From positions 1 through 54,605 of the forward strand of contig JAJFIO010000054.1 of the NCBI GenBank assembly GCA_021774915.1: 54,605 nucleotides of DNA. The letters run 5' to 3'. Shown here one piece after another: positions 1 to 54,605 of the stretch. The translations under genes were made by a program, and so were the position numbers. The notes below the pieces were generated by a model. That model was not told the origin of the DNA. It made no database searches and saw nothing but the letters and a program-made list of their open reading frames with translations. Position 1 is the first letter of the stretch, and every line of letters starts with the position of its first letter. This stretch comes from Alphaproteobacteria bacterium. Its GTDB lineage: Bacteria > Pseudomonadota > Alphaproteobacteria > SMXP01.

Positions 1-390
1 TTCCTGCGCCCGCAAATGCTTCTTCACCGTCAGTGGATAATAAGCGCCGCCTTTGATCGTGGCGTCATTGCTGACAATCACACATTCCACGCCCCGCACC
101 CGCCCAATGCCGGTGATAAGTGAAGCGCCGTGAATATCACCGCCATACATCCCCCACGCCGCCAGGGGGCTGAGCTCCAAAAAGGGCGAGCCGGGATCGA
201 TCAGCCTGCCCACCCGCTCGCGCGGCAAAAGCTTACCCCGCTTGACATGTCGTTCACGAGATGCAGGCGAGCCGCCAAGCGCTGCACGACCCACACGATC
301 TCGTACATCCTGCAGCAGATCTTGGTTTACCTGCCTGTTCTGCGCGAAGCTTGTAGACCTGATATCAATTTCGGACGCGATAACGGACAT
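1..390 (-). CDS. 3-methylcrotonyl-CoA (acyl-CoA) carboxylase carboxyltransferase beta subunit, N-terminal part, runs off the window
   Basis: Minus-strand translation from ATG 390-388 gives [20 protein letters not shown]...[78 protein letters not shown]. This is a typical N-terminal carboxyltransferase domain. It is absent from the ORF track because it is open at the window edge. It is divergent from ivd. Confidence 0.8.
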
Positions 391-499
391 GGGCGCTTTT
401 TTGCCTTTCACGCGAAAACAGGCGAATTTCAGCCATTTCTACTTATTTAGACTCAATATTTTGAGCCATAACCTATTTTTCTCTTGAACCCTACCATTA

Positions 500-512
500 A
501 TTGTCGGACAAT
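500..512. promoter_or_regulatory. 13-bp palindrome ATTGTCGGACAAT upstream of ivd, candidate GntR/FadR-type operator
   Basis: Inverted halves ATTGTC/GACAAT around a central G, about 35 nt upstream of the probable ivd ATG. It fits the loose t.GT...AC.a pattern of FadR-subfamily operators. A GntR gene is translationally coupled to ivd. Confidence 0.3.
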
Positions 513-545
513 GCGACACTTAATTATCGAACAATTTATGGTGGA

Positions 546-1697
546 ATGATGAATTTTGGGTTAGGCGAAGACATCGACATGTTGCGCGATTCTGTGGCGG
601 CCTTCACCGCCGACCACATCACCCCGCGCGCGGAAGAGATCGACCGCACCAATCAATTTCCCCGGGATCTTTGGCCCCGCCTTGGCGCACTGGGGCTGCA
701 CGGCATCACCGTGAACGAGGCCTATGGCGGCAGCGCCATGGGTTATCTCGCCCATGTCATCGCCATGGAAGAAATTAGCCGGGGCTCGGCAAGCGTCGGC
801 CTGTCCTATGGCGCCCATTCCAACCTGTGCATCAACCAGATCCACCGATGGGGGTCGGAAGAGCAAAAGAAAAAATACCTCCCCAAATTGGTCTCGGGAG
901 ATCATTTGGGCGCGCTCGCCATGTCCGAAGCCGGTGCGGGCTCGGACGTGGTGTCCCTTCGCTTGCGGGCCAAGCAAAGCGGCAATGGCTATGTACTCAA
1001 TGGAACAAAATTCTGGATCACGAATGGTCCGGATGCGGATGTTAGTGTGGTTTACGCCAAAACCGATCCGGAAGCCGGCAGCGCAGGAATCACTGCCTTT
1101 CTGATTGAAAAGAACATGCCGGGCTTTAGCACCGCGAAAAAACTCGAAAAGCTTGGCATGCGCGGTTCGGACACGGGCGAGCTGGTGTTTGAAGATTGCC
1201 AAGTATCCGGCGATCAGGTTCTTGGGGGCGTGGGCGGCGGCGCGGCCATCCTCATGAGCGGGCTTGATTATGAACGGGTTGTTCTGGCCGGAGGGCCGCT
1301 CGGCATCATGCGCGCATGTATAGATGTGGTGATGCCATATGTGCATGAACGCGAACAGTTTGGCAGGCCCATCGGCACGTTCCAGCTGATGCAGGGCAAG
1401 ATGGCGGACATGTATGTCACCATGAATGCGTGCCGCGCCTATGTTTACGCCGTTGCGCAGGCCTGCGATCGGGGGGAGACCACCCGAAAGGATGCGGCGG
1501 GCTGTATTCTTTATGCTGCCGAAAAAGCGACGCAGCTTTCATTGGAAGCCATTCAGGCACTAGGCGGAAATGGCTATATTAACGAGTTCTCTACTGGGCG
1601 GTTACTGCGCGATGCCAAACTTTATGAAATCGGCGCGGGAACATCTGAAATCCGCCGTATGCTGATTGGCCGTGAACTCTTTAACGAAACAGCATGA
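546..1697 (+). CDS. ivd: isovaleryl-CoA dehydrogenase
   Basis: ORF 501-1697 is an acyl-CoA dehydrogenase with IVD-like sequence ([16 protein letters not shown]..., [32 protein letters not shown]). The likely start is ATG 546 after GGTGGA. It neighbours the MCC beta gene. Confidence 0.85.
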
Positions 1698-2422
1698 CTG
1701 TCACGTTCGATAAAATAACAAGAGAGCCAGCCTATCGGCGGGTTTCGAACGTTATTGAGGAAAAAATTCTTTCGCGCAGTCTCATGCCTGGCGACGCTCT
1801 TCCCACTGAAATGGAATTGGCGGAACAATTCGGTCTTAACCGCTCTACCGTGCGCGAAGGCTTGCGGCAATTAGAAAACACCGGGCTGATAGAACGGCAG
1901 GGTGGCGGCAAGAAACTTTTCGTTACCCGCCCCCGCACGCGCGATGTCGCCGCCGGCGTCAGCCGCGCCATGGCCCTGCACGACGTGACCTTTTTCGATG
2001 TCTGGGAAACGATGATGGTCCTTGAACCTGAAGCGGCCCGCCTCGCCGCCACTCGCATCACGCCCGCGCAACTGGCTGAACTCGAAGCCATTATCCGCAC
2101 CTCGGAAGTCCATCTTGATGACGATCACAATGTGGTGGAGCAGACAGTGCGTTTCTTCAATCAATTGGCGGCATCCACCGGCAATCAGGTGCTGATGATG
2201 AGCCAGGAACCGCTGAGCCTTCTTCTGCGGCCGAGCTTGGGGTTAATGATCGGGCGGGTTGCCCAGGCGCGCAAGCGGATTGTAGACGCCCAAAAAGAAA
2301 TCCTGAAAGCGTTGAAAAAGCGCGATACCAAACAGGCCGGTGAATGGATGCGCAAACACATTCTTGATTTCCGCCGCGGCTATAGCCTCGCCGGAATCAA
2401 TCTCGATCACGTCATCACATAA
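1694..2422 (+). CDS. GntR family transcriptional regulator (FadR/FCD subfamily)
   Basis: N-terminal winged HTH ([34 protein letters not shown]) followed by a helical C-terminal domain. ATGA start/stop overlap with ivd. Confidence 0.8.
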
Positions 2423-2434
2423 GGAACCCGCTGT

Positions 2435-3196
2435 TTACTTCGGCGCCATACGCAGCGCGCCATCAAGGCGGATGGTTTCGCCATTGCAATACTGGTTTTC
2501 AATCAAATGAACCGCGAGCTTGGCGTATTCGCCCGGATCACCCAAACGTTGAGGATAAGGCACGCTGGCGCCCAGTGCGGCTTGCACTTCTTGCGGCAAG
2601 CTCGCCATCATAGGTGTTTTGAACAGACCCGGCGCGATGGTGTTGACCCGTATGCCGGACCTTGAGAGATCGCGCGCGATGGGCAGCGTCATGCCTGCGA
2701 CGCCCGCTTTTGAGGCAGCATAAGCCACCTGCCCGATCTGACCTTCAAAAGCCGCCACCGATGCCGTGCACACAATGGCGCCGCGCTCACCGCCTTCCAG
2801 AGGTTCGGTCGTTCCCATTTGAACGGCCACAAGGCGGATGCAGTTAAATGTCCCCACCAGATTGACTTTCAGAACTTTTTCAAAGGCCTCCAACGGGTGC
2901 GGCTCGCCCCGGCCCACCGTTTTCATGCCAATGGCGATGCCTGCGCAGTTGACGAGAATCCGCACCGGCCCATGCGCGTCCACAGAGGTCGCCAAACCGT
3001 TTTGCACATCCGCTTCGCTGGAAACATCCACACGGGCAAAGCGCCCGCCAATGTCTTGCGCCACTTGTCGGCCGCGCTCTTCGTTCATATCAAAGAGGGT
3101 GACTTTTGCCCCTTTAGCAGCCAGGGCGCGCGCGCTGGCCTCCCCCAATCCGGAAGCCCCGCCAGTAACAATTGCCGCATGATTTTGTATGTCCAT
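2435..3196 (-). CDS. short-chain dehydrogenase/reductase, 3-hydroxyacyl-CoA dehydrogenase type-2-like
   Basis: MDIQNHAAIVTGGASGLGEASARAL (TGxxxGxG) and a YAASKAGV catalytic motif. The start is taken at MDIQ; the track ORF extends to 3226. Confidence 0.75.
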   Translation of the reverse strand: MDIQNHAAIVTGGASGLGEASARALAAKGAKVTLFDMNEERGRQVAQDIGGRFARVDVSSEADVQNGLATSVDAHGPVRILVNCAGIAIGMKTVGRGEPHPLEAFEKVLKVNLVGTFNCIRLVAVQMGTTEPLEGGERGAIVCTASVAAFEGQIGQVAYAASKAGVAGMTLPIARDLSRSGIRVNTIAPGLFKTPMMASLPQEVQAALGASVPYPQRLGDPGEYAKLAVHLIENQYCNGETIRLDGALRMAPK

Positions 3197-4017
3197 AGTC
3201 TTTCCCCTGCGCAACGCGCCGATCACCTAGATGTGATCTTTCTATAAGGTGTCCCGCTTTTCGGCAATGGCAGTGACCACAAGCAGTTCAGCAGCTGGGC
3301 GCGTATCTTCAGCAAATCTTGACGGGCCTTGTCAGAAGAGCCATCACGATGGCCCCTCTTTCAAGAGCCGCAATGGAGAATTCTGGCGCAGTGGGCAGGT
3401 GCAGACGAGACCTGCTCTGGGTCGTTTTCCCTGATACACGGGAAAGTACAAGGAAAAATCGTGATTTGGCACTTATACGCGCTGAAGAAGCACAAAAACA
3501 CCAGCACTTCTGCTGTTTTTAGCGCATTTTCCCTAAGAACTTAACAGGGAAAAACTTTGGTGGAACAGTGAAACCCACCGGAAAACCAAAAAACCCTACT
3601 CACACTGTATATTGCCTGAAGAAGGTGGAAGCCGCTCATTATCAATTGGTCTGACCTTGTGATTTTTGGGCCGCCAAACCCGAGACTGTAACGCTCTCAA
3701 AGTCGTCCAGATTTTCACTCAAGTCTTGGCGGCGATGCATATCATCTTATTCTGGGCGTTGAAATAACCGTGCCCTCTGAGGAGGGGGGTTGGAATGGCA
3801 CCATCAGATATATCGTCCTCTACCAACAATCCACGTAGAGATGACTGGTCGGGACGAAGCACGGGCGTTAGATTTCTACGACGATTATGGAGTTGGGTAT
3901 CGGGACTTGGTGGTGTCTTGCTCCCTATAACTGAGCCATATAATTTGTGATATTCTACAAAGTTGAAGCGCTACCCTTGGTTGGGCCACCCGGCTGGAGG
4001 ACTTCCGGGTTTCAGTC

Positions 4018-4917
4018 TCACGGCAGATGAAGTTTTTGATAGGTACAAGGATTTTTTATTGAATACGACGCCGATTGAAACGTGTTTTCGAGCAACATCG
4101 TAACAGTCATCGGCCCGACACCGCCAGGAACCGGCGTGATAAATGATGCTTTTTGCGCGATGCCTTCAAAATCGACATCGCCCGACAAACGTCCGTCCGG
4201 CATTCTGTTAATCCCGACATCGATAACGACGGCACCGGTCTTGACCATTTGAGGCAAAATAAGATTGGGCTTGCCCGCCGCAACCACAAGAATATCCGCC
4301 AGGATTGTAAATTGCGCGAGATCGCGCGTTTTTGCATGACAAATTGCGACAGTGGCGTCTCTCGCCATGAGCATAAGCGCCATCGGCTTCCCAACAATAT
4401 TGCTGGCGCCGACGATGACCACATTTTGCCCTTCAATGTTTATGTTTTCGCTTTCGAGCAACTTGACGACGCCATAAGGCGTGCAAGGCGAAAATATTGT
4501 GTCGCCAATAACGAGCCCTCCAACATTGTATAGGTGAAAACCGTCAACATCCTTCTCAATAGCAATCGCTTCGAGAACCTTGCGCACGTTTACGTGAGTC
4601 GGTAGTGGCAACTGAACCAGAATACCGTGAATGTCCGGGTCGTCGTTCAGTGCCTTAATCTTTTCAATCAGGTCGTCAGTTTCAATTTCAACGCCAAAGC
4701 GCTGCGTAACGGATTTGATTCCAACGCTTCCACAGGCGCGAACTTTGTTGGATACGTACACGGTCGAGGCCGGATCATCGCCGACAAGAATCACGGCCAA
4801 TCCAGGCGTAACACCACTCATTTTTTTCAATGCAGAGATCTTTTCCGCCAGCTCCAAGCGAATGCGCGAAGCCACTGCTTTACCATCAATAATCTTTGCC
4901 AGCACTCTGCCCCCCAT
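4018..4917 (-). CDS. folD: bifunctional methylene-THF dehydrogenase / methenyl-THF cyclohydrolase
   Basis: AKIIDGKAVASRIR..., VILVGDDPASTVYVSNKVRA, LVQLPLP, VVIVGASNIVGKPMA, TPVPGGVGPMTV. Confidence 0.9.
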   Translation of the reverse strand: MGGRVLAKIIDGKAVASRIRLELAEKISALKKMSGVTPGLAVILVGDDPASTVYVSNKVRACGSVGIKSVTQRFGVEIETDDLIEKIKALNDDPDIHGILVQLPLPTHVNVRKVLEAIAIEKDVDGFHLYNVGGLVIGDTIFSPCTPYGVVKLLESENINIEGQNVVIVGASNIVGKPMALMLMARDATVAICHAKTRDLAQFTILADILVVAAGKPNLILPQMVKTGAVVIDVGINRMPDGRLSGDVDFEGIAQKASFITPVPGGVGPMTVTMLLENTFQSASYSIKNPCTYQKLHLP

Positions 4918-4985
4918 AAATAAAGTGACATAAAAAATGTTGCCTTAACACGAACAACCTCCTGAACGCCGGTTCACATATTCGA

Positions 4986-5618
4986 TCAATCAAAAACTGT
5001 CGCACAATCCGTTTTGACCCTTATTTCATTCTCTGAAACGCCGTTGGCGATCTCCTTAACAGCCAAATGCGATCCTTGAGGCTCGAACACCCCAAGATTT
5101 GTGATGACGAGGTCGACGACACCTTCCCCTGTGAGAGGAAGCGTGCATTTTGCTAACAATTTAGAGCTTCCGCTTTTCGAGGTGTGATCCATGACAACAA
5201 CAACGCGCTTAACGCCTGCGACGAGGTCCATGGCGCCGCCCATCCCTTTTACGCTCTTTCCCGGAATCATCCAATTGGCGAGATCCCCGTTGGCGGAAAC
5301 TTCCATCGCGCCGAGGATAGCAAGATCAATGTGCCCTCCGCGGATCATCGCAAAACTATCCGCAGAAGAAAAATAAGATGTAAGCGGCAATTCGGAAACC
5401 GTTTGCTTTCCCGCATTGATAAGATCGGGATCTTCCTCCCCTGGATACGGAAAAGGCCCCATGGCAAGCATACCATTTTCAGATTGCAATATAACATTCA
5501 CTGATGACGGGATGTAGTTTGCGACTAGAGTCGGAATCCCAATACCGAGATTCACATAAAACCCGTTTTGAAGTTCCGCAGCGGCCCGTTTCGCCATGTC
5601 TTCGCGTCTCCAGGACAT
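4986..5618 (-). CDS. 3-oxoacid/3-oxoadipate CoA-transferase subunit B
   Basis: MSWRREDMAKRAAAELQNGFYVNLGIGIPT... and an SENG active-site motif. ATG 5618-5616 lies one nt after the subunit A stop (5622-5620). Confidence 0.8.
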   Translation of the reverse strand: MSWRREDMAKRAAAELQNGFYVNLGIGIPTLVANYIPSSVNVILQSENGMLAMGPFPYPGEEDPDLINAGKQTVSELPLTSYFSSADSFAMIRGGHIDLAILGAMEVSANGDLANWMIPGKSVKGMGGAMDLVAGVKRVVVVMDHTSKSGSSKLLAKCTLPLTGEGVVDLVITNLGVFEPQGSHLAVKEIANGVSENEIRVKTDCATVFD

Positions 5619-5619
5619 A

Positions 5620-6348
5620 CTAAGGTTTCCGATCACGGTTTGTCGTAAGTTCAATCCTTTTTCCAACGGTCGATTTCACAACCCGTTGAACAAAAATTCC
5701 TGGCGTATGGATATGGTCTGGATCCAAGACTCCAACTGGCACGATCTCCATCACTTCCGCGATTGTCACTGTTCCGGACATGGCCATCATCGGATTAAAG
5801 TTTCGCGCAGTTTTCCGGTAAATCAGATTACCCTCTTCGTCAGCGATCTCAGCACGGATTAGCGAAAGGTCCGCACGTATGCTGCGTTCGAGAATATACG
5901 TTTGCCCGTCAAACGACATGTGAGGCTTACCCTCTGCGACCAGCGTGCCGACGCCGGTTCTGGTGTAAAATCCCGGAATGCCCGCTCCGCCCGCGCGAAT
6001 ACGCTCCGACATCGTACCTTGCGGGGAAAATTCTAATTCAATTTTTCCGTTAAGATAGGCGCTCTCGAAGGTCTTGTTATTGCCGACATATGATGAAATC
6101 ATTTTTCTTATCTGACCGCTCTCGATGAGGCGAGCAAGTCCAATCCCATCTACTCCGGCATTATTTGATACGACCGTAAGCCCCTTCACGCCAGACTGGC
6201 GCAACGCATCGATCAGACTTTCCGGCATACCGCAAAGGCCAAAACCCCCACAACATATTAGCATATCGTCTCGCACGATATCGGTCAGCACCGAGATTGG
6301 TTCATCGAAAACCTTACGATTTCCCATAAGCACCCCCAAATTTCGCAC
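5620..6348 (-). CDS. 3-oxoacid/3-oxoadipate CoA-transferase subunit A
   Basis: CCGGFGLCGMPESLIDAL, NNAG, SYVGNN, GGAGIPGFYT. The start may instead be Met at 6327. Confidence 0.8.
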   Translation of the reverse strand: MRNLGVLMGNRKVFDEPISVLTDIVRDDMLICCGGFGLCGMPESLIDALRQSGVKGLTVVSNNAGVDGIGLARLIESGQIRKMISSYVGNNKTFESAYLNGKIELEFSPQGTMSERIRAGGAGIPGFYTRTGVGTLVAEGKPHMSFDGQTYILERSIRADLSLIRAEIADEEGNLIYRKTARNFNPMMAMSGTVTIAEVMEIVPVGVLDPDHIHTPGIFVQRVVKSTVGKRIELTTNRDRKP

Positions 6349-6498
6349 TCAGGTTTCGGATGCCCACCTCACCGCGCGCCGGTTCTTCACTAACAACGGC
6401 GCGTGATGCGATGCCGACAGCATCCAGCCTGATCCGCACAACCTATTAATCGTTGCCCTTGGCACTGATTCCGGAGCACCCGCCAGCAAGGCTGGCCA

Positions 6499-7368
6499 TT
6501 AACGATCAAAGACGACCGTCCTATTCCCATCAATAATCACTCTGTCTTCCAAATGAAGTTTGACAGCTCGGCTCAACACGCGCCGCTCGATTTCGCGACC
6601 TTTTCGAATTAATCGTTCCGGCGAGTCGGAATGACTAACGTTTTCAACATCTTGCACAATAATTGGACCCTCATCTAACTCGCTTGTAACATAGTGAGCC
6701 GTGGCGCCTATCATTTTGACGCCGCGATCATATGCCTGATGATAGGGTTTTGCGCCTACGAAACTGGGCAAAAAGCTATGATGAATATTGATACAATTGG
6801 TGGCATGCTCATCAGCGAAGTCGTTAGAGAGAATTTGCATATAACGGGCAAGAACCAAGAGTTCAGCACCGGTTGATGAAATTATCTCACGAAGCTCTGA
6901 CTCTTGCTGAGCTTTTGTCTCACGCGTGATCGGCAGATGGTAAAACGGGATGGCGTAATCTGACCTTAGATTCAGACTAACATTCAACTTGTCTTCCGGA
7001 TGATTTGAAACAACCGCGACGATATTCATGTCGAGTTCGCCAATTCGACTTTTGTAGATAAGATCTGCCAAACAATGATCAATCTTAGATACCAGAATAA
7101 GTACGCGAACTTTTTCATCTTCTCTTTTCAGCTTTATGCGAGGATTGCGCAACGCCTCGGACGCCTTTGTCCTTTCTAAAAATAGGCGTCGATCAAATTT
7201 ATTTGGATCAACATCAAAAACGACGCGCATAAAGAAGACGTGATTTACCCTTTCCTCAAACTGGTTGGCTTCTACGATGTTTCCGCCACATTGAAGAATC
7301 CCCGACGCCACGGTGGCAACGACGCCTGGGCGGTCTTCGCATGTCAAAGTTAAAATCAGTCTTTCCAT
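6499..7368 (-). CDS. purU: formyltetrahydrofolate deformylase
   Basis: N-terminal ACT domain (LILTLTCEDRPGVVATVASGI) plus a formyltransferase core (INIHHSFLPSFVGAKPYHQAYDRGVKMIGATAHYVTSELDEGPII). Confidence 0.85.
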   Translation of the reverse strand: MERLILTLTCEDRPGVVATVASGILQCGGNIVEANQFEERVNHVFFMRVVFDVDPNKFDRRLFLERTKASEALRNPRIKLKREDEKVRVLILVSKIDHCLADLIYKSRIGELDMNIVAVVSNHPEDKLNVSLNLRSDYAIPFYHLPITRETKAQQESELREIISSTGAELLVLARYMQILSNDFADEHATNCINIHHSFLPSFVGAKPYHQAYDRGVKMIGATAHYVTSELDEGPIIVQDVENVSHSDSPERLIRKGREIERRVLSRAVKLHLEDRVIIDGNRTVVFDR

Positions 7369-7386
7369 ATCAGACCCTAAATAAAA

Positions 7387-8298
7387 TCACACGCCGCTCG
7401 CTTTAGTTTCTCGACGTATGAAATCAAATGTTTTCTCAATAGAACCGAAGGTGAAAAAATGTGCGGCAGAAATATTTAGGTCAGGATTTTGATTTTGCGC
7501 GGTCGCGACGCCTTGAAGCACTTTTAATGGTCCGCCTCCGGCAAACATATTCTTTGCAGAACTGCTTTTTTCACGTATAAAGCGAACGGACGGACCAACA
7601 CCGCACAACATTGCATATTTAAGTAGGGCCGCGCTACTTGCAGGGCCAGCAACGCCAACGCGCACAGGCGCATCAATCCCGAAATCTCTAAGCTCAGACA
7701 CTTTGTCGACAATCAGCTTATAATCAAAACAAAACTGAGTTATGAGGCCGACATCTATTCCGGCACTCTGCGCGTAATTTATTTTGGCCGCTCGCGCCTC
7801 CGCGAGCAGGCGGTCATTTATCCGGGGATGACTTTCGGGATACACGCCAAAGTACAATTTTGAAAATCCAAAACTCTGAAATTGGTCTGTGTCCAGCAAA
7901 TCAAGTCCTGACTCGTAATTTCCTTTAGGGACATCGCGATCTCCGCCGACAATTAGCGCCCGATCAACTCCTTCGTCGCTCAAAGCGCCCAAGAGCAATG
8001 TCAATTCATTTCGATCCGCAATATTTCGCGCAACGATATGCGGCGTGGGGATTAATCCTGCTTTCTTCAGACCTCGCACAGCGCGCGTTAAAGCGCTCGC
8101 CTTGGTTTTCGGTAATGATGCAATAAATACTTCGTGATTTTTTGGACAATACTTTATCGCCGACTGCACCATCGACAGATTATCGGGCAGGACTTCTACC
8201 GAATAGCTAGACAGCAGTTCTTCCGTAGCAAATATTTTTTTTGAATGTGGCTCAAGAATTTCGCGATCGGGCGCGACATCAGATTTGTCATGAAACAT
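7387..8298 (-). CDS. metF: methylenetetrahydrofolate reductase family protein
   Basis: MetF-like length, an LITQFCFD motif and a position between a THF-dependent demethylase and purU. The start is taken at MFHDKSD; the track ORF extends to 8343. Confidence 0.6.
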   Translation of the reverse strand: MFHDKSDVAPDREILEPHSKKIFATEELLSSYSVEVLPDNLSMVQSAIKYCPKNHEVFIASLPKTKASALTRAVRGLKKAGLIPTPHIVARNIADRNELTLLLGALSDEGVDRALIVGGDRDVPKGNYESGLDLLDTDQFQSFGFSKLYFGVYPESHPRINDRLLAEARAAKINYAQSAGIDVGLITQFCFDYKLIVDKVSELRDFGIDAPVRVGVAGPASSAALLKYAMLCGVGPSVRFIREKSSSAKNMFAGGGPLKVLQGVATAQNQNPDLNISAAHFFTFGSIEKTFDFIRRETKASGV

Positions 8299-8339
8299 TA
8301 TGCAACACTTTCCAACATGGAGTAGAGAGAGGCGGGCCT

Positions 8340-9689
8340 TCAAGACTTTGTATAGGGTTTTTCCCGAACAGTAGCTCGAATGGTCGTTTGTATGTGGCGT
8401 TCAACAGTCGGCTTGTTGGTGCCGCCATCCTCCTCTCCCCAAATGATAGTCACGTCGGCGCCTGGTTCAGCGCTCGCTTGATCCATCATCGCTAGGGAGA
8501 TCCAACCGCCAAGATTGGCGGAATAAGCAGGATAAGTCGAAAGACCTACGAGTTTGTCCCCGATCATCACAGAGTCGAAAGGTAACGTGGCGTAATGTGC
8601 GCTCGGCATTTCCATGTATTTAAAGCGGTCGCCATCGTTAAACTGACTTGCGCAAACTTTCAGTACATCATCCTTATTCCAAGAAAGCCAAACTTTTTTC
8701 TTGTGTGGCTCATTCTCCATCTTCCTCAATGCTTCCGCACCAATGAAATCGTGATCGAATTTTATGAAGGAGCCATAACCCATATCCCATGGGGTAACGT
8801 AATAATCTTCGATATTGTTCGATACATAGCTGCCGCCTAATGAAGCCAGCCCTTCAAAACTTCTTGCTGGCAACCATTCGCGATATGATTTCATGTCCTC
8901 GCCGGTATAGATTGCCGGAACAGCCGCTGGTATCCACCCGGATTCAACCGCCGTTGAAGGATATACGCGCGCGCCCATCTGACGTAAGCCCAAATTAGCA
9001 CCGGCCTCGATGAGTATTTCTTTCACCGCATCTCCATATTTTTTTGGACCCCAGAACTCAAACCCAGGGGCGCCGGACATGCGATGATTTAAAGCCGTAA
9101 CTTCATATTCGCCGATCTTAAATTTACCCATTTTGAAAAATTTTATTTCGGGTAAGGGACCGCCATTTGCACACTCGAGAATTTTCTGGGCGGTCGGTCC
9201 CTGCAACTGAAAACGAAACAAAATGCGCTCGTTAGGATTGGTAAAACTGCTCTCGTCGCGAGTCACTTCGACATCGTACCCTCCAGTTTCCGCATTATAT
9301 GCCACCCAATTTGGGACCACAGGCATGCCCACAATGCTAATTTTGTGCTCAGCGTGGCAGCATAAAATTGCGTCGCCTATCATGTAGCCATTATTATTGA
9401 TACAAACGAGCTGCTTGGCCTGCATCGGACCGAATTTGGCGAAGCTGTTTACCCCAACTTTTGACAGCAACTTATAGACGTCCGGCCCTTCAAAAAAAAA
9501 CTCGGTCATGTGGTAAGACATGTCTTGCATCGCTGCGGTTTCCCGCCATGCACGCTGCTCGTCTCGCCAGTTTGAGTATTCTGGTTCGACAGGAAACGGA
9601 AACGGTCCGAGTGGAGAATTCCTTAACATATCGACCGGGTTCCCGATCTGATTGATATGCTCCTCCAGTGACGCGCCCTCAGTCATCAT
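8340..9689 (-). CDS. tetrahydrofolate-dependent aromatic O-demethylase (GcvT-fold, LigM/DesA-like vanillate / 3-O-methylgallate demethylase)
   Basis: From memory it is close to Sphingobium SYK-6 LigM. Shared motifs: GNPVDMLRNS, EYSNWRDEQRAWRE, GAPGFEFWGP, ESGWIPAAVPAIYTGEDMKSYREWLPA, SNNIEDYYVTPWDMGYGSFIKFDHDFIGAEAL. Confidence 0.75.
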   Translation of the reverse strand: MMTEGASLEEHINQIGNPVDMLRNSPLGPFPFPVEPEYSNWRDEQRAWRETAAMQDMSYHMTEFFFEGPDVYKLLSKVGVNSFAKFGPMQAKQLVCINNNGYMIGDAILCCHAEHKISIVGMPVVPNWVAYNAETGGYDVEVTRDESSFTNPNERILFRFQLQGPTAQKILECANGGPLPEIKFFKMGKFKIGEYEVTALNHRMSGAPGFEFWGPKKYGDAVKEILIEAGANLGLRQMGARVYPSTAVESGWIPAAVPAIYTGEDMKSYREWLPARSFEGLASLGGSYVSNNIEDYYVTPWDMGYGSFIKFDHDFIGAEALRKMENEPHKKKVWLSWNKDDVLKVCASQFNDGDRFKYMEMPSAHYATLPFDSVMIGDKLVGLSTYPAYSANLGGWISLAMMDQASAEPGADVTIIWGEEDGGTNKPTVERHIQTTIRATVREKPYTKS

Positions 9690-9835
9690 TCATCCTCCCA
9701 GTGGACAATTCGGTTTTACTTAGAATTGGCAGACCTCAGTTAACTCCACGCAGTTGCTATCAGCACTTGCGCCTTAACAACCGACCCCGCGTCGGTCCAG
9801 TCAACCCACATGGCCAACATGGACCGAACAAGCCC

Positions 9836-12226
9836 CTAGAAAACGGCTCGCACCTGAACTGCCACTATTCGGGGCTTATCGAGGAACTCAAAATACGAAC
9901 CCGCAGACAACGGCAAATCATCTCCGGAGTGCGACGTACGAACATCAAAGAGATTTTTTCCAATAACCGCCAGTTCCCAGTTGCCGCCGTCGCTAATAAG
10001 GCGCAACGAAGCATTGAATTTTACATAGGCGTCCTGAACAAGGTATGGGTCATTGTCATCGGACCGGAAGAAATCATCTTCAAAGAACCCACCAAATGTC
10101 GAAACCAGTTCAAAGCCATTATCAAAGGCATGCTCATATGTAACTTTAAAGTTGCCACTGAACTCTGGAGAATATGTGAGCGGTTGACCACTCAAATCCT
10201 GAACAAGGACACCTCCGACGATGGCGCAGCCTGGAGCGGGAACGGCAATGGGAGCGCCTAATAGCGTAGCCACTTGGCTCGTCGTACACTGTGCATTTTT
10301 TCGATCCTTATTTTTAGCGCGCAAATAAGCACCCTGCAAATCAAAACGTAGAGAATCCGTTAATTGCCAGGCCAACTCTGCCTCTGCCCCACTAGACGTG
10401 GCTGTGCCTGCATTGGTGACAAAGAAGTTGATGATGCCGTCGAACGTTTGCACCTGCAGATTTTTGAATTCAGTGTAGAAACCTGCAAGGTTCAAGCGCA
10501 TTGATCCATCCAGGAAATTCATTTTTAATCCGCCCTCAAATGAGGTCGCATCTTCTGGATTGAACGCTAAAGTATTTACGTTCATCTGCCCGTTTTGCTC
10601 ATCAAATCCACCAGCTTTAAAGCCCTCAGCATACGATGCATATCCCATGATATTATCTGTAAAATCATATTGAACATTCACGGATGGCAAGAGCGCGTCA
10701 TCTTCACGTGTGGCTTGAATCAGACCCGACTGCCAGCCGAAACCAAATACGAAAGCGCCAAACAAGGGGTTTGCTGGGGTCATGGGAATGGCCATATCAA
10801 GATCCAGATTTCCCTGATTGGATGCAAGAATTTGCTCTCTAACGACCTTCTTCTCAACATTCGTATATCGCAGACCGCCGGAAATTCTGAACGTCTCGCT
10901 CACATTCCAAGTTAGTGCACCGAACCCGGACATCGTATCTTCCTCTTGTCGATGATCTGAAAGCCGAGTCGCAAATGTCGCTGCCGAAAAATCGTTAACA
11001 ACTGTTAGCTCGCCATGCTGGTAGTAAAAGCCGATTATATATTCCAGCGCTTTCCCAACGGGAGAAGCAAGGCGTATTTCTTGACTAATTTGTTGAAATT
11101 CTTCCTGCACAAACTCCACATTGGCAAATGGGATAACCGGCGCTGGAAATGATCCAGCCAATAAAATACCTGCCTGCGCACGCAGATCATCATACTCGTT
11201 GTAGCCCGTCACTGATGTTAGCTGATGATCGCCAATCATCCAATTTAGCGTGAGATTTGTGTTAAAAGTATCCAATTTGTTAAAATCATCAGCAAGCGGT
11301 ATTGACGCAATTCCATCACCACCGTTTCTGGAATCATCAAACGTAAAGTCTGGCGTTTGCCCGTTTCCTATGACTCCAAACGCAAAACAGTACCCGGCAG
11401 GGGCTTGACCGTCTGGCGGCGGGCAACCGGTAGCTTGAGCAGCGCGACCAAAGGTATCGCTTGTCTCGGCTTGCACTCTTAAAACAACATTGAAATCGTC
11501 TATAGGCTCCCAAAGTGCCGTTAAACGGCCCGCCAGTTTTTCTTCGCGGGGTTCCCTGCGACCTATAGTATTGTTTGTTTGCCAGCCGCTTTGGTCTGAA
11601 TAGATTCCCGCGACGCGTATTGCAAATTTGTCCGTAATCGGACCGCCAACGGCCGCCTCTACGCTGCCTTTTCCGATGCCTGTTTCCCAAGCGCCCTGAG
11701 CATAGCCTTCAATTTCATCAAGGCTCGGCAGTTTCGAGGCAATGCTTAGTGCGCCCGCGACAGTATTATTTCCAAAGAACGTACTCTGGGGACCGCGTAA
11801 AACCTCGACACGCTCAACATCCAGAAAGGCATTTCTGGTTTGAAGTCCGCGACCGTAATATATCCCGTCAATGAAGGTCCCGACCGATTGTTCAAATCCG
11901 TTGTTTTGCCCGGAACCAATTCCTCGCAGAAATAATACGTCGCCAAGCGCAGTTTCTGTAACCGTTACGTTTGGCATACTGATGGTAAGGTCTTCGAGTT
12001 TTGAAATTGCGTCGCTGCGAAGCTCATCACCCGACACAACAAGGATTGATATTGGCGTGTCCTGCGCACTTTCTACGCGCTTTTGCGCCGTAACGGTGAT
12101 TTCATTCAAGGCCGATTGCGCGTTTGCCTGCAAGGGCGCTGCTACTATTAGCGCGAAAAACGACGCACTTAACGATTTCGCAACAGCTACCGTTCCCCTT
12201 AACCCAGTCCCTCCCGTGATATCCAT
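9836..12226 (-). CDS. TonB-dependent outer-membrane receptor
   Basis: Signal peptide, plug domain (TVTAQKRVESAQDTPISILVV, VEVLRGPQSTFFG), a long beta-barrel and a C-terminal aromatic residue (VRAVF). Confidence 0.9.
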   Translation of the reverse strand: MDITGGTGLRGTVAVAKSLSASFFALIVAAPLQANAQSALNEITVTAQKRVESAQDTPISILVVSGDELRSDAISKLEDLTISMPNVTVTETALGDVLFLRGIGSGQNNGFEQSVGTFIDGIYYGRGLQTRNAFLDVERVEVLRGPQSTFFGNNTVAGALSIASKLPSLDEIEGYAQGAWETGIGKGSVEAAVGGPITDKFAIRVAGIYSDQSGWQTNNTIGRREPREEKLAGRLTALWEPIDDFNVVLRVQAETSDTFGRAAQATGCPPPDGQAPAGYCFAFGVIGNGQTPDFTFDDSRNGGDGIASIPLADDFNKLDTFNTNLTLNWMIGDHQLTSVTGYNEYDDLRAQAGILLAGSFPAPVIPFANVEFVQEEFQQISQEIRLASPVGKALEYIIGFYYQHGELTVVNDFSAATFATRLSDHRQEEDTMSGFGALTWNVSETFRISGGLRYTNVEKKVVREQILASNQGNLDLDMAIPMTPANPLFGAFVFGFGWQSGLIQATREDDALLPSVNVQYDFTDNIMGYASYAEGFKAGGFDEQNGQMNVNTLAFNPEDATSFEGGLKMNFLDGSMRLNLAGFYTEFKNLQVQTFDGIINFFVTNAGTATSSGAEAELAWQLTDSLRFDLQGAYLRAKNKDRKNAQCTTSQVATLLGAPIAVPAPGCAIVGGVLVQDLSGQPLTYSPEFSGNFKVTYEHAFDNGFELVSTFGGFFEDDFFRSDDNDPYLVQDAYVKFNASLRLISDGGNWELAVIGKNLFDVRTSHSGDDLPLSAGSYFEFLDKPRIVAVQVRAVF

Positions 12227-12346
12227 TCTAGCATCTCCCTAAACTTTGTTATTGGCGATTGTTATTCACTTTCTTGAAATCGTGCTCGCGTCGATGCCCA
12301 GGCTCGGAACTCAACTCTTTCACCAGAGCTTAAACGATATCATACT

Positions 12347-12360
12347 GTACCGATCGGTAC
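12347..12360. promoter_or_regulatory. perfect 14-bp palindrome GTACCGATCGGTAC upstream of the TonB-dependent receptor
   Basis: Read directly from the sequence. It lies about 120-135 nt upstream of the receptor ATG (12226). Confidence 0.3.
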
Positions 12361-12431
12361 GTCTAAAGTAAAGTATTTTTTCGGTAGTGTCTCAGGGTGA
12401 ATTTCTTTTCTCATAAGCATTCGGGTTGAGG

Positions 12432-12489
12432 TGCTCCCCAATTCGTCCTGACCATAGATTAGACTTTTCCGGCTTCTGAGGTGCCACCC
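12432..12489 (-). mobile_element. Tn3/Tn21-family terminal inverted-repeat-like relic (copy A)
   Basis: The minus strand of 12489-12452 reads GGGTGGCACCTCAGAAGCCGGAAAAGTCTAATCTATGG. The Tn21-type IR as I recall it is GGGGGCACCTCAGAAAACGGAAAATAAAGCACGCTAAG. The whole 58-bp block is homologous to 21375-21431. Confidence 0.5.
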
Positions 12490-12586
12490 ATCTTTGGGCC
12501 GCCCGGCGTCGAAAGCCAAAATCCCGGCCGATCTACTCTCCACTCATGGGGGATTCCGATCAGATCGCACCATGGGCCTGCCGTCG

Positions 12587-12599
12587 CCCCCCCCCCCCC
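12587..12599. repeat. C13 homopolymer (G13 on the minus strand)
   Basis: Counted directly from the sequence. It lies 40 nt downstream of the pabA stop, in the receptor upstream intergenic region. Confidence 0.9.
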
Positions 12600-12638
12600 G
12601 CATGTGAGACCCGTTCTTCCTGATCATCGTTTTAGGAA

Positions 12639-13208
12639 TCATCGCTTACAACATCGCACAAAATTTTTGATGATCGCGCGCCCGGTCATCGTCAGCAAGG
12701 ATTCCGGATGGAATTGTACGCCAAACCAGGGGCGCGCCACATGTCGAACCGCCATCGTTTGGTCATTATCATCCCAAGCGCATGACGTGAGCACACCACT
12801 CGATGGAAGCCGCGATATCAGCGAATGATACCGGCCAACTTGTATCGGTGAGGGTAGATCGCTCAACACGCCTGTTCCGTCATGATGGATGGTGCTAGCC
12901 TCCCCATGCAGCGGCCGCGTCGCACGCGCCGTTGTGCCGCCAAAGGCCTCAATCAGACATTGATGACCGAGACAAACGCCAAGAAAAGGAGTTTCAAGCG
13001 GCAAGCGTTTTATGAGTTCAAGGCTCACTCCAGCGTCCTTTGGCATTTTCGGTCCCGGCGACACGACAACCCCTTCAGGCGATAGAGCCAACGCTTCATC
13101 TGCGCTTATGGCGTCATTGCGGGCGATATGTGTCTCGCCGCCCTCAATGCGGATATACCTCGCCAAATTGTGTACGAATGAATCATAATTATCAATTACG
13201 AAAATCAT
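12639..13208 (-). CDS. pabA: aminodeoxychorismate/anthranilate synthase component II (glutamine amidotransferase)
   Basis: MIFVIDNYDSFVHNLARY, GVCLGHQ and FGVQFHPES triad motifs. It is translationally coupled to pabB. Confidence 0.8.
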   Translation of the reverse strand: MIFVIDNYDSFVHNLARYIRIEGGETHIARNDAISADEALALSPEGVVVSPGPKMPKDAGVSLELIKRLPLETPFLGVCLGHQCLIEAFGGTTARATRPLHGEASTIHHDGTGVLSDLPSPIQVGRYHSLISRLPSSGVLTSCAWDDNDQTMAVRHVARPWFGVQFHPESLLTMTGRAIIKNFVRCCKR

Positions 13209-14572
13209 AAAAGAGAATCACATTCAATCCCAAGGGCGATAAGAAAAGAACGTGCCTTGGTCAGTGTTTCATCATACTCAGCGCGCGCATTAGATCGCGC
13301 CGTCACGCCGCCGCCGACTGGAAAAACAAGGTGCTTTTCTTCGGCGACATTATAAGCCATCATTGTTCGTATTGAGACTGAAAAATCTGCACGACCTGAA
13401 TCATCGATAAAGCCATGGGCGCCGCAATAAGGCCCACGACCGATCTTTTCTATTTTGGAGATCGTCCGCATAGCTTCTATTTTAGGCGCCCCGGTAATCG
13501 ACCCACAAGGAAATAGCGCCCGAATAACATCGATTACCTCAACGCCGTTTTTCAAGCCACCAGAAATACGCGAAACAAGGTGATGAACGGTCGGGTAACT
13601 TTCAAGATGGCAAATCGCATCTTCGGAAATTGACCGGTCGTGACAGATACGTGACAGATCATTCCGCATTAAATCAGTAATCATGATATTTTCGGCGCGA
13701 TCCTTGCCATCATTTAGAAGCGCCTGTGCCAACACTTCATCTTCCATTGCAGTGGCTCCGCGCGGCCGCGTTCCTTTAATCGGTTCTACGTTGATCCGGC
13801 GATTGCTATCGATTTTGAAAAATCGTTCCGGCGAGTTCGATATAAGAGCGCCTTCTCTAAACTGGAGAAAAGCGCCAAACGGCGCGGCGCTTTCACCCGA
13901 GAGGCGACGAAAAACATCATACGGTTCGCCTTCATCGAGGCGAGCCTTTAGATGCTGCGCGATGTTCGCCTGAAAAATATCGCCGCGCAAAATACTTTCG
14001 ATAACCTGATTGACCGCCTCCTGATAGCACAACGCCTGAAAGTTCGATTGGAGTTCAACCGCCTTTACTCTTCCGCCGGTAACGGAAACACTTTTGCTAG
14101 CTTTGCGAAACATCTCAAATGTCTCAGCGGCATTGCGGTTGTGCGAAATCCAAAAAGAGCGGCGATTTTTACGGTCAAATAGCCACGCGCCGTCATAAAC
14201 GCCGAACGCCATATCCGGAAATGGAAATGGAGATTCCAGGCAAGACAATGACGGCTCAATCAGACCTCCAATTGCATATCCGAAAAACCCGACAGCGCCG
14301 GTCGCGAAGGGGACGTCTCTGACAGGCGCAACGCGCGTCCGCTCGGCTAACACTTTTTCGAAACATGCAAGCGCATCGCCGTCAAGCGTCATGTCATTGA
14401 GAAAAGCAACGCCGTTACGCACTTCGAAGCGCGCCGAAGGCTGAGCGACAATGATCGACCACTGAGCGTCAACGGTTTTCTTTCCAGCGTGCAGCAAATG
14501 CGCGTAAGGCTTGCCTAGAAAATGCGAAAAAGCGGAGATCGGCTCCAACCAAGGTGTTTCTTCTTGGATCAT
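13205..14572 (-). CDS. pabB: aminodeoxychorismate synthase component I
   Basis: Chorismate-binding enzyme motifs SPERFF, IKGTRPRG, CGSITGAPK and GPYCGAHGF. It is 455 aa long. ATGA overlap with pabA. Confidence 0.75.
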   Translation of the reverse strand: MIQEETPWLEPISAFSHFLGKPYAHLLHAGKKTVDAQWSIIVAQPSARFEVRNGVAFLNDMTLDGDALACFEKVLAERTRVAPVRDVPFATGAVGFFGYAIGGLIEPSLSCLESPFPFPDMAFGVYDGAWLFDRKNRRSFWISHNRNAAETFEMFRKASKSVSVTGGRVKAVELQSNFQALCYQEAVNQVIESILRGDIFQANIAQHLKARLDEGEPYDVFRRLSGESAAPFGAFLQFREGALISNSPERFFKIDSNRRINVEPIKGTRPRGATAMEDEVLAQALLNDGKDRAENIMITDLMRNDLSRICHDRSISEDAICHLESYPTVHHLVSRISGGLKNGVEVIDVIRALFPCGSITGAPKIEAMRTISKIEKIGRGPYCGAHGFIDDSGRADFSVSIRTMMAYNVAEEKHLVFPVGGGVTARSNARAEYDETLTKARSFLIALGIECDSLL

Positions 14573-14676
14573 GAGTTTCTCATTGAAAGTCTCATTTCCG
14601 TTTTAGCAAAAATCAACGCGCTGGTGGCCTGCAAACCAATGAAGTAAGCGGGCGGACGATATCCGTAATGTCAGCG

Positions 14677-14830
14677 TCAGCGTTCAATGACGAACTCTTT
14701 CCGCCACCGGTAGTTTGTAGCCTTGTTAACGCCCAAACGGCGGATCACTTCGCCGACGATTGCGCCTTCAGCAAGATAAACCTTGGCTTTAGCAATTTCG
14801 ATACGATTTCCTCAGGCGAATCACTGTTAC
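14677..14830 (-). pseudogene. IS3-family transposase orfA (HTH) fragment, frameshifted
   Basis: Minus-strand translation gives SDSPEEIVSKL in one frame and IAKAKVYLAEGAIVGEVIRRLGVNKATNYRWRKEF in another. This matches the IS3 OrfA pattern (SPEEI..., G.SV.EVCR..GIS..T.YRWRK.Y). No orfB follows. Confidence 0.5.
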
Positions 14831-14866
14831 CAGCTATCCAAAACTTCTTTTGATTTAGCCAGTTTA

Positions 14867-15958
14867 CTATCTCACCGTGGCAGCATTCAAAGGAATTGGG
14901 GCTGGACGCTCCCCGGCCCAAGCCGCTCGCACAATCGCACGCAAGCCGGTCGGATCAAGGGCGCGGGGATTCCAGTATGGATTGTCAAGCGTGATTGCGA
15001 CAGATTTATCGATGCCATCTTCTGGCATACCCAAATCCCTCAACGCAGTTGGCGCCCCACTATTTTTGGCAATGTCGTAAAGCGCCACTGCCGGTGCCTC
15101 GCTTCCAACGGCACGGCTAATGCGCGCCATTGCATCGGGCGCCGCAGGAGCATTATAGGCGAGCGCATGCGGAAGCACAATTGTATGGGTTTCCGCATGC
15201 GGCAAATTGAAAGTACCGCCCAGCACATGGCATAGTTTGTGATGCAACGCGACACCGCCGGAGCCAAGACAGATGGCGCAAAGCCAAGCGCCATACAATG
15301 CATCCTTGCGCGCCCCGGGGTGCGTTAAATCTTTTGTGATGATGGGCAATGCGCGAATCAATGCTCTAATCCCCTCCTCCGCCAGAAGGCTAAGAACCGG
15401 GTTGGCATTTTCGGCATACAGCGCTTCGATCGCATGCGCGATCGCATTCATTCCGCTCGTCACACTCATTATCGCAGGCAAACTAAGGCTGTAGTCGACA
15501 TCATAGAGAACGGTTTCCGGCAAAACCTTGAGTGTTTTCTGCGTCGTCTTCAGACCGCCTTCCGTTTGCCCGATAATAGTCGTCATTTCCGAACCGGCAT
15601 AGGTCGTCGGAATCGTCAGTTGAGGAGCGTCTGTATGCAGGGCAATCGCCTTACCTAACCCGATGGTCGAACCGCCCCCAATGGAGATGACGCCATCAGC
15701 GCCAAGCCTGCGGTACTTTTTCAAAGCGTCATTCGTTACATCGACTGGCGTGTGCATGGTTGCGTTGCCAAACAAACCCACACTCTGCGGCCCGAGCATG
15801 TCCAAGAGCTCCTGGCCCAGCTCTTTTTGTTGCGGCGTGGTCAGTACCAACGCCTTGGACATGCCTAATGCTTCAGCCTCATCGGCCAGTTGTGTGATTA
15901 TGCCCTGACCGAATATTACTCGAGACGGCAGACCGGTATAGGTGAAATTATCCATCAT
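14867..15958 (-). CDS. maleylacetate reductase (iron-containing alcohol dehydrogenase family)
   Basis: MDNFTYTGLPSRVIFGQG..., GGGSTIGLGKAIA, and His-rich metal site HHKLCHVLGG...LPHAETH. It is 363 aa long and lies in an aromatic-catabolic context. Confidence 0.75.
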   Translation of the reverse strand: MMDNFTYTGLPSRVIFGQGIITQLADEAEALGMSKALVLTTPQQKELGQELLDMLGPQSVGLFGNATMHTPVDVTNDALKKYRRLGADGVISIGGGSTIGLGKAIALHTDAPQLTIPTTYAGSEMTTIIGQTEGGLKTTQKTLKVLPETVLYDVDYSLSLPAIMSVTSGMNAIAHAIEALYAENANPVLSLLAEEGIRALIRALPIITKDLTHPGARKDALYGAWLCAICLGSGGVALHHKLCHVLGGTFNLPHAETHTIVLPHALAYNAPAAPDAMARISRAVGSEAPAVALYDIAKNSGAPTALRDLGMPEDGIDKSVAITLDNPYWNPRALDPTGLRAIVRAAWAGERPAPIPLNAATVR

Positions 15959-15991
15959 CTAGCACTCCAAACCGCGCACTTGGCTTATGGC

Positions 15992-16306
15992 CTAAAGTTC
16001 AGGCGCCAGCTCGAACTTTATTCCGTCCAATTCGTCGGATAACTCGATTTGGCAACTGAGGCGGGAGCGGCCCGCCTTATAATCTCCCGTGCCGTCGAGC
16101 ATTTCACACTCATTCTCGTCAGCAGCGCCAATCGTTTGGTACCATTCAGAATCGACAAATACATGACATGTAGCGCATATTTTCATGCCGCCGCACTCTG
16201 CGCGCACCATATCATGCTCATGAAGAAGTTCCATTAACGTACCGCCGCTTTTGAAGGCCAGTTCGTGTGAATTACCGTTCTGATCAACGACGTAGGCTGT
16301 ACCCAT
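15992..16306 (-). CDS. 2Fe-2S ferredoxin (adrenodoxin/putidaredoxin type)
   Basis: CGGMKICATCHV (C-x5-C-x2-C) plus a distal Cys (LSCQI). Confidence 0.8.
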   Translation of the reverse strand: MGTAYVVDQNGNSHELAFKSGGTLMELLHEHDMVRAECGGMKICATCHVFVDSEWYQTIGAADENECEMLDGTGDYKAGRSRLSCQIELSDELDGIKFELAPEL

Positions 16307-16337
16307 TTCATTCGCCTCGTATCTAGGTTTTACCGAG

Positions 16338-17909
16338 TCAATTTGTAGTGATTAGCACTGAGTGCAGATAGGACGTCAGCGCTTCCGCATCACCAAGCCG
16401 TGCGCGAAAAGCAATGTAACCGTCTGGGCGAACGAGATAGAGCCGCCCAGCGCCATCACTGCCGTAAATTTCACCCAACGCAGCAACATCTTCATCGCTG
16501 GCCATAAACGTTGAAATCGTAGCGCCAAAATTAGCATCTACGGCGTCGCGAATGGCACTCGCTTCGTTACATTCAGATGGTACGCCGACTTGCGGCATTA
16601 GGATAAGTGTATACCCATTGTGCCTGAATCTCTCGAACAGGCGATGCTCCAGCGCTAACTCGACATCCGGGGCACGATCGCCAGCACACGGACCATCTTC
16701 CATATCGTCCGCAGCCGAAGATGATTCCGTCTGGTCTCGGTAAGTGTAGGAGATACCCGCGACTAGCTCTGTCACGGACATTTGCCAATTGGGGGTCTCT
16801 GTCAGGGCCATACGTTCAGACATGCCACGCCCATGAGCCATAATGATGTCATGCATCTGATCTGTCCCATCGATTACCTGCTTGGCGACCGGCAAACGTT
16901 CGGTCTCGTAAGTATCCAACAGCTCCGGTCGTGCCTCGCCGCGCAGCACCATCGCAAGCTTCCAACCCAGATTCCAAGCGTCCTGCAAACAACTGTTCAT
17001 GCCCTGTCCGCCCGATGGCGAATGGATATGCGCAGAATCCCCGCATAGAAAGACATTTTGCTTCCGATAGGCATTTGCGAGACGCTTCCAGATCACCCAG
17101 TTAGTGATCCATTCGGGTTCTTGCACCTTGAACGCGAGATTGTGCTGGTCAATTACGCTCTGAAACGCTTCTACGCGTGACCCTTCCATCTTGGCTGTCT
17201 CGCCCATGTCGCTGATTAACACGCGGCAATTGCCATTTGGCAGAGGCGTTGTAAGCAAAAAGTTCTCATTGATCATGAAGTACTGAACCCAATCGGGGTC
17301 GCAGTCATAATCCTGGACGCTTGCGTCCATCATTTGCATGATCATCCCTTCATAGGCCTCCCCATCAAAGGGCAAGTCCAAGGATTTGCGCACGAAGCTA
17401 TGCACGCCATCACATCCCAGTACGTATGAAGGCTCCATACTGGTTATCTGATCGGATTTCCGGTCGCGGAATTCGACCCGCGATACACCTTCCTCTCCTT
17501 GTTCAAGGTGGCAAAGTTCAGCATTCCACTCGATCTCAATGCCAAAGGCTTCCCGTAAATGTTCCCGTAAAACACGCTCCGTATCCGCCTGGCTGTACAC
17601 CAGCACAAAAGGATACCGCGAACGAAGAACACGGAAATCGAGAACCGGTTTTTTCTCAAGGCCTTTGAAATTAAACAGGAATCCATTGCTTTTCAGCCCG
17701 GTTTCGACGAATCTGTCAGCCAATCCGATTGTTTCAAAAATTTCCAATGTGCGCGCATGAATAGTGAAGGCGCGCGACGTTGTGTTTGGCCCCTCCCTTC
17801 GGTCGATAATGCGGCACGGAATATCGCGGCGGGCAAGTTCAGCCGCCAGCATCATTCCGGTAGGCCCGCCGCCAACAATAAGCACGGGTTTATATTTTTC
17901 CCGGACCAT
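16338..17909 (-). CDS. FAD-dependent aromatic monooxygenase (PheA/TfdB/PcpB family)
   Basis: VLIVGGGPTGMMLAAELA (GxGxxG), DGVHS, GDSAHIHSPSGGQGMN, and a thioredoxin-like C-terminal domain (LYLVRPDGYIAFR). The start is taken at MVREKYKP; the track ORF extends to 17969. Confidence 0.8.
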   Translation of the reverse strand: MVREKYKPVLIVGGGPTGMMLAAELARRDIPCRIIDRREGPNTTSRAFTIHARTLEIFETIGLADRFVETGLKSNGFLFNFKGLEKKPVLDFRVLRSRYPFVLVYSQADTERVLREHLREAFGIEIEWNAELCHLEQGEEGVSRVEFRDRKSDQITSMEPSYVLGCDGVHSFVRKSLDLPFDGEAYEGMIMQMMDASVQDYDCDPDWVQYFMINENFLLTTPLPNGNCRVLISDMGETAKMEGSRVEAFQSVIDQHNLAFKVQEPEWITNWVIWKRLANAYRKQNVFLCGDSAHIHSPSGGQGMNSCLQDAWNLGWKLAMVLRGEARPELLDTYETERLPVAKQVIDGTDQMHDIIMAHGRGMSERMALTETPNWQMSVTELVAGISYTYRDQTESSSAADDMEDGPCAGDRAPDVELALEHRLFERFRHNGYTLILMPQVGVPSECNEASAIRDAVDANFGATISTFMASDEDVAALGEIYGSDGAGRLYLVRPDGYIAFRARLGDAEALTSYLHSVLITTN

Positions 17910-18454
17910 TTCACACCACTCCTTCCTGAGCGTCATGTGCACCGTCGTTTGTGCACCGTCGTTTTCCAAGAATCAGGTTATAGTGAAATGATACCGTACC
18001 GTCTAGTATTATTTATTATCGATCGCTGCCAAGTTTCAAACAGACAACACAAACAGGTATTTTTGGCAGACACGGACGCGGTTTCGAATAAATTAAATTA
18101 AAATCGGCTAAAGCACGCCGATACCAGCATCGTTTCGGCGATATGGCGACAAAAGACCCGGACTGGTATATTGGCGGCCACTTGAAGGAAAGTCTGCAAG
18201 GGTCGGCCAATCTCGCCAAAACGCAGCGCCAAGCACGTCAATTTGAACAATATTGACGAAATAGATGATTTTACGTCGCCGTGAGCCCACGCTTAACGAT
18301 TTTAAATGGTGGACATTTTTATTTTGCCGAACAATGCTTTATGGGAAAGAACAAAGTCCCCCACCCCGCAATCGACCTGATTTATGGTGATGACGCCATC
18401 AAGATGCGGAACCGAGAAAACTAAACTGATGATTTGAAAGAAAGGTGATTCCTG

Positions 18455-19111
18455 GTGAGAAAGACTTGGCTAAATATAAAGGAAACATCGTCGGCGCAGC
18501 AAAATGCGCAAAACGTTTCACCGAGAGCGCTACAAAAACGGTCCCAGATACTTGAAGTTGCGCAAGAACAATTTCTGAGACATGGGTTTGCGGGCGCCAG
18601 CATTGATTCAATCGTAGAGATAGTGGGCGGGTCTAAGTCCACGATTTACAGTTACTTTGGAAACAAAGAATCGCTTTTTGCCGCTGTGATACGCTCAGCG
18701 GGACACGCATCGGATAAATCTGATTTTCCTGTTCAAAGTGACAATATAAGAGATGATCTCATAGCTTTCGCGGAAGACCGGTTGGCGCATGTTTTATCGC
18801 CGCTCAATATCGGCCTCATGCAGATCGTTGTCGCTGAGGCGACGCGTTTGCCCCAAATTGCGGAACTTTATTATTGCAATGCACCTGTCCCTACCTACCG
18901 CGAATTAAAAGCTTACCTGGATGCCGCTGTGCGCGACAGAAAACTAGATATTGATGATATTGAAATCGCCACGCAGCAATTTATCGGCACATTGTTGCAA
19001 TTTGAGCTCTTGGGAAGATTGTTTGGCATTGAAAAACCCCCAAAGGCCAAAAAAATACGCGACAAAGCAATACGCGTGGTCGATGGGTTCCTTTTAAACT
19101 ATGCGCCATAA
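18455..19111 (+). CDS. TetR family transcriptional regulator
   Basis: ILEVAQEQFLRHGFAGASIDSIVEIVGGSKSTIYSYFGNKESLF HTH. The start (GTG 18455) is uncertain. Confidence 0.8.
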   Translation: MRKTWLNIKETSSAQQNAQNVSPRALQKRSQILEVAQEQFLRHGFAGASIDSIVEIVGGSKSTIYSYFGNKESLFAAVIRSAGHASDKSDFPVQSDNIRDDLIAFAEDRLAHVLSPLNIGLMQIVVAEATRLPQIAELYYCNAPVPTYRELKAYLDAAVRDRKLDIDDIEIATQQFIGTLLQFELLGRLFGIEKPPKAKKIRDKAIRVVDGFLLNYAP

Positions 19112-19251
19112 TTCACTCAGACCACATATACGAAAAGCGTTGCAGTTGCTTTAACAAGCTACTTGAGGAACATCGAACCACCATCTTCCGATCCCGAAGA
19201 CGGTTAACACAGGTGAATGACCGCCCATGCTGCGCAGATGGTCGATCACAA

Positions 19252-20229
19252 TCAACCTTGGTAACCGTATCCATCAGGTGAACCTTCCTGCTTCAAATCG
19301 GACACAAGCGTCTGTGTTTTTCTAAATGTGCTGAAAATAAGCTTGCGCATCCATTGGTGCGCCGGATCTTTGTGATATCGCTCGTGCCAATATTGCTTAA
19401 TACCGAAAGGATTTAGATAAAATGGCGGTTTTAAGATCTGCAAACGATCTCCATAATCCAACGCATAGGCAAGGCCTGACGGTGCCGTGATAATGTAATT
19501 CGAGTGCGCTGCGATAATAGCGCCCGCAAGAAAATTGCTGGATGTAAATCGATGATTCTCTTCGGGACAGAAAGCAAGAATCTCCCGTTCCATAAAGTCG
19601 TGAAAATGTTCTGCTCCCGCCGCCGAAACAAAGATGTGCTGCGCCTGACGATATTGCTCCATATCGATGGAGCCACGAATCGTCGGGTGATCACCGCGCA
19701 AGAGACATACATAAAATTCTCTATAGAGCAATTGTTCCTGAATACCGGCGTTCAGTTTCGGGTATGCGCCGAAGGCTAAGTCTGCCTCGCCAGTTTCCAA
19801 TTTGTGTACAAGAGATTTGTCACCTAATGACACAGCGTTTAACCGCACCCCGGGGGCCAGATCACTGATAACGCCAGCCAAGCGTGAAAACAAAATTACA
19901 TGCCCGACATCTGATGATACGATATTGAAAACTCGCCGTGAAGTCGCAGGATCAAATACAGGCGCCTTAGCATGAGTCAACTCTGACCGGTACAACTGCA
20001 ATATCAAATCCACAGAATCAATGAGCGCAAGAGCAGTTGGCGTCGGTTCCATGGAATTTTGCGTTCGGACAAAAAGCGGATCATCAAAATAGGCGCGTAA
20101 CTTATTCAACATCCTGCTGATGGAAGGTTGTGACAGCCCGAGTGCCGCCGCCGCCGCACTAACCTGGCGTTTGCGTATCAGCATCTGAAAAACCTGCAAT
20201 AATTTAAAGTCTAAATCACCGCTGCTCAT
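19252..20229 (-). CDS. LysR family transcriptional regulator
   Basis: N-terminal HTH (QVSAAAAALGLSQPSISRMLNKLR) plus a substrate-binding domain. It is divergent from the ring-cleavage dioxygenase. Confidence 0.85.
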   Translation of the reverse strand: MSSGDLDFKLLQVFQMLIRKRQVSAAAAALGLSQPSISRMLNKLRAYFDDPLFVRTQNSMEPTPTALALIDSVDLILQLYRSELTHAKAPVFDPATSRRVFNIVSSDVGHVILFSRLAGVISDLAPGVRLNAVSLGDKSLVHKLETGEADLAFGAYPKLNAGIQEQLLYREFYVCLLRGDHPTIRGSIDMEQYRQAQHIFVSAAGAEHFHDFMEREILAFCPEENHRFTSSNFLAGAIIAAHSNYIITAPSGLAYALDYGDRLQILKPPFYLNPFGIKQYWHERYHKDPAHQWMRKLIFSTFRKTQTLVSDLKQEGSPDGYGYQG

Positions 20230-20378
20230 GGCATCGCAAGCTCCCTATGGGGCTGATACTGCGGCTTAATTATGCAAAACACAAATAGTATCTATACAGC
20301 TAGATTGCTTGAGCCGAATAATGGGGGCGCTATAATGCGGATGAAATTTCCAGCCCAACCGGATGAAGGGAGAACACA

Positions 20379-21353
20379 ATGGCTATTGAACTACCAGAAA
20401 CCCCCAGCAAGGCGCTTCTTGGTCATCACCATGTAACGGTCGGTGTCGGCAATCCGCAGGAAGACTTTGACTTTCATACCAAAGTGTTGGGTCTCAAGTG
20501 CGTTAAGCGTACACTTTTTTACGATGGCGCGGTGCCGGTCTACCATTTTTATTATGGCAATGACGTTGGTGAGGAGAGCTCGCTCATTACGACATTTCCG
20601 GTTGAACATCTGGGCGTAAAGGCCACTGAAGGCAGCGGGCAAGTCAGCCATATCGGCCTTTCAGTTCCTAAGTCTTCTCTGGAATACTGGAAACAACGGC
20701 TGGAAGACCACAATATTTCCGTGACGGAAAACGAAAAATTCGGCGAGCGTCGGCTTGATTTCCGCTCCCAAGACAATATTCGCCTTTCCATGATCGCGGT
20801 GGCGGATGACCACCGCATGCCCTATAGCGCGGGCCCTGTTCCAGCGGAAAACATGATACGCGGCACGCATTCCATCGGTGTTTCAACGCGAGAAATGGAG
20901 TTCATGACTGAATTCATGGAAGTCGCATGGGGATGCAATTATGAGGCAAGTGACGGCAATTGGCGGCGATACAGTATGGGCGCAGGGGGCTCCGGAACCT
21001 ACACAGATTTCGAAATCGAGCCAGACCGCAAGTCCGGTAGCTGGACCGTCGGCGAGGGAGCGATACACCACATGGCCTATAATTGCCCCGATCGGGAAAC
21101 CCAAGACAGGATCAAGTTCTTTGTCGAGGGTCTTGGCTACACGGATTTTTCCGATGTGAAAGATCGCGGTTACTTCGATTCGATTTATGTGCGCACGCCG
21201 TCAGGTGCACTTTTTGAAGCCTGTGTTTCGCACAATCCATCCTTTCTCTGCAATGAGACCTATGAAGAATTGGGAACGAAAGTCATGATGTCTCCGCAGA
21301 TCGAAGCAAACAAGGAAGAGGTTATGGCTATTATTGGGATGGTTGAGGATTAA
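20379..21353 (+). CDS. ring-cleaving dioxygenase, VOC superfamily (PcpA/LinE/MhqO-type hydroquinone dioxygenase)
   Basis: GHHHVTVGVGNPQEDFDFHTKVLGLKCVKRTLFYDGAVPVYHFYYGN and a second VOC repeat (IHHMAY...DRGYFDSIYVRTPSGALFE). It is about 320 aa, like PcpA/LinE. Confidence 0.7.
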   Translation: MAIELPETPSKALLGHHHVTVGVGNPQEDFDFHTKVLGLKCVKRTLFYDGAVPVYHFYYGNDVGEESSLITTFPVEHLGVKATEGSGQVSHIGLSVPKSSLEYWKQRLEDHNISVTENEKFGERRLDFRSQDNIRLSMIAVADDHRMPYSAGPVPAENMIRGTHSIGVSTREMEFMTEFMEVAWGCNYEASDGNWRRYSMGAGGSGTYTDFEIEPDRKSGSWTVGEGAIHHMAYNCPDRETQDRIKFFVEGLGYTDFSDVKDRGYFDSIYVRTPSGALFEACVSHNPSFLCNETYEELGTKVMMSPQIEANKEEVMAIIGMVED

Positions 21354-21374
21354 GGGATATACTGAGCTGTGACC

Positions 21375-21431
21375 TGCTCCCCAACTTTGGACCGCCGGAA
21401 GGTAGCGTTTTTCGGGCTTTGAGGTGCACCC
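21375..21431 (-). mobile_element. Tn3/Tn21-family terminal inverted-repeat-like relic (copy B)
   Basis: The minus strand of 21431-21394 reads GGGTGCACCTCAAAGCCCGAAAAACGCTACCTTCCGGC, about 19 of the first 24 nt identical to the recalled Tn21 IR. It is homologous to 12432-12489 and in the same orientation. Its tip abuts the truncated recombinase reading frame. Confidence 0.5.
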
Positions 21432-21698
21432 AATCTGGTCAAAGCGCTCACGCGAGCGCATGTCTGGCGGGACATGATTGAAGCGGGCGGAGTGAAATCA
21501 CTATCAGAACTCTCAGTGCAGACCGGAGTGGAGCGCTCCCATCTTCGCGCCACGCTGCACCTTGCTTTCCTTGCACCCGACATTGCCCAGGCGATCCTTT
21601 CGGGTCGCCAGCCTCGATCACTCACTTTAAGCGCATTGCTTAACGCCAATTTGCCCGTGAGCTGGGCCGCACAACGGCAACTCCTCAGGCTTATTTAA
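21432..21698 (+). pseudogene. 3' fragment of a serine-recombinase (resolvase/invertase-type) family gene, 5' part missing
   Basis: The frame reads NLVKALTRAHVWRDMIEAGGVKSLSELSVQTGVERSHLRATLHLAFLAPDIAQAILSGRQPRSLTLSALL...LPVSWAAQRQLL. From memory this resembles the conserved C-terminus (LLAPDIVEAILDGRQP...W.EQR) of alphaproteobacterial recombinase-family proteins. An in-frame TGA at 21420 and the IR-like relic lie immediately upstream. Confidence 0.45.
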
Positions 21699-21884
21699 AC
21701 CATCACACCCAGAACTGAGGGTCAATCATTGGACGCCGGAGCAAGGGCGCCCAAAGGCCGCCTTATTGCTCCCAAATGAGCGCACATGCCAACCCAATAG
21801 CCTCCACTTCGACACACGGCAGCGCGCAACTGCCACGGCTTATCCAGCGGCGCCCGAAAACAGAGCAGAGTTGGAATAGAGAAG

Positions 21885-21902
21885 TGGCGCACCAGGGAAG
21901 AT
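21885..21902. repeat. imperfect direct copy of the tRNA-Arg 3' end (candidate island att repeat)
   Basis: TGGCGCACCAGGGAAGAT versus 31461-31478 TGGCGCACCCGGCACGAT. The first 9 nt are identical and 15 of 18 match overall. It has the same orientation and starts exactly at the CCA end. Confidence 0.4.
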
Positions 21903-22023
21903 GGAAATGAGAACTGGGTGGTACTGGTTCATGTGCCCTACCGCATAGCAAAATCACAGAAATGAGTTTCTGAAACTCAAATCCCTTTTCGACCAGAGTC
22001 ACAAAGCAAATTCTATTTCCTAA

Positions 22024-22127
22024 GATAAAAGGGAGGGGATGGCATAGCCACCCCCTCATTTTTCGTCGTTTAGACTTATTACGACTGTTAGTCCATACCG
22101 ATCAGGATCTGCTACGTTCCCGTGGAC
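22024..22127 (-). ncRNA. tracrRNA (predicted), divergent from cas9
   Basis: Anti-repeat at 22118-22078, complementary to the minus-sense CRISPR repeat: 30 Watson-Crick pairs, 2 G:U pairs, 1 mismatch and a 5-nt bulge. It is followed by an AAUAAGUC linker, an 11-bp GC hairpin and a U tract. The ends are estimated. Confidence 0.7.
22027..22057 (-). terminator. intrinsic terminator of the predicted tracrRNA
   Basis: The minus strand reads GAGGGGGUGGC-UAU-GCCAUCCCCUC followed by CCUUUUAU. The single non-canonical pair is G:U on the minus strand but A:C on the plus strand. Confidence 0.65.
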
Positions 22128-22133
22128 GTTGCA

Positions 22134-22162
22134 ATGGTGATTGACTCTAGCGATCATGTCAA
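22134..22162 (-). promoter_or_regulatory. candidate sigma70-type promoter for tracrRNA
   Basis: The minus strand has TTGACA (22162-22157), a 17-nt spacer and CACCAT (22139-22134). The -10 is weak. Confidence 0.35.
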
Positions 22163-22200
22163 CAACCATGACAGGAAATCGACAGTTGAGAGGGTTTCTT

Positions 22201-25200
22201 ATGGTCGAACCTGCGCGGAAAATGCGATATCGCCTCGGAATTGACGTGGGTGTTGCCTCGCTGGGCATTGCTATCGTGGAACTGGGCAGCCCAACAAGTT
22301 CAACGCAGGGCAACTTTCCAACTCACATAGTTGGTGGATCGGTGCGAACCTGGCCTATTCCCGAGGGAGCCGCCGAACGCCGCCAAAAGCGGGCAATGCG
22401 ACGTAATATTGAACGTCGAGAACGACGTTTGGACAGGCTTTCTGACCTGCTGGCTGAGAATGGACTGGGCTATCCGAGAAAAGGTGTTCCAAAGGAGCTC
22501 TTGGACAAATCCCCCATAAAATTTCGTGCCAAGGGGTCTCGTGAAAAAATCGGATTGGATGAATTCTCCCGAGCCCTGCTTCACATGGCGCGCCATAGAG
22601 GGAGTAGCGCTTTTCGAGAGTCAGATATCAAGGACGAAAAAGAGGCGCGGCAGACAGCCGAAGCTATTCGAAGTCTGCGCAAGGAAATGAAAAGTAAGAA
22701 TTTTGCGACCTACGGCCAGTTCTTGCGTTGGCGTGAAAAAAAGAACCTTCCCATACGTATCAATCAAACAAAAGCCGCTGGTAACAAGGATGAATATGCC
22801 TTCTATCCCAGCCGTGAAATACTTCGTGAAGAATTTGAAGTAATCTGGAATGAGCAGGCGAAATATTATCCCGCCGAATTGACCGTCACATTGAAGGATA
22901 AAATTAAAAATGAACTCTTCTTTCAGCGAGCGATCACCTCTCCTCCTCCCGCAGATTGTCCGTATTTTTCTGATGAGCAAAGAATTGCACGAGCTTCCCG
23001 CTTATTTCAGATCAGGCGTATTTATGAGGAAGTAAATCATTTGCGCTTTTACAAGAAAAATGGAGAGGTGATTGACTACACACTGGAGCAACGCGATCAG
23101 ATTGTAGCTCGGCTCATGTCAGGGGAAACCCTTAGCTTTGCCGAGATCAAAAAGACCATTGGCCTGGACAGAAGGGATAAAGTCAGCCTTGAGAGCGCAA
23201 AAACACGCAAAGGCATTGATGGATATCCGTTTGATGCTGCTTTGGGGCAGGAAGAGGTTCTGGGAAGTATCTGGCTCAACGCCAATGAAGCCAAACAAGA
23301 TGAAATCCTACGAATTCTGGCTACAGAGCACGATGACAAGCTCGCTATTGAGAAACTTTCACGACTTTTGGGCGACGATCAGGATGCGGCCAAACGCACT
23401 CTTCAGGTTCCACTACCCAAGGGCTGGGGTCATATGGGTTTGTCAGCAACGGTCAAGATTTTGAAAGAACTAAAACGTGAAGTCATTCCCGCGCGAGTGG
23501 CCGAGGATAGAGCTGGTCTCTTTCATACATCAACACCTGACGGTGTCATCTATGACCGGCTCCCATATTATGGTGTAGTTTTGCGTGGACACACTGTTAA
23601 GCCCATTTGGGTCTCAAGTTATCGAAGAGATACCGACCACCCACCGAAAACAAATTCGTTAGAGCAAGAATCTGGACGCATTCCAAATCCTGTTGTTCAC
23701 CTCGCTCTCAACCAAATTCGGCAGACAGTGAACGCTGTTATTGAGAAGTATGGCCTTCCCGAAGGTATCCACATCGAGCTTGCGCGCGACCTCAACAAGA
23801 GTGCAGAAGCGCGGGATGAAATTGACAAACAGAACGAGATAAACCGAAAAAAGAACGACACGGTTCGCTCAATTCTTGAAGGACGCAATGTAACGGTCAA
23901 TCATATTAATATTCAAAAATACAAATTGTGGCAGGAGCAAAGTGGAACTTGTGTCTACACAGGAGAACCAATTAACCTGGATCGCCTCTACTCTGATGAC
24001 GTTCATATTGACCATATTCTTCCTCGTTCAAAAACCTATTTGGACTCTATGGCCAACAAAGTTGTCTGCACACGAGGGGCTAATGCCGATAAAGGCAATC
24101 GCACACCCTATGAAGCTTTTTCTCATGATGCTGATACCTGGGCCTCGATTATGCGGCGTGTTAAAAAACTTCACGACAACAAGAAATGGCGTTTCAATGC
24201 AGATGCCATGAAAAATTTCGAGGACGATAGTGAGAGTTTTCGTGCTCGTTATGGGACTGACAATTCCTACATTGCGAGGGTTGCCAGGCAATATTTGAGC
24301 TGCCTGTATGGTGAACCCACTAAGGTTATTGCTGTCTCAAGTCATATTGTTGGACTTTTGCGTGGCAAATGGGGATTACTCAAGATTCTGGGCGAAAAGA
24401 GTACAGGCAAGAAGGCGCGTGATGATCACCGCCATCACTTTATCGATGCCCTGGTCACCGCCTGTGCGACTCGCGGCATGGTTCAGAAAATTCAAACGGA
24501 AGCGGCGCGGTGTGAACGTGAAAATCTGGAAACTTTCGTACAAAAAATCCAACCGCCCTTTGGTGAGTCAAAAGAGTTTTTCAACTCAGCCAGAGAGGCG
24601 ACATTGGAACGTGTCACTCTTTCACGCAAACCTGATCACTCAAATGAGGGGCAACTGCACGAAGATATCTTGCGGGGGATCGTGGACGGGCCGGATAAGT
24701 CTGGAAAATACACCTGCCGAATACAGAAAAAATTAAGCGACTGCGAAACACTTGCCAAATTCGATAAATCGACATTCAAGGCAACCTTGCCCGAACTTCC
24801 CGAAATACGCACAGCAAAGGCGACCCTGGAAGAACTGAAAAACTCAATACGGAATCATATCCACACTGCGAAACAAGAGCTTGAGACAGAACATGCCGCC
24901 GATGTTGCGTCCGGGAAGAAAGGCAAGGCGATATCTGATCACGCGATTTTTTCAAGAGCTGTTAACTTGCATCAGATCGCTGGTGGCAGATCCACCTTCA
25001 CGCTCTATGAAAAAAGCAAACTGGTGAATATACGCCGGAGCAAGAATGGTAATCGTGCGACAGGGGGCTATATCAGCGGAAGAAACCATCGCATGGATTT
25101 CTACCTGGATGGTAAACAGAAAGTGAAATGGCAATGCATTTCCATGTTAGAGGCCAACGATCCCCATTTCGTGCCAGACGCTAAAAGAAAAGGTTGCGAG

Positions 25201-25479
25201 TGGTTGTGGTCAGCCCACAAGGAGGATGTTCTATTGATGGACAATCCTGATAATGCAAATGAACGGATCCGTGTCATTGTCGCAAAATTCAAGAATGGCT
25301 ATCTTGGAGTAATTCCTGAAAGTGATGCCCGGGACTCAAAAGAAAGGACGCTTTGGGAAAAAGGACTCCAATTCTACTACAAGGCCGGCGCGCAACGCAT
25401 TGTTCTTGATGCGCTGGGAGATATAGTCTGGTACTTCCCTGCCCTTCCACGGTCCGGCAAATTAGAGGTAGCTACATGA
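22201..25479 (+). CDS. cas9: Cas9, type II-C
   Basis: RuvC-I motif MRYRLGIDVGVASLGIAIVEL, Arg-rich bridge helix RRQKRAMRRNIERRERRLDRL, HNH motif DIDHILPRSKTYLDSMANKVVC...ANADKGNRTPYEAF, and RuvC-III motif DDHRHHFIDALV. It is about 1090 aa. The start is taken at ATG 22201, with GAGAGGG 6 nt upstream; ATG 22222 is also possible. The track ORF start at 22141 overlaps the tracrRNA promoter. Confidence 0.93.
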   Translation: MVEPARKMRYRLGIDVGVASLGIAIVELGSPTSSTQGNFPTHIVGGSVRTWPIPEGAAERRQKRAMRRNIERRERRLDRLSDLLAENGLGYPRKGVPKELLDKSPIKFRAKGSREKIGLDEFSRALLHMARHRGSSAFRESDIKDEKEARQTAEAIRSLRKEMKSKNFATYGQFLRWREKKNLPIRINQTKAAGNKDEYAFYPSREILREEFEVIWNEQAKYYPAELTVTLKDKIKNELFFQRAITSPPPADCPYFSDEQRIARASRLFQIRRIYEEVNHLRFYKKNGEVIDYTLEQRDQIVARLMSGETLSFAEIKKTIGLDRRDKVSLESAKTRKGIDGYPFDAALGQEEVLGSIWLNANEAKQDEILRILATEHDDKLAIEKLSRLLGDDQDAAKRTLQVPLPKGWGHMGLSATVKILKELKREVIPARVAEDRAGLFHTSTPDGVIYDRLPYYGVVLRGHTVKPIWVSSYRRDTDHPPKTNSLEQESGRIPNPVVHLALNQIRQTVNAVIEKYGLPEGIHIELARDLNKSAEARDEIDKQNEINRKKNDTVRSILEGRNVTVNHINIQKYKLWQEQSGTCVYTGEPINLDRLYSDDVHIDHILPRSKTYLDSMANKVVCTRGANADKGNRTPYEAFSHDADTWASIMRRVKKLHDNKKWRFNADAMKNFEDDSESFRARYGTDNSYIARVARQYLSCLYGEPTKVIAVSSHIVGLLRGKWGLLKILGEKSTGKKARDDHRHHFIDALVTACATRGMVQKIQTEAARCERENLETFVQKIQPPFGESKEFFNSAREATLERVTLSRKPDHSNEGQLHEDILRGIVDGPDKSGKYTCRIQKKLSDCETLAKFDKSTFKATLPELPEIRTAKATLEELKNSIRNHIHTAKQELETEHAADVASGKKGKAISDHAIFSRAVNLHQIAGGRSTFTLYEKSKLVNIRRSKNGNRATGGYISGRNHRMDFYLDGKQKVKWQCISMLEANDPHFVPDAKRKGCEWLWSAHKEDVLLMDNPDNANERIRVIVAKFKNGYLGVIPESDARDSKERTLWEKGLQFYYKAGAQRIVLDALGDIVWYFPALPRSGKLEVAT

Positions 25480-26408
25480 GTTGGCAAATTGTTGACGTTG
25501 TAGAAGATGGGCGCTATCTGCATACAGACCGTGAGTGGATGGTTGTTAAGGAAAATCAGATTGAAATCGGTAGAATACCTTTGACCGATATTCAATCAAT
25601 CCTGGTGCATGCGGGTTATGCCACCTATTCACATGAACTTTTACTGCGTCTGTCTGAATATGATATACCTCTTGTCATCTGTGACCACCGCCATGAACCT
25701 ATTTCCATTCTCCTATCACTGAGCGGTCACCACAAACAGGCCGGTCGCGTAAGGGCGCAATCAGAAAGCACAATACCTGTGAGAAAGCGCGTCTGGCGCG
25801 ACCTTGTAAAGAAGAAGGTTCTTGAACAGGCAAACAGCCTTAAACCATTTGATCGCATCGGACATGACGGCCTTCGAAAATTGGCATCAAAGGTAAAATC
25901 TGGCGACCCGGACAATATTGAGGCTCGTGCAGCCCGATACTATTGGCCACGCCTCTTTGATAAAACCTTTCGAAGAGATCGCAGCCAGCCGGGTCTCAAT
26001 GCACATTTGAATTACGGCTATACTATTCTGCGCTCTGCTGTGGCTCGGGCGATTACCGCCGCTGGCCTTGTACCATCACTGGGTGTTGGGCACGTTAACG
26101 CCCGCAACAATTTCTGTCTTGCCGATGATCTCGTGGAACCATTCCGGCCTTTGGTGGATCGGTTGGTATGGAAAAACCGGAGCAAATGGGCGGACGAATT
26201 GACGCCGGAAGCTCGTAAGGAACTCGCGGGCATGATGTCTAGGTCAATCCGGACGGAAGATGGAGAAACAGACCTCTTTCGTACCATGACGATGGTCGCC
26301 ATCAGTCTGGCAAACCTGTTCGAAGGCACCGTGAGCAAGCTTTATATGCCCGGAAAAGTAGCATTTGTGGACTCACCCCGGTTCCCCGGATTTGAGATCG
26401 GATCGTAA
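25476..26408 (+). CDS. cas1: Cas1 integrase
   Basis: LNYGYTILRSAVARAITAAGLVPSLGVGHVNARNNFCLADDLVEPFRPLVD. ATGA overlap with the cas9 stop. Confidence 0.92.
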   Translation: MSWQIVDVVEDGRYLHTDREWMVVKENQIEIGRIPLTDIQSILVHAGYATYSHELLLRLSEYDIPLVICDHRHEPISILLSLSGHHKQAGRVRAQSESTIPVRKRVWRDLVKKKVLEQANSLKPFDRIGHDGLRKLASKVKSGDPDNIEARAARYYWPRLFDKTFRRDRSQPGLNAHLNYGYTILRSAVARAITAAGLVPSLGVGHVNARNNFCLADDLVEPFRPLVDRLVWKNRSKWADELTPEARKELAGMMSRSIRTEDGETDLFRTMTMVAISLANLFEGTVSKLYMPGKVAFVDSPRFPGFEIGS

Positions 26409-26440
26409 GCAAATGTTCAACTCAAACAGAGAGCCTGACC

Positions 26441-26767
26441 GTGCTTTCATCGTACAAGATTATGTGGCTGCTCGTTGTTTTTGACCTGCCTGTCGGCTCA
26501 AAGAGTGAACGACGCAGGGCAACGGGCTTTCGAAATAGGCTGCTCGACGAGGGTTTTTTTATGAAACAATTCTCGGTCTACCTGAGATCATGCCCCAACC
26601 GGCCAAGCGCAGAGGCCCTAGCGGACCGAATTGGCAAAAACGCGCCGCCAGAAGGAGATGTTTCAATTTTATTTTTCACCGACAAACAATATGGCCTCAC
26701 CCGGAATTACGCGGGCAAAGCCATTAAAGAAACCGAAGAAAAACCACCTCAGCTTCTATTATTCTAG
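26441..26767 (+). CDS. cas2: Cas2
   Basis: MWLLVVFDLPVGSKSERRRATGFRNRLLDEGFFMKQFSVYLR ferredoxin-like fold pattern. The start is GTG 26441 or ATG 26462. Confidence 0.88.
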   Translation: MLSSYKIMWLLVVFDLPVGSKSERRRATGFRNRLLDEGFFMKQFSVYLRSCPNRPSAEALADRIGKNAPPEGDVSILFFTDKQYGLTRNYAGKAIKETEEKPPQLLLF

Positions 26768-26839
26768 CGCGTTTATGTTGTTTTTAAAGCACCCATATTC
26801 AAGTAACATGTTGTTTTAATTCATCTTAAGAAGATCGGT

Positions 26840-28130
26840 AGTGTAGCAGATGCTGATCGGTATGGCAGCCGTAACAATGGGCGCTACACGCCGCCCGTCG
26901 ACCCCAGTGTAGCAGATGCTGATCGGTATGGCAGCCGTAACCAGAGCGAAGCAATATGTTTCAGCCACATTAGTGTAGCAGATGCTGATCGGTATGGCAG
27001 CCGTAACGTGAACGGCGCAACGTAATCTAGTTTCTTCAGTGTAGCAGATGCTGATCGGTATGGCAGCCGTAACTGGTGGACTTCCAGATTGTGGGCGATC
27101 TCTAGTGTAGCAGATGCTGATCGGTATGGCAGCCGTAACAGTAATGTCAGCCTCAATTGTCGCCTGATTAGTGTAGCAGATGCTGATCGGTATGGCAGCC
27201 GTAACAGCATAGACGGCATAATAGAATCAATAACGTAGTGTAGCAGATGCTGATCGGTATGGCAGCCGTAACCTAATTTTTGTATGGGATTGCTCAATAT
27301 GAAGTGTAGCAGATGCTGATCGGTATGGCAGCCGTAACAACCAACCATTGGGGTGTAAGAGTTCTGGAAGTGTAGCAGATGCTGATCGGTATGGCAGCCG
27401 TAACCGTCATCACTCGCGGCGCGTCCAATCCGTCAGTGTAGCAGATGCTGATCGGTATGGCAGCCGTAACAACCAACCATTGGGGTGTAAGAGTTCTGGA
27501 AGTGTAGCAGATGCTGATCGGTATGGCAGCCGTAACTCTCATCCCACTGCTCGCCGGACACCATCCAGTGTAGCAGATGCTGATCGGTATGGCAGCCGTA
27601 ACTGGTACGCCGATGTGGTGTTCGAGACTTCGAGTGTAGCAGATGCTGATCGGTATGGCAGCCGTAACTAAGATCGGCCCTGTAAAGATCGGCCCCGCAG
27701 TGTAGCAGATGCTGATCGGTATGGCAGCCGTAACTTAGTGTTTCATCCATCACCAGCTCCCTCCAGTGTAGCAGATGCTGATCGGTATGGCAGCCGTAAC
27801 AGCGTGAATGTTCATTTGCCGTGGCTGATAAGTGTAGCAGATGCTGATCGGTATGGCAGCCGTAACTCCATCTGTTATGTCAATTACCATCCGACAAGTG
27901 TAGCAGATGCTGATCGGTATGGCAGCCGTAACTGTGATATCAGCCTCAATCGTCGCCTGATTAGTGTAGCAGATGCTGATCGGTATGGCAGCCGTAACTG
28001 GTGTTCTTTGTTCTTCCGTTAAATAGTGAGTGTAGCAGATGCTGATCGGTATGGCAGCCGTAACGGTTTGGGTATTTTATAAGAATACAAATCAAGTGTA
28101 GCAGATGCTGATCGGTATGGCAGATCCACA
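26840..28130 (-). CRISPR. CRISPR array: 20 repeats of 36 bp (19 identical plus 1 degenerate at 28095-28130) and 19 spacers (18 of 30 bp, one of 31 bp)
   Basis: The plus-strand repeat is AGTGTAGCAGATGCTGATCGGTATGGCAGCCGTAAC. Repeats start at 26840, 26906, 26972, 27038, 27104, 27170, 27237, and then every 66 bp to 28095. The crRNA sense is inferred as minus (GTTACGGCTGCCATACCGATCAGCATCTGCTACACT). This rests on tracrRNA complementarity and on resemblance to the Neisseria II-C repeat. A 72-bp AT-rich stretch (26768-26839) separates the array from cas2. Confidence 0.97.
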
Positions 28131-28132
28131 AG

Positions 28133-28158
28133 CCCCCCGTGTTTAGTAACACGGGGGG
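28133..28158. terminator. 11-bp GC-rich hairpin at the cas-distal end of the array
   Basis: CCCCCCGTGTT-TAGT-AACACGGGGGG, followed by TTCT on the plus strand. Only a short T run follows on either strand. Confidence 0.5.
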
Positions 28159-28400
28159 TTCTAAATACATGGGACCGGATCGAGCGTGCCGAATTTGATA
28201 TTTTTGGAGGATGGGGGCTTGCCGCTGGAGCAGCTCAACGGATCCACCCCTTGCCCCGCAAAGAACCTCCCAGACAAAAAGCAGGAATTTTTTAGCCTTT
28301 CATGGCTGCCCATAGGTCATATGGGCTTATTTTTCCCGTTCTCACGCAGTGCACAATCAGACCCAAAAATATCGATAGAAAAAACGAATCAGTAAGGGCT

Positions 28401-28481
28401 CCGTACGTATGGAAATGTCATTTTTTGAATTATTTACCTACGAGCGAATAGTGCCTTATTTGAGATTCCCTACGTAGGGAA
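28401..28481. promoter_or_regulatory. two CCnTACGTAnGG sites upstream of rep; the second is part of a perfect 16-bp palindrome
   Basis: CCGTACGTATGG at 28401-28412 and CCCTACGTAGGG at 28468-28479. The second sits within TTCCCTACGTAGGGAA (28466-28481). A partial CCTACG lies between them. Confidence 0.35.
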
Positions 28482-28559
28482 GATATTTTTTGTTGCGAAA
28501 CGAGAAATATGGTTATTTATAGATGGCTCCATTTGAAATCCAGCAATAAGGAGCCAAGA

Positions 28560-29663
28560 ATGAGTGAGACATTTTCCGGATTTGACAAGACAGAAACCTA
28601 TCCGCTTCTACTTTCAGGATTCGATACCCTCGAAGTCAGCTATTTCGTCAATGTCCCGTCAAGTGACCTTGATCTTGAGGATCTGGAATACCGCAAGGAA
28701 AGCCTCAAAGCGAATTACGGTGACGGGTTTGACAAGGTTCGTCTGGGAACAGAGACCTTCGCCCTCAAACCTTACGGCCGGGATAAATACAAGTTCGTCC
28801 TGTCGAACAAGTCCTTTGAGGTTCTGCTCGCTGAACACATGCGGCCAAGCTGCCGCGTAAAATTCTTCAGCGAGGCTCTCTGGCATGAGGGCCTTCAGGG
28901 GCTGATGGATCGTTTTGAACTCTGGTGCAAATCATTATCACTTGTTGCTTTCCGGCCTGAGACCGTGGGCCGTGCCGACTGGGCCTTCGACTACCATGTC
29001 CCGCGCGTCGATTTTAGCTGGGACGACTTTGTCTCCCGCGTACGCAAGGACAATGCCTATCGCGAGTCAGGCGTGGTTCAGACGTTTCAGTTCGGCAAGT
29101 CTGACATCGTGGTGCGGGTCTATGACAAGGTTGCTGAGATCGAAGAAAAAAGCGGAAAAGTGTGGTTCTATGATCTGTGGGGCCGCAAGAGCAGCGTCTG
29201 GCGGATCGAGTTCCAACTTCGGCGGGACGCCCTTAAGAGTCACGGCATCGGATCACTTGAGAGCCTGCTCGACTTGCAGAACGATACTCTGTTTCACCTT
29301 GCGCACACTCACACCACCCTTCGCAGACCCAATGGCGACAGCAATCGCTCTCGCTGGCCGCTGCACCCATTGTGGGACGCCCTGCAGAAACACATTGAGG
29401 ATCTGCCACGAAGCGGCCTGGTGCGGGCCTTCGATGAGAAGAAGGCCTTGGACTATCGCCTCTTCAAGCAATCGCAGGGCATTTACGGACATCTGAAGGG
29501 GCTTATGGCGCTGGAATGCATCAGGACAGGGAAACCTGCATCAAGCACCCTGAGGGAAGTCCTGGAACGCCTCAGACCGCATCTTGAAGATCATCACCAT
29601 TCCATCCCATGGGAGGCGGATGTTGAAAAACGGGTCAGGGCATACGAGGTAGGCCAGTGGTAA
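28560..29663 (+). CDS. replication initiation factor (Rep_trans / RstA-like rolling-circle initiator or relaxase)
   Basis: VQTFQFGKSDIVVRVYDKVAEIEEKSG...SSVWRIEFQLRRDAL fits the recalled Rep_trans pattern (T.Y.G.R.S...R.YDK..E....W.R.E.E.R). The start is ATG 28560, with AAGGAG 7 nt upstream. Confidence 0.6.
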   Translation: MSETFSGFDKTETYPLLLSGFDTLEVSYFVNVPSSDLDLEDLEYRKESLKANYGDGFDKVRLGTETFALKPYGRDKYKFVLSNKSFEVLLAEHMRPSCRVKFFSEALWHEGLQGLMDRFELWCKSLSLVAFRPETVGRADWAFDYHVPRVDFSWDDFVSRVRKDNAYRESGVVQTFQFGKSDIVVRVYDKVAEIEEKSGKVWFYDLWGRKSSVWRIEFQLRRDALKSHGIGSLESLLDLQNDTLFHLAHTHTTLRRPNGDSNRSRWPLHPLWDALQKHIEDLPRSGLVRAFDEKKALDYRLFKQSQGIYGHLKGLMALECIRTGKPASSTLREVLERLRPHLEDHHHSIPWEADVEKRVRAYEVGQW

Positions 29664-29848
29664 GGCATATCGATGACCCGGCAGGCCCAAAGAGCAAACC
29701 GCTTAAAGCCGACAATGACAACGGGTTGGATGTTGAGGAGGTCTGGCCTGAAGTCATCTTCGTGACAGAAAACGAACTCCGGCTTCTCGAAACGAGATTT
29801 ACGGATATAATCTCAGAAATTGTAGCGGCCAATGACAATAATCCCTGA
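29657..29848 (+). CDS. hypothetical small acidic protein (63 aa)
   Basis: GTG start overlapping the rep stop; the 3' end overlaps the upstream extension of the recombinase ORF. By my count it has 14 Asp/Glu against 6 Lys/Arg. No recognisable motif. Confidence 0.4.
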   Translation: MVRHIDDPAGPKSKPLKADNDNGLDVEEVWPEVIFVTENELRLLETRFTDIISEIVAANDNNP

Positions 29849-29873
29849 TAAGGGATCCTGGAAAAGGCAAGAT

Positions 29874-31537
<1,664 letters not shown>

Positions 31538-31611
31538 TTTGCTTAATCCACAGGAACGAGGCGGACCCTATCTCATCCCCAATGGAGTGGCAATCCTTGT
31601 TCTGGTCCTGT

Positions 31612-33441
31612 TCAAGGGGCCTGCTGGCGCTCCGCGATATAGCCGTTCACCAAATCTTCAAGCAGAGGTAAGGGCACCGATCCGCTGCGCAGTATAACGT
31701 CGTGGAACTCACGAATATCAAATGCGTCGCCCAGATTCTGCTGTGCTTGGTCGCGCAATTCCAGAATCTTCAGCATACCTATCTTGTAGGCCGTTGCCTG
31801 GCCCGGAAAAACCAGGTAACGCTCTATCGCTTTGACCACATCGTCTTCCGGATTGGGAGTGTTTTTAAACAGATAGGCGGTTGCCTCTTCTTTGGTCCAG
31901 CGTTTGTGGTGCAGGCCGGTATCAACCACCAATCTGCAGGCACGCCATAATTCCATCGCCAAACGCCCAAAATCCGAATAGGGGTCCTGATAGAATCCCA
32001 TTTCTTTCGGCAGATATTCGGTGTAAAGGCCCCACCCTTCTATATAGGCTGTATAGCCGGTATACCGCCTGAAGCGCGGCATATCTTCCAATTCATTTGC
32101 GATGGCGATCTGCATATGATGACCCGGTATGCCTTCGTGATAGACGAGTGCTTCCATCTGATATTTGGGCATCTGGGTCATATCCATCAAATTGGCATAG
32201 AAGACACCAGGGCGGCTGCCATCAGGCGCGGAGCGCATATAAAAGGCCTTGCCGCCCGCGCGCTCGCGAAAAGGCTCGACCCGGCGCACAACCAGTCCCG
32301 CCTTCGGCTTCACGGCGAAGATGTCATCAAGGCGCGCATCCATACGCTCGACAATCGCGGCCGCCTCTTCCAGATATGCCGCACGCCCTTCATCCGTATT
32401 CGGATAATAAAATTGTGCATCATTGCGCATAAAACCGAAGAACTCTTGAAGAGAGCCTTCGAATCCAACTTGGGTCTTTATGGTCTCCATTTCTCCGTGA
32501 ATGCGCGCAACCTCTCTCAAGCCCAAATCATGGATTTGATCGGCATTAAGATCAGTGGTTGTATAATACTCTAAAAGAGATTGATAATAACCGCCGGTTT
32601 CATCAAGACTCCACACGCCGTGATTATCGGAGGTCGTCGCGCTCAATTCAGTCATGAACCCGATAAATCGTTGATAGGCTGGTTTGACGATATCCGTCAG
32701 CGCGTCACGCGCCGCGGCGAGAATTTCTTCTTTGTCCTGCTCACCGATTTCAGCTTCAGCCAACTTACTTTTAAGATCGGCATAAATAGGGGTGTCCGGC
32801 GCCTCCGAATCGAAGGGATAGCCGGAAATGACATTGCCCGCCGCCTCGATCATTTGGGGGAAAACAAAGGCGGGCGGCACAAAACCTTTCTCCGCCCGAA
32901 ATCGCATACGCTCGCCAGATTGGTCCATGCGTCGGCCCGCTCCCTCAAGACGGGCAACATAATCTTGAGCGTTCTTCAGAGTGCCGATGGTGTGGTTATT
33001 AATGAGAAAGGAAGGAATCCCCGTGTGAACCCCGCCAAATTGCGTGGCGGCATACCCATAATCACGCCATTCATATTTTTTAATACGTTGGTTGGCGCGA
33101 TATTCAAAAATTTTATAGCTGACTTGATAAGGCGGGCTGAGAGCCTCCGTGTTAAAATCCGCAAGGTTCTTTAAGTCACGAACCGCCAATTCATACTCAA
33201 TGCGTTCCGCTTCCGGGGTCACCTCATCCCACTTATCGTTATTATCATAAAGCCCAAGTTCGGTTTGCCATTCCGGGCTTAAGGAAAGCTCATCAGCAAA
33301 ACTGGTTTCGAAAAAAGCAGCGAGACGCGCATCTTCCTCAGTGATTTGCACCGCATCATCATTTTGACTTTTGTTTTGATTTTCGCAAGCAAAGAGCAGC
33401 ACAAAAAAAGGCAACCAGGCCAGCACAAAATAACGTCTCAT
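31612..33441 (-). CDS. DUF885 family protein (predicted lipoprotein / metallopeptidase-like)
   Basis: HEGIPGHHMQ and WRACRLVVDTGLH motifs. Signal/lipobox MRRYFVLAWLPFFVLLFAC at the chosen start; the track ORF extends to 33555. Confidence 0.7.
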   Translation of the reverse strand: MRRYFVLAWLPFFVLLFACENQNKSQNDDAVQITEEDARLAAFFETSFADELSLSPEWQTELGLYDNNDKWDEVTPEAERIEYELAVRDLKNLADFNTEALSPPYQVSYKIFEYRANQRIKKYEWRDYGYAATQFGGVHTGIPSFLINNHTIGTLKNAQDYVARLEGAGRRMDQSGERMRFRAEKGFVPPAFVFPQMIEAAGNVISGYPFDSEAPDTPIYADLKSKLAEAEIGEQDKEEILAAARDALTDIVKPAYQRFIGFMTELSATTSDNHGVWSLDETGGYYQSLLEYYTTTDLNADQIHDLGLREVARIHGEMETIKTQVGFEGSLQEFFGFMRNDAQFYYPNTDEGRAAYLEEAAAIVERMDARLDDIFAVKPKAGLVVRRVEPFRERAGGKAFYMRSAPDGSRPGVFYANLMDMTQMPKYQMEALVYHEGIPGHHMQIAIANELEDMPRFRRYTGYTAYIEGWGLYTEYLPKEMGFYQDPYSDFGRLAMELWRACRLVVDTGLHHKRWTKEEATAYLFKNTPNPEDDVVKAIERYLVFPGQATAYKIGMLKILELRDQAQQNLGDAFDIREFHDVILRSGSVPLPLLEDLVNGYIAERQQAP

Positions 33442-33660
33442 GAAACAATCCCCCAGGGCACAGTGCAACGGACCAAATGGCGCCACTAGAGCCGTTCCGA
33501 CTTTATTTGACTCACAGAACGGCTCCAAGTTGTTGTTTGGTCGCATTTCCTTCACGCGAACCGGTGCCCACTTCGCTTGGAAATGCTCTAGCGCGCACCA
33601 AATTTCATGCTACGCAAAGGAGTGAGGGGTGGCAAGAAGACTCAAGCGGATTTAGCCCCC

Positions 33661-34644
33661 TTAATGAGCGTCAACACCATAAGTTAGTTTTAGGAAAATA
33701 TCCTCCAGATCCGATTCTCGGGTGGTTAAATCCTGAATGCCAATACCAGCTTCGCGGATGCGGCCCAGCAATTCTTCGGCATGAATGGTCCGAGGGGCAT
33801 ACGTCACAGACAAACAGCCATCCACGCCAATTTTCGCATCATAGGCACCGAGACTGTCCGGGACTTTTTCCAAAGGACTGTCGGGACGGATAATCAGCGT
33901 TTTTTCATCAATGCGCGCGAGAAGCCGGGATGTCGGTTCGCAGGCTGCGACCTCGCCATTATTAATAATGGCAATGGTGTCGCACAGCTCTTGCGCCTCT
34001 TCCAGATAATGGGTGGTGAGAACGATGGTCACGCCCCGCGCGTGCAGCTCCCTGATGTAATTCCACAATTGCCGCCTCAACTCGATATCAACACCAGCCG
34101 TCGGTTCGTCAAGCACAAGAACAGGCGGATTGTGTACCAGCGCTTTGGCGATCAGCAAGCGGCGCTTCATCCCGCCCGAAAGAGTGCGGCCATAGGCGTG
34201 GGCCTTGTCCTCCAACCCCACCGCTTTCAAAATCTCCATGGTCCGCCGCTGCGCTTTGGGAACGCCAAAAAGTCCGGCCTGAATCTCCAGCGCTTCAATA
34301 GGCGTGAAAAAAACATCCATGACCAGCTCTTGAGGCACCACACCAATAGAAACCCGCGCCTGCCGCGGATTCTCATCAATGTCAAACCCCCATGTGCGCA
34401 CTGTCCCGGAAGTTTTAACGGTCAACCCGGCAAGGATATTGATGAACGTCGATTTGCCGGCGCCATTGGGCCCTAACAGCCCAAAGATGGAACCTCTGGG
34501 GACCATCAGATCAATAAATTTGAGGGCTTCCTTGTCCGGCTCGCCGTTTTGCCCTTTATAGACCTTACTTACCGACCGGGCCTCAATGGCGTAGTCCGTC
34601 CCATCTGGAGTGGATGAAGGTTGTTCATTAGCCTTTTTCAGCAT
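33661..34644 (-). CDS. ABC transporter ATP-binding protein
   Basis: Walker A GPNGAGKST, signature LSGGMKRR and Walker B VLVLDEPT. No adjacent permease gene is seen. Confidence 0.85.
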   Translation of the reverse strand: MLKKANEQPSSTPDGTDYAIEARSVSKVYKGQNGEPDKEALKFIDLMVPRGSIFGLLGPNGAGKSTFINILAGLTVKTSGTVRTWGFDIDENPRQARVSIGVVPQELVMDVFFTPIEALEIQAGLFGVPKAQRRTMEILKAVGLEDKAHAYGRTLSGGMKRRLLIAKALVHNPPVLVLDEPTAGVDIELRRQLWNYIRELHARGVTIVLTTHYLEEAQELCDTIAIINNGEVAACEPTSRLLARIDEKTLIIRPDSPLEKVPDSLGAYDAKIGVDGCLSVTYAPRTIHAEELLGRIREAGIGIQDLTTRESDLEDIFLKLTYGVDAH

Positions 34645-34886
34645 GTGTTCTTTCGTTCCGTTTTGAGACCAGGGGAAGGCAGCTTATTGTTCTTATGGCA
34701 TTACTGGACATTGTATGCCACAAACACGCACTCTTTTGAGAATCCCGCCTGTTTCGAAGTGTACAACCCATGTATGGGCATTGGCTAACGCTTTCCAGCC
34801 CTAATGTTAAGCCTGTTGACACAAAAGCCAAGGACTTCAGATAATGTGTGCACACTTAACAGGATCAATTAACGAGAGGGAGATCC

Positions 34887-35114
34887 ATGGCTGCAAACAC
34901 CCCTGAAACGATTTACACCGCAACAAAACGCGTGTGCTGTGATGGCGGCGAAGGGGGGCTGGGCCACCCACGTGTGTGGTTGGAAATGGGAGAAAGCCTA
35001 CGCGTCGAATGCCCTTATTGTAGCCGGCTCTACATCCTGAGAAACGACAAAGCGCATACGTCAAAGAGCCAAGCTGAAAAGGACGCTTTCTCAACACCTT
35101 CTCCTGACGCTTAA
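34887..35114 (+). CDS. zinc-finger (zf-CHCC, NDUFS6-like) domain protein
   Basis: VCCDGGEGGLGHPRVWLEM...VECPYCSRLY. Confidence 0.65.
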   Translation: MAANTPETIYTATKRVCCDGGEGGLGHPRVWLEMGESLRVECPYCSRLYILRNDKAHTSKSQAEKDAFSTPSPDA

Positions 35115-35133
35115 CGGATAAGCACCTGATATC

Positions 35134-37992
35134 GTGACACCTCAACCTCTCAAAAAGGGCGACCATCTCTATCTGGTGGATGGATCAACCTTTATTTTTC
35201 GCGCCTACCACGCCCTGCCGCCCCTGACCCGCAAGAGTGACGGCCTTCCCGTGGGCGCGATAAGCGGCTTTTGCAATATGCTCTACAAGCTGCTCAATGA
35301 GACAAGGCGGGAAAATACACTCACGCATCTGGCGGTCATTTTAGATCACCCTGGAAAATCATTCCGTAATGATATTTATACTGAGTATAAAGCACACCGC
35401 CCCCCTGCGCCTGAAGATCTTGTCCCTCAGTTTCCTCTCATTCGCGATGCCGTCCGCGCTTTCAATGTGGCGTGTGTTGAAATGCCCAATTATGAAGCGG
35501 ATGATCTCATCGCAACTTATGCAGTTCAGGCGGCCGCATGCGGCGCCAGAGTGACCATCGTTTCATCGGACAAGGACCTTATGCAACTCGTCAATGGCCG
35601 GATTGACATGCTGGACACCATGAAAAACCGCGCCATCGGCCACGATGAGGTGAAAGAGAAGTTTGGTGTCGAGCCGAATAAAGTGATCGACGTTCAGGCT
35701 TTGGCGGGAGATTCGGTCGATAACATACCCGGCGTACCGGGCATTGGCGTCAAAACTGCCGCCGAATTGATCAACACCTATGGCGACCTTGATACGGTGT
35801 TGAAGCGGGCGGAAGAAATCAAGCAAACCAAAAGGCGTGAACGACTGATTGAATATGCGGATATGGCGCGTCTGAGCCGGGAGTTGGTCACACTCAAACA
35901 GGATGTTCAGGTTGAAACCCCACTCGACGATTTTGCAATTACACAGCCGGAACCCGAAGCACTGCTCGGCTTTTTGCGCGATATGGAATTTAATACGCTG
36001 ACGCGCCGCGTCGCCGCCGCCATGAAGGTGGACGACATTGACGCCTTTGTCCCGCCAAAACAAAAACTCCCCTCTGGCTCACAGCCCGACAAATCAGGGG
36101 ATGCGCAAAGCGCCCCTTCCGCACCCTGCGCAGAGATCGATGTATCGGCCTATGAGACCGTGACCAGTATCGAACGCCTCGAGGCATGGATCATCGATGC
36201 CAGCGAAGCCGGTCACGTCACCATCGATACAGAAACAACGTCGCTGGACACGATGCGCGCTGAACTGGTCGGGATCTCTTTGTCCATTATCCCTGGCGCG
36301 GCCTGTTATATCCCGCTTACCCACGGGAAAGAGCAAGACCTCGCACTGGATATGGGTGACACGCCAGCGCCGCCCGAACAACTGCCCATGGACCTGGTCC
36401 TGGATCGCTTGAAACCCTTGCTGGAAGATCCCAGTGTCCTCAAAATCGGCCAAAACATTAAATATGACTTTGTGATTCTGGCGCGACGCGGTATCCGTCT
36501 TGCGCCCATAGACGACACCATGTTGCTCTCTTATGCGCTGGATGCTGGCCTGCACAGCCATGGCATGGATATGCTCTCAGAGATTTTTCTGGGCCATAAG
36601 CCGATCCCGTTCAAGCAGATCGCCGGCACAGGCAAAAAACAAATCACCTTTGACCGCGTTCCCATTGACAAAGCGACCGAGTACGCCGCTGAAGATGCCG
36701 ACATCACGGGACGGCTGCACCGGATTTTGAAACCACGTCTTAGTCTTGAGAACCGTGCAACGGTCTATGAAACGCTGGAGCGACCTCTTGTCCCCGTCTT
36801 GGCGGATATGGAAATGGCAGGCATCAAGGTAGACCGCGCCACATTGGCGCGCTTATCTCATCAATTTGCCGAACGCATGGGGGAGCTGGAAGCCCAAGCT
36901 CAAAATCAAGCAGGTGAAAAGTTCAATCTTGGCTCGCCCAAACAGCTGGGCGAGATATTGTTCGAGAAAATGGACATGCCAAGCGCCAAAAAAACCAAGA
37001 CGGGGGCCTATGCCACCGGCGCCGATGTGCTGGAGGCGCTTTCAGCCCAAGGCCATGAACTACCGACAACAGTGTTGGAATGGCGGCAATTGTCCAAACT
37101 AAAAAGCACATATACCGATGCTCTGGCCGGGTCTATTAATCCGCAAACGGAACGCATACATACTTCCTTTTCTCTAGCCGCCACATCCACGGGCAGGCTT
37201 GCCTCCAGCGACCCCAATCTCCAGAACATTCCTATACGGACAGAAGAAGGCAGGCAAATCCGCACCGCTTTTATCGCTGAAAAAGGGCATAGGCTCATCA
37301 GCGCCGATTACAGCCAGATTGAGCTCAGGCTGCTTGCCCATATCGCCGATATTAACAGTCTCAAACAAGCCTTCCACGAGGGCCTCGATATCCACGCCAT
37401 GACCGCTAGCGAAATCTTCCAGGTCCCCGTCAAAGGCATGGACCCGATGATCCGCCGCAAGGCTAAGGCCATCAATTTCGGGATCGTATACGGGATCTCC
37501 GCTTTCGGATTGGCCAACCAATTGGGCATTTCACGCGGCGAGGCGCAAAACTATATCACGTCATATTTTGAGCGTTTCCCGGGCATCCAGGCCTACATGG
37601 AAGACACCAAAGCGTTTTGCCGGGAACATGGATATGTATCGACATTGTTTGGCCGCCGCATCCATCTACCTGAAATCAAATCGAAAAATGCCGCCCGGCG
37701 GGCCTTCGTGGAACGCGCAGCCATCAATGCGCCCATCCAGGGCGCCGCGGCTGATATCATCCGGCGGGCCATGATCCGCATCCCGAATGCGCTGTCTCAG
37801 GCCAGGCTTGACGCCAGGATGCTGCTTCAGGTTCATGACGAGTTGATTTTTGAAGCGCCCGCACCCCAGGTTGATAAAACGGCGAAAACCGTCGCTGAGG
37901 TGATGATACAGGCCGTGCGCCCCGCCCTGGAGCTCAGCGTGCCACTGGTCGTGGACACGGGAGACGGAAAGGATTGGGCAGAGGCTCATTGA
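35134..37992 (+). CDS. polA: DNA polymerase I
   Basis: 5'-3' exonuclease N-terminus (LYLVDGSTFIFRAYHALP), a 3'-5' exonuclease domain, and polymerase motifs DYSQIELR, RRKAKAINFGIVYGIS and QVHDELIFE. Confidence 0.95.
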   Translation: MTPQPLKKGDHLYLVDGSTFIFRAYHALPPLTRKSDGLPVGAISGFCNMLYKLLNETRRENTLTHLAVILDHPGKSFRNDIYTEYKAHRPPAPEDLVPQFPLIRDAVRAFNVACVEMPNYEADDLIATYAVQAAACGARVTIVSSDKDLMQLVNGRIDMLDTMKNRAIGHDEVKEKFGVEPNKVIDVQALAGDSVDNIPGVPGIGVKTAAELINTYGDLDTVLKRAEEIKQTKRRERLIEYADMARLSRELVTLKQDVQVETPLDDFAITQPEPEALLGFLRDMEFNTLTRRVAAAMKVDDIDAFVPPKQKLPSGSQPDKSGDAQSAPSAPCAEIDVSAYETVTSIERLEAWIIDASEAGHVTIDTETTSLDTMRAELVGISLSIIPGAACYIPLTHGKEQDLALDMGDTPAPPEQLPMDLVLDRLKPLLEDPSVLKIGQNIKYDFVILARRGIRLAPIDDTMLLSYALDAGLHSHGMDMLSEIFLGHKPIPFKQIAGTGKKQITFDRVPIDKATEYAAEDADITGRLHRILKPRLSLENRATVYETLERPLVPVLADMEMAGIKVDRATLARLSHQFAERMGELEAQAQNQAGEKFNLGSPKQLGEILFEKMDMPSAKKTKTGAYATGADVLEALSAQGHELPTTVLEWRQLSKLKSTYTDALAGSINPQTERIHTSFSLAATSTGRLASSDPNLQNIPIRTEEGRQIRTAFIAEKGHRLISADYSQIELRLLAHIADINSLKQAFHEGLDIHAMTASEIFQVPVKGMDPMIRRKAKAINFGIVYGISAFGLANQLGISRGEAQNYITSYFERFPGIQAYMEDTKAFCREHGYVSTLFGRRIHLPEIKSKNAARRAFVERAAINAPIQGAAADIIRRAMIRIPNALSQARLDARMLLQVHDELIFEAPAPQVDKTAKTVAEVMIQAVRPALELSVPLVVDTGDGKDWAEAH

Positions 37993-38103
37993 CGCTTAAA
38001 AAGTGAAGATTTATCGTAAGTTTTATTAACTCTTCTTCATACTTCTTAAAAAGAATGAAGGAATGGCCTCCTACTCTTCTCGAAGTTAAGTAGGAGTAGG
38101 CGG

Positions 38104-38613
38104 ATGCGGTATTTCCTGTGTGGCGCGGTTTTGTTCTCTTTAGGGTGTGGATTTTCACCTGGCGCGCTATCAGAACCGACAACTCAATCCGTAATTGCCT
38201 GCCGTGATTGTATCGCCTCATTGACGATGGCGGCGGCAGCCTCAAAAGCCGCTTTTATCCCCACGGACCACAAGGACAAGGAACGAACCCAACCAGGTTT
38301 TTACATCTTTGCTTCAACGCCAGCCTGCATCGGACCTTGCGGAACCGATGAAACGATCGCGGGCGGCGATCTGTTGAGCGACCCCCAAGAAGATCTGAGC
38401 TCATGGGGGCAGCGTGACCGAAAGGGACCCCAGGCTATCGCGCTGCCGGACCAGGCGTCGTTTGACATCTCAACACCCGGCATGAGCACCTTCTGGCAGG
38501 ATCCGGGGCAAGAAGACCAGTATTGGGAAATTGGAGGCATGGCATTTTCCGGCGCCGAGACTGATTTCCGCACCCTCACGGCAGGGATAAAATGGGTGTT
38601 ACCGCTTAAATAA
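38104..38613 (+). CDS. hypothetical lipoprotein
   Basis: Signal peptide with a lipobox-like LFSLGCG. No recognisable domain. Confidence 0.4.
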   Translation: MRYFLCGAVLFSLGCGFSPGALSEPTTQSVIACRDCIASLTMAAAASKAAFIPTDHKDKERTQPGFYIFASTPACIGPCGTDETIAGGDLLSDPQEDLSSWGQRDRKGPQAIALPDQASFDISTPGMSTFWQDPGQEDQYWEIGGMAFSGAETDFRTLTAGIKWVLPLK

Positions 38614-38632
38614 AAGAGGCGCCATCGGCTTG

Positions 38633-40363
38633 TCACGCAGCATTTGGATTCAGCAGCTCTTCAACGCCTGTTTTTTCCAAGAGCGCTTTCAACTCGTGAA
38701 AATTTACTTTATTAGTTTCTGCCTCAGGTGATCCACCTTCGATAGTGCTGGTGATCCCATCTGAAAATTCAGGCATTTGAACATATTTGATAATTTGCCG
38801 CTTGGCTTGCAAATCGCATTCCCCTATAGGCAAGACACTGTTTGCGCAGAGTCGAAGAAGGGCGATAGCCTTTTGCGCCGGCGATATTTTCTGCCGGTCG
38901 ATATTCTGAAAAAGGGTTGCTTCGTCAATCACCCGCAGCGCCAGCACATCAATGGCGCTTGAAATTTCTTGTTTGTTTTCTGTCTGAAATCCAGTTTCGG
39001 CAATCCACATCTGCATTTCTGTTATCGCTGCCAGTCTTTTGAGGACAGGCGTCTTGCCATCCAGAAAATACACTTGCATCTGATGAGAAGTGACAGTGCC
39101 GAAAACATAAGTGGCTAAGGTTCTTTTGTTTTCGATACCAACGATATTTTCCTCCAAGGCCAGAAATTTGGACACTTTGTCGCGAGGTGACTTCGTTTCT
39201 TGCAGAAATTCATCAACAGATTCTGGCGACACCAATCGTTTTGACCGTACATTGAATGTCTCGGCAAGATCATCGGCGGGAAGCATCGGCCCCTGACCCA
39301 TCACGAGCAGATTAGCCAGTTTGCGCACGAGTTTCACTTCATCATCCAGCGATTCCGGATTCAGCCGCTTCACACCCTTGATCTCAGTCATGATTCGCCG
39401 TGCAATGGCGGCTTTTGAATTCACCAGCTTTCCTTGAGCGAATTGCTGACTCACAATACGCACACCAGACGGCGTATTCTCAGATAGCTTATCTTCTCGC
39501 CCGAGAAACAAATATGTCATCATCAGCAAAGAAGCGCCAAGATTAGGCTGGTGGCCCAATAGATCTGACATTGCTGCTCTACCACCGAGCATTTCCGCCA
39601 CAAAATGATCAATAACGCTCAAGCACAGGTCGCGGTCTTTCCCCTTCTCAGGCAAAGCCTCCAACAGGCTCAACAGGGCGCCGAGCTTCTGATCCCAGTC
39701 TGGAGCATTCGAAATAAAAACAGCCACACTTCCACTCAAACAATATTCCGCATTGCCCTTCGCGATTAACGCTCTGGCCACACTGCCAAAGGAGGAAACT
39801 GTGATTTTAGGAAAACTGTCAGAACGGTCACAGCGGTAAAGCATCTCAATGGCCTTTTGGACCAGATCATTGAGTTTTCGCACCACATCATGAATCGGTT
39901 CATTGTTTTCACCGGCATGCGCAATGGCATATTTTTGAACTGCATGTTGAAGCTCCGTCCCCGTGGCCTCCAATTGCTCGATCAGATCGGCGCGATGCAT
40001 CAATTCCAGGACAGTCACTTTGTTGCGGTTTAAATAATCTTCAAGGAGACGCGCAATCGTGGCTCTGGCATGATAGGAATAAAGGTCTTCAGGTTTAAAA
40101 CATGGGAGTTCGGCTTCCTTCTTGACCACTTTTTCACGGGTGGACGCATCTTTGCCTTGCTCATAAACAACTAGAGACAAATATTCTCCCGTCTCTTCTT
40201 GATGCGTTTCCTTCATGACGCGAATATTCATGCTGGCGCTTTGGGCGATCAGTTCATCGGCCGCTTTAATCGCGCTCGCACGGCTCTCAAAAGCATCGGC
40301 CAGCGCCCAGGCGCCTTTGGGCCCGCGCTTTGTGAACAATTCGTAATGGATTTGATTCGCCAT
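38633..40363 (-). CDS. hypothetical protein (576 aa), no motif recognised
   Basis: Long uninterrupted ORF. The start is taken at MANQIHYELF (ATG 40363); the track ORF extends to 40492. It is divergent from chvI. Confidence 0.55.
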   Translation of the reverse strand: MANQIHYELFTKRGPKGAWALADAFESRASAIKAADELIAQSASMNIRVMKETHQEETGEYLSLVVYEQGKDASTREKVVKKEAELPCFKPEDLYSYHARATIARLLEDYLNRNKVTVLELMHRADLIEQLEATGTELQHAVQKYAIAHAGENNEPIHDVVRKLNDLVQKAIEMLYRCDRSDSFPKITVSSFGSVARALIAKGNAEYCLSGSVAVFISNAPDWDQKLGALLSLLEALPEKGKDRDLCLSVIDHFVAEMLGGRAAMSDLLGHQPNLGASLLMMTYLFLGREDKLSENTPSGVRIVSQQFAQGKLVNSKAAIARRIMTEIKGVKRLNPESLDDEVKLVRKLANLLVMGQGPMLPADDLAETFNVRSKRLVSPESVDEFLQETKSPRDKVSKFLALEENIVGIENKRTLATYVFGTVTSHQMQVYFLDGKTPVLKRLAAITEMQMWIAETGFQTENKQEISSAIDVLALRVIDEATLFQNIDRQKISPAQKAIALLRLCANSVLPIGECDLQAKRQIIKYVQMPEFSDGITSTIEGGSPEAETNKVNFHELKALLEKTGVEELLNPNAA

Positions 40364-40727
40364 AACCAGGTGGTGCCGCTCTGCCGATTTCGCGCGGGGG
40401 GTCTCTAGGCATTTCACTATTAGAGAACATCCGCAGAATACTGACCGGAACTCTAATGGATGAACCTTAAAAGTCTTTAAAGCCAAGCCCATCTGATACC
40501 GTCTGCCGGGTCCCCTCGCCTCAATTTGGGTCGGGGTGCAGCAATCCCTAAGGCGCCTCAGACGCCAGATTTTGACTGGCCACTACCGATCCTCTTGCCG
40601 TCCTCGCGAAGGGCCGTTTGAACAGCAACACACCCCTATCAGAGCCATGCATTGGCTAATACGCTTCATGTGTTACACTGCCTCCCGAAGAAACAGGCAC
40701 GATGAAGCAAAAGGATAGGCTTGCCAG

Positions 40728-41429
40728 ATGGCTACCATTGCACTTGTGGATGACGATCAGAACATCCTGACCTCAGTGAGCATTTTGCTCGAAAACGAAG
40801 GATACAATATCCGCACGTACAATGATGGCGCGGCGGCGTTGACTGCACTCACGGCAGAGCCCCCGGATCTGGCCATTTTCGATATCAAAATGCCTCGTAT
40901 GGACGGTATGGAATTGTTGCGACGCCTACGACAGCAATCATCCCTGCCGGTGATCTTTTTAACTTCAAAAGATGAAGAAATCGACGAAGTCCTGGGGCTT
41001 CATATGGGAGCCGATGACTTTATCCGTAAGCCTTTCTCTCAACGGCTGCTTCTGGAGCGGGTCCGGGCGATATTGCGCCGGGGGGAGATTGTCAATGCGT
41101 CCGAGGATGGCGCGGAGGGCGGTGCAGATGTCATTGCGAGAGGCAAACTCACTCTTGACCCCCTGCGCCATGCCTGCTCGTGGGAAGGAAAGCCTGTCAC
41201 CTTGACCGTCACGGAGTTTCTTATCCTGCAGGCTCTGGCGCAACGGCCCGGCTATGTGAAAAGCCGGGACCAATTGATGGATGCGGCTTATGATGATCAA
41301 ATTTATGTTGATGATCGCACCATCGACAGCCATATCAAACGGCTTCGCAAGAAATTCAAGGCCATCGACAACGATTATGATTCAATCGAAACACTCTATG
41401 GGGTGGGCTATCGCTATCGTGAAGCATAA
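40728..41429 (+). CDS. chvI: OmpR-family response regulator (ChvI/BvrR-like)
   Basis: Receiver domain ([20 protein letters not shown]) plus a winged-helix domain ([11 protein letters not shown]...[17 protein letters not shown]...TLYGVGYRY). Synteny with chvG-hprK. Confidence 0.8.
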
Positions 41430-41446
41430 AAGTCTGGAGAGACTGT

Positions 41447-43168
41447 TTGTCCAGCGTACAACGCAAGGATGAGTTTCCACCATCCACCACGGGACGCCAC
41501 CGGAATCGGATTCCCATACCTGCGCTCTTTGCGAATCTGAGAGAGATTGTGCACATCTGGCTCGGTCGCCTTGGCGGCAGGCGCAGGCGCACCTCCGTGC
41601 TGACACGGCGCATTGTTCTCATCAACTTGATCGGACTGATGGTCCTGATGGGCGGCACGCTCTTTCTCAATCAGCGCAGCCAAAATCTGATTGATGCTCA
41701 CCGCCGATCCCTGGAAACGCAGTCGCGGACCCTTGCCAATGCCCTGGCTGAAACCGCTGTCATCGACGTGAATGGCGACCCGATATTGGATCGGGGCCGC
41801 GTCGTACCCATTTTACGGCGTCTCGTAGATTCCTCAGTCACCCATGCCATGCTGTATAACGACCATGGCGAGCTGATTGCCGATTCCAACCTGATCCAAG
41901 ACATCATCGTGACACGCGAACTGGCGCCCCCTGGGGAAGGACCCTCCTCCTGGTATGTCTTTCAGGGTCTCTACGATTTATTTGAAGATTTTCTGGCCGG
42001 CACCGCTTCCTATCCGAACTCAGGTGATCAGGGGTCAAATGTACGCCTCGCGATAGACTCTGGCCTGAGAGGCGAGGCGTATTATGCTGCTCACCGTGAC
42101 GGGCAAGGAAATTTGATCGTCGGCGTGGCGGTCCCCGTCCAATCCTTACAAAAAGTACTCGGCGTCCTCCTTTTGCAAGTGTCCGATATTGATGAAGCGA
42201 TTCGAGCCGAGCGTTCTAATATTCTGCGTATTTTCGCTGTGGCTATGATTGTTTCAGTTCTTTCTTCCATATTTTTAGCGCGCACCATTGCCCGGCCCGT
42301 GCGTCAATTGGCGGCAGCGGCCGATGTCGTCCGGTTCGCCAAATCAGGCCGACAGGAAATCCCCACCTTTCTGCACAGAAATGATGAGATCGGCGATCTC
42401 TCCGCCTCCATAAGGGCCATGACGGTCGCCCTATATGACCGGATTGGCGCCATTGAAGCTTTTGCTGCCGATGTCGCGCATGAAATCAAAAACCCGCTCA
42501 CATCCTTACGCAGTGCGGCGGAAACATTTGAGATCGCCAAAACCGATGATGCCCGTCACAGACTGCTCGGCGTGATCAAAGATGATGTATCCCGCATAGA
42601 TCGTCTCATCAGCGATATTTCCAATGCCTCGCGTCTAGATGCCGAATTGGCGCGAACCGAAACTAAGCCCGTTGATATCGGAACGCTTCTCAAAACACTG
42701 AAAGATGTTTATGACGCCACAAAAAAAGATGATGCCCCGGACATCATATTAAACGCTGAAACTCCCCCTCATAACGAGGCGGGGCTTCAGGTTTCCGGTC
42801 TGCAAAGCAGCCTTGGCCAGGTGTTTCGCAATCTTATCGACAACGCCATTTCATTCAGTCCGCCAAAGGGCCGGATATTTGTCACGGCCAAGAGAATCGA
42901 AGACAAATCCCGCCCCAGCGTGGTAATCACCGTCGAAGATGAGGGTCCTGGAATCCCTGAGGAAAATCTGGAAAATATTTTTCAACGGTTTTATACGCAG
43001 CGCCCGGAGGGCGCCGCTTTTGGCACGCATTCCGGATTGGGTTTGAGCATCACGCGTCAAATTGTGGAGGCCCATGGCGGAACCATCACGGCAGAAAACC
43101 GGCTGGAAAGGAGCACCTCCGGGAAAGTTACAGGCGCCCGGTTTGCGATTGTGCTTCCAGCGAGGTAA
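41447..43168 (+). CDS. chvG: sensor histidine kinase (ChvG/ExoS/BvrS-like)
   Basis: Two TM segments, a HAMP-like region, H-box FAADVAHEIKNPLTSL, and N/G boxes (NLIDNAISF, DEGPGIP, GLGLSI). Confidence 0.8.
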   Translation: MSSVQRKDEFPPSTTGRHRNRIPIPALFANLREIVHIWLGRLGGRRRRTSVLTRRIVLINLIGLMVLMGGTLFLNQRSQNLIDAHRRSLETQSRTLANALAETAVIDVNGDPILDRGRVVPILRRLVDSSVTHAMLYNDHGELIADSNLIQDIIVTRELAPPGEGPSSWYVFQGLYDLFEDFLAGTASYPNSGDQGSNVRLAIDSGLRGEAYYAAHRDGQGNLIVGVAVPVQSLQKVLGVLLLQVSDIDEAIRAERSNILRIFAVAMIVSVLSSIFLARTIARPVRQLAAAADVVRFAKSGRQEIPTFLHRNDEIGDLSASIRAMTVALYDRIGAIEAFAADVAHEIKNPLTSLRSAAETFEIAKTDDARHRLLGVIKDDVSRIDRLISDISNASRLDAELARTETKPVDIGTLLKTLKDVYDATKKDDAPDIILNAETPPHNEAGLQVSGLQSSLGQVFRNLIDNAISFSPPKGRIFVTAKRIEDKSRPSVVITVEDEGPGIPEENLENIFQRFYTQRPEGAAFGTHSGLGLSITRQIVEAHGGTITAENRLERSTSGKVTGARFAIVLPAR

Positions 43169-43173
43169 ACGGC

Positions 43174-43674
43174 ATGTCTCACCCCCCTTATCATGCAACC
43201 TGCCTGGCTTTGATCACGGATACCGAATCCTGGGGCGGAATTTTATTGCGCGGTGCTTCGGGAAGCGGCAAATCGGATCTGGCCTTGCGCCTACTCACCA
43301 GCCTGACGCCAGATTGCGCACGCCTGGTGGCGGATGATTATGTCGCATTGCAAAGAGGGACTGGGACCCTCCTGGCCTCAGCCCCCGCATCCATCGCCGG
43401 ACTACTGGAAGTTCGTGGCTTGGGGATCGTAACAATGGCGTGTCTGGAGGAGGTCCCTGTTGTTCTGGCATTTGATTTATCCGATTCCCTCCAGATTGAT
43501 CGCTTGCCTGATCCCTGTGATCTGGATCTTGGCGATCTCACGGCGGATCTTCATATTCCGGTCTATAGACTCAACCCGTTTCACCCTTCCGCCAGCGCGA
43601 AAGTAATCATGACATTCGCTGCAGTAACCGGGAAAAATCCACTAATTAGCTCCGAATTGGCTCACAAGGCTTAA
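43174..43674 (+). CDS. hprK: HPr kinase/phosphorylase, short alphaproteobacterial form (C-terminal domain only)
   Basis: Walker A GASGSGKSDLALRL and LEVRGLGIV. It is 166 aa and follows chvG. Confidence 0.8.
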   Translation: MSHPPYHATCLALITDTESWGGILLRGASGSGKSDLALRLLTSLTPDCARLVADDYVALQRGTGTLLASAPASIAGLLEVRGLGIVTMACLEEVPVVLAFDLSDSLQIDRLPDPCDLDLGDLTADLHIPVYRLNPFHPSASAKVIMTFAAVTGKNPLISSELAHKA

Positions 43675-43769
43675 AACAAAGGCAAAGTTCACGATTGCGA
43701 AGACCATAACGAACATGAGATAAGTAAAGAGCTTAAGTCCCCTAATCGCAAAAAGAGAAAAGAACGTAA

Positions 43770-44177
43770 ATGATTGGCCTTGTCTTGGTGACCCATGGAC
43801 GTCTGGCGGAAGAATTTATTTCCGCGACAGAACATGTGGTGGGCGCGCAAGAAGATATGCGCGCCATCTGTATCGGTCCTGATGACGACATGGAACAGCG
43901 ACGTGATGATATTCTCAATGCCGTAAGGGAAGTCGATTCCGGCAGCGGTGTGATCGTACTTACCGATATGTTCGGTGGGACGCCATCCAATTTATCCATT
44001 TCTATCATGGACAAAGCGAAGGTTGAAGTGATTGCCGGCATTAACCTGCCCATGCTGATCAGGTTGGCTGGATATCGAATTGAAGGCAGCTTGGATGAAG
44101 CCGTCGACCAGGCCCAGGAAGCGGGGCGCAAATATATCAGCATCGCTTCCAGGATTCTATCCGGAGAAGGGAAGTAA
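43770..44177 (+). CDS. PTS EIIA component, mannose family
   Basis: MIGLVLVTHGRLAEEF (phospho-His context) and DMFGGTPSN. Confidence 0.8.
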   Translation: MIGLVLVTHGRLAEEFISATEHVVGAQEDMRAICIGPDDDMEQRRDDILNAVREVDSGSGVIVLTDMFGGTPSNLSISIMDKAKVEVIAGINLPMLIRLAGYRIEGSLDEAVDQAQEAGRKYISIASRILSGEGK

Positions 44178-44221
44178 CTTATCCCTATGCGGATGATTAC
44201 TAAATCTCATGAGGCGGCAAA

Positions 44222-44518
44222 TTGAATCAGTATTCCCATTCATCGGCTCAATGCATAACCCGCGCGCTCACGATCGTGAATATCAAAGGCCTGCATGCGC
44301 GCGCAGCCGCCAAATTTGTTCAGTGCGCCGAAACTTTTAAGGCCCAGATAAGTGTATCGCGTGACGGGACGAGCGTAGACGGTTCGTCAATCATGGGCCT
44401 GCTGATGCTGGGAGCAAGCCTAGGTACAACAATCGACGTCGAGGCTTCCGGAGTGGAAGCGAAGGATGCACTGGAAGCGCTCAGCGCTTTGGTGGCGGCC
44501 AGATTCCATGAAGATTGA
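44222..44518 (+). CDS. ptsH: HPr-family phosphocarrier protein
   Basis: IVNIKGLHARAAAKFV (His site) and SVDGSSIMGLLMLGA (regulatory Ser context). The start codon is uncertain. Confidence 0.8.
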   Translation: MNQYSHSSAQCITRALTIVNIKGLHARAAAKFVQCAETFKAQISVSRDGTSVDGSSIMGLLMLGASLGTTIDVEASGVEAKDALEALSALVAARFHED

Positions 44519-46295
44519 AAACGAGCCAATCCTCCGCACAAAATCCACGGCGCAGCGAGAGCAGATATTCCACGGCCTGGGCGTATCGCCGGGCATTGTC
44601 ATCGGCCCTGCTTATGTGGTGGAACGGGGCGCTGTTTCTGTGCCGGAATATATGGTCCCCGTATCGCGGGTAACTGCTGAATTGGCCAGATTTGCGCAAG
44701 CCGTCAGCAAGTCGGTCGCGCAGTTAGGGGCCCTCAAACAACGGGTTCACAGTCAAGAGGGCGCAGCTTCAGAAGATCTGGAAGGGCTGCTTGAGGCCCA
44801 TATGCGCATGCTCACCGGTTCACGATTGATCCGGGGTGTTGACGCCCGCATCACCGAACACCGAATCAATGCCGAAGCGGCCGTGCAAGCTGTAACAACT
44901 GAATTCATGGACCAGTACAGCGCGATCGCCGATAGCTATCTGGCTGGTCGGATTCACGACATATCGGATGTCGCGAATCGTTTGATCCGTAATCTGAATA
45001 AGGTGGAAGTTCACAGCTTCACCAACCTGCCGCGCGGCTCTATTATTGTGGCTGACGATATCACACCCGCCGATACCGCGCTGATGGAACCCCGGCGAAT
45101 TGGAGGGATTGTTAGTGCTCTGGGTGGCGCACAAAGCCATACCGCCATCATGGCGCGCTCCTTAGGCCTTCCGGCCAGCTTGGCTGTTGCCGGGATTGTC
45201 TCTGCGGCAGGCACGGGACGAACTTTGATTCTGGATGGGGGCGAAGGACGCGTGATTGCCGATCCGACCGCAGAGACGATCGCACATTTTACAGAACTAC
45301 GCATGCAGTATCGCAAAAAGCGCCGGCAACTTTATCGCCAGCGCAAATTACCTGCCATCACCCGCAATGGGATCGACATCACCTTACAGGCCAATGTGGA
45401 GCTTCCCTTGGAATTGGAGGCGGCAAAGGCCAATGGCGCGCAAGGGATCGGTCTGCTGAGAACCGAGTTCATGTTTATGAACCGCGAGACATTGCCAGAT
45501 GAAGACGAGCAATTTGAAACCCTCGCCACTTTCGTGACCGGCATGGCAGGACAGCCGGTCACCATCCGCACTCTCGATATCGGTGGGGATAAAGTGTCAA
45601 ATGTCCTGCGACGCTATCTTGAATCACAAAACTTGCCCGATTCCGGGACGAGCGATAATCCGGCTTTGGGATTGCGGGCGATCCGGTTGGGTTTGAAATG
45701 CAGACCCTTATTAGACACCCAGTTAGCGGCCATTTTAAGAGTTGCTCGGCTGGGCCCCGTGCGCATTTTGCTGCCGATGATCATGTCTGTGTCCGAAGTG
45801 CACCAAATGCGCGCCGCGATAAACCAAGCACGTAACAAGATTGCTACCCGGGGCGCGCCGACGCCCAGCCCCCTGCCCCCCTTGGGCGCCATGATCGAAG
45901 TCCCAGCCGCCGCTTTGATCGGCGAGAGCCTTGCCAAAGAGGTGGACTTTTTTTCAATCGGCACCAATGACCTCACCCAATACACATTGGCCATTGACCG
46001 AGGCAATGAGCAAGTAGCCGATCTTTATGACCCGACCCACCCCGCCGTTCTGCGTCTGATTGAACTGACGGTAAAGGCCGCACAGCAAGCCGGTATAGAT
46101 GTAAATATCTGCGGCGAAATGGCGGGAGATGAACGCTGTGTGCCATACCTCTTGGGCTTGGGTATTCGGGATCTGTCTATGTCGGCCGGATCTCTCTCCC
46201 GGGTTAAGCGCTGCATTCGCGCACTCGATGATACCGCCTACCGGCAAGCCTCAAACATATTCACGCCGCCAGCCGGAGCTGAAATCAAAACATAA
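44508..46295 (+). CDS. ptsI: phosphoenolpyruvate-protein phosphotransferase (enzyme I, no GAF domain)
   Basis: GLGVSPGIVIGPAYV, GGAQSHTAIMARSLGLPA, GLLRTEFMF, SIGTNDLTQYTLA. ATG 44508 overlaps the end of ptsH. Confidence 0.85.
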   Translation: MKIENEPILRTKSTAQREQIFHGLGVSPGIVIGPAYVVERGAVSVPEYMVPVSRVTAELARFAQAVSKSVAQLGALKQRVHSQEGAASEDLEGLLEAHMRMLTGSRLIRGVDARITEHRINAEAAVQAVTTEFMDQYSAIADSYLAGRIHDISDVANRLIRNLNKVEVHSFTNLPRGSIIVADDITPADTALMEPRRIGGIVSALGGAQSHTAIMARSLGLPASLAVAGIVSAAGTGRTLILDGGEGRVIADPTAETIAHFTELRMQYRKKRRQLYRQRKLPAITRNGIDITLQANVELPLELEAAKANGAQGIGLLRTEFMFMNRETLPDEDEQFETLATFVTGMAGQPVTIRTLDIGGDKVSNVLRRYLESQNLPDSGTSDNPALGLRAIRLGLKCRPLLDTQLAAILRVARLGPVRILLPMIMSVSEVHQMRAAINQARNKIATRGAPTPSPLPPLGAMIEVPAAALIGESLAKEVDFFSIGTNDLTQYTLAIDRGNEQVADLYDPTHPAVLRLIELTVKAAQQAGIDVNICGEMAGDERCVPYLLGLGIRDLSMSAGSLSRVKRCIRALDDTAYRQASNIFTPPAGAEIKT

Positions 46296-46403
46296 AGGTT
46301 TCCTTATATTTAACTTGCCGCTGCTATACCCCCCTGATATACAAACAGGCGCAAGGCTCTCCCGGGCCTTCTATAGTTCACTCACCACGAAGGAATCCGA
46401 TCA

Positions 46404-47714
46404 ATGAACGCCTCCACCCACTCTCATGAAAACGACTATAAAGTCGCCGACATTTCATTGGCAGATTGGGGGCACAAGGAAATAGCCATCGCAGAGACCG
46501 AAATGCCTGGCTTGATGTCTTTACGTGCCACCTATGGAGAAACAAAACCTCTCAAAGGAGCCCGGATAACCGGATGCCTTCATATGACCATTCAAACGGC
46601 GGTGTTGATTGATACACTGGTGGATCTGGGCGCAGAAATCCGGTGGTCGTCGTGCAATATTTTTTCGACCCAGGATCAGGCCGCCGCGGCTATAGCCGAT
46701 AAGGGCATACCGGTTTTCGCCTGGAAGGGGGAATCGGAAGAGGAATATTTATGGTGCATCGACCAGACCATCAAGGGCCCGAACGGATGGCACCCGAATA
46801 TCCTGCTCGATGACGGCGGCGACCTCACCCAGATCATGCATGAGAGATTCCCCAATCTGCTGGACGATGTGGTGGGTGTTTCTGAAGAAACCACGACAGG
46901 TGTTTTGCGGCTTTACGAGATGGCAAAGGCAGACACGCTGAAAATCCCGGCGATCAACGTCAATGATTCCGTCACCAAATCCAAATTCGATAATCTCTAT
47001 GGCTGCCGGGAAAGCTTGGTGGACGGGATCAAACGGGCGACTGACGTCATGCTGGCGGGTAAAATCGCTGTGGTCTGTGGGTTTGGTGACGTCGGCAAAG
47101 GATCCGCCGAATCCCTGCGCAGCCAGGGCGCCCGGGTCATAGTCACGGAAATCGATCCCATCTGCGCGCTTCAGGCCGCCATGCAGGGGTATCAGGTCAC
47201 CACAATGAAGAATGCGGCCAGTGCCGGAGACATCTTCGTTACCACCACGGGCAATAAGGATGTCATCACTCTGGACCATATGCGCGAGATGAAAGACCGA
47301 GCCATCGTCTGCAATATCGGACATTTCGATTCGGAAATTCAGGTGGCTAATTTGCGCAATTACAAATGGCATAACGTCAAACCCCAAGTGGATGAGGTCG
47401 AATTTCCCGATGGCAAACGCATCATTCTGCTGGCCGAAGGGCGGCTGGTCAATCTGGGTTGCGGCACGGGCCACCCCAGCTTTGTGATGAGCGCCTCGTT
47501 CACCAATCAGGTTCTGGCGCAGATCGAATTGTGGCAGAATCAGGATAAATACGCCAATCAGGTCTATGTCCTGCCCAAACATCTGGATGAAAAAGTGGCG
47601 ACGCTGCATCTGGGGCGTTTGGGCGCCGAGCTGACACAATTGACCGATGATCAGGCCGACTATATCGGAGTGCCGAAGGAAGGTCCGTTTAAACCTGAGC
47701 ATTACCGTTATTAA
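46404..47714 (+). CDS. ahcY: adenosylhomocysteinase
   Basis: [60 protein letters not shown], and a YRY C-terminus. Confidence 0.93.
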
Positions 47715-47834
47715 TCTGATTTGCCCCTCGCAGCGCCTGAAACCTGTTGACAGGCAAAAGGATTCCGGGCTTCGATAGGACCCTAATGGGCCAGAGGATG
47801 CGGCGTTGATTTCAGGTGCGGGGTCAGCTTTCGT

Positions 47835-50800
47835 TTGGCTCGCGTCAATCTGAGAGGGCGGCTTTGCGCTTACCCTGACATTTCTGCGTGGAACACGCCT
47901 GATATGGTTATATTGCGAGCCGCTCATAAGGAACAGGAACATCAAGGATTGTCCGACTCTGAATCGGCTGGCCAGTCATCAGTGTGGCTGTTCCTGGCGC
48001 GTCTCGGAGTGGCTATCTGCCTCATGGGCGGAGCTGACCGGCTAGCCGCGCAAGAAAGCGCGCCTCAAGAGGTTTTGGAACCAGTACAGCTTCCCAATGA
48101 ACCCGAACAGCCAAACGAAGTCCAAGAGCCGTCACCCGTAGAAACGCTGCACATTTTTGATGATCTGAATATCCTGTCGATTATCGCGCCTGACGGGAAC
48201 TTAGGAGAGAACCTGCAGGGACTGCGGATCATAGGCCCTCGTGACGCCAACACGGGCGGGGACGGTCTGATTACCCTGTCACCGACTCTACCACCTATCC
48301 TGGATCTACCGGAAGTGACTGCGGTGCCTGAGTCCACCCCCGCAATCTCCTTCCCCTCTCTTAAGTCCGAACCCGACCTTCGGCCGATGTCCAGCATTCC
48401 CCCGGTAGAAATACCGGACTTGCCCTCGGAAACTCTCGACAGCGAAACACCTCCACCGAACACTTCTCCTCAAGCTCAGCCCCTGGAGTCCCAGGCAGAG
48501 TTTTCAGAAGATCAGACAATCCTTCCTTTAAGCCCAGGTCCTGAGGCTCCCCTTTTCAACTTTTTATCTCTGCTGATCACCGCAGGGGCCATCGCCCTTG
48601 CCATCGGCATGGCGTTGTGGGCCCTACGGCTGAACAGTAATGTCCGGGCGGTCACTTCCGGATGGCGCGCGCGGTTCGCCGTGCTGGAGGCCAAACTTGA
48701 TCGCGCGGAAACCATCTTTAACGCCCAGCCTGACCTGGTGCTTGTCTGGGATGAAGATCAGGAACAGCCGGCAAACGGTTTTGGCCGCCCCAAAGTCCTC
48801 GGCAATCCGGCCACCTTAGGCACCCTGCTCAGCTATGCTGAAGGTAGCGATGGCTCAACGCCGGTTGAAGGCATTCTCTACGGCCTTGCCCGGCAAACTA
48901 TCGAGCAAGGCGATGCGGTTGCAGCGCTGTTACGACAGGAAGAGGAAACCCAGTCTGAAGCGGCTGCCACTCCCAGCCTGGTCGAGGCGGTGCAGGATTT
49001 ACGCTGGAACGGCACCACCTTCTCGCTGGTCATCAAATGCTTTGATGGACGTGAAATTGAGGTCGAAGGCCGTCCGGCGGGCGCTCAAGCTGTTGTCTGG
49101 CTCACGGACGTTACGTCAAAAGGGCGCGGTGTCAATTTGCTCCGCGATAAACTTGCTCAGATTCGCGAAGACAGCGACCAGATACGCGGTCTGCTGGACG
49201 CCGCTCCTTTTCCCGTCTGGCGCCGGTCATCGGACCTCAAACTCTCCTGGGTCAATCAGGCTTATGCGGATGCGGTAGATTTGCCGGATCCGGATGAGGT
49301 CGTGAGCGCTTCCATGGAACTGGATAGGTCAACTCTGGCGTTAACTCATCACGTCAAGGAAACCGGTGAGACAGGAAATGAAAAACAATATGTCGTGATC
49401 AATGGACGGCGGCGGGCCTTTGATCTCATTGAAATGCCCCATGAAGGCGGCATTGTGGGAATGGCGCTGGATGTCACGGGCGCTGATGATGCCGAACAGG
49501 AACTGCAACGCCATCTGGACGCTCATGCACAGACGCTCGATAAATTGGCAACGGCTGTCGCCATTTTTGGGCCAGAAAAAAGACTTCAGTTTTACAACCA
49601 AGCATATGCCAATCTCTGGCACCTTGATCCAGCCTGGCTCGATACCTCGCCCGGCGATTCTGAGATTCTAGACCGCCTGCAGCAAACGCGCCTTTTGCCC
49701 GAACAAGCGGATTATAAAGCATGGCGCGATCACAGACTTTCCCTTTATACGGAAGTATCCGAACAACCCGACGAATTATGGCACCTGCCTGACTCGCGCC
49801 ATTTGCGCGTGGCTTGTCAACCTCATCCGATGGGAGGCCTATTATTCCTCTTTGAGGACGTGACCGACCGCTTCTCTCTTGAATCGTCTCTCAACACAGT
49901 CATGAAGGTGCAAAAAGCAACACTGGACAATCTAAATGAAGGTGTGGCGGTATTCGGCAGCGATGGAAAACTGGAACTCTATAATAAATCATTCGTGGAA
50001 ATCTGGCGCCTGCAAAGCTCCAAACTTAAAAAGCAACCGCATTTTACGCGTGTTGTCGAATGGTGCCAGCCCCTGTTTGAGGGGGATCAGGAATGGGCGC
50101 GCATGGCGGAGCGCATCACCTCATTCAGTGAAGAACGTCATCCTCTGGCGGGCCGCTTGGAAAGAAACGATGCTTCCGTCATTGATTATGCCATTTTACC
50201 TTTACCTAATGGCGCAACGCTTCTCACTTATCTCGACGTCACCGACACTACACGCATTACCGGCGCCTTGCGTGAACGCAATGAAGCCTTGGAAACGGCG
50301 GACCGGCTGAAGTCCGAATTCATCTCCCATGTGTCCTATCAATTGCGAACACCGCTCACGACCGTCAAGGGCTTTGCGGAAATGCTCGAAGGCAACATGG
50401 CGGGCGTCTTAAGTCAGCAGCAAAAAGACTATTCTCATGCAATACTGGAAGCCTCCAACCAGTTGATGGTGTTGATGGATGATATTTTGGATTTGGCGCG
50501 AATCGAGGCTGGCGTCATGTCCCTTGATCTATCGGACGTCGACCTGTTTTCCGTTCTGTCTAATTCCCAAACTCTTGCTCAACGCCAGGCGGACGAGTCC
50601 AACATTACCCTCGAGCTGAGCGTTGATCCGCGCATTGGAACCATTCATGCAGACGAACGCCGCCTGCGGCAGATTCTATTTAATCTGGTGACCAACGCCA
50701 TCAGCTACACAGGACCAAGTGGAATTATCACGATCGGTGCCGAGCGGGCCGCTAGTGAAGTGCGCATTTGGGTGGCCGACAATGGCAGTGGGATCGCCCC

Positions 50801-51029
50801 GCAAGATCAAGCAACCGTGTTCGATCGCTTCGAAAGCAAAGGTGCGGGCGGGCGGCGGCGCGGCGCCGGTCTCGGCCTGTCTTTGGTGCGCAGCTTCGTC
50901 GAACTCCATGGCGGCTGGGTTGCTTTGGATTCAAACTTGCAGATCGGCACTAAAGTAGTGTGCCACATGCCAATTGAGGCTCAGAGGGAAGATGATGAGC
51001 CCCTCCCCGATCAAAGTGCAGCGGAATAA
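47835..51029 (+). CDS. PAS-domain sensor histidine kinase with a Pro-rich N-terminal region
   Basis: H-box SEFISHVSYQLRTPLTTVKGF, an N box (NLVTNAISYT) and G boxes (DNGSGIAP, GAGLGLSLV). There is one clear TM segment (LFNFLSLLITAGAIALAIGMALWAL). The start is uncertain; internal candidates are ATG 47904 and a GTG near 47983 that would give a signal-peptide-like N-terminus. Confidence 0.8.
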   Translation: MARVNLRGRLCAYPDISAWNTPDMVILRAAHKEQEHQGLSDSESAGQSSVWLFLARLGVAICLMGGADRLAAQESAPQEVLEPVQLPNEPEQPNEVQEPSPVETLHIFDDLNILSIIAPDGNLGENLQGLRIIGPRDANTGGDGLITLSPTLPPILDLPEVTAVPESTPAISFPSLKSEPDLRPMSSIPPVEIPDLPSETLDSETPPPNTSPQAQPLESQAEFSEDQTILPLSPGPEAPLFNFLSLLITAGAIALAIGMALWALRLNSNVRAVTSGWRARFAVLEAKLDRAETIFNAQPDLVLVWDEDQEQPANGFGRPKVLGNPATLGTLLSYAEGSDGSTPVEGILYGLARQTIEQGDAVAALLRQEEETQSEAAATPSLVEAVQDLRWNGTTFSLVIKCFDGREIEVEGRPAGAQAVVWLTDVTSKGRGVNLLRDKLAQIREDSDQIRGLLDAAPFPVWRRSSDLKLSWVNQAYADAVDLPDPDEVVSASMELDRSTLALTHHVKETGETGNEKQYVVINGRRRAFDLIEMPHEGGIVGMALDVTGADDAEQELQRHLDAHAQTLDKLATAVAIFGPEKRLQFYNQAYANLWHLDPAWLDTSPGDSEILDRLQQTRLLPEQADYKAWRDHRLSLYTEVSEQPDELWHLPDSRHLRVACQPHPMGGLLFLFEDVTDRFSLESSLNTVMKVQKATLDNLNEGVAVFGSDGKLELYNKSFVEIWRLQSSKLKKQPHFTRVVEWCQPLFEGDQEWARMAERITSFSEERHPLAGRLERNDASVIDYAILPLPNGATLLTYLDVTDTTRITGALRERNEALETADRLKSEFISHVSYQLRTPLTTVKGFAEMLEGNMAGVLSQQQKDYSHAILEASNQLMVLMDDILDLARIEAGVMSLDLSDVDLFSVLSNSQTLAQRQADESNITLELSVDPRIGTIHADERRLRQILFNLVTNAISYTGPSGIITIGAERAASEVRIWVADNGSGIAPQDQATVFDRFESKGAGGRRRGAGLGLSLVRSFVELHGGWVALDSNLQIGTKVVCHMPIEAQREDDEPLPDQSAAE

Positions 51030-51116
51030 AAACACTAGAGCGCGTTCACAAAACATGGAATCAAATTAGGGGATTCCCTTTTTTAACGAACAGGGTGATG
51101 ATTCTCCCGAGAGGAG

Positions 51117-51235
51117 ATGATCATGGTTCGAGCTTATTCTGATGATTTGCGTATTCGTGTGGTCCGTGCCGTTGAAGAGGGTGGGATCAGCGCGCGCAGT
51201 GCGGGCCGACGCTTTGGCATTAGAGCGGGTCATTA
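51117..51235 (+). pseudogene. IS630-family transposase N-terminal fragment
   Basis: MVRAYSDDLRIRVVRAVEEGGISARSAGRRFGI matches the IS630 N-terminal HTH pattern (AYS.DLR.RVV.AVE.GG.S.R.AA.RFG). The similarity ends after about 38 codons. Confidence 0.55.
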
Positions 51236-51314
51236 TATGACTGAATCGAAAAGGGATTCCAAAATAACGAGTGATGCTCTAGGTGTTTTGCTTTGTGAAA
51301 ATTTGAAAAAATCC

Positions 51315-51635
51315 CTACCCTTGTGTTTCGGGTAGCCGGATGATGAGCCCATCAAGAGTGTCGTCAACTTCTATTTGACAGGATAACCGGCTGGTCTTCT
51401 GCACATCTTCAGCAAAATCAAGCATGCTGAGTTCCATCTCGCCGGGTGTGCCGGTCTTCTCCTGCCAGTCCGGATCGACATAAACATGACAAGTGGCACA
51501 CGCGCAGGCGCCACCGCAATCGGCATCAATTCCCGGAATGAGGTTTTTCACAGCGCCTTCCATCACATTCAACCCTGAAGCCACATCCACTTCATGTCGT
51601 GTGCCGTCGAATTCAATATAGGTGATCTTTGCCAT
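51315..51635 (-). CDS. 2Fe-2S ferredoxin (adrenodoxin type)
   Basis: [14 protein letters not shown] plus a distal Cys (LSCQI). Confidence 0.85.
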
Positions 51636-51662
51636 TCATAAACTTTCGGGATGTGTTTGCTT

Positions 51663-52913
51663 TTACTCAGCCATAGATTTCATAGGAATTGACATGTCCG
51701 CCAGCCGTTCCGGCGCAATCCGGGCATGGGCTGCAATCAATTTGCGCGATACCATATATTCCGGAACCGCATTGATAGCGTCAGTAGCGATGAGCACGCC
51801 CTCTTTAAGGTAAAACGCGGCGAACTTACGGGCAGACGGATCGCCGCGCAAGACAATCTGGTCGTATCCTTGGCTCAATCCGGCAATCTGAAGTTTAACA
51901 TCATATTGATCGGACCAGAACCAGGGAACCTGATTGTATTCAGTCAAGATGCCGCACATGGCGGCGGCGGCGGTTTTGGCTTGTTCCAACGCATTATGGA
52001 CGGATTCGAGTCTGAGGCGCCGCCCATAAACCCCATTGGGGTGATTGGTGCAATCTCCTGCGGCAAAGATATCCGGATCTTGCGTTCGGCAGCTGGTATC
52101 AACCACAATACCATTATCGACAGCAAGCCCGGCCTCTCTCGCGAGCTCCTGATTAGGGACGATCCCGACGCCAATCACTGCGATATCCGCTTGCCACACC
52201 GACCCATCCGCACAAACCACACGTTCGAGCTTGCCTACCCCTTCCAATGCCGATACCGCTTGGCCGGTCTTGATGGTCACACCTTCCTCCGCATGGAGCG
52301 ATTCAAAAAAATCGGAGACTTCCCTGCCTACAGCCCGGGCCATAACACGGGATTCGGCTTCCAGCACCGTGACATCGAGCCCGAGTTTCTTAGTAGAAGC
52401 GGCAACTTCCAAGCCGATATACCCGCCGCCGACAATGACGATTTTTGCACCTTTTGTGCAATAAGCGCGTATGCCTTCGACATCATCAATGGTGCGCAGA
52501 TACAATACGCCCGGCAGGTCAACGCCGGGCAAAGGAATTGCGCGGATGCGCGAACCGGTGGTCAGCAACGCCTTATCGTAGGAAATCACACGCCCATCAT
52601 CCAGAGTGACGGTTTTCCTATTCCGGTCAAGCTGTGTCACGGTCGTGTCCAGCAGCAATTCGATGTCATTTTTTGCGTAATAATCGGGAGGTTTGAAATA
52701 TAATCGATCAAGCGCCAGGTCGCCCGACAAAAACGCTTTGGACAAGGCGGGGCGTTGATAGGGCGCGTAAGATTCTTCACCAATCAGAATGAGCCGTCCC
52801 TTAAAGCCTTTGGATCGCAAGGTCACCGCAGCTTGGCCCGCAGCGTGCCCAGCGCCAATCACAATATAGGTTTCTTGGGCCTCCCCTTGAGCCTGATCGC
52901 CCGATGCCATCAC
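51663..52913 (-). CDS. NAD(P)H-dependent ferredoxin reductase (FAD/NAD-binding oxidoreductase)
   Basis: IVIGAGHAAGQ and VIVGGGYIGLEVA dinucleotide folds, plus IFAAGDC. Confidence 0.85.
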   Translation of the reverse strand: MMASGDQAQGEAQETYIVIGAGHAAGQAAVTLRSKGFKGRLILIGEESYAPYQRPALSKAFLSGDLALDRLYFKPPDYYAKNDIELLLDTTVTQLDRNRKTVTLDDGRVISYDKALLTTGSRIRAIPLPGVDLPGVLYLRTIDDVEGIRAYCTKGAKIVIVGGGYIGLEVAASTKKLGLDVTVLEAESRVMARAVGREVSDFFESLHAEEGVTIKTGQAVSALEGVGKLERVVCADGSVWQADIAVIGVGIVPNQELAREAGLAVDNGIVVDTSCRTQDPDIFAAGDCTNHPNGVYGRRLRLESVHNALEQAKTAAAAMCGILTEYNQVPWFWSDQYDVKLQIAGLSQGYDQIVLRGDPSARKFAAFYLKEGVLIATDAINAVPEYMVSRKLIAAHARIAPERLADMSIPMKSMAE

Positions 52914-53095
52914 CTCTCCTTTTATTTACTTGTTGGGACCTTCTTCAGAATGGGCGCTACCATGTCGAAGGTGGGATGAGGAATCAAGATCCTATTTGGC
53001 ACATATCCGAACCTTGTGCTTATCTGTCGCTCATTTTGAGGTTCTTTTGTTGTTTGCGGCGTAAGAGAACGATAAAGATAAAAAGCGAGACAATT

Positions 53096-53638
53096 ATGCC
53101 AATAATTTGTTTAAGGCAGGAGAGAGAGAGCCATTTGTCTGAAGTGTCACAAATAGTTCTGGACCTTGCCGATGAGGAAGCAACGCTTGACCTAGGGCGG
53201 TGCTTGAGTCCCCTCCTGGGACAAGGAGATTTTGTCGCCCTCCGCGGGTCACTGGGCGCGGGAAAAACCACTCTGGCGCGCGGTCTCATTCAAGCAGCCC
53301 AAGCACTCCATGGCGTGCCGGAGCGGATCACCAGCCCGACCTTTACGCTGGTGCAAACCTACCAGGCGGGGTCTTTAACTTTCTGGCATTTTGATCTCTA
53401 CCGGGTGGAGGCAGAAACGGAAGTGCGAGAACTGGGGCTCGACGAAGCGGTGGATGAGGGGACCGCTCTGGTTGAGTGGCCCGAGCGACTGGGTGCGGCC
53501 CTGCCGGAAGACAGATTGGATATTGAGTTGAAGACCATTACACAGGGCCGCCAAGCCATTCTTGAAGGATGGGGAAACTGGCGGATGCGGCTGAATGAGA
53601 TCCGTACGCAAAAGAAGCTCGGCAAGGTGGGCGCATGA
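53096..53638 (+). CDS. tsaE: tRNA t6A37 biosynthesis ATPase TsaE
   Basis: LRGSLGAGKTTLARGLI, SPTFTLVQTY, HFDLYR, VEWPE. The start is taken at ATG 53096. Confidence 0.8.
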   Translation: MPIICLRQERESHLSEVSQIVLDLADEEATLDLGRCLSPLLGQGDFVALRGSLGAGKTTLARGLIQAAQALHGVPERITSPTFTLVQTYQAGSLTFWHFDLYRVEAETEVRELGLDEAVDEGTALVEWPERLGAALPEDRLDIELKTITQGRQAILEGWGNWRMRLNEIRTQKKLGKVGA

Positions 53639-54605
53639 CGGATAGCACTGAACGGGCAGAACAGCTCACAGATTTTCTCAGTAGGGCCGGTTGGGGCGAA
53701 GCGGCGCGGCATTCACTGGCAGGGGACGCCTCATCCCGGCGCTATGAACGCCTGACCGGCGATGCGGGGAGTGCGGTGCTGATGGATGCGCCGCCCAGTG
53801 CCGAAACCCCGAGCTGCCCGCAAGGCGCCAGAGAAGAAGAGCGCCAAGCGCTGGGCTATAATGCGCTGGCGGCATTGGCGGGTGCCGATCTCGTGCCTTT
53901 TATGGCAATTGCCCGCTGGCTGTTCAACGCCGGGTTTAGTGCACCGCGCATATTGGCGGCTGATCCGAACCAGGGCTTTTTAATGCTTGAGGATCTGGGC
54001 AACGACCTTTTTGCCGCGCACTTGCGAACCCAAGGAGACGAGGACTCCCTTTACCGGGCGGCAACAGACGTTTTAAGCGCCCTTCATGAACAGGCTCTGC
54101 CGGAGACATGGCCGGGTCCAGAAGGCAAGGCCTATGCGCTAAAACCCTATGATCATACAGCCCTGAGCGCCGAGACCCATTTGCTCACGACATGGTATGC
54201 GCCGCTGGTTAAAGGCGAGACTTTATCGGAAGCGGCGCTGCAAGAGTTTGATCATCTGTGGCGCTCCCTCGGAGAGGCAATGCAGTCCGAACAGCCTGTT
54301 CTTGTGCTGCGAGATTACCATGCGGAAAACCTTCTATGGCTGCCGGAACGGGCACGCCTGGCGCGGGTGGGCCTGCTGGACTTTCAGGACGCAGTGTTGG
54401 GTCATCCGGCCTATGATCTGGTGTCTCTGTTGGAGGACGCCCGCCGGGATGTGCCGACCCAACTGGCTGACGCCATGGTGAACCGGTATGCAGCGCAGGC
54501 CAAGGCGGCCAATCGTGCGTTTGATGAGCAAGCGTTTCGTCTGGCCTATGCCGCCTGGGGCGCCCAGCGCAATGCGAAGATTTTGGGGATCTTTGCTCGT
54601 CTGGC
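53635..54605 (+). CDS. aminoglycoside-phosphotransferase-fold kinase (AmgK-like), 3' end outside the window
   Basis: Manual translation gives MTDSTERAEQLTDFLSRAGWGEAARHSLAGDASSRRYERL... and LRDYHAENLLWLPER...GLLDFQDAVLGHPAYDLVSLLEDAR. ATGA overlap with tsaE. It is not in the ORF track because it is open-ended. Confidence 0.7.
   Translation, partial: MTDSTERAEQLTDFLSRAGWGEAARHSLAGDASSRRYERLTGDAGSAVLMDAPPSAETPSCPQGAREEERQALGYNALAALAGADLVPFMAIARWLFNAGFSAPRILAADPNQGFLMLEDLGNDLFAAHLRTQGDEDSLYRAATDVLSALHEQALPETWPGPEGKAYALKPYDHTALSAETHLLTTWYAPLVKGETLSEAALQEFDHLWRSLGEAMQSEQPVLVLRDYHAENLLWLPERARLARVGLLDFQDAVLGHPAYDLVSLLEDARRDVPTQLADAMVNRYAAQAKAANRAFDEQAFRLAYAAWGAQRNAKILGIFARL

Follow-up and report, generated by a model that had tools for sequence, protein, structure and literature searches.

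A predicted tracrRNA gene divergent from cas9 in an alphaproteobacterial type II-C CRISPR-Cas locus

The locus and the predicted small RNA

The window, by which we mean the whole 54,605-nt stretch of alphaproteobacterial DNA analysed here, contains a minimal type II CRISPR-Cas locus with its cas genes on the plus strand. Its genes and array are as follows.

22201–25479, plus strand: cas9, 1092 aa, with an identical NCBI protein (TIGR01865, 530 bits; HNH_4, RuvC_III and Cas9_a domains)
25476–26408, plus strand: cas1, type II, NMENI subtype (TIGR03639, 262 bits)
26441–26767, plus strand: cas2 (TIGR01573, 66 bits)
26840–28130, minus strand (inferred): CRISPR array of 20 repeats of 36 nt and 19 spacers of 30–31 nt

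The three cas genes are contiguous from 22201 to 26767 and the array begins at 26840, with room for no further ORF between them; the ORF list holds no csn2 or cas4 ORF at the locus. Because neither csn2 nor cas4 stands beside cas9-cas1-cas2, the locus is type II-C, with cas9, cas1 and cas2, no fourth cas gene, and then the array. The repeat consensus, written in the minus sense, is GTTACGGCTGCCATACCGATCAGCATCTGCTACACT, and occurs in 19 perfect copies and one terminal degenerate copy. The degenerate copy is the cas-distal repeat, and its six differences all fall inside 7 nt at the outer end.

The tracrRNA element lies 74 nt upstream of cas9 (22201–25479), on the opposite strand and pointing away from cas9. 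Its predicted parts, from the whole transcript and then in 5' to 3' order, are listed below.

22025–22127, minus strand: predicted primary tracrRNA of about 100 nt, from a covariance-model match, with a homologous element in 24 loci
22103–22122, minus strand: possible 5' hairpin of the free tracrRNA, in which the leader CGGGA (22122–22118) pairs with UCCUG (22107–22103) of the distal anti-repeat
22093–22115, minus strand: anti-repeat, upper stem, partner of repeat positions 11–33, with a 1x1 mismatch opposite repeat C24
22088–22092, minus strand: 5-nt bulge ACUAA on the tracrRNA side, from the hybrid pairing and the co-fold
22078–22087, minus strand: anti-repeat, lower stem CAGUCGUAAU, partner of repeat positions 1–10, with the invariant G1:U and G7:U
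22065–22075, minus strand: nexus hairpin GUC-UAAAC-GAC, following an invariant AA linker at 22076–22077
22033–22057, minus strand: terminator hairpin of 11 bp with the loop UAU and one G:U, from a terminator scan, followed by CCUUUUAU at 22025–22032

The 5' end of the tracrRNA was placed from the -10 box and the 3' end from the U-tract, with an accuracy of a few nucleotides at best. The predicted order is thus a 5' leader, the anti-repeat, the AA linker, a 3-bp nexus, GAAAAAU and the 11-bp terminator hairpin.

A preliminary description of this DNA had read plus-strand positions 22078–22118 as a diverged copy of the repeat, ATTACGACTG-TTAGT-CCATACCGATCAGGATCTGCTACGTT, and the sequence is as claimed. 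It had further claimed that a minus-strand RNA made here would pair with repeat positions 1–33 through 30 Watson-Crick pairs, two wobbles (G1:U and G7:U), one C:C mismatch and a 5-nt bulge. Our count of the pairs gives the same figures, with the mismatch at repeat position 24 and ACUAA as the bulge. In silico, 33 nt of the tracrRNA pair with the first 33 nt of the minus-sense repeat, forming a 10-bp lower stem that starts from the spacer-side G:U, then the 5-nt bulge, and then a 23-position upper stem with one mismatch. With 32 of its 33 positions paired and a 5-nt bulge, this duplex fits the imperfect bulged hybrid by which a tracrRNA is recognised. When the repeat was co-folded with the 103-nt minus-strand RNA, the minimum-energy RNAcofold dimer had exactly the claimed hybrid architecture, and it also held a small GUC/GAC hairpin and the 11-bp terminal hairpin.

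The hybrid is far more stable than expected by chance. Its duplexfold energy is -51.3 kcal/mol, as against -20.4 +/- 3.3 for 1000 shuffled repeats, and the anti-repeat site is the best of 7078 60-nt tiles taken from both strands of the window minus the array (mean -17.9, sd 4.6). The runner-up pairing site, at 52176–52235 on the minus strand (-40.3 kcal/mol), is G/U-rich and lies in the gene of a 416-aa Pyr_redox_2 reductase; we regard it as a chance match.

The segment AAUAAGUCUAAACGACGAAAAAU, reported to lie directly 3' of the anti-repeat, was found there. The 11-bp hairpin GAGGGGGUGGC-UAU-GCCAUCCCCUC, followed by CCUUUUAU, was likewise recovered, by a terminator scan that places it at 22057–22033 on the minus strand and gives it a 3-nt loop and 11 pairs, of which 8 are G-C. 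Its U-tract is short (4 U) and interrupted (CCUUUUAU), which counts against the tracrRNA reading. Overall, the in silico layout has 5' two-thirds that are complementary to the repeat and co-evolve with it, and a 3' third made up of the nexus and the terminator.

Rfam 15 gave no family match in the interval at the gathering threshold, and at E<=10 over 21800–22300 its matches were at chance level only, the best being sraA with 20.6 bits against a threshold of 56. This blank probably means that no suitable model exists, not that the tracrRNA reading is wrong.

Conservation and co-variation with the repeat

The relatives used for comparison carry Cas9 homologues that are 39–73% identical to that of the window; they come from alphaproteobacterial genomes and marine metagenomes, and include Varunaivibrio sulfuroxidans and a Parvibaculum MAG. 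By profile search, each of the 24 related loci with an available 5' flank was found to have this element, about 75–100 nt upstream of cas9 and always on the opposite strand. In the cultured V. sulfuroxidans TC8 (CP119676.1) it lies at about 1,577,374–1,577,481, on the minus strand relative to cas9. Since the genes further upstream of the element differ from locus to locus, the element moves together with the cas module. With the relatives we built a covariance model, which has one match in the window, on the minus strand, from 22022–27 to 22127 (107.6 bits, E 2e-21), and which in 24 of 24 related loci has a match at the equivalent position, ahead of cas9 and running the opposite way. Where Cas9 identity drops to 28–29%, in six loci, the model finds weaker counterparts (36–42 bits) in the same relative place. 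The duplexfold tiling and the covariance-model search each single out one site in the window.

For the analysis of co-variation we used the 18 loci that have an array, and in each of them linked the upstream element to the repeat of that same locus. Standard pairs occupy 98.4% of the 805 cells of this set, and two-sided (compensatory) changes occur in 22 of the 45 pairs. Helix 1, the lower stem, is 97.2% paired and has three compensatory pairs, and helix 2, the upper stem, is 99.5% paired and has compensatory changes in 8 of its 22 pairs. Eleven compensated pairs link the two molecules, joining repeat and anti-repeat positions that lie about 4.7 kb apart. Examples are the changes of G6:C to A:U, C8:G to U:A, G10:C to U:A, A13:U to G:C or U:A, U14:A to C:G, G18:C to A:U, and C27:G to U:A. 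The bulge between the two helices is 3–5 nt long in the relatives and varies in sequence.

None of 500 shuffles reached the observed value on any of five measures, a count that overstates the significance because the sequences are related. This kinship is mitigated in two ways: controls in which the partner was slid by 1–3 columns keep the relatedness, and in these the pairing falls to 26–50%; and the changes arise in several separate lineages. On the evidence of these alignments, the repeat and the anti-repeat co-evolve.

The 3' third of the element shows compensatory changes as well. The nexus is 100% paired (24 of 24 sequences), its GUC/GAC stem swapping to AUC/GAU, GUU/AAC and GUA/UAC, and its covariation score was matched by none of 500 shuffles. 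In the terminator hairpin, 9 of 10 pairs show compensatory changes within the family.

Two other helices were considered and set aside. A rival pairing of GUCGU in the lower anti-repeat with ACGAC on the 3' side of the nexus was rejected, as 325 of 500 shuffles did as well. A helix proposed by RNAalifold (A2 columns 31–35 with 44–48) lies inside the anti-repeat and shows no two-sided change; we consider it an artefact of folding without the crRNA partner.

Predicted promoters, the cas9 start and the probable direction of the array

The spacer between the anti-repeat and cas9 was aligned across the loci and the promoter boxes were tabulated. Two promoters are predicted in the window.

22134–22162, minus strand: predicted tracrRNA promoter, with -35 TTGACA at 22162–22157, a 17-nt spacer, and -10 CACCAT at 22139–22134
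22141–22169, plus strand: predicted cas9 promoter, with -35 TTGACT at 22141–22146, a 17-nt spacer, and -10 AACCAT at 22164–22169

The minus-strand TTGACA-17-CACCAT had already been pointed out in the preliminary description; it is present, and both of its boxes sit at conserved positions, where relatives have TTGACA-N18-GATAAT. A consensus sigma-70 scan of 21600–22500 called no promoter; the tracrRNA promoter escapes such a scan because its -10, CACCAT, matches at 3 of 6 positions, and we therefore relied on the comparative alignment. In the minus-strand reading of the loci, TTGACA-N17/18 precedes a -10 box for which most relatives have GATAAT, AATAAT or TACAAT and the window has CACCAT; the distance from the -10 to the start of the anti-repeat is 17–21 nt. 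What speaks for the tracrRNA promoter, as predicted, is this conservation. Most of the closer loci retain, in the plus-strand -10, the A at position 2 and the AT at positions 5–6.

The two predicted promoters share 36 bp (22134–22169), standing back to back with their -35 boxes interleaved. The region is nearly symmetric and reads ATGGTG-A-TTGACT-N10-TGTCAA-C-AACCAT, and the motif TTGAC-N12-GTCAA occurs with exact spacing in 20 of the 24 loci. The predicted symmetric, interleaved and bidirectional tracrRNA/cas9 promoter is conserved across the clade.

Downstream of the predicted cas9 promoter, a Shine-Dalgarno-like GAGAGGG at 22189–22195 is followed by ATG 22201. The TTG at 22141, which opens the mechanical 1112-aa ORF, is the -35 box of the predicted cas9 promoter. 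The start at ATG 22201, favoured in the preliminary description, falls on the relatives' start codon in the alignment and agrees with the NCBI protein of 1092 aa; as the NCBI Cas9 is identical and has this length, the deposited annotation starts at ATG 22201 and not at TTG 22141. This start leaves 9 residues before the invariant YRLGIDVG, as in the consensus of 38 homologue sequences. With the alternative start that had been suggested, ATG 22222, only two residues would remain before YRLGIDVG. The homologue P0002, also called at 1112 aa, seems to have been over-extended in this way too.

In the free tracrRNA, the leader may fold back on the distal anti-repeat to form a 5' hairpin whose loop exposes ACGUAGCAGA. 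This hairpin is 85–90% paired and has compensatory changes in at least three lineages. Cognate leader and anti-repeat pair at -8.0 kcal/mol, as against -5.6 kcal/mol for non-cognate combinations, and 0 of 10,000 permutations were as low. The pairing of the leader supports a predicted transcript start upstream of 22122, and the comparative data hint that the 5' hairpin may be functional. A further proposal joins the two elements: the bidirectional promoter would couple or ration tracrRNA and Cas9, while the 5' hairpin would sequester the distal anti-repeat and present ACGUAGCAGA in its loop. We put this forward tentatively, and hold it unlikely that both parts are correct together. Because the -35 boxes are interleaved, RNA polymerase could engage one direction at a time. 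If the proposal were true, the 5' hairpin could be a nucleation site for repeat pairing, or a stability element, and promoter and hairpin together would add a layer of regulation as yet undescribed in type II-C systems.

The strand of the element was argued in the preliminary description from its wobble pairs, and the argument holds throughout the family, with G1:U and G7:U in 18 of 18 loci. The first of these, between repeat G1 and a tracrRNA U, is the spacer-proximal G:U of the hybrid and is thus itself invariant (18 of 18 loci). G:U pairs fill 58 of the 805 cells, and on the other strand these would be A.C mismatches. In addition, it is only when read from the minus strand that the T-tailed hairpin, the nexus and the predicted promoter fit together. 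Taken together, the G:U cells, the T-tailed hairpin, the nexus and the promoter mean that the crRNAs must be minus-sense. On the strength of the tracrRNA strand and the wobble pairs, we infer that transcription of the array must run toward cas2, against the direction of the cas operon. Such opposite-to-operon reading was shown experimentally for the arrays of N. meningitidis and C. jejuni (PMC3737331).

Every repeat, in the minus sense, ends in TGCTACACT, an extended -10-like box, and its final three bases are kept as A-N-T across the clade, though they are unpaired with the tracrRNA; conservation of this kind, without pairing, fits a promoter role.

A test of the array orientation from the PAM side gave no answer because no protospacers were found. 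The 18 distinct spacers of the window gave only two matches, of E~0.8, in a phage collection; exact IMG/VR scans with two spacer cores gave none; and the 191 spacers of related arrays had no match outside arrays in all the DNA retrieved. The degenerate cas-distal repeat would fit a promoter-only first unit and an old trailer-end repeat equally well, and was not used for orientation.

Interpretation and comparison with known systems

All the hallmarks of a tracrRNA that can be tested in sequence are present in the interval: the genomic context, the bulged hybrid, the spacer-proximal G:U, the nexus, the terminator, and co-evolution with the repeat. We are therefore highly confident that this interval encodes the tracrRNA of a type II-C CRISPR-Cas9 system, a conclusion drawn from comparative sequence analysis.

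The following model is consistent with these features. A sigma-70-type promoter (TTGACA-17-CACCAT) would drive a minus-strand RNA of about 100 nt away from cas9. The array would be transcribed antiparallel to cas9-cas1-cas2, by analogy with Neisseria meningitidis and Campylobacter jejuni, and single crRNAs would probably start in each spacer, from the TGCTACACT box that ends the preceding repeat. The tracrRNA would then anneal to the repeat part of the minus-strand crRNAs, and RNase III may trim the crRNA:tracrRNA duplex near the mismatch at position 24. Judging from the architecture of type II guide RNAs, the lower stem, the bulge, the nexus and the 3' hairpin would form the scaffold bound by Cas9, and the dual RNA would guide Cas9 to DNA for cleavage.

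We weighed other explanations of the interval against this one. The anti-repeats of tracrRNAs are thought to derive from degenerate repeats (PMC3737331, PMC6546382), and the -10 of the window is weak, both of which would suit a decayed orphan repeat that happens to lie beside a terminator hairpin, with no functional gene and no discrete RNA. However, promoter boxes, nexus and terminator would not survive in a fossil down to Cas9 identities of 39–52%, nor would a fossil gain compensatory changes that follow the array repeats locus by locus. Moreover, the window holds no other anti-repeat candidate, yet has 19 perfect repeats and intact cas genes. We consider such a relic very improbable.

An element that acts from the plus strand, as a cr-like RNA or as part of a long cas9 leader transcribed from upstream, and regulates cas9 instead of serving as a tracrRNA, appears to us less probable still. 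Read in that direction, the invariant G:U pairs turn into A.C mismatches (58 cells), and the RNA folds less stably, at -30.4 as against -37.6 kcal/mol for the minus strand. The hairpin with its T-tract and the nexus make sense only on the minus strand, and the system would be left without any tracrRNA. These points outweigh the facts that 22078–22118 is repeat-like in the crRNA sense, that it retains an extended -10-like TGCTACGTT (22110–22118) pointing to cas9, and that standalone repeat-like regulatory RNAs are described in CRISPR-cas loci (PMC10120712). The least probable explanation of all is a short protein-coding gene on the minus strand, although two ORFs of the mechanical list, of 98 aa (21763–22059) and 85 aa (22056–22313), do overlap the interval. 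The 98-aa ORF has no Pfam match, and the one of 85 aa would have to be read antisense across both promoters and the beginning of cas9. Relatives show single-nucleotide indels in the bulge, the nexus loop and the terminator loop, and the variation tracks base pairing rather than codons.

The tracrRNA reading also places the element in a well-described class. Type II guide RNAs have an imperfect, bulged hybrid, a spacer-proximal G:U, a nexus and a Rho-independent terminator, and vary in position and orientation (Faure et al. 2018, PMC6546382). All of these defining modules are also found in the predicted tracrRNA of the window, and its layout, upstream of cas9 and in the opposite direction, is one of the arrangements listed there. 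The nexus stem differs in that it has only 3 bp. The hybrid is more stable than the type II-C median in the same paper (-51.3 kcal/mol by duplexfold, against -39.4), a comparison in which the methods are perhaps not equivalent.

The system of Neisseria meningitidis (Zhang et al. 2013, via PMC5965381 and PMC3737331) likewise has cas9-cas1-cas2 with an array that runs opposite to the operon. There, promoters are embedded in the repeats (PMC5965381). In both systems, each 36-nt repeat ends in a promoter-like extended -10 box (TGCTACACT in the window). The two systems also share the order of anti-repeat, nexus and terminator, have repeats that begin with GTT, and have hybrids that start with G:U. 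In contrast, the internal repeat and anti-repeat sequences of Neisseria are unrelated to those of the window, and the two Cas9 proteins are of different clades. For Neisseria, expression and independence from RNase III have been demonstrated; in the window they can only be surmised. The Neisseria repeat-end box is TGCTACAAT, and the same box, TGCTACAAT, ends the repeats of one of the relatives compared, L166. The tracrRNA gene of Neisseria sits between cas9 and cas1, whereas the predicted tracrRNA gene of the window lies upstream of cas9 and is divergent from it, with an interleaved promoter region shared between the two.

Campylobacter jejuni NCTC11168 (Dugar et al. 2013, PMC3656092) also has a minimal type II-C system with a tracrRNA that pairs with the repeat. 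Its repeats end in an extended -10-like GGTAAAAT, and its crRNAs start inside the spacers (PMC3656092). The sequences and the Cas9 clade are again different, and the C. jejuni RNAs were characterised by dRNA-seq and Northern blotting, whereas those of the window are predicted from sequence.

The possible fold-back of the leader has a counterpart in type II-A. In Streptococcus pyogenes, a long form of the tracrRNA reportedly represses the cas9 promoter, a finding attributed to Workman et al. in 2021. The likeness to the window is that the tracrRNA gene adjoins cas9 and that the 5' part of the RNA pairs back onto the anti-repeat. However, the 5' leader of the window is predicted to be only about 12 nt long and to pair with the distal (upper-stem) anti-repeat, not with the lower stem; it therefore cannot mimic a single-guide RNA.

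The predicted tracrRNA of the window is an undescribed member of a well-known class in a known arrangement, and no paper came up in a full-text literature search with the repeat and anti-repeat sequences. The biology is what a specialist would expect of a type II-C locus, in which a tracrRNA, the small RNA that Cas9 requires if it is to employ its guides, is an ordinary part. For annotation, the analysis adds a predicted small-RNA gene that was unannotated, places the array on the minus strand and sets the cas9 start at ATG 22201. It also provides a sequence, and a structure backed by covariation, for the design of single-guide RNAs in an uncharacterised clade of alphaproteobacterial Cas9 proteins of about 1090 aa, and the covariance model finds the tracrRNA in that clade.

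Predicted promoter region shared by the tracrRNA and cas9

The predicted promoters of the tracrRNA and of cas9 lie on opposite strands, and their −35 boxes are interleaved within a single short segment, followed on the anti-repeat side by a second promoter-like box:

22134–22169, both strands: predicted bidirectional promoter, 36 bp, nearly symmetric (ATGGTG-A-TTGACT-N10-TGTCAA-C-AACCAT)
22110–22118, plus strand: copy of the extended −10-like box within the anti-repeat, TGCTACGTT, compared with TGCTACACT in the repeat

Of 24 related loci, 20 carry the core of the symmetric segment, TTGAC-N12-GTCAA, at exactly this spacing. The segment could equally be bound by a dimeric regulator. The box copy in the anti-repeat retains T1, A2, and T6 of the repeat's box and is directed toward cas9. 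Its GTT is nearly invariant among close relatives despite having no pairing partner in the repeat, and the box could represent a cas9 promoter, either vestigial or secondary.

The gene call of the closest homologue, P0002 (L164:1518–4856; 1112 aa), shares a 20-codon 5′ extension with the mechanically called ORF of the window, and this call probably starts wrongly, within the cas9 promoter's −35 box.

The 5′ end of the tracrRNA and its distant counterparts

The predicted leader of the tracrRNA can fold back on the distal anti-repeat:

22103–22122, minus strand: possible tracrRNA 5′ hairpin, leader CGGGA paired with UCCUG of the distal anti-repeat, with a 10-nt loop (ACGUAGCAGA)

In at least three lineages, changes in the leader are matched by changes in the anti-repeat. 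A G:C pair is replaced by C:G in the related loci L083, L165, L089, L090, and L088, and L169 shows co-variation at two more pairs. Furthermore, leaders fit the cognate anti-repeat of the same locus better than anti-repeats taken from other loci. The hairpin could serve as a stabiliser, an occluder, or a nucleation loop.

The covariance model of the tracrRNA also matched loci from uncultured Alphaproteobacteria in which Cas9 identity is just 28–29% (L021, L022, L027, L030, L041, and L043; 36–42 bits). These matches occupy the same relative position, on the minus strand about 100 nt upstream of cas9. Hence the tracrRNA arrangement, upstream of and divergent from cas9, reaches past the close clade, as does part of its sequence.

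Spacers and ends of the array

Spacers 8 (27339–27368) and 10 (27471–27500) are identical. Spacers 5 (27140–27169) and 17 (27933–27962) differ at 4 of 30 positions and look as though they were aimed at variants of a single protospacer. No spacer of the window matched the phage collection, and the two spacer cores compared with IMG/VR gave no match.

The cas-distal end of the array carries two features:

28095–28130: degenerate cas-distal terminal repeat, with decay confined to the minus-sense 5′ part
28136–28161: perfect 9-bp G+C hairpin, CCCCCCGTG-N8-CACGGGGGG, directly past the array

The 3′ part of the terminal repeat, TGCTACACT included, is intact. The cas-distal repeats of L083, L090, L160, L162, and L165 are likewise degenerate only in the minus-sense 5′ part, and the cas-proximal repeat is perfect in the window and in all five of these loci. 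This pattern fits a first unit that serves only as a promoter, and fits an old repeat at the trailer end as well. The hairpin may terminate transcription in both directions or insulate the boundary of the array.

Surroundings of the locus and damaged relatives

Further downstream, we found:

28509–29663: ORF with weak Rep_trans-like similarity
29832–31526: large serine recombinase with Resolvase, Recombinase, and Zn_ribbon_recom domains
31464–31537, minus strand: tRNA gene overlapping the 3′ end of the recombinase

The segment 28509–31537 looks like a small element integrated at the tRNA, adjoining the CRISPR locus.

Two related loci have damaged adaptation modules. In L001 (9252–9330) the cognate array begins about 75 nt past cas9, and cas1 and cas2 have therefore been deleted. 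In L089 (9248–10452) cas1 is truncated and gives way to an array of an unrelated 36-nt repeat, GTTGCGGGTTGCCCCCAAGGCCGGAATGTCTAAGCT, with which the tracrRNA of that locus cannot pair. This may reflect rearrangement or metagenome mis-assembly.

What the first reader, a model, noticed from the sequence alone, without database searches (positions are those of the whole stretch)
26840..28130. Array read antisense to the cas operon, with an extended -10-like box in every repeat
In minus sense each repeat ends in CATCTGCTACACT. The last 9 nt, TGCTACACT, fit the extended -10 pattern TGnTAnnnT. They differ by one base from the TGCTACAAT that ends the Neisseria meningitidis type II-C repeat. In N. meningitidis and in Campylobacter jejuni each repeat has been shown to start its own crRNA transcript inside the downstream spacer, without RNase III processing. 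The minus orientation is independently supported by the tracrRNA complementarity and by the GTT... start of the repeat. If the same mechanism applies here, crRNAs would carry about 22-24 nt of guide. The AT-rich cas2-proximal 72 bp (26768-26839) would then not be a transcriptional leader.
Basis: partly seen in the sequence, partly recalled or inferred. Interest (0 to 1): 0.65.

Follow-up and report, generated by a model that had tools for sequence, protein, structure and literature searches.

The report
Type II-C CRISPR array, promoter-like repeats
This is an ordinary type II-C CRISPR-Cas9 locus from a marine alphaproteobacterium; its array is read antisense to the cas genes, and each repeat ends in a promoter-like box, as already shown for Neisseria and Campylobacter.

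Summary
Positions 26840-28130 hold 20 repeats of 36 nt (19 identical, one degenerate) and 19 spacers. Read on the minus strand, every repeat ends in CATCTGCTACACT.

The minus-strand reading is well supported:
- A tracrRNA gene with its own promoter and terminator lies on the minus strand upstream of cas9.
- Repeat and anti-repeat show compensatory changes in relatives.
- The degenerate repeat sits at the cas-distal end.
- Relatives carry a bidirectional terminator where a plus-strand leader promoter would have to be.

The motif TGnTAnnnT is low in information. Outside the array it occurs at chance frequency, and "in every repeat" only says the repeats are copies. The real support is comparative. 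TG, T-12, A-11 and T-7 are invariant in nine repeat variants whose Cas9 proteins are only 47-100% identical. TAnnnT lies within 0-5 nt of the 3' end in 33 of 35 distinct type II-C repeats.

Promoter activity is inferred, not shown. The mechanism is textbook for type II-C (N. meningitidis, C. jejuni, and the alphaproteobacterial DfCas9 locus). This is a new member of a known kind, and interest is low.

The parts
26840..28130 (-). CRISPR array: 20 repeats of 36 nt (GTTACGGCTGCCATACCGATCAGCATCTGCTACACT in crRNA sense) and 19 spacers. Spacer 27339-27368 is duplicated at 27471-27500.
26840..26848 (-). Extended -10-like box TGCTACACT, the last 9 nt of the repeat in crRNA sense. This is the leader-proximal copy. 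The other 19 copies start at 26906, 26972, 27038, 27104, 27170, 27237, 27303, 27369, 27435, 27501, 27567, 27633, 27699, 27765, 27831, 27897, 27963, 28029 and 28095.
   Evidence: A -35-like CTGCCA lies 17 bp upstream within the repeat but is not conserved in relatives.
28095..28130 (-). Degenerate 'extra' repeat: the first in the direction of transcription and the oldest. Its 6 mismatches all fall in crRNA-sense positions 1-7, which pair with the tracrRNA. The -10-like box is intact.
   Evidence: Relatives show the same pattern. It matches the pattern reported for type II-C arrays in PMC12080349.
28134..28165 (.). GC-rich hairpin (11 bp stem, about -24 kcal/mol) 3 nt from the extra repeat. In minus sense it occupies the position of the guide of an extraneous crRNA. 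In plus sense it is followed by TTCT and could stop read-through from the cas operon.
   Evidence: z = -2.5 minus sense, -3.5 plus sense. It did not meet the terminator scan's T-run criterion.
26768..26839 (.). 72-bp AT-rich gap between cas2 and the array. It is the probable acquisition leader. No sigma-70-like plus-strand promoter and no significant hairpin are present. Only a decayed remnant (AACATGTTGT) remains of the bidirectional terminator seen in relatives.
22026..22128 (-). tracrRNA gene, about 103 nt: anti-repeat 22118->22083, nexus hairpin, terminator stem 22057->22033 followed by a T-tract.
   Evidence: (duplex -47 kcal/mol)
22133..22162 (-). tracrRNA promoter: -35 TTGACA at 22162->22157; -10 CACCAT/ACCATT at 22139->22133.
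   Evidence: The TTGAC core of the -35 is invariant in all 9 aligned loci (6 read TTGACA); relatives have -10 nATAAT/ACAAT.
22201..25479 (+). cas9 (1092 aa from the ATG at 22201; the ORF list starts at a TTG at 22141, which lies inside the tracrRNA promoter).
25476..26408 (+). cas1 (type II, NMENI-type)
26441..26767 (+). cas2

Best explanation
This is a complete type II-C CRISPR-Cas9 locus (tracrRNA, cas9, cas1, cas2, array) in the chromosome of an alphaproteobacterium. The array is expressed from the minus strand, antisense to the cas operon.

Inferred mechanism:
1. The last 9 nt of every repeat (TGCTACACT) act as an extended -10 promoter. RNA polymerase starts about 6-8 nt into the next spacer.
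2. This gives a nested set of primary transcripts whose 5' ends need no processing and carry about 23-25 nt of guide.
3. The tracrRNA pairs with repeat positions 1-4 and 11-33. RNase III can then cut the duplex and remove the last ~12 nt of the repeat, which include the promoter box.
4. New spacers enter at the cas2-proximal end. The 72-bp gap there is therefore an acquisition leader, not a transcriptional one.
5. The oldest repeat, at the cas-distal end, keeps its promoter box but has lost its tracrRNA-pairing 5' end. Together with the adjacent hairpin, this would suppress a useless extraneous crRNA.

Shown by sequence analysis: the locus anatomy, the strand of the tracrRNA and hence of the crRNAs, and the conservation pattern. 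Inferred: promoter activity, start sites, RNase III cleavage and the end at which spacers are acquired.
For: Locus type: Cas9 TIGR01865 (E = 1e-158), cas1_NMENI and cas2 are present. No csn2 or cas4 was seen between or beside the cas genes.

Orientation:
- There is a single anti-repeat at 22083-22118. Its minus-strand transcript has a TTGACA-N17/18 promoter, a nexus hairpin and a terminator.
- All of these are conserved in 9-10 loci, with compensatory pairs in the terminator.
- The repeat:tracrRNA duplex is -47 kcal/mol, with a bulge of the kind usual in type II repeat:anti-repeat duplexes (the comparison is from general knowledge).
- Compensatory repeat/anti-repeat changes occur in L006 (A13G), L010 (A15T) and Varunaivibrio L083 (A13T).

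Box conservation:
- In nine repeat variants of this clade (Cas9 47-100% identical), positions 8, 10, 13, 15, 18, 22, 23, 24, 27 and 34 vary.
- TG (positions 28-29), T31, A32 and T36 never vary. The only change inside the hexamer is at position 34 (TACACT to TACTCT).
- Across 35 distinct type II-C repeats from about 9 families, TAnnnT lies 0-5 nt from the 3' end in 33. The middle three bases vary: TACACT, TACGCT, TATAAT, TATATT, TAAGCT, TAAACT.
- These last 12 nt are removed from mature crRNA in the characterised systems: DfCas9 crRNAs keep 24 nt of the repeat (PMC7708072). Cas9 binding therefore does not explain their conservation.

No alternative promoter:
- No sigma-70-like site was found on the plus strand in the leader or on the minus strand upstream of the array.
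- The distal flanks of relatives are unrelated to each other by inspection; they were not aligned.
- Relatives have a bidirectional terminator between cas2 and the first repeat.

Precedent:
- C. jejuni dRNA-seq shows a -10 box in the 3' part of each repeat (PMC3656092).
- N. meningitidis uses the same mechanism (PMC5965381; PMC12477760).
- In alphaproteobacterial Defluviimonas DfCas9, the synthetic crRNA's repeat part ends in TGCTAGGAT. A fragment with four repeats is transcribed antisense to the cas genes in E. coli and yields 24-25-nt guides (PMC7708072).
Against: - There are no RNA data for this locus or any close relative.
- The -10 hexamer TACACT matches the consensus at only 4 of 6 positions. 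The -35-like CTGCCA is not conserved, so the promoter would depend on the TG extension.
- The motif is common by chance.
- The tracrRNA bases that pair with the terminal dodecamer are also invariant. The conservation could therefore reflect another sequence-specific reader, such as Cas1-Cas2 at the leader-repeat junction or RNase III.
- Some related families lack the TG (AGCTACACT, AGTTATAAT) or the final T (TAAACC, TACAAC).
- The orientation could not be confirmed independently from a PAM, because no protospacer was found.
Confidence: 0.7

Rival explanations
1. The array is read on the minus strand, but mainly as one long pre-crRNA. This would start at a promoter upstream of the extra repeat (somewhere in 28131-28600) or arise from read-through. 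It would then be matured by tracrRNA/RNase III plus 5' trimming, as in type II-A. On this view the box at the repeat end is too weak to matter in this host.
For: TACACT matches the consensus at only 4 of 6 positions and lacks a conserved -35. The motif occurs at chance frequency elsewhere in the window. The locus's demonstrable promoter, P_tracr, has a strong -35 TTGACA, which suggests the host polymerase prefers -35-dependent promoters.
Against: - No sigma-70-like site was found on the minus strand in 28131-28600.
- A -24 kcal/mol hairpin sits 3 nt upstream of the first repeat.
- The distal flanks of relatives share no conserved element by inspection, so a dedicated upstream promoter is not part of the conserved module.
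- The nearest ORFs of at least 60 aa on that side are on the plus strand.
- The DfCas9 fragment, cloned without its native distal flank, was still transcribed antisense to the cas genes (PMC7708072).
Confidence: 0.17
2. The invariant terminal dodecamer ATCTGCTACACT is conserved mainly as a recognition element for spacer integration (Cas1-Cas2 at the leader-repeat junction) or for RNase III/tracrRNA duplex formation. Its resemblance to a -10 box would then be incidental.
For: - The box end of the repeat is the end that abuts the acquisition leader.
- The pairing partner in the tracrRNA (ACGUAGCAGAU) is equally invariant.
- The motif has low information content.
Against: - A duplex only needs complementarity. 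Elsewhere in the repeat, changes are tolerated and compensated.
- Across distant type II-C families the conserved positions are T, A and the final T, while the middle three bases vary. That is the signature of a -10 hexamer, not of a fixed protein-binding word.
- The last three nt (ACT) do not pair with the tracrRNA yet stay conserved.
- The two roles are not mutually exclusive.
Confidence: 0.1
3. The classical arrangement: a plus-strand pre-crRNA starting in the cas2-proximal leader or continuing from the cas operon.
For: The window's leader is AT-rich and, unlike in relatives, has no terminator. Plus-strand read-through RNA from the cas operon probably exists. A hairpin followed by TTCT lies just past the array.
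Against: - A plus-sense crRNA would need a plus-strand tracrRNA. The only anti-repeat would then run directly into cas9, 83 nt downstream, with no terminator.
- On the minus strand the same anti-repeat has a conserved promoter, nexus hairpin and terminator.
- The plus-sense repeat starts AGTG rather than the GTT usual for type II repeats.
- No plus-strand promoter-like site is in the leader.
- Relatives have a terminator there.
- The degenerate repeat is at the far end, as in N. meningitidis and C. jejuni (PMC3737331; PMC12080349).
Confidence: 0.03

Closest known systems
Neisseria meningitidis type II-C CRISPR-Cas9 (Zhang et al. 2013, as described in PMC5965381 and PMC12477760)
   Same: - cas9-cas1-cas2 only, with 36-nt repeats and 30-nt spacers.
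- The repeat starts GTT and ends in an extended -10 box (TGCTACAAT there, TGCTACACT here).
- The array is read antisense to the cas operon.
- Spacers are acquired at the transcriptionally downstream, leader-adjacent end.
   Different: - The -10 hexamer is one base further from consensus (TACACT).
- The middle of the repeat is unrelated.
- The host is a marine alphaproteobacterium.
- Promoter activity, RNase III independence and the end of acquisition are untested here.
Campylobacter jejuni NCTC11168 type II-C (Dugar et al. 2013, PMC3656092)
   Same: A -10 box in the 3' part of each repeat, with a start site in each spacer. The first (oldest) repeat is mutated and a hairpin sits just upstream of it (PMC12080349).
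   Different: - The C. jejuni repeat is AT-rich with a different sequence.
- C. jejuni has a validated Rho-independent terminator/hairpin upstream of the array. Here the hairpin lacks a clear U-tract.
Defluviimonas sp. 20V17 DfCas9 type II-C locus (Fedorova et al. 2020, PMC7708072)
   Same: - The host is an alphaproteobacterium and the tracrRNA lies upstream of the cas genes.
- The repeat part of the synthetic crRNA ends in TGCTAGGAT.
- The array is transcribed antisense to the cas genes.
- crRNAs carry 24-25 nt of guide plus 24 nt of repeat.
   Different: - The repeat body is different.
- Expression was shown only in E. coli.
- The authors did not map primary 5' ends.
- Its Cas9 was not compared with the window's here.
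Streptococcus pyogenes type II-A
   Same: tracrRNA:repeat duplex, Cas9 effector, and a divergent tracrRNA gene upstream of cas9.
   Different: In type II-A one leader promoter makes a single pre-crRNA in the same direction as the cas genes, new spacers enter at the transcriptionally first repeat, and csn2 is present. None of this applies here.

Membership tests
Type II-C CRISPR-Cas | cas9, cas1 and cas2 only, without csn2 or cas4 | tested here: met
   NCBIfam hits: Cas9 TIGR01865 (530 bits), cas1_NMENI (262 bits), cas2 (66 bits). The three genes are contiguous at 22201-26767, with no other ORF between them or before the array.
Type II-C CRISPR-Cas | tracrRNA with an anti-repeat complementary to the array repeat | tested here: met
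   Anti-repeat at 22118->22083. The duplex is -47 kcal/mol. Promoter and terminator are conserved in 9-10 loci, and compensatory changes are seen.
Type II-C CRISPR-Cas | Compact Cas9 (about 1000-1100 aa) related to known type II-C Cas9 proteins | tested here: met
   The protein is 1092 aa. Relatives are annotated Cas9 in Varunaivibrio, Parvibaculum and Rhodobacteraceae at 47-73% identity.
Repeat-embedded-promoter crRNA biogenesis (N. meningitidis / C. jejuni type) | Array transcribed antisense to the cas operon | tested here: met
   Inferred from the strand of the tracrRNA and from the terminators between cas2 and the array in relatives. No RNA data are available.
Repeat-embedded-promoter crRNA biogenesis (N. 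meningitidis / C. jejuni type) | A -10 or extended -10 element at the 3' end of every repeat | tested here: met
   TGCTACACT is present in 20 of 20 repeats. TG, T-12, A-11 and T-7 are invariant in 9 clade variants. TAnnnT lies at the 3' end in 33 of 35 type II-C repeats.
Repeat-embedded-promoter crRNA biogenesis (N. meningitidis / C. jejuni type) | Primary 5'-triphosphate crRNA ends inside each spacer | not testable with these tools
   This needs TEX/dRNA-seq or primer extension.
Repeat-embedded-promoter crRNA biogenesis (N. meningitidis / C. jejuni type) | Interference independent of RNase III processing | not testable with these tools
   This needs an rnc mutant.
Repeat-embedded-promoter crRNA biogenesis (N. 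meningitidis / C. jejuni type) | Degenerate oldest repeat at the transcriptionally upstream end, with new spacers added at the downstream, cas-proximal end | tested here: met
   The degenerate repeat is at 28095-28130, with mismatches confined to crRNA-sense positions 1-7. The same holds in L005, L009, L012 and L083. The end at which spacers are acquired is inferred from this.
Type II-A-like leader-driven array | Promoter in the cas-proximal leader, with array and cas genes co-directional | tested here: not met
   No plus-strand promoter-like site is in 26768-26839. The tracrRNA strand requires minus-sense crRNA. Relatives have a terminator in this gap.

The most novel reading that the evidence does not exclude
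In this alphaproteobacterial clade the invariant repeat end ATCTGCTACACT may be a dual-use element. It would serve as the -10 promoter for each crRNA and, in its leader-adjacent copy, as the integrase's landmark. Its degenerate copy inside the tracrRNA gene (TGCTACGTT, 22110-22118, plus strand) would act as a promoter pointing at cas9, face to face with the tracrRNA promoter. Expression of crRNA, tracrRNA and cas9 would then be coupled through repeat-derived promoter boxes and mutually exclusive polymerase binding. The window has also lost the leader terminator that relatives keep, so its cas operon could read through antisense to every crRNA.
Probability: 0.12. Interest if true: 0.45.

Novelty: new member of a known kind. 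Interest (0 to 1): 0.2.

Why it matters
The finding adds an uncultured marine alphaproteobacterial lineage, and its cultured relative Varunaivibrio sulfuroxidans, to the type II-C systems whose repeats look self-transcribing. It also fixes the correct strand, tracrRNA and crRNA design for anyone who wants to use this Cas9. It does not change how type II-C crRNA biogenesis is understood. The one modestly useful point is comparative. Even where Cas9 identity falls to 47% within this clade, exactly the sigma-70 contact positions of the box stay fixed while neighbouring positions drift. The TAnnnT core is also kept in families whose Cas9 is only about 30% identical. This is sequence-level support that the mechanism is general in type II-C.

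Tried and rejected
- **Protospacer/PAM search for an independent check of orientation.** The whole array searched by blastn against 50,697 phage records gave only chance hits (E >= 1). Four scans of IMG/VR with spacer cores gave nothing or one hit with 9-10 mismatches, which I rejected as a protospacer. No spacer matches the window itself or any locus fetched by then.
- **Rfam.** No tracrRNA family match at gathering thresholds; only the tRNA was found.
- **Genome-contig scan with Cas9.** It returned only distant relatives at 27-31% identity, so relatives were taken from the metagenome scan and from look-ups by protein.
- **The -35-like CTGCCA inside the repeat.** Rejected as a functional element because it changes in 5 of 9 clade variants.
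- **Terminal inverted repeats as the reason for conservation.** In N. meningitidis, GTTGTAGC...GCTACAAT is nearly palindromic. By inspection, the two ends here (GTTACGGC / AGTGTAGC) match at only about 3 of 8 positions, so I dropped the idea.
- **The leader as a terminator in the window itself.** Folding is not significant on either strand, unlike in relatives.
- **Papers not held.** Zhang et al. 2013 and the Mir et al. 2018 review are not in the library. Facts about N. meningitidis are cited through papers that are held.
- **Host taxonomy.** I did not run a dedicated homology search. The assignment to Alphaproteobacteria rests on a ChvG hit (that ChvG marks Alphaproteobacteria is from general knowledge) and on the named Cas9 relatives.
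Full report
**1. What is in the sequence**

Positions 26840-28130 are a CRISPR array. It has 20 repeats of 36 nt and 19 spacers (18 of 30 nt, one of 31 nt). Nineteen repeats are identical. The last one, at 28095-28130, has six mismatches.

On the minus strand the repeat reads GTTACGGCTGCCATACCGATCAGCATCTGCTACACT. All 20 copies, including the degenerate one, end in CATCTGCTACACT and match TGnTAnnnT.

Directly upstream on the plus strand lie three cas genes:
- cas9, 22201-25479. The real start is the ATG at 22201. The gene as called in the protein collection gives 1092 aa, and the N-terminus aligns with relatives from there.
- cas1, 25476-26408.
- cas2, 26441-26767.

NCBIfam identifies them as Cas9 (TIGR01865), type II Cas1 (cas1_NMENI) and Cas2. 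There is no csn2 or cas4, so this is a type II-C locus.

The rest of the window is ordinary chromosome: DNA polymerase I, a ChvG-type histidine kinase, PTS enzyme I and PabB. The named Cas9 relatives are Varunaivibrio (Rhodospirillales), Parvibaculum and Rhodobacteraceae at 47-63% identity. The host is therefore most likely an alphaproteobacterium.

**2. Is the motif more than chance?**

Taken alone, hardly. TGnTAnnnT occurs 83 times in the window against 62 +/- 8 expected. The 63 occurrences outside the array are exactly at chance level. A 36-nt repeat has roughly a 3% chance of carrying the pattern somewhere on either strand. The pattern being "in every repeat" only reflects that the repeats are copies.

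A stricter composite is rarer. It requires TG, TAnnnT and at least 8 of 12 matches, counting a -35-like CTGCCA 17 bp upstream inside the repeat. It occurs once per ~10.6 kb of strand outside the array, 20 times on the array's minus strand and never on its plus strand. However, that -35-like hexamer changes in five of nine related repeat variants, so I do not count it as an element.

**3. Orientation**

The only other repeat-like sequence in the window is at 22083-22118, just upstream of cas9. Read on the minus strand, it is an anti-repeat embedded in a compact gene:
- a -35 TTGACA at 22162->22157, with a -10 placed 17-18 bp downstream;
- the anti-repeat AACGTAGCAGATCCTGATCGGTATGGACTAAC;
- a nexus-like hairpin, GTCGT...ACGAC;
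- an A-rich linker;
- an intrinsic terminator, stem 22057->22033 plus a T-tract.

I fetched 79 related loci from metagenomes and the Varunaivibrio, Parvibaculum and Rhodobacteraceae loci. In ten loci of the same clade the whole tracrRNA gene is conserved. The TTGAC core of the -35 is invariant in the nine loci whose promoter region was aligned, and the terminator stem shows compensatory substitutions.

The repeat:tracrRNA duplex is predicted at -47 kcal/mol and has an internal bulge of the kind usual in type II duplexes (the comparison is from general knowledge).

Where the repeat changes in relatives, the anti-repeat changes with it: A13G in L006, A15T in L010 and A13T in Varunaivibrio.

A plus-strand tracrRNA from the same spot would run into cas9 after 83 nt with no terminator.

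**4. Further anatomy that fits a minus-strand, N. meningitidis/C. jejuni-type array**

- *Degenerate repeat.* It is at the cas-distal end. Its six mismatches all fall in crRNA-sense positions 1-7, the part that pairs with the tracrRNA, while the box is intact. L005, L009, L012 and Varunaivibrio show the same pattern. Feussner et al. 2025 report this pattern for over 350 type II-C arrays. They explain it by acquisition at the transcriptionally last repeat and by the need of the first repeat to keep its promoter (PMC12080349).
- *Distal hairpin.* A GC-rich hairpin at 28134-28165 (about -24 kcal/mol; z = -2.5 in minus sense, -3.5 in plus sense) lies 3 nt from that repeat. This is the position where the same paper describes hairpins that sequester the guide of an extraneous crRNA.
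- *Terminator in relatives.* In nine relatives the gap between cas2 and the first repeat is filled by a strong hairpin of the form A-run/stem/T-run, ending 10-14 nt before the repeat. Folded examples are L012 at -30.6 kcal/mol (z = -7.1) and L008 at -37 kcal/mol, with similar structures in L004, L086 and L087; the hairpins in L003, L005, L010 and L083 were seen by inspection only. Such a bidirectional terminator stops the cas operon before the array and stops minus-strand array transcripts after the last repeat. It leaves no room for a plus-strand leader promoter.
- *No alternative promoter.* The consensus scan finds no sigma-70-like site on the plus strand in 26768-26839 or on the minus strand upstream of the array. 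The distal flanks of the relatives look unrelated to each other, though I did not align them. A dedicated upstream promoter is therefore not part of the conserved module.

**5. Evidence that the box is a functional element**

Nine distinct repeat variants of this clade, from loci whose Cas9 is 47-100% identical to the window's, differ at positions 8, 10, 13, 15, 18, 22, 23, 24, 27 and 34. TG (positions 28-29), T31, A32 and T36 never change. The one substitution inside the hexamer is at position 34, giving TACTCT.

Among 35 distinct type II-C repeats from about nine sequence families (Cas9 as low as ~30% identical), TAnnnT lies 0-5 nt from the crRNA-sense 3' end in 33. The middle bases vary: TACACT, TACGCT, TATAAT, TATATT, TAAGCT, TAAACT. 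The opposite strand shows no such positional peak.

T-12, A-11 and T-7 are fixed while the middle bases are free. That is the pattern expected of a sigma-70 -10 hexamer (established knowledge).

These last ~12 nt are cut off mature crRNAs in the characterised systems: 24 nt of repeat is retained in DfCas9 crRNAs (PMC7708072). Cas9 binding therefore cannot explain the conservation.

**6. What remains inferred**

Promoter activity is not shown for this locus or any close relative.
- TACACT matches the consensus at only 4 of 6 positions.
- The TG is missing in some related families (AGCTACACT, AGTTATAAT), and two families lack the final T.
- The tracrRNA bases pairing with positions 25-33 are as invariant as the repeat end.
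- That end of the repeat also abuts the acquisition leader. Recognition by Cas1-Cas2 or a requirement of RNase III could contribute to the conservation.
- I could not confirm the orientation independently through a PAM, because no protospacer was found in 50,697 phage genomes or in IMG/VR.

**7. Comparison with what is known**

Transcription of each crRNA from a -10 box in the 3' part of the upstream repeat was shown by dRNA-seq in C. jejuni (PMC3656092). It was also shown in N. meningitidis (Zhang et al. 2013, as summarised in PMC5965381). In N. meningitidis transcription initiates at the 6th nt of each spacer (PMC12477760).

The N. meningitidis repeat ends in TGCTACAAT (repeat string found in PMC12477760), one base from the window's TGCTACACT.

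The remark that "the terminal nine nucleotides resemble an extended -10" has already been made for C. cellulolyticum (PMC7038990). Recent work treats repeat promoters, and acquisition at the last repeat, as general type II-C features (PMC12080349).

The closest studied system by host is probably Defluviimonas DfCas9, also alphaproteobacterial (PMC7708072):
- the repeat part of its synthetic crRNA ends in TGCTAGGAT;
- a cloned fragment with four repeats is transcribed antisense to the cas genes in E. coli;
- its crRNAs carry 24-25 nt of guide.

**8. Verdict**

I put about 0.7 on repeat-embedded promoters being the main source of crRNAs. The rest goes mostly to a long minus-strand precursor (0.17) or to an incidental resemblance (0.1). 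Plus-strand reading is essentially excluded (0.03).

This is a new member of a known kind, and interest is low (0.2). A cultured relative, Varunaivibrio sulfuroxidans, has the same repeat end and would allow a direct TEX-RNA-seq test.

**9. Side observations**

- *Overlapping promoters.* The tracrRNA promoter and a candidate cas9 promoter (TTGACT 22141-22146, 17 bp, AACCAT 22164-22169) overlap completely. Their -35 elements form a near-palindrome: GTTGAC-N12-GTCAAC in most relatives, GTTGAC-N12-GTCAAT in the window. It is largely conserved across relatives.
- *Box in the tracrRNA gene.* The plus-strand partner of the anti-repeat keeps its own TGnTAnnnT box (TGCTACGTT, 22110-22118), pointing at cas9. 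It is kept in all nine other loci aligned (TGCTACGGT in L008), in L083 and in L085, and L087 has TGCTACAAT; only L088 has lost it. The kept bases include three that do not pair with the repeat.
- *Lost leader terminator.* The window has lost the leader terminator that relatives keep. Cas operon read-through antisense to the array is therefore possible.

Noticed in passing
window 22133-22169: The tracrRNA promoter (minus strand: -35 TTGACA 22162->22157) and a candidate cas9 promoter (plus strand: TTGACT 22141-22146, N17, AACCAT 22164-22169; cas9 ATG at 22201) overlap completely. Their -35 elements form a near-palindrome, GTTGAC-N12-GTCAAC in most relatives (GTCAAT in the window), largely conserved across the 9 aligned loci. 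This suggests mutually exclusive polymerase binding or a shared operator.
   Followed up: partly
window 22110-22118 (+): The sense partner of the tracrRNA anti-repeat keeps an extended -10-like box, TGCTACGTT, pointing toward cas9. It is conserved in all nine other loci aligned (TGCTACGGT in L008), in L083 and in L085, including three nt (GTT) that do not pair with the repeat. L087 has TGCTACAAT, and L088 has lost the final T (TAAATC). It is a possible repeat-derived cas9 promoter, face to face with the tracrRNA promoter.
   Followed up: partly
window 26768-26839; relatives L003, L004, L005, L008, L010, L012, L083, L086, L087: Nine relatives carry a strong bidirectional terminator hairpin (A-run/stem/T-run) between cas2 and the first repeat. 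The window retains only a decayed remnant (AACATGTTGT core) with no significant fold. Cas operon transcription may therefore read through the array antisense to the crRNAs.
   Followed up: partly
window 28134-28165: A GC-rich 11-bp hairpin (about -24 kcal/mol) lies 3 nt beyond the degenerate repeat. It fits the 'hairpin in the extraneous-crRNA guide' described for type II-C arrays in 2025. On the plus strand (followed by TTCT) it might end read-through from the cas operon.
   Followed up: partly
window 27339-27368 and 27471-27500; 27140-27169 and 27933-27962: One spacer is present twice, exactly. Two other spacers differ at only four positions (12, 24, 27 and 30 in crRNA sense), all multiples of three. 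This suggests they target third-codon-position variants of one protein-coding protospacer.
   Followed up: partly
window 29832-31537: A large serine recombinase gene (564 aa; CcrB/XisF-like hits below cut-off) ends next to, and overlaps, a tRNA-Arg(CCG) gene on the opposite strand (31461-31537). This may mark the boundary of an integrated element just beyond the CRISPR locus.
   Followed up: no
L011 7001-11452: This locus has a window-clade cas9 and tracrRNA but no cas1, cas2 or cognate array. About 680 nt after cas9 lies an array of a different type II-C repeat family (that of L052) in the opposite orientation. It looks like a second, convergent type II-C locus or a recombined hybrid.
   Followed up: no
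window 26691-26724 (-): A terminator-like hairpin (13 pairs, followed by ATTGTTTGTC) lies on the minus strand inside the cas2 coding region. It could end array transcripts that run past the leader. It may equally be a chance match.
   Followed up: no

Follow-up and report, generated by a model that had tools for sequence, protein, structure and literature searches.

A type II-C CRISPR array with two spacers that appear to target one segment of PM2-type capsid genes

The window analyzed here is a whole 54.6-kb contig, and it carries a complete type II-C CRISPR–Cas9 locus consisting of a candidate tracrRNA, cas9, cas1, cas2, and a 19-spacer array. The features are as follows.

22026 to 22118, minus strand: candidate tracrRNA, an anti-repeat followed by a stem-loop and then an intrinsic terminator.
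22141 to 25479, plus strand: cas9; the longest open reading frame has 1112 residues from a TTG start, and the database gene call has 1092 residues.
25476 to 26408, plus strand: cas1 (Pfam Cas_Cas1, E 7e-31).
26441 to 26767, plus strand: cas2 (Pfam CRISPR_Cas2, E 2e-16); the true start is likely the ATG at 26462, which gives a 101-residue protein.
26768 to 26839, no strand assigned: the 72-nt interval between cas2 and the array, the presumed insertion end of the array.
26840 to 28130, minus strand: CRISPR array of 20 repeats and 19 spacers, with predicted minus-strand transcription heading to cas2; the orientation is taken from complementarity to the tracrRNA.
27140 to 27169, minus strand: spacer 5, crRNA sense AATCAGGCGACAATTGAGGCTGACATTACT, which translates to NQATIEADIT.
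27339 to 27368, minus strand: spacer 8, identical to spacer 10.
27471 to 27500, minus strand: spacer 10, identical to spacer 8.
27933 to 27962, minus strand: spacer 17, crRNA sense AATCAGGCGACGATTGAGGCTGATATCACA, which translates to NQATIEADIT.
28095 to 28130, minus strand: degenerate terminal repeat, conserved over its first 29 plus-strand nucleotides only and marking the old (trailer) end.

The cas9 product contains the Pfam domains HNH_4 (2e-19), RuvC_III (2e-14), and Cas9_a. The nearest solved structures are Cas9 proteins of 1055 to 1154 residues (E 8e-59 and weaker), which we take to be type II-C enzymes. The protein is 59 to 67% identical to enzymes from Rhodospirillales, Varunaivibrio, and Parvibaculum, and its closest named homologues are those of Varunaivibrio (63%) and Parvibaculum (59%). 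The adaptation module consists of cas1 and cas2 directly after cas9, without the csn2 of type II-A or the cas4 of type II-B systems. The 101-residue call for cas2 derives from L003. A LysR regulator and a glyoxalase-fold protein are encoded upstream of the cas locus.

The remainder of the window contains the chromosomal genes polA, ahcY, ptsI, pabB, and a gene for a ChvG-like sensor kinase. PolA is 64 to 67% identical to proteins named as Alphaproteobacteria MAGs, Parvibaculum, Pyruvatibacter, and Ca. Phaeomarinobacter. Judged from this gene content, the locus is chromosomal, and the host is an uncultured marine alphaproteobacterium that appears roughly Parvibaculales-like by PolA. The window proteins fall in singleton clusters. 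The same array was not found in related genomes, and the Cas1 was encountered elsewhere only on a 1.6-kb contig. A Rep_trans-like gene and a serine integrase gene beside the array were considered as a corticovirus remnant and rejected; they have no similarity to any retrieved viral locus.

The sense of the guides follows from the region upstream of cas9. A diverged copy of the repeat, in its minus-strand reading, sits on the plus strand just upstream of the gene, so a minus-strand transcript of this region is an anti-repeat. The anti-repeat runs from 22118 down to 22078 and reads AACGTAGCAGATCCTGATCGGTATGG-ACTAA-CAGTCGTAAT. Its cofold energy with the repeat in minus-strand sense is −51.9 kcal/mol, for a structure with near full-length pairing and a 5-nt bulge. 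The terminator is on the minus strand, with a stem at 22057 to 22033 and a T-tract. This anti-repeat and terminator upstream of cas9 establish the minus strand as the crRNA sense, which bears out the orientation that had been assumed in an earlier note on this DNA. The terminal degenerate repeat and its hairpin (28095 to 28162) were also considered as the tracrRNA. This candidate was rejected because it has other bases at the seven positions needed for pairing with the beginning of the crRNA repeat. By eye, the TGCTACACT at the end of the repeat looks like an extended −10 element. A two-hexamer promoter scan, a design that does not address extended −10 promoters, found no promoter in the array.

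The repeat is 36 nt long and occurs in 20 copies (plus strand, AGTGTAGCAGATGCTGATCGGTATGGCAGCCGTAAC), and the 19 full copies are all identical. Spacer length is 30 nt throughout, apart from the 31-nt spacer 6. On the plus strand, spacer 5 reads AGTAATGTCAGCCTCAATTGTCGCCTGATT and spacer 17 reads TGTGATATCAGCCTCAATCGTCGCCTGATT; their sequences, coordinates, and shared register are exactly as the earlier note gave them. The two spacers are identical at 26 of 30 positions. The mismatches are at plus-strand positions 1, 4, 7, and 19, corresponding to positions 30, 27, 24, and 12 in the crRNA sense. The affected codon pairs are ACA/ACG, GAC/GAT, ATT/ATC, and ACT/ACA. Six-frame translation identifies frame 1 of the crRNA sense as the only open frame with no residue change, and it encodes NQATIEADIT in both spacers. 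All four changes are nonsynonymous in the mirror antisense frame, and three other frames contain stops. The claim that the four differences are third-codon positions of a single frame is thus confirmed by the translation.

Several calculations bear on whether this likeness could be accidental. The expected number of pairs with 26/30 identity among the 171 spacer pairs is calculated as ~3e-10. In 50,000 simulations, four random changes shared one codon phase with p = 0.022 and left the peptide of some open frame unaltered with p = 0.0056. The likeness between spacers 5 and 17 is not credibly a product of chance. When every spacer was compared with every other, with offsets and on both strands, the sole further related pair was spacers 8 and 10, which are identical. 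The spacers flanking spacer 5 and those flanking spacer 17 are not related to one another.

The target was sought with the pattern AAYCARGCNACNATHGARGCNGAYATHAC, a back-translation of NQATIEADIT that was scanned over IMG/VR, GTDB genomes, and JGI metagenomes. The 596 Gb of GTDB reference genomes contain one match, where ~0.04 were expected by calculation. The JGI metagenomes contain none. The GTDB match is in frame within a 271-residue open reading frame on a contig of 9.5 kb that was assigned to a Sulfurimonas MAG (L002), and the local sequence reads '...YKTNANQATIEADITEIRVKVGG...'. This protein and all of its 83 homologues contain at least one of the PM2 capsid Pfam domains P2_N and P2_C, and 77 contain both. 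A profile of the family matches the structures of the PM2 capsid protein P2 (2VVF/2W0C) with E 1e-23 and 9T9V, annotated as 'double jelly roll capsid protein', with 8.5e-26. A gene for a Zot/FtsK-like P-loop packaging ATPase adjoins the capsid gene, and small membrane-protein genes surround the two. Double-jelly-roll viruses of the PM2 group share this pairing of capsid gene and packaging ATPase as a conserved feature (PMC5894146). When compared as peptides with the corticovirus-like loci, spacers 5 and 17 score 48, and the maximum of the shuffled null is 40. These data support the NQATIEADIT segment of PM2-type capsid genes as the predicted target of both spacers. The target is newly identified, and the phenomenon itself is already known.

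Additional family DNA was taken from IMG/VR, JGI/TARA metagenomes, and Logan assemblies. The homologous 30-mer is present and in frame at a total of 19 capsid-gene sites, distributed over 18 loci. These sites represent 16 unique sequences of site plus flank. The sites are identical to the spacers at 19 to 26 of 30 positions. The best matches are L002 to spacer 5 and L017 to spacer 17, each with 26/30. Ten of these unique sequences encode the full decapeptide, and these ten depart from spacer 5 only by wobble changes. All ten wobble sites vary freely among the natural homologues, and one locus (L020) contains all four of the distinguishing codons of spacer 17 (ACG, GAT, ATC, and ACA). The earlier note had predicted a single protospacer in a protein-coding gene, and the homologous sites are in coding DNA on the predicted strand and in the predicted frame. 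They also place both spacers at the same locus rather than at unrelated ones.

The decapeptide had seemed to be the most conserved segment of the capsid, an impression from word-indexed searches that was overturned by an index-free HMM search. This search recovered 1,741 cluster representatives of the capsid family. Exact NQATIEADIT was absent from all of the best 147 of these 1,741 representatives, and the segments PIFFSEPWRR and VGAGQTAT are more conserved in the family. By the sequences compared, NQATIEADIT appears as the mark of a subclade and not of the whole capsid family. The nearest INPHARED matches to this clade by tblastn are Vibrio corticovirus-like and autolykivirus-like phages with 26 to 28% identity. 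No cultured or catalogued phage belonging to the clade was found in the collections searched.

The 12 nt that lie 3′ of the site in the 16 unique sequences usually begin with GAA-ATY-CGN, which encodes Glu/Gln-Ile-Arg. The more general x-Ile-Arg (NNN-ATY-CGN) is present in 13 of the 16 unique flanks. Conservation is highest at +5 (T, 16/16), +7 (C, 15/16), and +8 (G, 15/16), followed by +4 (A, 13/16). The 3′ flank of L024 differs from those of the other family members.

No protospacer above 26/30 was detected in IMG/VR, GTDB genomes, JGI metagenomes, INPHARED phages, PLSDB plasmids, or the 20 capsid-gene loci. Because the best match is 26/30, the donors are reconstructed from homologues and the PAM is bracketed rather than defined. 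The database search and flank extraction proposed in the earlier note therefore yielded in-frame capsid-gene homologues and the usual 3′ flank NNNATYCG, but neither an exact protospacer nor the PAM itself. The 18 unique spacers, concatenated, gave only subsignificant matches of 21 to 27 nt by blastn against INPHARED phages and PLSDB plasmids, and IMG/VR contained no exact match to 24-mers of spacers 1, 2, and 8. None of the other spacers rose above the shuffled null against the corticovirus-like loci, either by nucleotide comparison (at least 20/30) or by six-frame peptide comparison. Within the 54.6-kb window there is no off-array match of at least 23/30 that would indicate self-targeting, and there is no PM2-type capsid gene.

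The explanation that we consider quite probable is that one 30-bp segment of PM2-like capsid genes was acquired twice, from two donors with four wobble differences, and that spacer 17 was acquired first. Spacers 17 and 5 would have entered the array on separate occasions from PM2-like viruses or proviruses. The two donor genomes would have encoded the same decapeptide, NQATIEADIT, and differed at the four wobble sites. The pair is best accounted for by two independent acquisitions. Spacer 17 is probably the older and spacer 5 the newer, because spacer 5 is nearer the insertion end at cas2 and the opposite end holds the degenerate repeat.

The identical register of the two spacers can be explained by the 3′ sequence, which in the majority of the family encodes x-Ile-Arg. 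NNNATYCG is a possible location for the PAM of this Cas9. A PAM in this position would sit at an equal offset in most members of the capsid clade, and PAM-dependent, Cas9-guided spacer selection would then excise the same 30-mer from different donors.

The 3′ end of a type II guide adjoins the repeat and is PAM-proximal. Given the minus-strand crRNA sense, the differences between spacers 5 and 17 are therefore at positions 1, 4, 7, and 19 counted from the PAM-proximal end. Three of the four lie in the PAM-proximal 7 nt, in agreement with the earlier note. PAM-proximal mismatches in the Cas9 seed generally block cleavage, and three mismatches in these 7 nt should keep either guide from cutting the opposite variant. 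No cross-protection is thus expected between spacers 5 and 17. Each guide would cleave its own variant only, and the pair would broaden immunity rather than be redundant.

How closely the donors were related was judged from seven full capsid genes. Pairs whose proteins are only 36 to 66% identical differ by as few as 3 to 5 nt at the site, a range that holds for pairs of similar G+C content. Four differences therefore fit anything from an escape mutant through to two quite different viruses, and by this calibration close kinship between the two donors is not required. The earlier note had called the spacers allelic and attributed them to diverged relatives of one element. The part of this claim that concerns a shared protospacer in a coding gene stands, but the closeness that it implies is too strong.

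A narrower version of the double acquisition is an arms race within one virus lineage, in which synonymous changes in the seed allowed escape from spacer 17 and reimmunization at the same PAM site produced spacer 5. This reading is a special case of the double acquisition, with selection for changes in the seed and a causal sequence as its extra assumptions, and we regard it as possible but rather unlikely. Its attraction is that three of the four differences occupy the three most PAM-proximal wobble sites (p = 7/210 = 0.033 for random placement over ten wobble sites) and that the newer spacer is the one nearer cas2. However, the seed window was picked post hoc, and a 12-nt seed with four wobble sites gives p = 0.12. 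Unrelated family members with 36 to 66% protein identity are separated by equally few changes here, and the free variation at ten of ten wobble sites among natural homologues also weakens the case for seed-directed selection. Whether or not one lineage was involved, the double hit itself calls for comment. A ~10-kb genome holds roughly 5 to 1,700 candidate sites for PAMs compatible with the flank, so uniform sampling would rarely take the same site twice. This implies that some acquisition bias or selection was needed. One proposal is a priming-like update, in which Cas9 carrying the outdated spacer 17 would bind the variant site and bias Cas1–Cas2 to recapture the 30-mer; an acquisition hot spot is the other form of this proposal. 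We assign it a low probability, and we know of no description of a priming-like refresh of an obsolete spacer in type II systems. If it were true, recapture at the same site would have left another trace in spacers 8 and 10, whose sequences are identical.

Two further explanations dispense with a pair of PM2-like donors. Duplication within the array by repeat-mediated recombination, followed by four point mutations in the copy, draws on the identity of spacers 8 and 10, a pair that may have arisen in the same way and that shows that units can recur in this array, and on the lack of an exact protospacer that would prove either variant viral. However, a set of four random mutations is wholly synonymous in an open frame in only 0.56% of cases, and the identity of all 19 full repeats means that point mutation in the array is rare. 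The neighbors of spacer 5 are unrelated to those of spacer 17, and both codon sets occur in real capsid genes, with that of spacer 17 in L020. Duplication is accordingly very improbable. The remaining candidate is the opposite strand at the 3′ end of an HK97-fold capsid gene, as suggested by the only pattern match in IMG/VR. This match (contig L001, 7322 to 7350) is antisense and in codon register within a 408-residue Phage_capsid open reading frame (Pfam E 9e-52), and its chance expectation is ~0.004 if IMG/VR is taken as ~60 Gb, both figures being estimates. Against it, the antisense frame has four nonsynonymous changes and no synonymous ones (SNVSLNCRLI versus CDISLNRRLI), the spacer peptides match only two to three of ten residues of GYIRFDGCLV in L001, and the nucleotide match (20 to 21 of 30) is the minimum that the pattern permits. 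At the 19 double-jelly-roll capsid-gene sites, it is the sense frame that matches. The match to the last codons of this HK97-type gene was judged a coincidence, although an improbable one, and we give an HK97-fold target almost no credence.

Two acquisitions from PM2-like donors would mean that this host encountered PM2-like membrane-containing phages of an uncultured clade on two or more occasions. The spacers provide a concrete virus–host link for a kind of phage of which, to our knowledge, few hosts have been identified. The pair is also a clean natural example in which the target protein is constrained, the virus varies at wobble positions only, and the host keeps one spacer for each variant. 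The flank NNNATYCG brackets the possible location of the PAM for an uncharacterized II-C Cas9. What is new here is the identity of the target, the orientation of the guides, and the bracketed PAM region. The pair is otherwise a tidy but ordinary record of repeated immunization that leaves the understanding of CRISPR unchanged.

The locus shares its cas9–cas1–cas2 operon and the absence of csn2 and cas4 with the type II-C systems of Neisseria meningitidis, Campylobacter jejuni, and Riemerella anatipestifer. It also has in common with type II-C systems the 36-nt repeats, the 30-nt spacers, and a tracrRNA with a bulged anti-repeat, here a candidate. The array lies downstream of cas2 and is transcribed toward the cas genes, as in those systems. 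The repeat of the N. meningitidis system contains an embedded extended −10 element, TGCTACAAT, which the repeat end TGCTACACT resembles. New units are inserted at the cas2 end in II-C systems (PMC6008519), and Cas9 selects PAM-flanked prespacers in the type II-C system of Neisseria (PMC12477760). The similarity of this Cas9 to the solved II-C enzymes is mainly in the HNH/RuvC core, with the best stretch at about residues 513 to 869, and the best stretches exclude the C-terminal PAM-interacting region. Unlike the named II-C systems, this one belongs to an uncultured marine alphaproteobacterium.

The target family has the same P2_N and P2_C domains and the same size (~270 residues) as P2, the major capsid protein of corticovirus PM2 (2VVF/2W0C). 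In the closest solved homologue, 9T9V, the decapeptide is absent from the profile alignment shown, unlike in the NQATIEADIT clade. The target loci resemble PM2-group viruses and proviruses in the adjacent Zot/FtsK-like ATPase gene, the small membrane-protein genes, and the ~10-kb size of the contigs. Such viruses and proviruses were reportedly described by Krupovic and Bamford in 2007. They are also the subject of Yutin et al. 2018 (PMC5894146). Two independent acquisitions of one protospacer have been reported for a Legionella type I-C system (PMC5071653), and synonymous and nonsynonymous protospacer variants between related phages have been reported for C. difficile (PMC4173771). In contrast to those cases, both variants are present here in one natural type II-C array, and the predicted target is a PM2-like capsid gene.

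The CRISPR array ends in a degenerate repeat that is followed directly by a strong G+C hairpin, GCCCCCCGTGT-TTAGTAA-CACGGGGGGT (window 28095-28165). The terminal repeat retains its first 29 nucleotides, and the remainder is not conserved. The hairpin may have a role such as a terminator or an insulator where the array stops. The combination of terminal repeat and hairpin was considered as a tracrRNA and then discarded. The candidate tracrRNA is located elsewhere in the window:

22026-22118, minus strand, candidate tracrRNA, divergent from cas9

Its repeat:anti-repeat duplex contains a 5-nucleotide bulge, and its terminator stem is 11 bp long.

Three peculiarities were observed among the spacers. 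Spacer 8 (27339-27368) and spacer 10 (27471-27500) are the same 30-mer separated by the unrelated spacer 9, an identity that reflects either reacquisition of the same protospacer or a duplication followed by a deletion. A target for this 30-mer was looked for and none was found. Spacer 13 (27669-27698) contains an internal direct repeat, with two copies of GGCCGATCTT in the crRNA sense. Spacer 6 (27206-27236) is 31 nucleotides long, compared to the usual 30.

Three features lie immediately past the array.

28509-29663, Rep_trans-like ORF (Pfam E 8e-5, which misses the cutoff; no match in PHROG)
29832-31526, large serine integrase (phrog_95, E 1e-107)
31461-31537, tRNA-Arg(CCG), on the strand opposite to the integrase and overlapping the 3' end of its ORF

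The segment 28509-31537 looks like a small integrated element. A search for att repeats at this element found none, and it has no similarity to the corticovirus-like loci, the retrieved contigs that carry PM2-type capsid genes. Two enzyme genes are also found on the contig:

8340-9689 and 16338-17969, syringate/vanillate O-demethylase-like enzyme and aromatic-ring FAD monooxygenase

These genes are adjoined by a TonB-dependent receptor, and together the three hint that the host degrades lignin-derived aromatics.

Two viral contigs merit separate description. In L001 (IMGVR_UViG_3300001472_001250), an IMG/VR contig, the back-translated pattern of the decapeptide encoded by spacers 5 and 17 is matched in antisense at 7322-7350, inside the 3'-terminal codons of a capsid gene of the HK97 type. 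An estimated 0.004 or so chance matches to the pattern are expected in the IMG/VR collection, and the match is judged an unlikely coincidence with no visible biological link. In L017, the Logan SRR11558591 contig of a PM2-like virus, the gene at 3791-4171 has a precomputed match to Pfam Acb2_Tad1_hairpin. Acb2 and Tad1 are anti-CBASS and anti-Thoeris proteins that act as signal sponges, and this gene would be an anti-defense gene of a corticovirus-like genome.
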